Below are positions 1-25,730 of a DNA stretch of 25,730 nucleotides, one piece after another. The notes below the pieces were generated by a model that was not told the origin of the DNA, ran no database searches, and saw only the letters and a program-made list of their open reading frames with translations. The translations under genes and the position numbers were made by a program. Positions within the stretch are counted from its first letter, which is position 1. The number at the start of each line of letters is the position of its first letter. The DNA lies in IMG/VR virus record IMGVR_UViG_2713896781_000012. One strand, written 5' to 3'. The DNA is from a virus (taxonomy: Duplodnaviria; Heunggongvirae; Uroviricota; Caudoviricetes).

Positions 1-60
1 ATTTGAACCAGCGACCTGGCGATTATGAGTCGCTCGCTCTCACCACTGAGCTAAAGGGCC
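1..60 (-). tRNA. ileZ: tRNA with anticodon CAU (Ile2-type), 5' 60 nt only; 3' end lies beyond the window start
   Basis: Reverse complement of 1-60 reads GGCCCTTTAGCTCAGTGGTGAGAGCGAGCGACTCATAATCGCCAGGTCGCTGGTTCAAAT: acceptor 5' arm, D-arm GCTC/GAGC, anticodon loop CTCATAA, first half of T-arm with TTCAAAT loop. Resembles E. coli tRNA-Ile2 (ileX/ileY) from memory. One A-C mismatch in the anticodon stem. Same strand as the phage late operon. Confidence 0.6.
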
Positions 61-100
61 GGGAGCCGCATAATAACGACGCGTAATTAATTCTTCAATA

Positions 101-508
101 TCATCCGTTCTGGCTGACTAAATCCTGTACTTCCCGAACCGTCTGCTCAAAACGTTCAGTCTCCAGCTCAACGCCAATTGCACGACGCCCGAGCGCCAGT
201 GCCGCTTTCACTGTCGAACCCGACCCCATGAAAAAATCTGCAATCAGGTCACCCGGACGACTGCTAGCGCTGATTATCTGCTGCAGCATTTCTGCCGGTT
301 TTTCGCACGGATGTTTCCCGGGATAGAACTGCACCGGTTTATGCGTCCAGACATCGGTATACGGCACCTGCGCCGTCACGCCAAAATACCGCCGCAGTCG
401 GCATTCACAACCACCAGCGCATTTAACGTTCAGGCACAAAAAAAACCGCTCATCGGCGGGTTTAAGCTGTGTGACGAAGTAACTACTCTTAACAGCATAA
501 CCAATTTT
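101..508 (-). pseudogene. 5'-truncated N6/N4 DNA methyltransferase (C-terminal half only)
   Basis: Translation contains HPCEKPAEMLQQIISASSRPGDLIADFFMGSGSTVKAALALGRRAIGVE, matching the HPTQKP...PGDLVLDPF.GSG...IGIE signature of beta-class N6/N4 methylases. No upstream DPPY-type catalytic motif: the frame hits a stop at 509-511 and the upstream 380 bp is AT-rich non-coding. The ORF track start at 439 is a TTG. Confidence 0.55.
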
Positions 509-889
509 TTACGTACGTAAACTACTAAATGATATTTGTGAGAATGCCACCGAGTGTTCAAAACACCACCACAAATACATAAGAAAACTTCAACAAATAA
601 CCAATAAATAATTTCGGATGTTATTTTTAGTTTGTTTAAATTAAGCTAAAGAATTATAGACTACTTATAAATAAGTGCCATTAATATAAATTAGCTAATA
701 GATTTATTTTTGTTCAAACAAGAGCCATGAATAGGATTAGATAGAAAAGGTTCAGATAAAAATAGAGATCTACTTCACAAATTAAATGAGAAACTAAAAC
801 TTACATCTTGAAATAATCACATTGATTAGATGAATATTTATCGCGCAGTGACATCATTTTTTTATAATAGTTCAAAAAAAGGGCGTACA

Positions 890-1972
890 ATGAAAAAATT
901 AACAGTGGCAATTTCTGCTGTAGCTGCATCAGTACTGATGGCGATGTCTGCTCAGGCAGCTGAAATTTATAATAAAGACAGTAACAAGCTGGATCTATAC
1001 GGGAAAGTTAATGCCAAGCACTACTTCTCCTCTAATGATGCAGATGATGGTGATACTACTTATGCCCGTCTTGGCTTCAAAGGTGAAACCCAAATCAACG
1101 ATCAACTGACTGGGTTCGGTCAGTGGGAATATGACTTCAAAGGCAACCGTGCTGAATCTCAAGGTTCTTCCAAAGACAAAACCCGTCTTGCATTTGCAGG
1201 CCTGAAATTTGGTGATTACGGCTCAATCGATTACGGCCGTAACTTCGGTGTAGCATACGACATCGGTGCGTGGACTGACGTCCTGCCAGAATTCGGTGGT
1301 GACACTTGGACTCAAACCGACGTGTTCATGACTCAACGTGCAACTGGTGTTGCAACTTATCGTAACAACGACTTCTTTGGTCTGGTCGATGGCCTGAACT
1401 TTGCTGCTCAGTATCAGGGTAAAAATGACCGCACTGACGTAGCTGAAGCCAATGGTGATGGTTTCGGTTTCTCCACTACTTATGAGTATGAAGGATTCGG
1501 CGTGGGTGCAACCTATGCTAAATCAGATCGCACTGACGGTCAGGTCGCCTATGGTAAGAGCAAATTCAATGCCTCCGGCAAAAATGCGGAAGTATGGGCT
1601 GCAGGCCTGAAATATGATGCGAACAATATCTATCTGGCTACCACATATTCTGAAACTCAGAATATGACCGTTTTTGGTAATAACCATATTGCAAACAAAG
1701 CACAAAACTTTGAAGCAGTAGCACAATATCAGTTTGACTTCGGTCTGCGCCCATCTGTTGCTTACCTTCAGTCAAAAGGTAAAGACCTTGGTGTTCATGG
1801 TGACCGAGACTTAGTCAAGTATGTCGATGTCGGTGCTACTTACTACTTTAATAAAAACATGTCCACTTTTGTTGATTACAAAATCAACTTAATTGACGAT
1901 AGTAAGTTTACCAAAACAGCTGGTATTGATACCGACGACATCGTCGCTGTAGGTCTGGTTTATCAGTTCTAA
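890..1972 (+). CDS. nmpC: Outer-membrane general porin, OmpC/OmpF family (prophage NmpC/Lc type)
   Basis: ATG at 890 preceded by a purine-rich stretch; signal peptide [23 protein letters not shown] then [16 protein letters not shown]; C-terminal ...VGLVYQF typical of porins. The in-frame upstream part of ORF 830..1972 is probably not translated. Confidence 0.9.
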
Positions 1973-1982
1973 TCTGACTTAC

Positions 1983-2023
1983 GAAAAAGATATGTTGCGG
2001 GAGGCTTTGCCTCCGCAACATAT
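1983..2023 (-). terminator. Intrinsic terminator on the minus strand downstream of Q (candidate tR'-like site)
   Basis: Minus strand reads ATATGTTGCGGAGGC-aaa-GCCTCCCGCAACATAT followed by CTTTTT; about 14-bp stem with one bulge. Confidence 0.45.
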
Positions 2024-2108
2024 AAGTGGAGCCCTCAAGCCACTTCCTTTAGAAGCACTACCTTGCTTCTTACTATATAAACCTTCTGTTATATATTACC
2101 CTTTATTT

Positions 2109-2133
2109 GGGGGCGTTTCCACGCCCCATTTTT
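2109..2133 (+). terminator. Intrinsic terminator on the plus strand (porin transcript)
   Basis: GGGGCGT-ttcc-ACGCCCC followed by ATTTTT on the plus strand, 137 bp after the porin stop. Confidence 0.55.
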
Positions 2134-2159
2134 AATAACTTTTAGTAAACAATTGCATA

Positions 2160-2543
2160 TCAATTAGAATTATTAGCAACGATATCCATATCTAACCGGA
2201 TATCTAATGCCATTAACATCCCTTCAATTATGCCCTCAGCCTTCTGTAACCTTTTCCCGATATAACCATCCGAGCAGCAATGCTTACTTGCCAGTGACAT
2301 GAATGTCATACCACATACATAATAATCTACTAATAAATCGTGTAAATCGCTGTTGTTCTTTTTCAGACGGGCCATGCACCCGCAAATGATCATCGCGTCA
2401 TCGTCACAACATTGCGGGCGAGATTTTACTTTTGAAGGAATTAATCCCTTAAAACCGGCAGCAATGGACGACCAGGTCACATCCTCATGATTATTTGCCG
2501 CCCATGCTCCCCAGCGTTCGAGAACCATCTGAATATCACGCAT
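2160..2543 (-). CDS. Late-gene antitermination protein Q (lambdoid Q family)
   Basis: [18 protein letters not shown]... with the WGAW motif and a Cys-rich segment as in phage Q antiterminators. ATG at 2543 with GGAGA 6 nt upstream; the ORF-track start at 2558 is a TTG. Lies between the replication genes and the late region. Confidence 0.75.
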
Positions 2544-2560
2544 CAACTTTCTCCACAAAA

Positions 2561-3556
2561 TCAGGACAGCACACCAATCGCCAGCGCGCGATCGATAAAA
2601 CGAAATATCAGCTCCAGTTGGGAACCATACTTCTCTTCAAATGCCACGGTATCCGCATGCAGTCCGTCATGGTGTTTTCTGCACAAAGGCAACACAAAAA
2701 GGTCATGCGCTTTTGTACCCATTCCACCCTAACCATGACCAATCAGGTGATGAGGATCGTCGGCTGGCTTACCACAACATGCACACGGCTGCGTCTTAAC
2801 CCAGCGCGTGTACTTTTCATTAACCCAGCGACGACGTTTGGGGCGTAACATAAAAGACTCCGGCGACTCCGGATCCACTTTCAGCGCCAGCACCTTTTTC
2901 GCCTTATCCCGGATGATGCTGGTGGCAGGAACCGAAGGCACAAGGTCACTTTCCCGGGTGACAGACGGCACAACAGGCTTCGGTAATCTCAGTGCCTTAC
3001 GGGCTGCACTTTCCGGTAAGGCATCCGCCAGGTCATTACGAACCAGCCACCAGCACAGTTCCGGCATTGTCACAACGTGGCTGTCATCAAAACCGAGATC
3101 ACGACGGACTACGGACAACACCCAGCGGGCACAGTTATCCGTTGCCATTGATTCCAGACGTTCCGTGAACTGATCGCGAAGCAGGTTATCGCAGTGCCAG
3201 CACAGACGGATTGCGCCCGGCGCGTGTCGCATTGTGGTCATGTTCTCGCTGTGCCATCCGGAATGAGGCCACTGGCAGCCTTTTTCACGAAGTAACCAGC
3301 TCTCAAGGCATTCCACGCCACCAGCACGACGGATCACCGCCTCATGGCGGAACACGGCCCGAACGGCAGGATCATCCGCCAGCGGTTGTGATGCTGCCGG
3401 AACGGCACCACTGGCAAAAGATGAATAACGTTCCGGCTCAGGCTCCAGCAGGACACGCCCCTGCATAAACAGGGGCATCAGCTCTGAACCGGGTCTGAAC
3501 AAGACGATCCCCATACGCGGGGCAATTTCAGGGGTCAGCAGTGCTCTCACGGTCAC
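2561..3556 (-). pseudogene. DUF968-like prophage protein interrupted by an in-frame amber codon at 2729-2731
   Basis: ORF 2729..3556 ends ...CACCGKPADDPHHLIGHG at TAG. The same frame continues for 55 codons ([55 protein letters not shown]) to TGA at 2561-2563, 17 nt before the Q start. The start at 3556 is GTG. Confidence 0.5.
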
Positions 3557-3602
3557 CTCAGCGAACGGTATTGCATGAACGCAGGAGAAAAAAATTCAGC
3601 CA

Positions 3603-3860
3603 TCACGCAGTAAACTCCTTCACCAGCGTTTCAAACTGGCTTACCTGTCCTTCCAGTTCCGCCACGCAATCCACCAGCTCATCCACCGCCTTTTGTGTGC
3701 GGTGTTTTGCCTGCAGCAGATCACGAAGCGCCGGAGTAAGCTGCTTGCGGAGCGTATCTTTTTTCACGCTCGTTTTTTCCATCTGTTCAGCACAACGAAG
3801 CATCTCCTGCGCCTGCCGACGAAGTTGTTCCGGTGAAACAGTGATTGTTCTGTTGTTCAA
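3603..3860 (-). CDS. Hypothetical protein, 85 aa, predicted coiled coil
   Basis: ORF starts at a TTG that overlaps the DnaB-like TGA stop (TTGA); same strand and coupling pattern as the replication operon. Confidence 0.45.
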   Translation of the reverse strand: MNNRTITVSPEQLRRQAQEMLRCAEQMEKTSVKKDTLRKQLTPALRDLLQAKHRTQKAVDELVDCVAELEGQVSQFETLVKEFTA

Positions 3861-5257
3861 AATAAACGCTCCGTTTTACTGCCCGACATGCGGTTATTGC
3901 TGTATCTGCGCGGATTGCCCGGCGTCATGGGTGTGGAAAGAACCCGGGCACTCTCCTGGTCCACAGGCAGAAAATGTCCGTTATGAAAACGCCGGTAAAT
4001 GGTCCCGAGTGTGCCATTACGCTGTTTCGTGATGTTGATTTCTGCTATGCCTCTGGCCTGTGTATCCGGGTTATACACCTCATCCCTGTAAAGCATCAGA
4101 ATGATGTCGGCATCAGCCTCTATTTCCCCGGAGTTTTTCAGGTCTGAGTTCATGGGACGTTTATTGGGTCTGGATTCCACGCCTCGGGAGAGCTGGCTCA
4201 GAGCAATCAGCGGGAAACCGCCGGATTTTGCCAGGCTTTTAAGTCCCTTTGAGATTTCCCCCACAGCAAGGTCGTGACGCCCCGTGCTGCGGGTTTTAAT
4301 CAGACCGAGGTAATCGACCACCACCAGCGCCGTTTCCGGGTGTTTCATCCGGTGGTGCTTCGTGGTTGCACATATCTCATCAATGGTCAGGTTTGCCTGA
4401 TCCACCATCCAGATATTACGCCCCGTCATTCGTCCCACGCCCTGCGAGAAACGCGCCCAGTCTTCATCTTCAAAACGGGCAACAGACTTAAGACGGGATA
4501 CCGGCATTCCACCGGCAGCAGACACCATACGTTCACCAATCTGGATGTTCGCCATCTCCATGGTGAACAGAAGCACGCCATGCCCCTGCTCAGTCACCTT
4601 GTCGATGATGTCCAGCGCAAGTTCGGTTTTCCCCATCGAAGGACGGGCGGCAATGAATACCAGGTCACCGGGCTCCATACCGCCCGTTTTTGCGTCCAGT
4701 TCATCAATACCGGTCATCAGCGCCCTGGATTTCTCCAGTCCCTGATTGCGGCATTCAACACGGTCGACCACTTCCGGAAGGACATCATCAATGTGAACCG
4801 GCTGAATGACGCCCTTTCCGGTCGACAGTGAGGCCATCATGTTCTGCACATCCTTCAGGGCATCCTCGGCTGCTTCACAGGTATACGCATCACGTAAATT
4901 CTGTAATGCTTCAGTCAGTGTTTTTTCTGCATCGCGCAGTGCGGCATTGCGCCGCAACGCTGCGACATAGTGCTCCAGTGAAGACTTCACCCAGGTTTTG
5001 CGTCCGGTGTCGGTAATCACCGGGGCAAGTTCCGGCATCTCATTGCACAGCAGTACGGGGTCAATGACGCCGGATATGCGAGCCTGTCTGCAAATCCCCG
5101 CGTAAATATCCCGGTACTGACGCACAAAAAATACATCCGCCGGAAGTGTGGCCAGAATATCCATCACTTCCGGATCGGCCCCACGCAGAAAAAACGCACC
5201 GATGACAGCGCCTTCCAGGTCATCGTTACGCCATGCCGGGGTGTTCTGGCTGGTCAT
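3857..5257 (-). CDS. Replicative DNA helicase, DnaB family
   Basis: 466 aa; Walker A AARPSMGKT and the DnaB-type C-terminal RecA-like domain (DYLGLI, SQLSR). ATG at 5257 overlaps the upstream stop as ATGA. Confidence 0.9.
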   Translation of the reverse strand: MTSQNTPAWRNDDLEGAVIGAFFLRGADPEVMDILATLPADVFFVRQYRDIYAGICRQARISGVIDPVLLCNEMPELAPVITDTGRKTWVKSSLEHYVAALRRNAALRDAEKTLTEALQNLRDAYTCEAAEDALKDVQNMMASLSTGKGVIQPVHIDDVLPEVVDRVECRNQGLEKSRALMTGIDELDAKTGGMEPGDLVFIAARPSMGKTELALDIIDKVTEQGHGVLLFTMEMANIQIGERMVSAAGGMPVSRLKSVARFEDEDWARFSQGVGRMTGRNIWMVDQANLTIDEICATTKHHRMKHPETALVVVDYLGLIKTRSTGRHDLAVGEISKGLKSLAKSGGFPLIALSQLSRGVESRPNKRPMNSDLKNSGEIEADADIILMLYRDEVYNPDTQARGIAEINITKQRNGTLGTIYRRFHNGHFLPVDQESARVLSTPMTPGNPRRYSNNRMSGSKTERLF

Positions 5258-6153
5258 GCGGCAACACCTCCGATACGAGAACGGTAGCTGGGCCAGTTAA
5301 ACGACAACCAGTTGCGCCCGCCATCGGTGATCCTGTCGGCAATCCGGGGACTGATGAACGCCCACAATTCTTCCGGTGAAAGGTTGCTGATCAGGATAGT
5401 TGGCAAAATACCCTCATACCGGGCATTGATAATTTCCTGCAAAATGGCCATTTCAGCCGCACTGCCAAACTGAACGCCGACTTCGTCGACAATCAGCAAA
5501 TCCAGTGACGCATAATGCTCAATGACGTCATCCGCTGTTTTTTCACTGTCATTCCGCCAGCAGTTTTTCACAGCCCGGGTAAGGCGCATCACGTCGGTGA
5601 TCTCCACACTGGCCAGATAGTTACGGATGATGTGTTTTGCCATTGATACCGCCAGATGATTTTTCCCGGTACCGCAACTGCCGGTCATAACAAGACTGGT
5701 ACCGTTCTCCAGCATATCTGGCCAGTTCTCCGCATAGCGGCGACAGGCCGCAAGATTTCTGGCTGCGTCAGGATTAACCTCCAGATAATTATCAAACTCG
5801 CAGTCCCGAAAACGCAGAGCAATTCCGGCGTTATCAGTCAGTTCTTCCGCCTTGAGGGACGACAGTTCCATGGTCAAATCACTGGCCTCAGCGATCAAGC
5901 AGTCAGGGCAGCATGAAATTTTTTCTCTGTCCTCGCCATTACGATCGATCCACACCAGTATATGCGTACGATATTTACCGTGTTTTTCGCAATATCCGCG
6001 ACCTTCACGCATCAGGCAGGAACGATAAGGCCATGGCTTTTCGCCCTTCTGAGCAAATGCAATCTCTGCCCGTAACTCATCCATTTCTGCCCGTAACTCA
6101 TCCATTCGCGCCTGTAGTCTTGTTTGTTTCTCACGTTGGTCAATCGTCATCAT
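5254..6153 (-). CDS. Helicase loader, DnaC/IstB-like AAA+ ATPase
   Basis: Walker A GSCGTGKNHLAVSMA and Walker B LLIVDEVG; Cys-rich N-terminal segment. ORF-track start 6162 is GTG; ATG-ATG at 6153/6150 with GAGGTG upstream is the preferred start. Confidence 0.85.
   Translation of the reverse strand: MMTIDQREKQTRLQARMDELRAEMDELRAEIAFAQKGEKPWPYRSCLMREGRGYCEKHGKYRTHILVWIDRNGEDREKISCCPDCLIAEASDLTMELSSLKAEELTDNAGIALRFRDCEFDNYLEVNPDAARNLAACRRYAENWPDMLENGTSLVMTGSCGTGKNHLAVSMAKHIIRNYLASVEITDVMRLTRAVKNCWRNDSEKTADDVIEHYASLDLLIVDEVGVQFGSAAEMAILQEIINARYEGILPTILISNLSPEELWAFISPRIADRITDGGRNWLSFNWPSYRSRIGGVAA
6066..6107. repeat. 21-bp perfect-to-near-perfect tandem duplication inside the DnaC-like gene
   Basis: CTGCCCGTAACTCATCCATTT followed by CTGCCCGTAACTCATCCATTC; encodes an in-frame MDELRAE-MDELRAE duplication. 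Confidence 0.85.
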
Positions 6154-6163
6154 CGCTGTCACC

Positions 6164-7156
6164 TCAGAATGTCAATTTGTTACTGGATTTACCGAATTTG
6201 TCAGACATGGCTCCCAGGCCAGCCAGGACATCGACCTGTCGCTGTCGCCCACCTCCGTGAGCGGCTGGCTGTTGCCAGTAATCTTCGAAGTGACGATCGG
6301 GTCCAAAGAACGTCGCAGCCTGCTTCACGAACTGTGTGCCGGTATTTCCTGTAGCACGTACCCAGGCGGCATACCGCTTCACGCCATCAAGCATGGTCTC
6401 CGGTTTTATTCCCTCCCTGATACGGGCTTTCCAGGCTTTGAAGGCTGCTGACTTGGAATTGCCACCAGCACGTTTGGGATATTCCTGCCAGGCCTGTTCA
6501 AATTCCGGTGAATATTCCTGTCGGGCAGAACGCGCTGGCGCAGACGCGTCAGCGGATGCATCAATAGTGTTTTTAGTCTCCGTTGTAATCTCTGTAGTAA
6601 TCTCTGTATTTGTATCAACATTCGGCGTATCCCCTGTTCCGTTATGACGTCGGGGGGTGTTCCGTTTTAACGTAATAGCTGTATCGCTGATTGCATTATT
6701 GCTGTTACTTTCTGGCGAAACAGAAGAAGGTGTGGTGATGGCCGCAATTGCCTGTGGGTTGATCCCGACAAACAAAATATTGCTGCATTTCACCCCATCG
6801 AGCATTTCCACCGTGCGTAAATCCAGAGTAATAAACCCTGCATCGCGCAGACGCTTCAGCGCATCTGCGGTTTCCCTTTTCCCGAAACCAAACTGCTCAG
6901 CAAACGCCTGGTAGCTTCTTTGCAGTTTGTCGCCCTGAAAACGCTTGCGATATCCCAGCAACGCTCCGGTGTGCTCATCCCTGACCTCTGTCGGGCGGTA
7001 CCAGTAAACGATCTCTGAAAGCAGAGCGATAGCCGTCGCATCCGGACGCCCACTGGGTAGTCGAATATATTTCCACCAGTTCGCAGGTGTAACATTGCCG
7101 GAAATATTAATTTGACCAATAGCCATAACTTCCGGTGTGGGGGCGTAACGGCTCAT
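6164..7156 (-). CDS. Putative phage replication initiation protein (O-like replisome organiser)
   Basis: 330 aa, immediately upstream of and overlapping the DnaC/DnaB homologues. ATG at 7156 with GGAAGGAGG RBS. Central low-complexity linker (TEITTEITTE) containing DNA repeats. Family assignment is by position and architecture, not verified. Confidence 0.55.
   Translation of the reverse strand: MSRYAPTPEVMAIGQINISGNVTPANWWKYIRLPSGRPDATAIALLSEIVYWYRPTEVRDEHTGALLGYRKRFQGDKLQRSYQAFAEQFGFGKRETADALKRLRDAGFITLDLRTVEMLDGVKCSNILFVGINPQAIAAITTPSSVSPESNSNNAISDTAITLKRNTPRRHNGTGDTPNVDTNTEITTEITTETKNTIDASADASAPARSARQEYSPEFEQAWQEYPKRAGGNSKSAAFKAWKARIREGIKPETMLDGVKRYAAWVRATGNTGTQFVKQAATFFGPDRHFEDYWQQPAAHGGGRQRQVDVLAGLGAMSDKFGKSSNKLTF
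6585..6672. repeat. Iteron-like direct repeats inside the initiator gene (candidate replication origin)
   Basis: GTAATCTCTGTA x2 in tandem (6585-6608) and TGTTCCGTTATGACG / TGTTCCGTTTTAACG (6635-6649, 6658-6672), followed by an AT-richer stretch. Confidence 0.4.
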
Positions 7157-7452
7157 ACAACCTCCTTCCGCGGCATGAGAATTGTGTAGCCACGCGCAGG
7201 TTGTAGTCTGGCTTTTGCATCAATAGTAAGCGTTGCAATTTTTCGGATATGAAGATAACCAGCTCTTTCCAGTGCCAGGGTTTCCCTGAATATCGCTTGC
7301 TTAGAACAACAGCAGAAATCAGCAAGCACCTGATGATCAATAACTCTCTCGCCTTCACCGTCTGAAGAACCCGACATCAAAACACGCAACATAATCAGGC
7401 GCTGAATCGGGTTATCGAAAGCACATCCGCACACAAACTGAAAACAGTTCAC
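7153..7452 (-). CDS. Hypothetical protein, 99 aa
   Basis: GTG start at 7452 overlapping the upstream stop (GTGA), GGGAGG 6 nt upstream; its stop overlaps the O-like ATG (ATGA). Confidence 0.5.
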   Translation of the reverse strand: MNCFQFVCGCAFDNPIQRLIMLRVLMSGSSDGEGERVIDHQVLADFCCCSKQAIFRETLALERAGYLHIRKIATLTIDAKARLQPARGYTILMPRKEVV

Positions 7453-7673
7453 GCCACACCTCCCAGACGCTTAAACATTTTTCCAGACAGAAATACCGCC
7501 AGAGGGTAACTGATGGTGTAGCTACGCCCCTGTAGTTCGCACACGACTTTCTGGCTTTCAGCGTTGACTAGGCAAACCCGCAGAACGTGACCGTTGCTGG
7601 TGGCGAACCACTGCCCCACACGGGGGCAACGGTTGTATCGGTGATACAGGGAATTAACGATGTGGCGGATCAT
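7449..7673 (-). CDS. Hypothetical protein, 74 aa
   Basis: ATG at 7673 overlaps the upstream stop as ATGA; member of the coupled operon. Confidence 0.5.
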   Translation of the reverse strand: MIRHIVNSLYHRYNRCPRVGQWFATSNGHVLRVCLVNAESQKVVCELQGRSYTISYPLAVFLSGKMFKRLGGVA

Positions 7674-7864
7674 GGACGCACCTCCACCGTAGTTACGTAT
7701 TTAACCGGGCTACCTTTCATTGAGATGGTTTCACACATCTCTGCCGCTTTCAGTTCCGCTGTTTTTCTGGATTTATAGCGACGGTGCCAGACAGATACAT
7801 CCGTGCGAACTGATACATCGTTTCTGTATTCCGTAGTGGAGATGATGATTTCGTAACTAATCAT
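7670..7864 (-). CDS. Hypothetical protein, 64 aa
   Basis: ATG at 7864 overlaps the upstream stop as ATGA. Confidence 0.5.
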   Translation of the reverse strand: MISYEIIISTTEYRNDVSVRTDVSVWHRRYKSRKTAELKAAEMCETISMKGSPVKYVTTVEVRP

Positions 7865-8715
7865 GGGCGAACCTCCTTGTCAGAACCATTCAGCCTGGAA
7901 TCAACAAGTGCAGCGCCAAAAACAGCATCACCAACACGGTCGTACAGTTTGCTAGCCAGCGGAGATTCAACGGCCTTAAGCATTGGATAAAGCTGGCTTG
8001 TCCAGATTTGATGGATTTCACGCAAATGCAGGTATACGCCTCTGGCGTTTCGTGCGACAGCTGACATATCAGACGCATCGGCACCTGATAAACTCTTCTC
8101 CATCAGGTTAAAGGCGTTGATGTATGCCTCTTTGAACCGGGCAGCACGTTTACCAGTGAAGCCCATGGCAAGGAACGCGAAGCCATCGCGGGTGATTTGA
8201 TAGCAAGGTAGTTTGCGGCCTGATGCGTCGGTGTATTCACTTAACACAAAATTGTGTTCAGTAAATTCAGCGGAACATTCGAGGTTTCTAATTCTATCTA
8301 AAACCCGCTCATGCCGTTTAGTAAAGTAATTAGCTACTGCAAGAGATGTGGTGACAACGCGACCATTGATAATCGTGATTTCAGGGTGAGATTGGGTTGG
8401 GAGAGTAGTCATGGTGACAGCCCCTATGTTGAATTCAATGAACTCACCACCAAGGCTTTCCACGACCATATAGGTGGTGAGACGTACAGGGGTGGAAATA
8501 CCGGTCAACATAGAACCCGGCCCAACCGAAGTTGGCCCTGCACGCCCCACCATAATTTGGGCGTAACGATGCTCATGACACGAAAAAACCGCATGAGCGC
8601 GGTTGTGCTCTATATTGAATTTCGGGTTTCCACGCCCGGCACCCGCTTTATAAGGTGCCTGAGCAGTGTAACGTCCCGGAATTGCAGAATCAATATTTGG
8701 TCTTGAAATGATCAT
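7861..8715 (-). CDS. Phage regulatory protein, Rha family (start uncertain)
   Basis: Residues about 102-200 read MTTLPTQSHPEITIINGRVVTTSLAVANYFTKRHERVLDRIRNL...YQITRDGFAFLAMGFTGKRAARFKEAYINAFNLME, matching the Rha motif from memory. ATG at 8715 gives 284 aa; internal ATG at 8412 is an alternative start. Confidence 0.55.
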   Translation of the reverse strand: MIISRPNIDSAIPGRYTAQAPYKAGAGRGNPKFNIEHNRAHAVFSCHEHRYAQIMVGRAGPTSVGPGSMLTGISTPVRLTTYMVVESLGGEFIEFNIGAVTMTTLPTQSHPEITIINGRVVTTSLAVANYFTKRHERVLDRIRNLECSAEFTEHNFVLSEYTDASGRKLPCYQITRDGFAFLAMGFTGKRAARFKEAYINAFNLMEKSLSGADASDMSAVARNARGVYLHLREIHQIWTSQLYPMLKAVESPLASKLYDRVGDAVFGAALVDSRLNGSDKEVRP

Positions 8716-8799
8716 ATAGCTGCTGATATCTTTAGAACTGTTCTTGGATGTTTCGGAGCCGTTTTATGCGAAACAGCTCCCCGTTATTGATGTTGAGTG

Positions 8800-8824
8800 A
8801 GCCGGGTTACTCCCGGCTTTTTTT
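8800..8824 (+). terminator. Intrinsic terminator on the plus strand, antisense to the Cro-side operon
   Basis: AGCCGGG-ttact-CCCGGCT followed by TTTTTT, abutting the stop of the minus-strand gene 8824..9531. On the minus strand the hairpin has no U-run. Confidence 0.55.
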
Positions 8825-9531
8825 CATCGCTGCCAACCAATAACCTGAAATAACCCCATTTTCGGGTGATACCAGCGAGTCCCTCGCGGTTCTGCTTCCT
8901 CCATAACCCGATAAAAAGCAGCCATAAACGGTTCCACAGCAACAATTGCGCGACGTGACAACAATCCGTCCGGCGTCATGAACTCATGTGTGTCTGTAGG
9001 AATTTGATAGGCGTTCACCAGATTGCGGCATTTATCATCTGACAAACCGGTTTTTGCTTTCAGTTGGCGATATCCGGCATAGCCCTCACGAATAGTGCCC
9101 TTTTTAATTTGCTCGACTGTTTCAGCAACGTGGCTGACTTTTTCTTCCACCTGAGTGATCCGTTTCTGTTGGCGAACGGCTTCAAGAGCCATCGCGGCAA
9201 CCATTTCGATTTCGCTCATTGGCTTACGGATCTGTTCTTCCAGTTCGCGCCAGCGATCTACCAGGCGAGCTGTGAATTCAGGACAGAGCTGTGCGACGAC
9301 AATGATGCTGTCGCGCTTACCTCGTTCACCTTCGAATACATACGCGCTAGAAAATCGGCGAGGCCCAAGTGATTGTTTATTCTCAATTTCCACAGTCTGT
9401 GGAAATTGGATGATTCCCTTTTTAGCCAGTGTTTCAATAGTTCTCTTAACACTATCTGGTCGGCTTCCCACCAACTCTGCGATCTCAACGCTGGTCATGG
9501 ATGCTTTGCCGTTAAAAATTGCGGTGTTCAT
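8824..9531 (-). CDS. Phage regulatory / antirepressor-like protein (Rha/ORF6N-like N-terminus), in the cII position
   Basis: 235 aa; N-terminal NGKASMTSVEIAELVGSRPDSVKRTIETL resembles the Rha/ORF6N DNA-binding motif. ATG at 9531 with AGGAGA RBS, ATGA overlap with the Cro-like gene. Confidence 0.45.
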   Translation of the reverse strand: MNTAIFNGKASMTSVEIAELVGSRPDSVKRTIETLAKKGIIQFPQTVEIENKQSLGPRRFSSAYVFEGERGKRDSIIVVAQLCPEFTARLVDRWRELEEQIRKPMSEIEMVAAMALEAVRQQKRITQVEEKVSHVAETVEQIKKGTIREGYAGYRQLKAKTGLSDDKCRNLVNAYQIPTDTHEFMTPDGLLSRRAIVAVEPFMAAFYRVMEEAEPRGTRWYHPKMGLFQVIGWQR

Positions 9532-9755
9532 TGTTGGTCTCCTGTGGGCTTGTCATCTTCTGTATTCGCTAGACTTGGGTGTGTATATGGAATGCTCGGA
9601 TCCAGATGACAAAGAATGGCAACATCCTCCGGAACACCTCGCGTTTTCCACTTTCCAACACCTTGACTGCCACGAGGCCTTCCTTTCTTTGGGAACCTGC
9701 GACCAATAGCGGCATTGGTTTTAAATTGAATTTTTAATATTTCATAAAGGGTCAT
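9528..9755 (-). CDS. Cro-like DNA-binding regulator (YdaS-like)
   Basis: 75 aa, divergent from the repressor gene; GSQGVGKWKTRGVPEDVAILCHL resembles the YdaS-type Cro motif from memory. Confidence 0.5.
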   Translation of the reverse strand: MTLYEILKIQFKTNAAIGRRFPKKGRPRGSQGVGKWKTRGVPEDVAILCHLDPSIPYTHPSLANTEDDKPTGDQQ

Positions 9756-9866
9756 TCTTTAGTCTCACGCCAGATACTTTGTTATCCAACGATGTTAACC
9801 ACAGGAACCCAAAGTATCAAGAAATTCTGTTACTTTAGTATCAACAGCCATGAGAGGAGAAGAAAA
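9756..9866. promoter_or_regulatory. Divergent promoter/operator region between the Cro-like and cI-like genes (OR-like)
   Basis: Three related sites: ATACTTTGTTATCCAAC (9774-9790), CCAAAGTATCAAG (9809-9821), TTACTTTAGTATCAAC (9831-9846), sharing GTATCAA/ACTTT half-sites. Confidence 0.5.
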
Positions 9867-10523
9867 ATGAAGTCTTTAGGTGAACGTCTCATCAACGCAC
9901 GGCAAAAAGCTGGGTTAACACAAGATGCGTTGGCTAAAAAAGCTGGGGTCACCAGAGTTGCAATAAGTAAAGCCGAGCAAGGCCTTACAAAAAGTTTCAA
10001 CGGTGACACCCTTTTTAAAGTTGCAGCTGCACTGCGGTGTTCACCGCAGTGGCTTCAGAACGGAGATGAAAAAGATAAGCATTGGGAAAATAATGTTAAG
10101 AGCTGCCCACAGAGAGACACAGCACACTCTTACCCTGTAATTAACTGGGTTCAGGCAGGATTATTCGCAACTTCTGGTGATGACTACAACATGTATGATC
10201 AGGATAATTGGAGGCATTCTGTAAAATACGCTGGTGAGAGGGGGTTCTGGCTGGAAGTGCACGGAGACTCAATGACTTCGCCCGTAGGAATAACATTTCC
10301 TGAAGGAATGTCGATCCTTGTCAACCCAGATAAAGAAGTTTTTTCAGGGTGTTACGTCATCGCCAGAAAAAAATCTACCAATGAAGCAACATTCAAAAAA
10401 TATATTTCTGACATGGGAAAGGCGTTTCTAAAGCCCCTTAATCCACAATATCCAATCATAGAAATGGACAATGATTGCGAAATAGTAGGTGTTGTGGTTG
10501 ATGCCAGGTGGGATATTTTCTGA
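9867..10523 (+). CDS. Prophage repressor, cI/LexA-like (HTH-XRE plus S24 peptidase domain)
   Basis: ATG at 9867 with GAGAGGAGAAG RBS (ORF-track start 9792 is upstream and in frame). N-terminal HTH (LTQDALAKKAGVTRVAISKAEQG); C-terminal S24 signature HGDSM...ARKKS and a QAG putative autocleavage site. Confidence 0.85.
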   Translation: MKSLGERLINARQKAGLTQDALAKKAGVTRVAISKAEQGLTKSFNGDTLFKVAAALRCSPQWLQNGDEKDKHWENNVKSCPQRDTAHSYPVINWVQAGLFATSGDDYNMYDQDNWRHSVKYAGERGFWLEVHGDSMTSPVGITFPEGMSILVNPDKEVFSGCYVIARKKSTNEATFKKYISDMGKAFLKPLNPQYPIIEMDNDCEIVGVVVDARWDIF

Positions 10524-10626
10524 CCAGACACAAAACACAAAAAGAAACCAAAGTATCAAAAATCACTTGCCACACCTTGATACCTTAGTTACCATAAAAC
10601 AAAGTTCGTAACTGAGGTATCATCTC
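10524..10626. promoter_or_regulatory. Candidate OL/pL-like operator-promoter region
   Basis: CCAAAGTATCAA at 10548-10559 is identical to the 12-mer at 9809-9820; further TTGATAC / GTATCA half-sites at 10577-10583 and 10616-10621. Confidence 0.45.
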
Positions 10627-11130
10627 ATGATCAATAAAGCTACAACTCTTGACTGTCTCGAAGAACTGAAAAACCTCGGCAGCCTCATTACACTAATAGC
10701 AAAAGCAACACCTGATGCTACGCTCTCTAGCGATATAGAGTCATGCGCAGGACTGGCATGGGATATGACAAATAGCATATCCAGAAAGCTATCGTCAGCA
10801 ATGCTTTTACAGAACAAAAATTCTGCAATCAACAACCGTCTTTGCACCCAACGCGAAGCCTGCGGCTTAACAACCGCCGAACTCGCCAGGCTGCTCGATC
10901 TCGATGAAGAAATTATCATCCAGTGGGAGAGCGGAGAGTATGAACCAACTATCAGTATGCTTATCCCACTGGCAAATATTCTTGGCTGCGATCCGATGTG
11001 GCTGTTAACTGGTGAGGTTACTCCTCCGGAGCAACCAAAAAGTGAGGAGCAGCAACACCATGACGCATCTCAACAAGTTTGCCCCTTATCTCGCGAAGCT
11101 CTTCTACGGAAGAACCAATACCAATGGTGA
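10627..11130 (+). CDS. HTH-XRE domain protein, first gene of the leftward early operon
   Basis: 167 aa; C-terminal half has a helix-turn-helix (LTTAELARLLDLDEEIIIQWESGEYEPTISMLIPLANILGCDPMWLLTG). Not arginine-rich, so not an N-like antiterminator. Confidence 0.6.
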   Translation: MINKATTLDCLEELKNLGSLITLIAKATPDATLSSDIESCAGLAWDMTNSISRKLSSAMLLQNKNSAINNRLCTQREACGLTTAELARLLDLDEEIIIQWESGEYEPTISMLIPLANILGCDPMWLLTGEVTPPEQPKSEEQQHHDASQQVCPLSREALLRKNQYQW

Positions 11131-11258
11131 CATAATCGCCGCTTCGCCCCTCAAGGTACATGCGAACATTTTTATCAATCATTGCGGAAACAGTCTCAAT
11201 ATGAAAACACTTCTGAGACTCGCTATATAGCAGAACATATAAGTCAGCTGAGGAAACC

Positions 11259-11624
11259 ATGAAAAAGTTCGAAAACATAACTGTTCTCCATGTTGATGAC
11301 TTTGATTATACAAACCCGGAACTTCTCCCGGAGGTTGTAAAGGCAATAGATGTTGCCGATATAGTGATTAGAGAAAAGAGAATTGTCAAAAACAGGCTCG
11401 TATGCACTTCAGGAGCAATGACAGAAACAACCTCACAGCAAGATAATTACGAAGGCATTTGCCTGGAGCCTGATTCATTTGCGGTAAATGTTTATCATTT
11501 ATTGCATGCAACACAGGTATTACATATGTCCAGTAATCACGAAACGAAAACACTCGGCAGCGAAATTCTGAGTTTTGCATGTGAGTATACAAAAGCTGCT
11601 GCCGAAAAAGAATTAGCGCAATAA
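11259..11624 (+). CDS. Hypothetical protein, 121 aa
   Basis: ATG with GAGGAA RBS 4-5 nt upstream; GC about 40%, lower than neighbouring phage genes. Confidence 0.55.
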   Translation: MKKFENITVLHVDDFDYTNPELLPEVVKAIDVADIVIREKRIVKNRLVCTSGAMTETTSQQDNYEGICLEPDSFAVNVYHLLHATQVLHMSSNHETKTLGSEILSFACEYTKAAAEKELAQ

Positions 11625-11818
11625 CAACAAATATGCCCTGAACGTTTATTGCGGTTTTATCGCCGGGGATTGTTACAACCTTAAACCACAGGAGGCTTTA
11701 TTGTGACTTTTATAAAGAATATGGCATCACACAAGACCGCCTGCCTTATTGCACAATACGGTGAAAATTACATGCATATTGCCTGCTTATTTCTGCGTAA
11801 AGCATACGGGAGATAATA

Positions 11819-12001
11819 ATGCATCAGAAAACAGCAGAACACGAACAAACCAGAATATTGCTGACCATCAAAAACGGGAAAGTAATATTCATTCGCCATG
11901 TTCATGACGATGAACTTGTAGGAACTCTTTCAACATTCCTGTTTATTGCAGAAAGGGCAGGATATGACGTTATTGCACCAGCAGATGAAGATGAGGAATA
12001 A
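11819..12001 (+). CDS. Hypothetical small protein, 60 aa, acidic C-terminus
   Basis: ATG with GGGAGA RBS; followed 5 nt later by the next gene; preceded by a 37-codon GTG-initiated ORF (11703-11816) with AGGAGG RBS. Confidence 0.5.
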   Translation: MHQKTAEHEQTRILLTIKNGKVIFIRHVHDDELVGTLSTFLFIAERAGYDVIAPADEDEE

Positions 12002-12006
12002 ATATC

Positions 12007-12588
12007 ATGCAATACGATGAATTCCAGGCTGAAGCAACAGCCAATGGTATACGAACTGGCAGTATGACGATTGATTATCACGACGCCATACGTCGTCTGG
12101 ATGCCGGAGAATTCGATACTCCTAATGTGCGAGGTTTACGTATCCTTCAGTGTCTGGCGCAAGCCGACGAAGCAGGATTACTGGGTAAACTTCCGGTTGA
12201 GATGAAGGTTGCTCAGTGGCGATGGTTGTATGTGACGACATTCATCAACGAAGAAGAAGACAAGAACGGCACAATTGATATCCTGAATGAACACGGAACA
12301 ATTGAACACGCCGTGGTATATAACGGGATGTATGGGTTTATGACGATATATCCCGGCCCCATTCGATTTGCCTTACAACAGTATATTGAATGGAATTTAA
12401 TTCAAAAATACGGCGAAGCTGAAGGAATGGGAAGAGCGCTGTTTCTTTATCAGAAAATGCTCACTACTTCCCCTGATAAAGGTTTCATTCTTTCAGATAT
12501 GGGTCGAGAAGGGCTTGAAATCCTTCTGGATGAAATTATTAACGAAATGAATACTCATGGCATGCAATCCGAAACAGATATTAAGTAA
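12007..12588 (+). CDS. Hypothetical protein, 193 aa
   Basis: Long ORF in the same AT-rich operon; no family recognised. Confidence 0.6.
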   Translation: MQYDEFQAEATANGIRTGSMTIDYHDAIRRLDAGEFDTPNVRGLRILQCLAQADEAGLLGKLPVEMKVAQWRWLYVTTFINEEEDKNGTIDILNEHGTIEHAVVYNGMYGFMTIYPGPIRFALQQYIEWNLIQKYGEAEGMGRALFLYQKMLTTSPDKGFILSDMGREGLEILLDEIINEMNTHGMQSETDIK

Positions 12589-12598
12589 AAGGGACCAC

Positions 12599-12847
12599 AT
12601 GACCGTTATCGAGTATATCCAGGAAAATCCAGATTGCAGTAGAGAAGATATATCCCTCGCACTTGGAAGAAGCGCAACTTCTATCAGTAATGAATTATCA
12701 CGGTTATTGTGGAATGGGTTAATAGTACGAACTGGAGAAAAAAACAAAACGATTCTGTACTGCGTAAACAATCTGCCGTTTGGATACAGCAATCCCCTAA
12801 GTGTTATGTTCAACCAGTTACTTAAACAGGTAAGAAATGGCAACTGA
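12599..12847 (+). CDS. Putative winged-helix DNA-binding protein, 82 aa
   Basis: ATG at 12599 just after the upstream stop (ORF-track start 12557 overlaps the previous gene); REDISLALGRSATSISNELSRLLWNGLIVR resembles a winged-helix recognition region. Confidence 0.5.
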   Translation: MTVIEYIQENPDCSREDISLALGRSATSISNELSRLLWNGLIVRTGEKNKTILYCVNNLPFGYSNPLSVMFNQLLKQVRNGN

Positions 12848-13154
12848 CTCACAACTAACCATAGAAACGGCCCTGAATGTCGGCCTGGCGCTCCTTGGTT
12901 ATTTTTACATCGTGTTCTGCAGCGGACGGTGGCTGTCGCTGTTGTTCCTGAAAAAATGGAATAAACGCCGTAAGCAGGATGAACGCCAGAAGGCAATGAA
13001 TGCGTTTTCCGAAGCCTTCGGAATTGACGGCATGGAACCAGGGGATCCAGCTCGCGCAATCAGCAGAGGGGGTGTAGTAATCCTTGTATATCGGAGTGAA
13101 GAGAAAAATGACGATCACAAAACAACGAGTAGAAAAAATCATATATCGCCATGA
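12837..13154 (+). CDS. Hypothetical membrane protein, 105 aa
   Basis: One predicted transmembrane helix (LNVGLALLGYFYIVFCSGRWLSLLFL) followed by a basic stretch; overlaps the upstream gene by 11 nt. Confidence 0.45.
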   Translation: MATDSQLTIETALNVGLALLGYFYIVFCSGRWLSLLFLKKWNKRRKQDERQKAMNAFSEAFGIDGMEPGDPARAISRGGVVILVYRSEEKNDDHKTTSRKNHISP

Positions 13155-13422
13155 AATGGGACTGAACAGCGATGTCACTGCCGAAGAGGTTTATGACCTG
13201 GCTGTACTGGCGCTGAATTTATCAAATATCGCAAACCTGAAGCGATACGAGCTTGATATGGATGGTTGCGACTCGTGCGGTCAGGATTGTGGCGCAGATA
13301 TGACTGAAGATCCTGATGGTGATTATGTCCTGTTTGATGACGTGGTTAAGTTGTTTGAATTTGATACAACCACTCAAAAGTTAGAAATCCCGGCAAAGGA
13401 GGCTGCCAGTGAGCAAGATTGA
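13108..13422 (+). CDS. Hypothetical acidic protein, 104 aa (start uncertain)
   Basis: ATG at 13108 with GGAG/GAGA upstream (ORF-track start 13084 is TTG); alternative ATG at 13156 would avoid a 47-nt overlap. Confidence 0.45.
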   Translation: MTITKQRVEKIIYRHEMGLNSDVTAEEVYDLAVLALNLSNIANLKRYELDMDGCDSCGQDCGADMTEDPDGDYVLFDDVVKLFEFDTTTQKLEIPAKEAASEQD

Positions 13423-14095
13423 CTATCAGGCACTGCGCGAGGCGGCGGAACAGGCAACGCAAGATGAATGGGTAGCATATATTTTGCCGGGTCATAACGG
13501 CATTTATCCTGCGCGCACGTCTGAGGGTAGGCATTGCGGATACTTTATTGACTGGCCTGGCGTCTGTCAGGGGCGGGAGAGCATCAACATGAGCATCAGA
13601 ACCTACGCAGTGAATTGCAATGACGCATGGCTAAACACCGAAGGTGATGACATCTCCGGCTCATACGTTAAGTACAAAGACCATCAGGAAGTGGTTGCCG
13701 CTCTTGAGGCCAAGTGCGCGGCGCTGACAGCGGAGAATGCGGGAATAAAGTCTGCAATTCCAGAATCACGGGATATTGAGGATGACAATGACAATATGGA
13801 TGACGTATCTCTCGCGGAAGACTTCGGGTTCAATCATGCAATAGAACGGATGAGGAGACAGATACCTGAAACGCCAACCACTGATGCTTTCCTGGCTGAA
13901 GTCCGGGCGCAGGGGGTGGATGCTGCTATAGAAGCTGCAAAAAATCTGGTGGCCCAAGAATATGAGTATAAGGATTTCAAAGCGGCGCAGAGTGATTGCT
14001 GTATGCACCCTGGTTCAGACCTGGTAGGGAAGGTTGAAATGACTGAGTGGTTAGTTGACTTTGCTGCCCAGCTTCGCAAAGGAGGCAACCAGTGA
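13409..14095 (+). CDS. Ea22-like family protein
   Basis: GTG start with AAAGGAGG RBS; N-terminus SKIDYQALREAAEQATQDEW matches the Ead/Ea22-like signature from memory. Confidence 0.65.
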   Translation: MSKIDYQALREAAEQATQDEWVAYILPGHNGIYPARTSEGRHCGYFIDWPGVCQGRESINMSIRTYAVNCNDAWLNTEGDDISGSYVKYKDHQEVVAALEAKCAALTAENAGIKSAIPESRDIEDDNDNMDDVSLAEDFGFNHAIERMRRQIPETPTTDAFLAEVRAQGVDAAIEAAKNLVAQEYEYKDFKAAQSDCCMHPGSDLVGKVEMTEWLVDFAAQLRKGGNQ

Positions 14096-14628
14096 GCGAA
14101 ATTAATTACCAGTCACTGCGTGAGGTGGCGGAACGTGCAATTCCAGCAATGGAACGCCTGTTAATGTTGCCAGCTGATGATGATTTGTTAAGTGAACAGG
14201 AACTTAAAGATTACGGTGTGGATATTGATGCGCTCAATGCCTTCAAATTTCTGACCGGACCAGAAACCGTGCTGGCACTACTGGATGAACGGGAAAGAAA
14301 CCAGCAATACATCAAACGCCGCGACCAGGAGAACGAGGATATTGCGCTTACGGTTGGGAAGCTGCGCGTTGAGCTTGAAGCAGCAAAATCAAAACTCAAC
14401 GAGCAGCGCGAGTATTACGAGGGAGTTATCTCTGATGGGTGCAAGCGTATTGCTGAACTGGAAGCGCGGGAAGTTCAATTACCGACTCGCTACGACCTTC
14501 GATATGGACACCCGATAAATGCAGATGAGCGACAAGTCATGATACCTAAAGAAAATGGCAGTTGGCTTTACCTGATTGACCTAGAACACGCATTACGCGT
14601 CGCTGACATTCGTATCAAAGGAGAGTGA
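14092..14628 (+). CDS. Ea22-like family protein (paralogue of the preceding gene)
   Basis: GTG start in the same context (CAAAGGAGGCAACCAGTGAGC); N-terminus SEINYQSLREVAERA; GTGA overlap with the upstream stop. Confidence 0.65.
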   Translation: MSEINYQSLREVAERAIPAMERLLMLPADDDLLSEQELKDYGVDIDALNAFKFLTGPETVLALLDERERNQQYIKRRDQENEDIALTVGKLRVELEAAKSKLNEQREYYEGVISDGCKRIAELEAREVQLPTRYDLRYGHPINADERQVMIPKENGSWLYLIDLEHALRVADIRIKGE

Positions 14629-14629
14629 T

Positions 14630-14893
14630 ATGGCCACTTTAACAAAAAAAGAACGGGCATGGTTGAATGAATTACAGGACGTTCTTGATCGCTGTCCATC
14701 ACCAAAAAAAATTGGTTTTTACACCATTGGCGATAAAACCATTTACCTGTATGACCTACGCCGCATGGATGAAATCATGGAGGCTCTTGATAATCGTTCG
14801 TCGATGGATTGGTGTGTTGCTGTCCATGATATGAATGCAGGGTTTGATGAAAAGATTTTGTTCCCCTCATCAGTTGAAAGCACTGCGGGTTAA
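14630..14893 (+). CDS. Hypothetical protein, 87 aa
   Basis: ATG with AGGAGAG RBS, 1 nt after the upstream stop. Confidence 0.55.
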   Translation: MATLTKKERAWLNELQDVLDRCPSPKKIGFYTIGDKTIYLYDLRRMDEIMEALDNRSSMDWCVAVHDMNAGFDEKILFPSSVESTAG

Positions 14894-14903
14894 GGAGTAA
14901 CAC

Positions 14904-15416
14904 ATGACCACTATAACCAAAGAGCGACTGCTGACAATCAAGCAGTGGCGCGAAACATACGGACCGGGTAGCAACGTTGTGCTTCCAGCAGAAGAAGCGG
15001 AAGAGCTGGCACGGATTGCGCTGGCATCACTGGCAGCAGAGCCGGTGGCAAAGATTATAGCTCATTACCCATTAGGAGTTGACGTAGGCAAACAAAAATT
15101 CGTACAGGCCATTAGAGAGCTTCCTGACTTTGGCGGATATCTATTTGCCGCCCCTCCAGCGCCGATAGTGCCGGAAGAAATGTATTGGCAGGATGCGCCA
15201 GTTGAAGGCAGCAGCAAAGCGGCTGCATACGCTACAGGCTGGAACGATTGCCGCGAAGCCATGCTTCAGTCCGGAAACTTTCGGGAAAATAAAGATTCGT
15301 CAACCAATAATTTTCGGAAAATCCCGGAAGCGTCAACCAGCTCTCCGGTAACTCCGGATGGTTGGATAAGCTGTAGTGAGCGAATGCCGGACGACAGGCA
15401 GGAGGTGAATCAATGA
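14904..15416 (+). CDS. Hypothetical protein, 170 aa
   Basis: ATG with AAGGAG RBS. Confidence 0.55.
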   Translation: MTTITKERLLTIKQWRETYGPGSNVVLPAEEAEELARIALASLAAEPVAKIIAHYPLGVDVGKQKFVQAIRELPDFGGYLFAAPPAPIVPEEMYWQDAPVEGSSKAAAYATGWNDCREAMLQSGNFRENKDSSTNNFRKIPEASTSSPVTPDGWISCSERMPDDRQEVNQ

Positions 15417-15496
15417 GCTGGCCTGATGCAATCGTAACTCTGGGGGTGGTCTTCGCAGCAGCGTTTGTTGTGTTCTCGATTTGTCGATGGGGATAA
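15413..15496 (+). CDS. Candidate small hydrophobic peptide, 27 aa
   Basis: ATG overlaps the upstream stop (ATGA) with GGAGG 7 nt upstream; encodes MSWPDAIVTLGVVFAAAFVVFSICRWG, a single predicted transmembrane helix. Below the ORF-track size cut-off. Confidence 0.35.
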   Translation: MSWPDAIVTLGVVFAAAFVVFSICRWG

Positions 15497-15500
15497 CCAC

Positions 15501-15743
15501 ATGTTCGCTTTGATTCAACGCGGTCAGATATACACGGACAGAGCCGGATACCCCGTGGTGATTACTCGCATCACTGAGCACTCAGTGTTCTTTCGACGGA
15601 TGGACGGACGATCAGGGCGGGTACGCATTGGTGAGTTAAACTGCCTGTTCGAACATATTGACCACCAGGAGTACCGCAAAATTCTCGCGGACACTGAGCA
15701 GGAAAAGCACCTGAAAAAATTACGAGCCATAAAAAGGAAGTAA
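15501..15743 (+). CDS. Small prophage protein, DUF4222-like, 80 aa
   Basis: ATG at 15501 (ORF-track start 15465 is TTG); IQRGQIYTDRAGYPVVITRITEHSVFFRR pattern recalled for DUF4222 proteins found near int/xis. Confidence 0.4.
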   Translation: MFALIQRGQIYTDRAGYPVVITRITEHSVFFRRMDGRSGRVRIGELNCLFEHIDHQEYRKILADTEQEKHLKKLRAIKRK

Positions 15744-15746
15744 AGA

Positions 15747-15893
15747 ATGAATAAAGCATTTGAACGATGGGTCCACCAGCGTTACGGCAATCGCTATGAC
15801 CTGACGCGAGATGTTGACGGCTTCTACTGTCGTGAAGTTGTGAAGCGAATGTTTGAAGTGTGTTGCCACTGCCGTGGGCTGAGTGTTGTGTGA
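15747..15893 (+). CDS. Candidate small Cys-rich protein, 48 aa
   Basis: ATG with AGGAAG RBS; MNKAFERWVHQRYGNRYDLTRDVDGFYCREVVKRMFEVCCHCRGLSVV. Below the ORF-track size cut-off. Confidence 0.35.
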   Translation: MNKAFERWVHQRYGNRYDLTRDVDGFYCREVVKRMFEVCCHCRGLSVV

Positions 15894-15901
15894 GGTAATA
15901 C

Positions 15902-16138
15902 ATGGGCAATGTGATTCAACTGGCTCCCAATGAATGGGTTTGTGAAAGCGTTCTTATCGCAATTACCGGGCTCAAACCAGGCACAATTCTTCGGGCCCGG
16001 AAAGAATGCTGGATGGTTGGAAGAGAGTATATTCACGTATCACCAGACGGTAATCCAAAGCCTTCCAGTGAATGTATGTATAACAGAAAAGCAATAGATG
16101 CCTGGGTCGCCTCAATGAAAAACAAACAACCCAGGTGA
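15902..16138 (+). CDS. Putative excisionase (Xis-like DNA-binding protein)
   Basis: 78 aa immediately upstream of the integrase; GAGG RBS; NEW...GREYIHVSPDG resembles the lambda-type Xis pattern. Confidence 0.5.
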   Translation: MGNVIQLAPNEWVCESVLIAITGLKPGTILRARKECWMVGREYIHVSPDGNPKPSSECMYNRKAIDAWVASMKNKQPR

Positions 16139-16193
16139 TTTAATATCATGAAATATGTAAGCTCGTATCGCTCTTGGGCGTCTGGAGGTATCG

Positions 16194-25730: not shown

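Follow-up and report, generated by a model that had tools for sequence, protein, structure and literature searches.

A prophage gene of the DUF968/YdfU family has, with a probability of roughly 90%, been inactivated by a recent point nonsense mutation, a C to T change that converts CAG (Gln274) into TAG. The gene lies in the nin-like region of a lambdoid prophage, with the DnaC-like and DnaB-like replication genes on one side and the antiterminator gene Q on the other, in a window of 25,730 nucleotides (the whole stretch of DNA that was analysed). The initial annotation of this DNA had left two options, a nonsense-inactivated gene or one whose expression depends on amber suppression. The evidence favours plain nonsense inactivation, because the allele differs by one base from an intact one, the stop is not conserved in relatives, no suppressor tRNA has been found in or near the window, and the locus is labelled as a pseudogene by PGAP.

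The truncated DUF968 reading frame (2732..3550, minus strand) comprises 273 codons from the start assigned by PGAP, a GTG at 3550. The minus-strand ORF 3556..2729 comprises 275 codons if counted from the mechanical start, a GTG at 3556 located two codons earlier. This frame encodes an N-terminal domain, a linker, and the first strand (PHHLIGHG) of a C-terminal His-Me finger, and ends at the in-frame amber codon 274 (2729..2731, minus strand, read from 2731 to 2729), which is CAG (Gln) in the intact allele. The mutated base is window position 2731, equivalent to gene position 820, with T on the coding strand and A on the plus strand. Past the amber codon this frame runs on without a stop for 55 codons (165 nt; 2564..2728, minus strand), which encode strand 2 and the helix of the beta-beta-alpha-metal finger, as well as two C-terminal helices, up to the original stop TGA (2561..2563, minus strand). 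This TGA is separated by 17 nt from the Q gene (QuuD; 2160..2543, minus strand, start ATG at 2543), which is directly downstream, and the spacer holds the GGAG Shine-Dalgarno of Q. For the identical locus, RefSeq places the end of the DUF968 gene at locus position 4020 and the start of quuD at 4038. Within the orphaned 3' part, gene callers report a separate small protein (P0149), encoded by a 53-codon ORF (2561..2722, minus strand) whose first ATG appears 6 nt past the TAG. The layout described at the outset (an ORF ending at TAG 2729-2731, 55 more open codons to a TGA, and 17 nt to Q) is thus reproduced, and re-translation gives exactly the peptide reported then, with HHLIGHG before the stop, GGMGTKAHD after it and LCRKHHDGLH further on.

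The open frame beyond the stop is not fortuitous. The chance of a random open frame of 55 codons, estimated earlier at about 7%, was recomputed as (61/64)^55 = 0.071, and this explanation is ruled out because the 55 codons show 100% identity with the C-terminus of an intact homologue and fall inside the Pfam DUF968 match. This match, obtained by reading the frame through the TAG, reaches 267 bits (PF06147, cutoff 27.8 bits, E 1e-79) over residues 162-328 and covers profile positions 2-171 of 171, so that the original description of a DUF968-like gene is borne out on both sides of the stop. The end-to-end match needs read-through of the TAG, and the two pieces also match DUF968 separately. A second profile, PF16784 (HNHc_6), scored 22.9 bits (E 7e-5), below its gathering score of 26.6, and, as a profile match, is to be read as a related-family signal only. 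Two findings had been named in advance as arguments against a disrupted gene: homologues that naturally end at HLIGHG, and a lack of similarity between the downstream codons and the C-termini of homologues. No homologue with a natural end at HLIGHG was found, the only short entry being the 272-aa P0027 (ending in HLIGH), labelled 'partial' by its source, and the downstream similarity to homologue C-termini is strong.

The single-base nature of the change is seen in the intact alleles. The CE10 gene (L007 2221-3210; WP_001202272.1), which encodes an intact protein of 329 aa, shows only one difference from the window gene in 990 nt, and this difference is the C to T change from CAG (Gln274) in CE10 to TAG in the window. 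The same CAG is found at codon 274 of three close alleles with 94-96% DNA identity (L002, L003, and L004) and of the one-mismatch matches that were fetched and compared (H43/L006 and H52/L007, the latter being the CE10 locus itself), in agreement with the early prediction of a Gln at the amber position. This Gln is typical of the close alleles of E. coli and Salmonella, and the family-wide column in a 40-sequence alignment contains Q, L, F or E. As for the TAG form, E. coli NMBU_W05E18 and U1 carry a locus that matches the 990-nt window gene in every base, and in two complete genomes PGAP/RefSeq gives this identical locus the label 'DUF968 domain-containing protein, pseudo, internal stop'. The phage collection contained no record at or above 99% identity; the closest records correspond to Stx2-converting phages and to the mitomycin-induced phage ASU11, sequenced phages in which the gene is intact. 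A Dcm (CCWGG) deamination hot spot was also considered for the C-to-T change, and it was rejected because the context GGTCAGGGT is not a Dcm site.

The segment that lies past the stop holds the most conserved residues of the DUF968 family. A whole-library search with P0004, a 329-aa homologue 98% identical to the repaired window protein, identified 3,091 related representatives, and in the 40-sequence alignment, whose members share 25-61% identity with this reference, 39 of the 39 other members continue through the stop position. In a larger alignment (A2, 44 sequences), D283 and P288 are invariant and K280 is near-invariant, all three being downstream of the stop, as are the near-invariant residues H294, H298, E305, G309, Q311, and G326. 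The AlphaFold2 model of P0004 (mean pLDDT 90.2) shows two strands (265-268, HHLI, and 286-289) and a helix (291-299) that form a beta-beta-alpha finger, with codon 274 in the inter-strand loop. A PDB search with the repaired protein as a single sequence returned only noise, and the family profile gave as its sole sequence match in the PDB the protein YbcO, a weak match (E 0.034) over residues 256-307, which is exactly the motif interrupted by the stop. The YbcO match and the model agree with a previous classification of DUF968 and DUF1364 in group 7 of the His-Me finger proteins, for which a role in recombination or repair has been proposed, similar to that of NinG and RecA-dependent nucleases (PMC5714182). 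A zinc-finger HNH motif has also been described in DUF968 proteins, together with fusions to recombination proteins (PMC4118853). The His/Cys-rich motif, taken initially for an HNH-type metal-binding site, is therefore supported as a predicted site by the P0004 model, the YbcO match, and this classification. The DUF968 finger, a predicted zinc-containing His-Me (HNH) finger at the C-terminal end, is according to the model most like those of phage P1 Ref and DLP12 YbcO, and the intact 329-aa protein would presumably serve as an accessory nuclease in recombination or DNA processing. A literature search found no biochemical data for a DUF968 protein.

The N-terminal half of the DUF968 proteins falls outside the Pfam coverage and is predicted at high confidence in the P0004 model. 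Near residues 90-125 of P0004, which correspond to about 3280-3175 of the window on the minus strand, the model contains a second strand-strand-helix (strands 104-109 and 112-117, helix 118-124) that surrounds the conserved motif CQ...RLCWHCDN, in which C117 is near-invariant. This region could represent a second, degenerate zinc or His-Me-like finger.

One alternative holds that the TAG is decoded, for instance as Gln by a supE-type tRNA or through context-driven leakiness, to give low and regulated levels of the full-length nuclease. This would be in keeping with a downstream frame that is intact and identical to that of the functional allele, and a supE suppressor would insert precisely the residue of the intact allele. 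Moreover, E. coli has a basal level of UAG read-through. However, programmed read-through is recognized by a stop conserved among homologues, and at this position the parent allele and all the relatives examined carry a sense codon (CAG in the close alleles, Q/L/F/E family-wide), a pattern contrary to that of recoding sites. The search for suppressor tRNAs was negative for the window and for the phage tRNAs next to it: ARAGORN detected no tRNA genes in the window, and none of the three phage tRNAs located just past its left end in the identical prophage (cat, tcg, and tct) has a CUA anticodon. Of 20,395 records, 155 contain an exact copy of the supE44 tRNA sequence; the 60 matches listed are all K-12-type laboratory strains, and neither U1 nor NMBU_W05E18 is among these 60 of the 155. 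Decoding of the amber codon is consequently regarded as very improbable, and plain nonsense inactivation is retained as the preferred reading.

In the proposed sequence of events, a recent C to T change at codon 274 of this DUF968/YdfU-family gene of a lambdoid prophage would cause a non-suppressor host to make a product of 273 aa. When mapped on the P0004 model, this product still has its N-terminal domain, CxCC cluster, and HH strand, and it is left without strand 2, the Cys/His-bearing metal/zinc helix, and the two C-terminal helices. Since the stop falls between the finger strands and removes all these elements, nuclease activity is presumed from the model to be lost in the 273-aa product. 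A His-Me finger is defined by a beta hairpin with the catalytic His and, after it, a ligand helix in one polypeptide, and the TAG allele does not encode both in one chain. The N-terminal domain, which the stop leaves intact, could still have a function. The remaining 165 nt would be an unmutated remnant, and the TAG allele would have been tolerated, because nin-region functions are dispensable for prophage carriage, and subsequently inherited and recombined into several prophage mosaics. We infer that the allele is neutral. A scan of positions 2100-3900 yielded 2 promoter-like sites versus 1.8 in shuffled sequence and 3 terminator-like sites versus 2.0; being no better than shuffled, it lends no support to polarity on Q or to an internal promoter for the 53-codon ORF.

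The TAG allele is not restricted to the window. The exact 81-mer that carries the TAG was found in 2 of 5,426 complete E. coli genomes, in a search in which 185 records showed 95-99% identity. The exact 273-aa truncated product (P0121) was present on 329 contigs (549 index blocks of the collection) from NCBI, ENA, and Logan sources, the product of the 53-codon ORF on 313, and the exact intact parent allele on 375. This near-equal frequency of truncated and parent forms shows persistence, although by itself it does not separate neutrality from benefit. In the seven TAG-bearing loci retrieved, the common order is Rha/Ash, replication, DnaC-like, DnaB, an 85-aa ORF, the truncated DUF968 gene, the 53-aa ORF, and Q, followed by a porin in the six loci that extend further. 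A base-by-base comparison without indels showed 1-3 SNPs with respect to the window in the core module of four of them (L009, L010, L011, and L015), and the flanks of L010, L012, L013, and L014 diverge from the window in a mosaic fashion. Because of this contig distribution, the shared module order, and the near-identical core with mosaic flanks, the mutation is real and inherited. The allele is old enough to have recombined into different prophage backgrounds, and young enough to keep an unchanged 3' remnant.

The possibility that a sequencing or assembly error created a false stop would agree with a change of a single base. Nevertheless, two genomes that were finished independently, one from Norway and one from Japan, both show this TAG, and the exact truncated protein occurs on the 329 contigs from three sources mentioned above. 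With so many independent assemblies, this explanation is effectively refuted, its probability being negligible.

Two further observations concern individual TAG-bearing or related contigs. In L014 (7001-7211, compared with window 2550-2340), identity breaks down 11 nt past the DUF968 stop, at the Q start, which suggests a recombination junction at the DUF968/Q boundary, a module boundary typical of lambdoid mosaicism. In addition, one ENA contig from outside the window encodes a separately called 53-aa downstream fragment (P0153) with a K to I substitution at the family-invariant K280 and a C-terminal end GVLA rather than GVLS. This variant may have arisen by additional decay following the stop, or another allele may have been disrupted independently.

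The persistence of the allele raises the question of whether it is dead at all. Either the 273-aa fragment could be useful in itself, as a nuclease-less N-terminal part with a DNA-binding or regulatory role or with less toxicity to the lysogen, or termination at UAG and reinitiation at the next ATG could give a two-chain His-Me finger, in which the 53-aa piece self-assembles with the 273-aa fragment. If true, this would explain the spread of the allele, with its undamaged 3' remnant, across hundreds of contigs and several mosaic contexts; moreover, the N-terminal domain is predicted with high confidence to fold independently, and the ATG 6 nt past the stop opens an intact 53-codon ORF. The 165-nt remnant indeed shows no further damage in the window, which fits a recent event and would equally fit continued use. 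However, this ATG is the Met of a conserved GGMG motif found in most homologues, so it was not selected for reinitiation, and no properly spaced Shine-Dalgarno was found upstream of the ATG at 2722. Furthermore, a split between the strands of a small zinc-stabilised finger would leave the Cys pair of the N-terminal side and the Cys/His ligands of the C-terminal side on different chains, and a two-gene arrangement is seen in no other member of the 40-sequence alignment. The analysis offers no support for translation of the 53-codon ORF. Taken jointly, these versions of a live allele are considered unlikely, and nonsense inactivation remains the preferred explanation.

Regarding the genomic context, the 100% match of the window to the U1/NMBU_W05E18 prophage stops at 17532, just past the integrase (16194-17507). 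Beyond this point U1 continues with yecE/yecN/cmoA, and the window (17533-25730) with the cargo end of a second lambdoid prophage, which indicates a strain with tandem prophages. This cargo includes two NleG type III effectors (18358-19008, minus strand, and 21289-21936, plus strand), an IpaB/EvcA-family ORF (20515-21105, minus), a Mutator-family transposase fragment (23412-23759, plus), and fragments of Lom (23833-24159, minus) and of the tail-tip protein J (24703-25560, minus). Judging from this gene content, the strain is probably an attaching/effacing pathogen. On the other side, downstream of Q, the opposite strand carries a phage-borne porin gene of the OmpC/Lc type (830-1972, plus strand), and after it comes an N6/N4 DNA methyltransferase truncated at its N-terminus (101-439, minus strand), which PGAP annotates as a pseudogene with 'missing N-terminus'. 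The truncated methylase adds a second indication that this prophage module has decayed or been rearranged; CE10, with its intact DUF968 gene, has the same truncated methylase.

The allele is thus a real pseudogene of an ordinary kind, with a single-base nonsense change in an accessory gene of the prophage, and its status was already known, as it is flagged in RefSeq/PGAP. Its proper annotation is one pseudogene, as given by PGAP, rather than the pair of 'hypothetical proteins' (273 and 53 aa) that several older assemblies list. What this analysis adds is a structural argument, based on the model, that the DUF968 proteins of Stx-type and lambdoid prophages would carry a Ref/YbcO-like HNH finger. 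Beyond annotation hygiene the significance is small. The allele shows that the DUF968 function is dispensable for prophage carriage, and it represents a natural knock-out that can be compared with the isogenic CE10-type allele for the role of DUF968 during induction.

Among known systems, the closest are YdfU, from the Qin prophage of E. coli K-12, and the 329-aa DUF968 proteins of lambdoid and Stx prophages, which belong to the same Pfam family, are encoded directly upstream of Q, and share with the window frame the C-terminal motif CxCCG...DDPHHLIGHGQGGMGTKAHDLFVLPLCRKHH.ELH. YdfU (349 aa) has a diverged N-terminal half, and DNA similarity covers only the last ~30% of the query, with ~86% identity. 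YdfU and the CE10-type genes are intact, whereas codon 274 of the window gene is TAG and the last 55 residues are not made. YbcO (DLP12 prophage, DUF1364, PDB 3g27) is a single domain of 96 aa without the N-terminal domain of DUF968. Similarly, P1 Ref (PDB 3plw), an HNH-family RecA-dependent nuclease, lacks the ~220-residue N-terminal region of the DUF968 protein; the likeness of DUF968 proteins to Ref is one of predicted fold only, and it rests on the model of the homologue P0004, not on the truncated product. Finally, the classical amber mutants of lambdoid phages, such as lambda Sam7, Oam29, and Pam80, are laboratory-selected conditional mutants in essential genes. Like them, the window gene holds a single in-frame UAG and its product would be restorable in a suppressor host; unlike them, it is a natural allele of an accessory gene in a resident prophage, and nothing points to a suppressor.

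Follow-up and report, generated by a model that had tools for sequence, protein, structure and literature searches.

Positions 6539-6676 of the window, a term used here for the whole 25,730-nt (25.7-kb) stretch of DNA analyzed, probably constitute the replication origin of a prophage, situated inside the linker-coding part of the gene for the replication initiator. The best reading of these positions is a lambda-style layout, in which in-gene iterons would be combined with a conserved unwinding element.

The window is the early region of an Escherichia coli lambdoid prophage. Genes for a LexA-type cI-like repressor (9792-10523, plus strand) and an integrase (16194-17507) are found on its higher-coordinate side. 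On the minus strand, the initiator gene (6164..7156) is preceded by two genes for Rha-type regulators, the second of which also carries an Ash domain, and by three small ORFs. It is followed by genes for a DnaC-like helicase loader (5254..6162, minus strand; Pfam IstB_IS21 and Bac_DnaA, phrog_50, with NCBIfam DnaC below cut-off) and a DnaB-like replicative helicase (3857..5257, minus strand; Pfam DnaB_C with E = 9.8e-74 and DnaB N-domain), and then by a DUF968 gene and a Q antiterminator gene.

According to its ORF and translation, the initiator is a protein of 330 aa composed of a winged-helix N-terminal domain, a disordered linker, and a C-terminal domain. It matches phrog_270 ("replication initiation protein") with E = 4.6e-78, and an E. 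coli SCU-105 prophage carries it at 100% identity. The gene had been labeled "O-like" in an earlier note on this DNA. This label is borne out by the architecture but not by the family searches: no Pfam family was found at E ≤ 0.01, Phage_rep_O and RepA_N (PF06970) included, and the PHROG matches to families named "O-like" are weak (phrog_391, 6e-7; phrog_678, 8e-5). A search of NCBIfam returned no family, and comparing the sequence with the PDB brought no significant match. The N-terminal domain (aa 1-141; 6734..7156, minus strand) is modeled by AlphaFold2 with pLDDT >90 and contains the invariant motif IVYWYRP, and its assignment as a winged-helix domain of this signature is supported by the phrog_270 match, the alignment, and the AlphaFold2 model. 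Foldseek related it to generic winged-helix folds only (TFE/TFIIE, MarR, and the DnaD N-domain 2v79). The linker (aa 146-214; 6515..6721, minus strand), with pLDDT <50 at residues 146-158 and 166-214, holds all the repeats, whereas the C-terminal domain (aa 215-330; 6164..6514, minus strand) is helical in the AlphaFold2 model and bears the PHROG label of a DnaD-like helicase loader or primosomal protein.

The repeats correspond to aa 161-196 of 330, within the disordered linker and between the parts coding for the N- and C-terminal domains. The perfect 12-bp tandem repeat that had been reported there is real, with two copies of GTAATCTCTGTA on the plus strand at 6585-6596 and 6597-6608, and Tandem Repeats Finder delimits the array to 6577-6608 with a period of 12 and 2.7 copies. 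The second reported feature, a pair of TGTTCCGTT copies, was likewise recovered as TGTTCCGTTATGACGT (6635-6650) and TGTTCCGTTTTAACGT (6658-6673), with a start-to-start distance of 23 bp. Both lie inside the 330-aa minus-strand ORF 6164..7156, in which the 12-mers do encode the proposed TEITTEITTE linker. When the gene was shuffled 1000 times with dinucleotides preserved, only two shuffles produced a repeat with 14/16 matches at a spacing of 12-40 bp; the real gene contains two such repeats, independent of each other. A direct-repeat scan of the whole 25.7-kb window yielded no more than five close families, the iteron pair included, and detected no competing iteron cluster elsewhere in it. The lambda-type in-gene origin advanced in the earlier note is partly supported: its essence appears right, since comparative evidence strongly argues for a cis-acting site in the linker-coding DNA, while three details are wrong, and the two classes of repeats are not equivalent iterons.

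In gene direction, the candidate origin is ordered as iterons, AT-rich 12-mers, an A-rich tail, and a GC-rich palindrome. Iteron unit 1 (TACGTTAAAACGGAACACCCCC; 6653..6674, minus strand) contains the inner dyad CGTT-AA-AACG and is alignable with the units TACGTTGAAACGnAAC of Yersinia, Serratia, and Xenorhabdus. Unit 2 (CGACGTCATAACGGAACAGGGGA; 6630..6652, minus strand) follows at a spacing of 23 bp, which is not a multiple of 3; together, units 1 and 2 are the pair that the earlier reader had seen. They are translated in different frames, as ITLKRNT and RRHNGTG, respectively, and thus represent a DNA repeat rather than a peptide repeat. The degenerate unit 3 (TACGCCGAATGTTGATACAA; 6610..6629, minus strand) is the weakest part of the array, aligned by eye with 14/20 matches to the last unit in loci L014 and L009, and it abuts the conserved motif in the same way as the last iteron does in relatives. 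The array comprises three units with a period of 22-23 bp, two of them clear, each with a small dyad CGTyAwAACG, and the best self-period of the linker-coding DNA in this gene is 23 bp. The reported pair is part of a lineage-specific array of dyad units, which fits the definition of iterons.

Directly behind the iterons lies the 12-mer array (6573..6608, minus strand), in which Tandem Repeats Finder places two units of TACAGAGATTAC and a degenerate third, AACGGAGACTAA; the coding-strand run reads ATACAGAGATTAC-TACAGAGATTAC-AACGGAGACTAA and ends at 6573. A conserved 32-nt motif spans 6584-6615, where its profile scores 50.9-51.1 bits, the next best unrelated site in the window reaching 2.9 bits. 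AT-richer sequence had been placed after 6672, but GC content there is ~38-42%, and the deepest trough occupies 6560-6619, with 31.7% GC and an A-rich coding strand. This local minimum is the proposed DNA unwinding element. The 12-bp tandem repeat is an element separate from the iterons, nearly invariant across phyla, and itself the AT-rich stretch. A GC-rich palindrome (CGCAGACGCGT/ACGCGTCAGCG; 6539..6554) borders the AT-rich element and presumably corresponds, by its position, to the palindrome right of the AT-rich region of lambda. No DnaA boxes (TTWTNCACA) occur in 6164-7156, the only matches in the window, at 5564 and 20005, being no more than expected by chance. No promoter-like site was found at the repeats, and an Rfam search of 6000-7400 gave nothing credible.

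Distant relatives were collected by a profile search with the N-terminal domain, taking one genome per species, which found 345 species, and 80 loci were kept. These were chosen by N-domain homology only, at 31-61% identity on the protein level. They belong to Enterobacterales, Acinetobacter, Rickettsiales, Bacillota, Cyanobacteria, Chloroflexota, Atribacterota, and other lineages. In the 170 nt upstream of the motif, the best self-period was 22 or 23 bp in all but about six of 51 loci examined. The dyad-symmetric units differ lineage by lineage, with four copies of GTTACGTTGAAACGTAAtAGGG in Xenorhabdus, five of TACAAAAyTTTGTA in Lachnospiraceae, and 3.5 of CCACAGGGAACCATATCCTTCC in Rickettsiaceae. 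A pairing of recognition-helix sequence with iteron type was suggestive, but it is confounded by phylogeny and was dropped as evidence. In contrast to these lineage-specific iterons, the 12-mers are nearly invariant: the motif AGACAAATACAGAGAWTACTACAGAGAWTAC is located right behind the last iteron, on the coding strand, in 72 of 76 homologous genes, and the window initiator has it as well. The alignments show this anatomy to be conserved across phyla. A strict 11-mer, ACAGAGAWTAC, occurs 58 times within the initiator genes of the relatives and not once in ~750 kb of their flanking DNA on both strands. These two counts are the unbiased measures of conservation, as the mean pairwise identity of the motif (0.84) is inflated by the selection of sequences through the motif pattern itself. 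The 12-mer arrays have 2-6 tandem units with the consensus ACArAGAwTACn, and GC content in 39 relatives, compared with the gene mean, is 11% lower over the motif and 5-9% higher over the iterons.

Codon usage was analyzed in 55 distinct motif sequences. At the two Glu/Lys positions of the motif, 90 of 91 codons are GAG or AAG, although the rest of the same genes uses GAA at 63% and AAA at 65%. One Thr codon is ACA in 51/52 cases against a background of 39%, and another is ACT in 35/48 against 19%. A further codon is fixed as A-n-T while the encoded amino acid varies among N, I, and T. The variable nucleotides recur at every fourth position (ACAr AGAw TACn) and hence fall on codon positions 1, 2, and 3 in turn, which is the opposite of what constraint at the protein level would produce. 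In addition, translation of six of the 58 strict ACAGAGAWTAC matches proceeds in a different frame. On the rolling-circle plasmid pBSG3 of Bacillus, a non-coding stretch without an initiator gene in its neighborhood carries a cassette in which three CCTACAGGGAAA units, spaced 22-23 bp apart, precede three 12-mers. Over 123 bp, the cassette shares 79% identity with the middle of the initiator gene of Bacillus phage PM1. Taken together, the fixed third positions, the other reading frames, and the non-coding copy in pBSG3 show that the 12-mer motif is selected as a nucleotide sequence and not as a peptide.

In a reverse search, viral contigs were scanned with a 23-nt core of the motif. At least 120 DNA stretches were obtained, of which 80 were read. 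Nearly all of these 80 have the motif in the middle of an ORF of 260-390 aa, a few ORFs being shorter or cut by the contig end, and the motif always has the same orientation, on the coding strand. The IVYWYRP N-domain accounts for 31 of the 80 stretches read and a different winged-helix N-domain (phrog_428, with C-terminal Pfam Phg_2220_C) for 43, other N-domains being represented by single examples. By blastn, the motif was also identified in the initiator genes of Bacillus phages BceA1, phIS3501, and PM1, S. aureus phages 37 and phiMR11, many Acinetobacter and Klebsiella phages, phages of Pantoea, Vibrio, and Pseudomonas, Burkholderia phage DC1, and, among E. coli phages, mEp460 and Stx phages. 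Plasmids of Bacillus, Nostoc, Vagococcus, Clostridium, and other genera carry it as well.

Closer to the window, the whole initiator gene is present in 220 E. coli genomes. Its iterons are nearly invariant in this species, with a single G to A substitution in 2/7 aligned copies, while the prophages have either two or three perfect 12-mer units. Some copies have a 6-bp indel immediately beside the palindrome 6539-6554, and one is frameshifted. Against phages, megablast matched only the C-terminal half of the gene, and the C-domain DNA is 92-99% identical to that of phiP27 and Stx-phage initiators having other N-domains. The Stx-phage match reaches 6607, including the 12-mers and excluding the iterons, so that the break falls between the two; the phiP27 match reaches ~6566, with the homology break just after the 12-mers. 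The "O" protein of Stx1_14040 combines the same C-domain with a different winged-helix N-domain, lambda-like iterons (TCCCGAAATGGGGA and similar), and four 12-mers. L17 of phiP27 has the same C-domain with a third kind of N-domain and other repeats, without 12-mers. This comparison implies that the N-domain and its own iterons travel as one module, with the 12-mers at the joint, and the phiP27 initiator indicates that the 12-mer motif is not required by that loader system, a point against the origin reading.

From this anatomy we infer initiator binding, melting, helicase loading, and origin activity, in a sequence that may be pictured as follows. The N-terminal winged-helix domain would bind the two to three dyad iterons spaced 22-23 bp, or about two helical turns, apart (6610-6674), probably as dimers, and the resulting nucleoprotein complex would strain the adjoining AT-rich 12-mers (6573-6608), so that the array melts, one strand possibly being held by the initiator. 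The C-terminal domain could then recruit the DnaC-like loader and the DnaB-like helicase, both phage proteins encoded immediately downstream, and the site would be traversed by minus-strand transcription of the early operon, as in lambda. In this assignment, 6610-6674 would represent the iterons and 6573-6608 the unwinding or helicase-entry element.

An exchange of these roles is conceivable, although we consider it unlikely. The 12-mers would then be the primary sites, bound by a conserved part of the initiator as head-to-tail monomers, one per helical turn, and the dyad repeats would be dimer-binding sites of auxiliary or autoregulatory function, comparable to the inverted-repeat operators of iteron plasmids. 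A conserved protein domain together with a conserved DNA sequence is the pattern known from DnaA and the DnaA box, the core YACR is common to the 12-mers (TACA) and the iteron half-sites (TACG, TACA, CACA, CACG), and the number of 12-mer units (2-6) is similar to that of the iterons. However, at least two different N-domain families occur with the motif, and the position of the 12-mers in an AT-rich trough next to GC-enriched iterons is the usual arrangement of an unwinding element beside binding sites. Moreover, dyad units of 22-23 bp resemble the initiator sites of lambda, pSK41, and pUSA03 (PMC5703833). It is decidedly improbable that the cassette is not an origin at all but an operator or other regulatory site for the initiator or another protein, or an mRNA element, with replication starting elsewhere in the prophage. 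The constant coding-strand orientation of the motif would allow a function at the RNA level, and the prophage lies partly outside the window; nevertheless, the lack of a promoter-like site at the motif and of an Rfam match, the non-coding pBSG3 cassette away from any initiator gene, and the canonical origin layout of iterons and AT-rich stretch all speak against this alternative.

Two further explanations concern the repeats. That the 12-mers are kept mainly as a homologous-recombination joint for swapping N-domain and iteron modules against C-terminal loader modules is very doubtful, even though the mosaic break points flank them exactly and one C-domain is joined to three different N-domain modules. 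Their near-identity across Proteobacteria, Bacillota, Cyanobacteria, Rickettsiales, and other groups, despite N-domains only 35-55% identical, is difficult to account for by such a role, phiP27 has the same C-domain without them, and exchange at the 12-mers is more readily understood as a consequence of conservation than as its cause. Hardly credible is an origin of the repeats by slippage in a low-complexity Thr/Glu-rich linker, selected at the protein level only or not at all: the copy number of the 12-mers does vary among E. coli prophages and the linker is disordered, but the amino acids change over constant third codon positions, more than one reading frame is in use, pBSG3 has a non-coding copy, and iteron 2 is out of frame with iteron 1.

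The reading as a replication origin finds its closest counterpart in oriλ, where the origin also lies mid-gene, in O, between the DNA-binding N-domain and the loader-recruiting C-domain (PMC7466680). [quoted passage not shown] Common to both are dyad-symmetric iterons at ~20-24 bp spacing, an AT-rich tract directly downstream in gene direction, and early-operon transcription through the origin, a candidate one in the prophage. Unlike lambda, the initiator described here has no Phage_rep_O Pfam match, its partners are a DnaC-like and a DnaB-like protein instead of P and host DnaB, and its AT-rich part consists of tandem, sequence-conserved 12-mers. When the AT-rich tract of lambda was scored as diverged 12-mers, the best score was -8.7 bits, which 8.7% of shuffles reached, so this candidate was rejected as unsupported; the top matches do fall in the tract. 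The lambda family is characterized by four or more dyad-symmetric iterons of ~18 bp ahead of an AT-rich tract. The array described here has 2-3 units with a period of 22-23 bp, only two of them good and one degenerate, compared with 4-6 in lambda and Stx phages, which counts against the origin reading.

Short AT-rich direct repeats beside initiator sites (predicted ones in the present case) also occur in E. coli oriC and RK2 oriV, whose unwinding elements contain repeated 13-mers; their sequence, number, and arrangement matter, and the initiators hold one strand (PMC5043065). Those 13-mers are replicon-specific and not interchangeable, whereas the 12-mer is nearly identical across phyla and in at least two N-domain families. 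An unwinding element normally needs no near-invariant cross-phylum sequence, another point against the origin reading, and the function of the 12-mers may go beyond melting or be a different one altogether. DnaA-trios, which adjoin the DnaA boxes of bacterial chromosomal origins, are short and periodic, keep a fixed distance to the last initiator box, are conserved across bacteria, and are read by an AAA+ domain. In the 12-mer, the conserved positions similarly show a sub-period of 4 (ACAr AGAw TACn), but the initiator has no AAA+ domain. We tentatively suggest that the 12-mer array, whose 2-6 units keep a fixed distance to the last iteron, could be an undescribed sequence-specific origin-opening or helicase-entry element common to winged-helix initiators of phages and plasmids from many phyla. 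As a portable cassette, it might be a counterpart of the DnaA-trio without AAA+, read by a conserved surface of the initiator, perhaps as single-stranded DNA.

Origins located within initiator genes are known; a sequence-conserved tandem 12-mer as the AT-rich element of such an origin, across phyla and N-domain families, appears to be new. Full-text literature searches for the 12-mer motif and its reverse complement, as well as for the encoded TEITTEITTE and TNTENTTE peptides, with most subscription journals outside their scope, found nothing relevant, and topic searches of the same literature retrieved no account of the motif. Origins are not a subject of the Eru paper, which deals with the replication modules of Stx phages, and no mapped origin with the 12-mer motif was found for any member of the family in the literature searched. 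Confirmation of the proposal would locate the origin in a large group of uncharacterized prophages, among them Stx-phage relatives and phages infecting Acinetobacter, Klebsiella, Staphylococcus, and Bacillus, and would provide, with a 30-bp motif, a simple signature for origins in thousands of phage and plasmid genomes. It would also raise a mechanistic question, as near-invariance of an unwinding element from E. coli to cyanobacteria would be expected only if something conserved reads it, and the modular position of the cassette would explain how origin specificity (N-domain and iterons) is swapped independently of the helicase-loading module. The bare cassette of pBSG3 suggests that such plasmids might hijack or decoy a phage initiator in trans, and, if confirmed, hints at natural origin piracy or decoys on rolling-circle plasmids.

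Modularity of this kind is also found in plasmids. In pSK41, the Rep boxes lie centrally in the rep gene, in the part for a dispensable linker, the C-domain is host-specific, and N-domain and origin modules are exchangeable (PMC5703833). The winged-helix N-domain binds central repeats of its own gene in the RepA_N theta plasmids pSK41 and pAD1 and in the hybrid Rep of pPR9/pUSA03, where the encoded linker is dispensable and the C-domain specific to host or partner (PMC5703833). Such binding is predicted for the prophage initiator, which shares with RepA_N proteins only the architecture (PMC5703833) and has no RepA_N Pfam match. The rep gene of pUSA03 has four dyad units (GTGTCAAAAGGACAC) with a period of 22-23 bp, followed by AT-rich tandem repeats. 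As a candidate 12-mer cassette it was rejected, since these repeats are 15-mers (GATACTGATTTTATT) and not the canonical 12-mer; with the same layout, it is an analog only.

A complete cassette, with its dyad iterons and 12-mers, is also found within non-coding DNA, at approximately 735-845 of plasmid pBSG3 (NC_014104.1). It consists of three copies of CCTACAGGGAAA spaced 22-23 bp apart, followed by TTACAGAGATTACTACAGAGATTACTACAGAGATTG, and shares 79% identity over 123 bp with the mid-gene region of the initiator of Bacillus phage PM1. pBSG3 itself is a rolling-circle plasmid of 8.4 kb with a Rep_1-type Rep of its own; capture of a phage origin may account for the cassette, which would then serve as a decoy or travel as a hitch-hiker.

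The window's layout recurs in the gene for the hybrid Rep of pUSA03 (101-1060 of the compared locus), where the GTGTCAAAAGGACAC dyad unit occurs four times, repeating every 22-23 bp, ahead of AT-rich tandem repeats. Only the AT-rich repeat is different, being 15 bp long (GATACTGATTTTATT, about 2.5 copies) and encoding the peptide DTDFIDTDFIDTE. The initiator L17 of phiP27 (minus strand, 1501-2427 in locus coordinates) shares its C-terminal domain with the window initiator, whereas its helix-turn-helix (HTH) N-domain differs. This gene is devoid of the 12-mers and carries repeats of its own, namely TCAGAATCTGA-type dyads and two copies of AAAACATGATCCGCAAG spaced 24 bp apart. L17 looks like another origin design fused to the same loader-recruiting module as in the window.

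In the E. coli relatives PU-1 and AF6, the initiator is that of the window except at the extreme C-terminus, and its gene contains three perfect 12-mers. The genes that follow it are PerC/yfdN-like and methyltransferase genes, replacing those for the DnaC-like and DnaB-like proteins. Judged from this gene order, the origin module would also function, or would formerly have functioned, without a phage-encoded loader and helicase. In E. coli S6, the T-run in which the N-domain coding part ends (equivalent to approximately 6770-6778 of the window) is one T longer; this shifts the frame of the initiator, which is annotated there as a pseudogene. Both S6 and R14 lack 6 bp (GCGCCA) directly beside the GC-rich palindrome downstream of the 12-mers.

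The minus-strand DnaC-like loader gene (5254-6162) contains a perfect 21-bp tandem duplication of TCTGCCCGTAACTCATCCATT (6065-6106), through which MDELRAE is encoded twice close to the N-terminus. Copy number varies among prophages, with two copies in the window and the relatives L001-L003 and one in L004, L005, and phiP27; the coding sequence measures 900 bp in L001-L003 versus 879 bp in L004 and L005. Ahead of the initiator, and overlapping its start by 4 bp, lies a minus-strand ORF of 99 aa (7153-7452), absent from one relative, L005. Pfam gave no match for this ORF, and it matched phrog_4617, 'replication initiation protein' (E = 2e-29), over the N-terminal part of the family only.

Beyond the prophage integrase gene (16194-17507) lie genes for an NleG-type effector (18358-19008), an IpaB/EvcA-family protein (20515-21105), and a fragment of the tail-tip J protein (24703-25560); this side of the window (16194-25560) therefore takes in part of what is either another prophage or an island of effector genes. 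At the opposite end, past the Q antiterminator, a porin gene is located at 830-1972.

Follow-up and report, generated by a model that had tools for sequence, protein, structure and literature searches.

A candidate small RNA gene on the plus strand between roi and the isrK/C4 promoter of a lambdoid Escherichia coli prophage

The locus and its neighbours

The DNA considered here (the window, by which we mean the whole stretch of 25,730 nucleotides in the IMG/VR record IMGVR_UViG_2713896781_000012) carries every credible gene between 3857 and 9755 on the minus strand. Within this run lie 130 bp (8697–8826; hereafter the unit) whose signals read on the plus strand. The features of the unit, and those on either side of it, are as follows.

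7861–8412, minus: Rha-family gene in the antirepressor position (Phage_pRha, 105.8 bits; 183-aa product), with its true start at 8412 and not at 8715
8470–8557, minus: C4 antisense RNA gene of the P1 immI type (Rfam RF01695, full length, 82.4 bits against a gathering threshold of 45)
8582–8658, minus: isrK RNA gene (Rfam RF01394, 61.6 bits against a gathering threshold of 50), with its own terminator at 8604–8587
8665–8693, minus: isrK promoter, from the sequence (TTGATT 8693–8688, 17-bp spacer, TACACT 8670–8665, +1 at 8658), its position set from where the Rfam isrK match begins
8703–8708, plus: candidate –35 hexamer TTGAAA, from a promoter scan; the same in alleles A, B and C
8724–8732, plus: candidate extended –10 element TGaTATCTT (TG 8724–8725, hexamer 8727–8732), from a promoter scan; kept in the alleles
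8738–8826, plus: predicted non-coding transcript of about 88 nt, its start placed 6–8 nt past the –10 and its 3' end in the T-run
8740–8749, plus: invariant 10-nt block GTTCTTGGAT, from allele comparison; close to the RNA's 5' end, and perhaps a seed or binding site
8755–8780, plus: middle hairpin GGAGC-c-GUUUU-augc-GAAAC-a-GCUCC, from minimum-energy folds
8799–8826, plus: intrinsic terminator with an 8-bp G+C-rich stem, a 5-nt loop and 7 T, from the sequence, a terminator scan and the fold
8824–9531, minus: roi-like gene (235 aa), named Roi in phage PhiR49_2 and a Rha family transcriptional regulator in RefSeq

A sequence-only reading of this DNA had placed the plus-strand terminator at the end of a gene in the cII position, between two minus-strand genes. 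Matches of the 235-aa product to Phage_pRha and HTH are weak, and a protein family search returned no CII family match for it; the gene is thus better described as encoding a Roi/Rha-type DNA-binding protein. On the other side, the neighbour of the unit is not a gene for a protein but the promoter of an RNA module. The isrK and C4 genes together form a P1 immI-like antirepressor module, and a further match, to c4-a1b1, falls below threshold at 8671–8619. The isrK promoter stands back to back with the candidate plus-strand promoter and is invariant across the aligned loci, and the mosaic joint with ST64B-type phages is found at about 8694–8696.

The control of the antirepressor by IsrK and C4 is known from Gifsy-1, in which antQ is the upstream neighbour (PMC4825925). 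The module of the P1 immI and Gifsy-1 type (IsrK/C4, STnc1160) is the immediate neighbour of the unit and has the promoter region in common with it; however, the unit is on the opposite strand and lies outside the described system. The possibility that it is a component of the module was considered and rejected, both on account of the strand and because ST64B and others have the module and lack the unit. In addition, C4 loop alleles and unit alleles vary independently of one another: the specificity loops of C4 vary among loci that have one and the same unit allele, so that unit and C4 are not matched.

The terminator, the promoter and the predicted RNA

The terminator consists of GAGCCGGG-ttact-CCCGGCTT followed by 7 T (8799–8826, plus strand), that is, G-AGCCGGG-TTACT-CCCGGCT-T and then further T residues, with six G–C pairs in the 8-bp stem. 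Seven consecutive T occupy 8818–8824 and are followed by CA; the final T together with this CA is the complement of the roi stop codon. A G+C-rich stem, a short loop and a U-tract directly after it are what is expected of an intrinsic (Rho-independent) terminator, and the site is the top match of the terminator scan. The isolated hairpin has a folding energy of –16.0 kcal/mol (z = –4.4 against shuffled sequences). Under a strict rule (a stem of 7 bp or more, free of mismatches and with five or more G/C, a loop of 3–8 and at least six T within the next eight bases) only two sites are found on both strands of the window, at 8800 on the plus strand and at 24207 on the minus strand; in sequences simulated from the window by a first-order Markov model, the mean number of such sites is 0.055. 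The hairpin and T-run that had been read at 8800–8824 are therefore present exactly there and are rare. Read on the minus strand, the hairpin runs into CACTCAAC, without a U-tract, and it should hence terminate transcription on the plus strand only. Since all credible genes from 3857 to 9755 are on the minus strand, no plus-strand protein gene needs this terminator, and the earlier remark that a canonical plus-strand terminator sits inside a minus-strand operon is borne out.

The sequence-only reading had also pointed to TTGAAA at 8703–8708 as a possible –35 element for a transcript of about 85 nt. It is separated by 18 bp from TATCTT, which is preceded by TG and so forms an extended –10; a plausible promoter thus lies about 90 nt before the terminator, and the RNA predicted from it is about 88 nt long. 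In alleles B and C the identical scan picks up TGgTATTTT, again at a spacing of 18 bp, and in one of 33 IMG/VR variants the –35 reads TTGGAA. All three alleles yield a predicted promoter and a predicted terminator in one and the same arrangement. The match amounts to 9 of 12 consensus positions plus the TG, and the bare consensus is at chance level (13 promoter-like sites against 11.8 expected in 8 kb); the credibility of the promoter therefore comes from the comparison across loci and not from the consensus match itself. TTGAAA is separated by 9 bp from the divergent isrK promoter's –35 and occupies –45 to –50 with respect to that promoter, and its conservation could reflect upstream promoter DNA serving isrK.

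Folding of the predicted RNA gives –28.8 kcal/mol, with z = –3.5 relative to 200 dinucleotide-preserving shuffles. For each of the three main alleles, the plus-strand RNA folds more stably than the complement (–30.4 against –28.5 in allele A, –32.4 against –25.4 in B and –31.6 against –26.2 in C). The accessibility of the 10-nt block varies among the predicted folds, and the U tail is 6–8 long. A search of Rfam 15 with E values up to 10, in a release whose content includes AgvB, AsxR, Esr41 and STnc100, gave no family match for the unit, the sub-threshold matches (sroD, PrrF and SorX among them) being driven by the terminator. The best of these, sroD, was rejected: it scored 24.5 bits against a threshold of 50, and its alignment covers the terminator hairpin only. 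An exact-sequence search of the literature was without a match, and the unit corresponds to nothing in the papers found.

Distribution and conservation

Of 5426 complete E. coli genomes, 211 carry the unit; it is also present in nine phage records, of which seven are Stx2 phages (Stx2a/Stx2d), and in about 90 IMG/VR contigs, besides metagenome contigs. Its carriers include ST131, O55:H7, O145, O111 and some O157 strains, as well as Stx2a-converting phages. Among single strains and phages, E. coli NMBU_W05E18 has it in identical sequence, and it is likewise present in O55:H7 RM12579, in CE10 and in the phages PhiR49_2 and ASU11. Its position is constant, with this roi allele on one side and the isrK promoter on the other, and the unit is always what comes next after the 3' end of this roi allele. 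Phages of the ST64B type have the isrK module in common with these genomes and lack the unit; distant roi homologues also lack it, and there the next gene is directly coupled. Like a moron, the unit has its own predicted promoter and terminator and is present or absent at the same joint among related genomes, and it appears to have been inserted in moron-like fashion into the early-right operon of a lambdoid E. coli prophage, between the roi stop codon and the promoter of isrK, C4 and the antirepressor.

A scan anchored in the flanks and blind to the content between them returned 131 instances, in 127 of which promoter, block and terminator are intact, each of the other four differing by one base. 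Every instance of the unit comes from closely related E. coli prophages, among which there are only three alleles of the body and two of the promoter, and such counts are therefore not independent. Single-base variants of the 10-nt block account for three of the 131. Both stem arms and a run of 6–8 T are kept in 83 of 83 loci in a pattern search that did not require the T-run. Some conserved blocks were a search requirement in two of the scans; allele C turned up in searches that did not require the 10-nt block.

What is kept in the three diverged alleles is TTGAAA, TGnTATYTT at a fixed spacing, GTTCTTGGAT, the middle hairpin, the terminator stem and the T-run. Identity across alleles is 7/7 for the –35, 10/10 for the block (with both flanks diverged and containing indels), 6–7 of 7 just before the terminator, and 8/8 and 7/7 for the two stem arms. 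The promoter spacer is variable (8 of 15 positions identical, 7 of 15 different), as is the terminator loop, which occurs as TTACT, TCACTA, CCACTG, CCACTC or TTACTA. Indels begin only directly after the –10, and the segment from there to the block contains them. The middle of the RNA cannot be aligned among the alleles and a hairpin is nonetheless formed in every one, at the same position and from unrelated sequence (GGC-uu-ACUUC...GAAGU-u-GCC in allele B, GGC-CUGC...GCAG-uu-GCC in C). Conservation is hence a patchwork on a scale of at most 15 nt, as would be predicted from selection on a plus-strand transcription unit, and recombination alone does not explain it.

Polymorphism within alleles bears on the strand that the hairpins serve. 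Two G-to-A changes that are common in allele A lie in the middle hairpin's 5' arm, where they disrupt the plus-strand helix and keep G·U pairs in the minus-strand RNA; in the terminator of locus L155 a C-to-U change of the stem retains a U·G pair on the plus strand only. For the middle hairpin, the within-allele polymorphisms leave the strand undecided. The hairpin replacements are described here by hand, as MAFFT and RNAalifold misaligned the terminator owing to the loop indels, and a formal covariation analysis has little power with three body alleles.

Interpretation and its alternatives

We read 8697–8826 as a small self-contained plus-strand unit, probably an independent and unannotated small RNA gene, and place the probability of this reading at roughly 0.55; that the unit gives rise to a transcript at all seems distinctly likely. 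A sigma-70 promoter with an extended –10 (8703–8732) would drive an RNA of about 88 nt, laid out as a putatively single-stranded 5' block (GUUCUUGGAU), the middle hairpin and the terminator (8799–8826), with its 3' end presumably at the T-run. The promoter would be convergent with PR and divergent from that of isrK, and would probably be active when PR is repressed, since read-through from PR would cross it. The RNA is expected to act through base pairing and, if it exists, the probability divides roughly evenly between a cis-antisense and a trans-acting mode. It would be antisense to read-through transcripts of the PR-type promoter, and it is perfectly complementary to the roi–isrK spacer of any such transcript; this makes an oop-like action possible, in which the duplex would be cleaved in an RNase III-dependent manner and roi uncoupled from the downstream antirepressor and replication genes. 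An additional or alternative trans-acting (Hfq-type) role, possibly with a host target, is suggested by the U-rich 3' end and by the 10-nt block, which is invariant in three diverged alleles and would be superfluous for a purely cis-antisense RNA. A more speculative proposal, which we consider doubtful at present, is that lysogens contain a new small RNA with the conserved seed GUUCUUGGAU that might regulate host mRNAs in about 4% of E. coli, including those with Stx2a prophages, or might form a two-RNA switch with the divergent promoter of isrK, at a distance of 81 bp, and so set the antirepressor (induction) threshold.

The unit might be an insulator only, blocking stray plus-strand transcription from the A/T-rich back-to-back isrK promoter region before it enters roi, cro and the immunity region, with the RNA as a functionless by-product. 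Conservation is strictest in the stem and T-run, no RNA target was found in the window, and the terminator lies exactly at the roi stop codon, so that roi would be shielded in full. This explanation is nevertheless unlikely, because it accounts neither for a dedicated extended –10 promoter at a fixed spacing (the simplest way to avoid stray transcription being to have no promoter) nor for the invariant 10-nt block and a hairpin kept with three different sequences; moreover, ST64B-type phages share the isrK promoter, with a gene directly upstream, and do without the terminator. The features might instead serve the minus-strand transcript from PR, as a stabiliser or processing site at the 3' end of the roi mRNA or as a nut- or put-like element for antitermination past the isrK terminator (8604–8587) toward the antirepressor and replication genes. 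That terminator, about 200 nt downstream, must be crossed by PR transcripts, there is no further intergenic space from cro to the unit, hairpins can form on both strands, and only on the minus strand can the allele-A polymorphisms of the middle hairpin be accommodated by wobble pairs. Yet the A6–8 run that would precede the first hairpin on that strand is kept everywhere and has no known role there, the loop of this hairpin varies in sequence and length even inside one allele, unlike boxB, and the changes in B3 and L155 disrupt the minus-strand pairing while retaining wobble pairs on the plus strand. No boxA-like sequence was seen, and a nutR-like site was rejected, as the loop is variable and neither the hairpin nor the spacer has a second copy near PL. 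With promoter-shaped conservation also left unexplained, a minus-strand role seems improbable.

It had been proposed that the RNA is an oop-like antisense RNA, and here the orientation against a PR-type operon stands and the membership of the oop family does not. Lambda oop (77 nt, antisense to the mRNA of cII–O) and the RNA of the unit would both be short RNAs directed against the PR operon, with a promoter of their own (predicted in the case of the unit), an end at a terminator near the end of the operon's second gene, and a similar size. A true homologue of oop that had moved to another gene is, however, very hard to reconcile with the comparison. Alignment to lambda oop is at the level of shuffled sequences (score 16 against 13.3 ± 1.9, with 13% of shuffles equal to it) and covers the terminator tail only; the partner gene is roi-like and not cII; and the overlap with roi is confined to the stop codon (8824–8826, 3 nt at most), in contrast to about 55 nt of cII coding sequence in lambda. 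The oop promoter stands before the replication gene O, whereas that of the unit is back to back with the isrK promoter, and the 10-nt block is conserved without coding constraint, unlike oop. Sequence and anatomy thus already refute homology to oop, and the likeness is one of orientation and possible mode of action. In lambda, the oop RNA forms a duplex with the early-right transcript, which leads to cleavage (10.1101/2024.10.31.621285). A small protein, for instance a toxin or membrane peptide, might also be sought in the only open reading frame of the predicted RNA, which has 31 codons and starts with ATG at 8748 (8748–8843). This is scarcely credible: the frame passes through the terminator, so that a terminated RNA would have no stop codon, it is shifted between alleles A and B with the peptides unrelated past the second residue, and no usable Shine–Dalgarno sequence is visible upstream of the ATG.

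If the unit is a small RNA gene, two other kinds of phage RNA invite comparison. The sar RNA of P22 (68–69 nt) is convergent and lies within the antirepressor control region of a temperate enterobacterial phage, where it overlaps the ribosome-binding site of ant and directly blocks its translation. Both sar and the unit are tied to an antirepressor control region, the unit through the adjoining isrK/C4 module; Rfam indicates no relationship, however, and the RNA of the unit, which lies upstream of the isrK promoter and is hence not complementary to transcripts starting there, would be complementary only to PR read-through. HnrS, StxS, PreS (LPR1), svsR, the Pas sRNAs, AgvB and AsxR are prophage-borne sRNA genes (PMC13502914, 10.1101/2024.10.31.621285, PMC12803456, 10.64898/2026.05.13.724894). 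Like the unit, as predicted here, such genes (described in pathogenic E. coli) are compact cassettes of promoter, RNA and terminator in lambdoid prophages, with the U-rich terminator that is typical of Hfq-bound sRNAs. They are located in the late region, in the PL operon or at the 3' end of cI, whereas the unit is elsewhere and its sequence matches none of them; for svsR, HnrS, the Pas sRNAs and PreS/LPR the difference in genomic position comes from a comparison with the literature.

Searches of the window for a target in trans gave k-mer complementarity at chance level (two 10-mer matches against about four expected), and the best seed duplex there, at –26.2 kcal/mol, compares with –23.7 to –30.7 for shuffled seeds. 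A 12-of-14 complementarity to the start codon region at 10624–10637 was set aside because it is lost in alleles B and C, and nothing could be learnt from long-duplex scores with IsrK, C4 and the ant leader. Between the 5' block (GUUCU..AUGUU) and the C4 loop of the window, GUUCUAUGUUGA, there is a resemblance such as a C4 mimic or an anti-C4 sponge might show; this idea was rejected because the C4 loop is UUUCCUUGAGCG, UUUCCGUAUGCG or GGUCAUGUGCGA at loci with one unit allele. As to regulation of the unit itself, the CI/Cro half-sites of OR and OL (TTGATAC...GTAAC) have no copy in 8697–8826, and no LexA box of the form CTGT-N8-ACAG was seen there.

Were the unit to be transcribed, about one in 25 sequenced E. 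coli, together with Stx2a-converting phages, would contain an unannotated regulatory RNA. Because it adjoins an RNA-controlled antirepressor switch that helps to decide induction, such an RNA could influence prophage stability or the induction of toxin phages, or it could act on host genes, as other prophage sRNAs do.

Two points of annotation hold whether or not the unit is expressed. In the open reading frame 7861–8715, the first 101 codons are a translation of the isrK and C4 RNA genes, and the RefSeq annotation of this gene wrongly carries these two RNA genes as an extension of the protein. The Pfam family ‘Ash’ appears to collect translations of the isrK/C4 RNA region.

A plus-strand terminator and its candidate promoter

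The immunity region of the window is lambdoid, and in it a plus-strand cassette of candidate promoter, predicted RNA and terminator (the unit, 8697-8826) lies between a roi-like gene and the isrK promoter.

9867-10523, plus: repressor gene, LexA-type (S24 and HTH)
9528-9755, minus: cro-position gene
8824-9531, minus: roi-like gene, 235 aa, annotated elsewhere as a Roi or Rha family regulator
8799-8826, plus: terminator hairpin, GAGCCGGG-TTACT-CCCGGCTT then T's
8727-8732, plus: candidate extended -10 of the unit, TATCTT with upstream TG
8703-8708, plus: candidate -35 of the unit, TTGAAA, 9 bp from the isrK -35
8693-8665, minus: isrK promoter (TTGATT 8693-8688, 17-bp spacer, TACACT 8670-8665; +1 at 8658, taken from the Rfam start of the isrK match)
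8658-8582, minus: isrK RNA gene, Rfam full length, 61.6 bits (gathering score 50)
8604-8587, minus: isrK terminator
8557-8470, minus: C4 antisense RNA gene, Rfam full length, 82.4 bits (gathering score 45)
7861-8715, minus: 284-codon ORF, matching Phage_pRha strongly over its C-terminal 183 residues (from 8412)

The sequence-only reading had described a plus-strand hairpin and T-run amid minus-strand genes, and this description holds. The stem has 8 bp, six of them G-C, its loop is 5 nt long, and seven T in a row (8818-8824) come before CA. Read in the minus direction, the hairpin gives way to CACTCAAC, so that only plus-strand transcription could be terminated by it; between 3857 and 9755 every credible gene is on the minus strand. 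Among terminator-like sites in an 8-kb scan the hairpin ranks first, with a folding energy of -16 kcal/mol (z = -4.4). Under strict criteria (perfect stem of 7 bp or more, 5 or more G/C in it, loop of 3-8, at least six T in the next 8 bases) the whole window, scanned on both strands, yields two sites, against 0.055 expected from simulated sequence; the sole other site is at 24207 on the minus strand (GGCGCCA-gaaa-TGGCGCC then TTTTTTAT).

The TTGAAA pointed out in the same reading is indeed there, and 18 bp separate it from TATCTT, which has the TG just ahead of it. The unit and isrK promoters are thus placed back to back, with predicted starts about 81 bp apart. As a bare consensus match the unit promoter is at chance level, and its TTGAAA could alternatively owe its conservation to lying upstream of the isrK promoter.

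For the predicted 88-nt RNA the folding energy is -28.8 kcal/mol (z = -3.5). Between a 10-nt block near its 5' end and the terminator is a middle hairpin, found in the same place in every allele of the unit and built from unrelated sequences: GGAGC-c-GUUUU/GAAAC-a-GCUCC in allele A (this window), GGC-uu-ACUUC/GAAGU-u-GCC in allele B and GGC-CUGC/GCAG-uu-GCC in allele C.

Conservation and placement of the unit

The transcribed body exists as three alleles (A, B and C) and the promoter as two (A versus B/C); promoter and terminator of alleles B and C are called by the same scan as those of allele A. Conservation between alleles is patchy, changing within stretches of 15 nt at most.

Conservation between alleles, in plus-strand order
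cTTGAAA (-35): identical 7/7
15-nt promoter spacer: identical 8/15, without indel
TGnTATYTT (extended -10): kept
Segment from -10 to block: indels of up to 6 nt
Block GTTCTTGGAT: identical 10/10 across A, B and C
35-42 nt after the block: unalignable
GTTGAG(T/C): kept
Terminator stem arms: identical 8/8 and 7/7
Terminator loop: variable (TTACT, TCACTA, CCACTG, CCACTC, TTACTA)
T-run: 6-8 T in every instance, including 83 loci from a pattern without a T-run requirement

Purifying selection on a plus-strand promoter-RNA-terminator unit would be expected to produce such a pattern; mosaic recombination alone does not account for it, since short blocks alternate in place of long ones.

Of 5426 complete E. 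coli genomes, 211 contain the 134 bases 8697-8830, in every case on the chromosome and in none annotated as RNA. Nine phage records (seven Stx2a/Stx2d-converting phages, ASU11 and PhiR49_2) have them as well, as do IMG/VR and metagenome contigs. These counts are not independent events, since every instance is a closely related E. coli prophage sequence. A content-blind scan, with the two flanks as sole anchors, gave 131 instances, 127 with promoter, block and terminator intact and four with a single-base difference. The unit always has this roi allele on one side and the isrK promoter on the other, and the 80 listed (of 89) IMG/VR stretches with this roi 3' end are all loci already known to carry it. 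ST64B-type phages have 8400-8694 (Rha gene, C4, isrK and its promoter) in common with the window at 95% identity, and diverge exactly at the isrK promoter -35; there a gene lies directly upstream of that promoter, with no terminator. Distant roi homologues (Yersinia, Providencia, Proteus, Atlantibacter and others) have no hairpin, and the next gene is translationally coupled. The unit is therefore a discrete cassette, intrinsic to neither neighbour.

Identity and possible action of the predicted RNA

The unit is a real, well-conserved feature. Its terminator is rare and strand-specific, a promoter-shaped site is conserved at a constant distance, the body is structured and non-coding, and the whole is confined to a single mosaic joint. 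Judged from sequence, 8697-8826 is most likely an unannotated small RNA gene, and we put the probability that its transcript exists at roughly 0.7. That the unit is purely an insulator terminator is less likely; the invariant block and conserved -10 speak against it. Less likely again is an RNA element of the minus strand, acting in roi 3'-end stability or in antitermination past the isrK terminator. In each of the three main alleles the plus-strand RNA folds more stably than the complementary strand: -30.4 against -28.5 in A, -32.4 against -25.4 in B and -31.6 against -26.2 in C. Rare polymorphisms favour neither strand consistently: a stem change at one locus (L155) and the B3 variant keep wobble pairs on the plus strand only, and two allele-A variants break the plus-strand middle helix and keep G.U pairs on the minus strand. 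Formal covariation is underpowered with three alleles, and automatic alignment misplaces the terminator.

The proposal of an oop-like RNA at a cII-position gene did not survive as a family assignment. The 235-aa roi-like product has weak Rha and HTH matches only and no CII match, an alignment to lambda oop scores in the range of shuffled sequence, and the predicted RNA overlaps only the stop codon of the roi-like gene, whereas oop overlaps about 55 nt of cII coding sequence. True homology is thus very improbable, and the oop label should be dropped as a family name and retained for no more than a possible analogy of mechanism. A small protein is more improbable still, as the sole ORF runs across the terminator and shifts frame between alleles. 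A C4 mimic was rejected because the C4 specificity loop varies among loci with one and the same unit allele; a nut site is not evident, there being no second copy and a variable loop. Phage operator half-sites are absent within 8697-8826. Rfam 15 gave no family match (best, sroD, 24.5 bits vs 50, on the terminator alone), the known prophage sRNAs svsR, HnrS, Pas, PreS/LPR and StxS lie at other phage-genome positions, and the exact sequence did not occur in the literature searched.

As a small RNA gene, the unit would be expected to fire best under repression of the early-right promoter PR, because PR read-through would cross the unit promoter, giving an RNA of about 88 nt with its 3' end in the T-run. 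Such an RNA might act in cis, since PR transcripts contain its full complement in their roi-isrK spacer; cleavage of the duplex, as with oop, would uncouple roi from the downstream antirepressor and replication genes. Alternatively, the block and U-rich tail might be a seed or protein-binding site for action in trans, for which the invariant GUUCUUGGAT amid diverged non-coding neighbours, with the tail, argues, since cis-antisense needs no particular sequence. We regard the two modes as roughly evenly split. No target in the window stands out. The pre-terminator segment UUAUUGAUGUUGAG (8784-8797) is complementary at 12/14 positions to 10624-10637, the start-codon region of the first plus-strand gene after the repressor (ATG 10627), a probable coincidence, as alleles B and C have a different segment here.

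Neighbouring RNAs and repeats

The isrK/C4/Rha layout is the RNA-controlled antirepressor arrangement of P1 immI and the Gifsy-1 isrK locus (PMC4825925). The ORF 7861-8715 is not a single gene, since its first 101 codons are isrK and C4 translated and Phage_pRha begins at 8412. RefSeq annotates protein over these RNA genes in the window (8413-8715, minus) and in locus L001 (702-1556), and 'ash family protein' CDSs likewise overlie them in L002, L004, L005 and L007. The 101-codon stretch matches Pfam PF10554 (Phage_ASH) at 33.7 bits (cut-off 26); this family may model, at least partly, the translated C4/isrK region rather than a true protein domain.

The loop of the second C4 hairpin and a site within IsrK co-vary among loci (window 8470-8658, minus; L002, L003, L004, L006, L007 and L008): in this window GUUCUAUGUUGA pairs with IsrK UCAAUAUAGAGC; L002 has UUUCCGUAUGCG in the loop and GCAUACGG in IsrK, and L004 and L006 have UUUCCUUGAGCG and GCUCGAGG. 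The pattern suggests allele-specific recognition of the heteroimmune type, as in P1/P7 immI. C4/IsrK alleles assort independently of those of the adjoining unit.

Within the roi-like coding sequence, 9384-9408 is a perfect palindrome of 12 + 12 nt (CAATTTCCACAG-c-CTGTGGAAATTG); its length is far beyond chance, and a protein might bind there, Roi itself being one candidate. Half-sites TTGATAC...GTAAC / GATACTTTGTTATC are repeated on either side of the repressor gene (9765-9845 and 10544-10622), and this immunity type presumably has its OR and OL operators there. Finally, a truncated tRNA gene at 1-60 on the minus strand (Rfam tRNA, 43.3 bits, model positions 1-58), uncalled by ARAGORN because it is cut off at the window start, may mark the prophage attachment site.

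Follow-up and report, generated by a model that had tools for sequence, protein, structure and literature searches.

The three small genes f37, f60 and f193, coding for a 37-residue micro-protein, a 60-aa acidic protein and a 193-aa protein, represent, as judged by sequence comparison, a compact version, with three genes, of the conserved accessory cassette located in the early-left operon (cI to int) of temperate enterobacterial phages. They were studied in a stretch of DNA of 25,730 nucleotides, hereafter the window, and all positions refer to it (Table 1). The trio consists of uncharacterised early accessory genes, a familiar class, now with a clearer anatomy, and the new elements are a hidden micro-protein gene, the conserved cassette to which it belongs and a covarying dyad at the 5' edge of that cassette. 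Regarding their role, we see about an even chance that the three products are accessory proteins expressed on induction and acting by binding other proteins.

The trio is moderately interesting since it is common, is present in Stx phages and is structurally unlike anything solved; the cassette proteins are all unnamed, and no solved structure or detectable fold relative exists for any of them. If the trio modulates induction, host physiology or immunity, it would bear on the switch of Stx and related prophages to lytic growth, and its conserved order, together with the dyad, makes it a small and defined experimental target.

Table 1. Features of the early-left region of the window, and cassette families found in related phages
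Feature	Position	Strand	Remarks
Operators, OR	9773-9786 and ~9804-9817		one mismatch each; read from scan output
Operator, OR	9829-9842		exact match; between cro-like gene and cI
cI, LexA-family S24 repressor	9867-10523	+	RefSeq call
Operators, OL equivalent	10544-10557, 10579-10592, 10608-10621	+	exact pattern matches
Promoter-like site, PL equivalent	10567-10595	+	TTGCCA, 17 nt, TACCAT
167-aa HTH_3 protein gene	10627-11130	+	first PL gene
121-aa protein gene	11259-11624	+	
Non-coding gap	11625-11702	+	78 nt, between 121-aa gene and f37
Dyad/hairpin	11652-11665	+	4-bp, CGGT-TTTATC-GCCG, then GGGATT
f37, 37-codon gene	11703-11816	+	GTG 11703, stop 11814-11816
f60, 60-aa acidic protein gene	11819-12001	+	phrog_340
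f193, 193-aa protein gene	12007-12588	+	phrog_1515
Small winged-helix (wHTH) protein gene	12599-12847	+	
DUF4752, two Ea22-like genes, DUF551, DUF4222, xis, int	3' of wHTH gene, in this order	+	
int	16194-17507	+	
S24-only 'CI-like' protein			relatives only; 128 aa; phrog_6201; Peptidase_S24, E 3e-7
f120			relatives only; phrog_1737
ParE-like			relatives only; PF24732, E 1e-19
f74			end of cassette in relatives; phrog_1001

Prophage context and transcriptional setting

The chromosome of Escherichia coli NMBU_W05E18 contains a stretch 100% identical to the window, a phiP27-like prophage adjoining a DUF72 gene that we take as yecE. The nearest phages are PhiR49_2 (99.2%), a set of Stx1- and Stx2-converting phages (~92-93%) and phiP27 (79.7%). 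Records of related Stx phages carry names after yecE insertion. In the window, the prophage comprises early-region genes only; they start with a partial methyltransferase gene, continue with Q and the replication genes and end with int, and several of them are marked as pseudogenes. A 1.7-kb query around the trio found matches in 324 of 5,426 complete E. coli genomes, with at least 80% coverage in 168, and among the 24 phage records matched by the trio region, 19 are Stx1/Stx2-converting phages.

Every gene from 10627 through int lies on the + strand, and the Rha/Ant genes of this lineage are found on the strand opposite to the trio. The 14-bp operator pattern GWWAC-N4-GTWWC has four exact matches in the window, against 0.26 expected, all confined to 9829-9842 (OR) and to a cluster at 10544-10621, just 3' of cI and surrounding a promoter-like site. 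This classical OR/OL arrangement places the PL equivalent at ~10570-10600, and the site at 10544-10621 is likely to be the start of the early-left transcript carrying the trio, which begins ~1.1 kb downstream on the same strand. Consensus scans of the + strand revealed no sigma-70-like promoter in 11450-12270 and no terminator-like site between 10600 and 12900, and a pattern scan of the gap at 11625-11702 found no cI operators. As the trio has no promoter, terminator or operator of its own nearby, it is part of the early-left operon rather than an operon in itself, being the third to fifth genes of a long transcription unit. Thus, the locus shows both marks of a PL operon: a repressor-controlled promoter with multiple operators that also occur at OR, and genes on the xis/int strand with neither terminator nor promoter between, the latter as seen by consensus scans. 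As a caveat, the scan predicts no terminator 3' of cI either, which leaves room for some expression of the trio in lysogens by read-through from the cI promoter.

A first-pass annotation of this DNA had instead described a self-contained and compositionally foreign operon, and neither description holds: the genes are embedded in the PL-driven operon with no flanking promoter or terminator, and the whole of 9600-12850 has 42.1% GC, the trio region standing at the 22nd percentile of windows of the same size. The lower GC content that it had noted relative to the Ea22-like genes is roughly correct (41.6% for 11625-12588, compared to 51.2% and 47.9%), but the immediate neighbours are equally AT-rich, with 42.5% in cI, 39.1% in the 121-aa gene and 39.0% in the wHTH gene; therefore, the trio is not a compositional island. 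Its statement that exo, bet, gam, kil and cIII are absent agrees with the RefSeq annotation of the identical locus, where none of them is found.

The trio is comparable to the accessory genes of the λ PL operon (kil, cIII, ral and the ea/exo-xis genes), as it is also located between the immunity region and xis/int on the int strand, and is also composed of small and tightly packed genes downstream of a repressor-controlled promoter with three operators. However, it has no detected sequence or fold similarity to any of them, and the operon of the window opens with an HTH regulator, no N homologue having been identified.

The trio and its unannotated micro-protein gene

The three reading frames proposed in the first-pass annotation are real genes on the + strand, as seen by dN/dS values of 0.06-0.22, and their tight linkage is likewise verified, with spacers of 2 nt (f37-f60) and 5 nt (f60-f193). 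Each gene has its own Shine-Dalgarno sequence: the expected AGGAGG is located at 11689-11694, 8 nt upstream of the f37 GTG, and the last two sense codons of f37, GGG AGA, are at the same time the GGGAGA Shine-Dalgarno sequence of f60. RefSeq misses f37 at the identical locus, and some GenBank phage records annotate it. Consequently, the region formerly described as a 195-bp intergenic region (11625-11818), which is intergenic only in RefSeq, is a 78-nt gap followed by a gene.

By its pattern of substitutions, f37 is a real protein gene. Compared to phiP27, it has 17 synonymous and 12 non-synonymous differences, giving a dN/dS of 0.057 in frame (Nei-Gojobori) against 0.73 and 6.7 in the other two frames. 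The 37-codon frame is kept in phiP27, ASU11 and the Stx phages, the start codon being ATG in relatives and GTG in the window. Copies 50-67% identical are found in Fels-1, ENT39118, AsXd-1, EKP1 and other phages, and the family members, which are 35-38 residues long, are strongly conserved, with the consensus MTFIKDKxAY(R/K)xACLxAxxGYxxIAxLYL(R/K)KAYGR. A degenerate DNA pattern for f37 returned 18 stretches, eight of them encoding real f37. Proteins of 119 aa in the f37 cluster were considered as fusions, an interpretation that was rejected, as they are f120-family proteins.

We read the f37 product as two helices joined at a conserved glycine. Pfam includes models for both Kil and cIII, and f37 matches neither of them, having no Pfam (E up to 1), PHROG or NCBIfam family. 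The λ Kil protein is a 47-residue peptide of the PL operon with a helix at residues 4-18, a turn and a second helix at residues 21-38 (PMC11762379). The likeness between f37 and Kil is one of size, shape (as read from the f37 sequence) and position only, and it is used here as an analogy, under which the f37 product, a micro-protein with two helices, would resemble Kil or cIII in kind and would inhibit a host protein.

The f60 and f193 proteins

Both larger genes are under purifying selection, with dN/dS values of 0.22 for f60 and 0.17 for f193 (Nei-Gojobori, window against phiP27). The f60 protein is organised as a β-hairpin and helix core followed by an acidic tail of variable length, the total varying from 60 to 72 aa among the IMG/VR loci in two-residue steps within the D/E tail. 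This tail is missing in phiP27 and ASU11, and thus it is not essential to the family. The only outside link of f60 is to ORF6N antirepressors in PHROG, where residues 5-53 match C-terminal segments of phrog_4792 (E 1e-6; profile positions 199-240 of 268) and phrog_2379 (E 9e-4; positions 127-175 of 187). The ORF6N part of these profiles occupies positions ~8-136, outside the match, and f60 lacks the N-terminal ORF6N/KilA-N domain that defines such antirepressors. When f60 was compared with the antirepressors of the fetched loci, no similarity was found, and the PHROG link was not reproduced there.

In f193, an N-terminal part is followed by a C-terminal f120-like domain (residues ~72-184). Its predicted structure is mixed α/β (pLDDT 86.5, pTM 0.83), and no fold match was found for it; PDB profile searches gave nothing for it, and the best hit in all the PDB sequence-profile searches, none of them credible, was to a designed repeat protein (E 0.002). 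A recurrent Pfam family was rejected as well, none being present across the 16 diverse members scanned. A profile search of 1.84 billion representatives retrieved 101 relatives, mostly of 190-220 aa, which conserve WRW and NG motifs plus a C-terminal P..P..H; the copy in the window has lost this C-terminus at a mosaic junction. Frameshifted variants of f193 and f60 are present in databases.

For none of the three proteins was a Pfam, NCBIfam, PADLOC, PDB or BFVD relative found, which bears out the earlier statement that no recognised family is present. Literature searches by accession, PHROG identifier and phiP27 gene names also found nothing.

A conserved cassette with a constant gene order

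Among 80 IMG/VR relatives found with the 60-aa protein, the order f37-f60-f193 is contiguous in all, with the trio intact in nearly all of the loci and variable genes downstream. The Stx2 phages share only 11647-12565 of the window, which is the gap and the three genes, and the Stx1 phages share it from 11620 onward. This pattern supports the view that the trio moves as one mosaic block. With this block, its unbroken contiguity and the dyad at its 5' side, the first-pass suggestion of a linked unit of uncharacterised genes stands. A survey of co-occurrence, which had also been proposed, gives a divided answer: the genes stay together in all 80 close relatives, but the families separate in distant elements, as described below.

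In a tblastn search against 50,697 phage records, f193 was found in 36, f60 in 38 and f37 in 36, including phages of Klebsiella, Cronobacter, Aeromonas and Salmonella (Fels-1), and 34 of the 36 records holding f193 also hold f60. The cassette was mapped with HMMs of the recurring neighbours in 27 loci and then in eight loci from GTDB representative genomes. Its constant order is S24-only gene, f37, a small gene, f120, f60, ParE-like gene, variable genes, f193, ORF6N antirepressor and f74, and it also holds for these families in distant phages of Salmonella, Citrobacter, Klebsiella, Cronobacter and Aeromonas. The succession f37 ... f60 ... f193 is also kept in CharmingMan, phi467 and Klebsiella phages. 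The stop codon of the S24-only gene overlaps the f37 start in at least eight phages, and in several the ORF6N antirepressor adjoins f193.

In the phiP27/Stx lineage the cassette is shortened: it has neither f120 nor the ParE-like gene, and its three other genes adjoin one another; the lineage of the window also lacks the S24-only gene. Comparison by hhalign shows f120 to be a homologue of residues 72-184 of f193 (probability 90%, E 1.5e-6). Consequently, an f120-like domain comes after f37 in every locus with enough downstream sequence, and in the compact form f193 would provide this domain, for which other phages have a separate gene.

At greater distance each family is found apart from the others. 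The f193 and f74 families occur, with neither f37 nor f60, in integrative elements that also encode AlpA and a P4-type primase; Citrobacter and Salmonella prophages carry f60 with no f193; and several genomes have only f37 and f120. Thus, the three do not form an obligate system, and they may have unrelated functions. The full cassette region has matches in a further 147 of the 5,426 E. coli genomes, with at least 80% coverage in eight, and both forms, the trio and the full cassette, are found together in one E. coli genome. The annotations of the full cassette are limited to hypothetical proteins, 'ParE family toxin-like protein' and 'ORF6N domain-containing protein'.

A covarying dyad at the 5' edge of the cassette

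The gap upstream of f37 contains a short dyad with 4-bp arms and a 6-nt spacer, also present in phiP27, the Stx phages, Fels-1, EKP1, SaltyDalty and an Enterobacteriaceae genome. The letters of its stem differ among phages, being TGCC/GGCA in Fels-1, CGCC/GGCG in EKP1 and CACC/GGTG in SaltyDalty. In 15 distinct phages, 98.3% of the cells pair, compared to 30-55% in slid controls, and three of the four pairs change on both sides (13 cells), a covariation score reached by none of 500 shuffles. The 15 sequences were registered by hand around the dyad, which favours pairing, whereas the compensatory changes are independent of registration; a MAFFT alignment of 12 sequences gave the same covariation picture. 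In phages with an S24-only gene overlapping the start of f37, the dyad is instead found upstream of that gene, and therefore it marks the beginning of the cassette.

The dyad is probably an RNA hairpin or a protein-binding site controlling the processing or expression of the cassette. With its weak 4-bp stem, it may represent an RNA hairpin dependent on a protein, or else a DNA site bound by a phage-specific dimer. Its conservation hints that the cassette is regulated separately and that its expression is perhaps not simply PL-driven. Other readings of the gap were rejected. A promoter of its own finds no sigma-70-like site in the 78 nt, and the dyad loop, which looks like a weak -35, is followed by no -10 at a workable spacing in our own reading. 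A structured RNA spanning the gap has no overall fold (z = 0.39), and no Rfam match was obtained at E up to 1 across 9400-13200.

The boxB element of nut sites has a 5-bp stem and a 5-nt loop. The dyad is likewise short and conserved, shows compensatory changes and lies inside the early-left transcript, but it differs in its 4-bp stem and 6-nt loop, in its single copy and in its distance of 1.1 kb from PL. A second copy, as for the nutL/nutR pair, was considered and rejected, the window having one copy. Moreover, no N-like protein was identified, and the element could equally be a DNA dyad.

Possible functions of the trio

As no catalytic signature is seen in the three proteins, we think that they work by protein binding. 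In the mechanism proposed here, the trio would be silent or nearly so in the lysogen, and once the S24-type repressor is cleaved it would be made together with the rest of the PL operon. Its proteins would then bind other proteins during the switch to lytic growth, f60 possibly being a free-standing copy of a partner-binding domain that elsewhere is the C-terminus of ORF6N-type antirepressors.

A wider proposal, which we regard as possible but rather unlikely, is that the dyad, f37, f120/f193 and f60, plus the ParE-like gene in the full version, constitute one previously undescribed functional module, with the window having its minimal three-gene form. If this is true, the module would be conserved across the temperate phages of Enterobacterales and Aeromonas and in some of their satellite-like elements, and it could be a new system of host takeover, counter-defence or toxin neutralisation.

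The first-pass annotation had named superinfection exclusion, anti-defence and toxin-antitoxin activity as examples of what the operon could do, and none of these receives direct support, with no PADLOC match at E up to 1. The counter-defence reading, in which the trio, made soon after induction or infection, neutralises the immunity of the host or of a co-resident prophage (for example restriction, RecBCD-linked or abortive-infection systems) and the acidic f60 acts as an inhibitor or mimic, is unlikely in our judgement. It is consistent with the position of the trio in the early operon, with the acidic character of f60 and the variable length of its D/E tail, and with a Lar-like restriction-alleviation gene carried by relatives in the same operon; novel folds and mosaic spread are also typical of such genes. 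However, the same tail is missing in two phages, as seen above, so that it is not essential to the family, and a strict gene order across genera is unusual for loci of fast turnover. Moreover, no likeness to known anti-defence proteins was detected, in libraries that are not specific for anti-defence.

Somewhat less probable is that the cassette regulates the lysis-lysogeny switch by tuning the activity of the repressor or antirepressor. In relatives, it opens with the S24-only protein, which resembles the C-terminal domain of cI and is translationally coupled to f37, and the ORF6N antirepressor beside f193 in several phages, as well as the f60 matches to phrog_4792 and phrog_2379, point in the same direction. 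The f60 protein is similar to the C-terminal segments of ORF6N/KilA-N antirepressors, and genes of that type adjoin the cassette in relatives, but it does not have their defining N-terminal ORF6N domain. The absence of the S24-only gene from the lineage of the window and the placement of Rha/Ant on the other strand argue against this role, and so do the P4-like integrative elements, where f193 occurs with no cI-type repressor nearby. In addition, no DNA-binding or repressor-binding motif was identified in the trio.

We regard as improbable a toxin-antitoxin, abortive-infection or superinfection-exclusion module, even in a refined version where loss of the ParE-like toxin gene has left f60, or else the f120-like domain of f193, as an orphan antitoxin now neutralising the ParE-like toxins of other prophages. 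The sole link to toxin-antitoxin systems is the ParE-like gene located between f60 and f193 in relatives, which is absent in the window. There, similar to ParE/RelE type II modules, a small gene (f60 or f120) precedes the ParE-like gene: f60 is directly upstream of it in 10 architectures, with an overlap of ~29 nt in three loci whose coordinates were checked (L009, L018 and L026). RefSeq names this gene as a toxin-like protein of the ParE family, and the E. coli genome with both the compact trio and the full cassette would also suit an orphan antitoxin. Against this, Pfam, NCBIfam and PADLOC reveal no toxin-like gene in the window, and the trio belongs to a long operon rather than to an autoregulated bicistron, with no autoregulated promoter in the consensus scan. 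Neither a ParE/RelE-type toxin gene nor an obligate co-occurrence of antitoxin and toxin, both expected from a type II module, was found, as the ParE-like gene is present with no f60 in five architectures, and f60 with no ParE-like gene in Fels-1 and in the whole phiP27 lineage. Moreover, f60 has no RHH, HTH or Phd-like fold or family match.

Lastly, it is very improbable that the trio has no function at present and is merely being lost with a defective prophage as decaying cargo, as could be suggested by the reduced and pseudogene-bearing prophage of the window and by the frameshifted database variants, because all three genes are under purifying selection, they are intact in nearly all of the 80 IMG/VR loci, and they are present in inducible phages, including phiP27, ASU11 and the Stx phages.

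Organization of the cassette and its 5' edge

The 5' edge of the cassette is marked in 15 distinct phages by a covarying dyad of 4 bp whose arms are 6 nt apart. AT-rich sequence precedes this dyad and GGG follows it; it could act as an RNA hairpin or as a DNA operator. These phages are the window prophage and the related loci L003, L002, L009, L018, L020-L023, L025, L027, L113, L114, L118 and L123. In relatives, a protein of 128 aa annotated as a 'CI-like repressor' consists of an S24 peptidase-like domain alone, and the stop of its gene overlaps the start of the gene for the micro-protein f37; judged from this gene arrangement, the overlap suggests that both products form a functional pair. 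This S24-only gene is absent from the window.

The f120 family, homologous to part of f193 (the largest protein of the compact trio), carries an arginine-rich stretch at its N-terminus, TYRRRILKAALLRHQRKTG, recalling the arginine-rich motifs with which N proteins bind RNA, and this stretch may be related to the dyad element. The stretch of f193 aligned with the f120 N-terminus is not arginine-rich.

Coordinates of the features described in the window and in related loci
Feature	Record	Position
Dyad	window	11652-11665
S24-only gene	L009	3968-4458
S24-only gene	L018	2018-2516
S24-only gene	L019	1719-2209
S24-only gene	L022	3612-4108
S24-only gene	L025	
S24-only gene	L027	
f120 gene (example)	L009	4646-5008
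f60 acidic tail	window	11984-12001
f193 final eight residues	window	12565-12588
f193 family in an integrative element	L006	6001-7584
OR, three 14-bp operators GWWAC-N4-GTWWC	window	9773-9842
OL/PL, three 14-bp operators GWWAC-N4-GTWWC	window	10544-10621
OmpC-like porin gene and truncated DNA methyltransferase gene	window	830-1972 and 101-439
Host flank beyond int	window	17508-25730

Variation in f60 and f193

Among the 80 IMG/VR loci holding the trio (L028-L107), the acidic tail of f60 varies in length, the protein ranging from 60 to 72 aa in two-residue steps, a pattern compatible with slippage of a GAT/GAA/GAG repeat. The f60 proteins of phiP27 and ASU11 are without this tail. Regarding f193, its last eight residues in the window are MQSETDIK, in place of the conserved C-terminus of the family, MPEAPVTH, and this swap coincides with a mosaic junction, where the homology to Stx2 phages ends.

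Integrative elements that carry AlpA and a primase of the P4 type also contain the f193 family, followed there by the f74 protein and a pair of paralogues, each about 120 aa long. In the 336-aa protein P0072, the family is fused to a domain resembling these paralogues.

Immunity region and remaining parts of the window

The two operator clusters define OR and OL/PL of a phiP27-like immunity region. As the long cI ORF, starting at 9792, runs over the OR operators, the start of cI is likely the RefSeq position, 9867.

Several early genes of the prophage are annotated as pseudogenes, namely DUF968 (internal stop), a frameshifted small gene and a partial Ea22-like gene. Its left part holds the porin and methyltransferase genes. 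The host flank has a GC content of 42.7%, low for E. coli.

Cassette genes in other records

Escherichia coli FDAARGOS_1283 (NZ_CP070162.1) carries the compact trio at ~2.81 Mb and the full cassette bearing the ParE-like gene at ~2.40 Mb, in separate prophages. Cassette genes of enterobacterial type also occur on two very short contigs, the 1,550-bp L114, titled as a Chitinophaga MAG, and the 756-bp L115, labelled Kocuria, and in a record of an unrelated taxon, 'Elizabethkingia phage EKP1' (OM284015); these three taxon labels probably reflect contamination or mis-assigned hosts.
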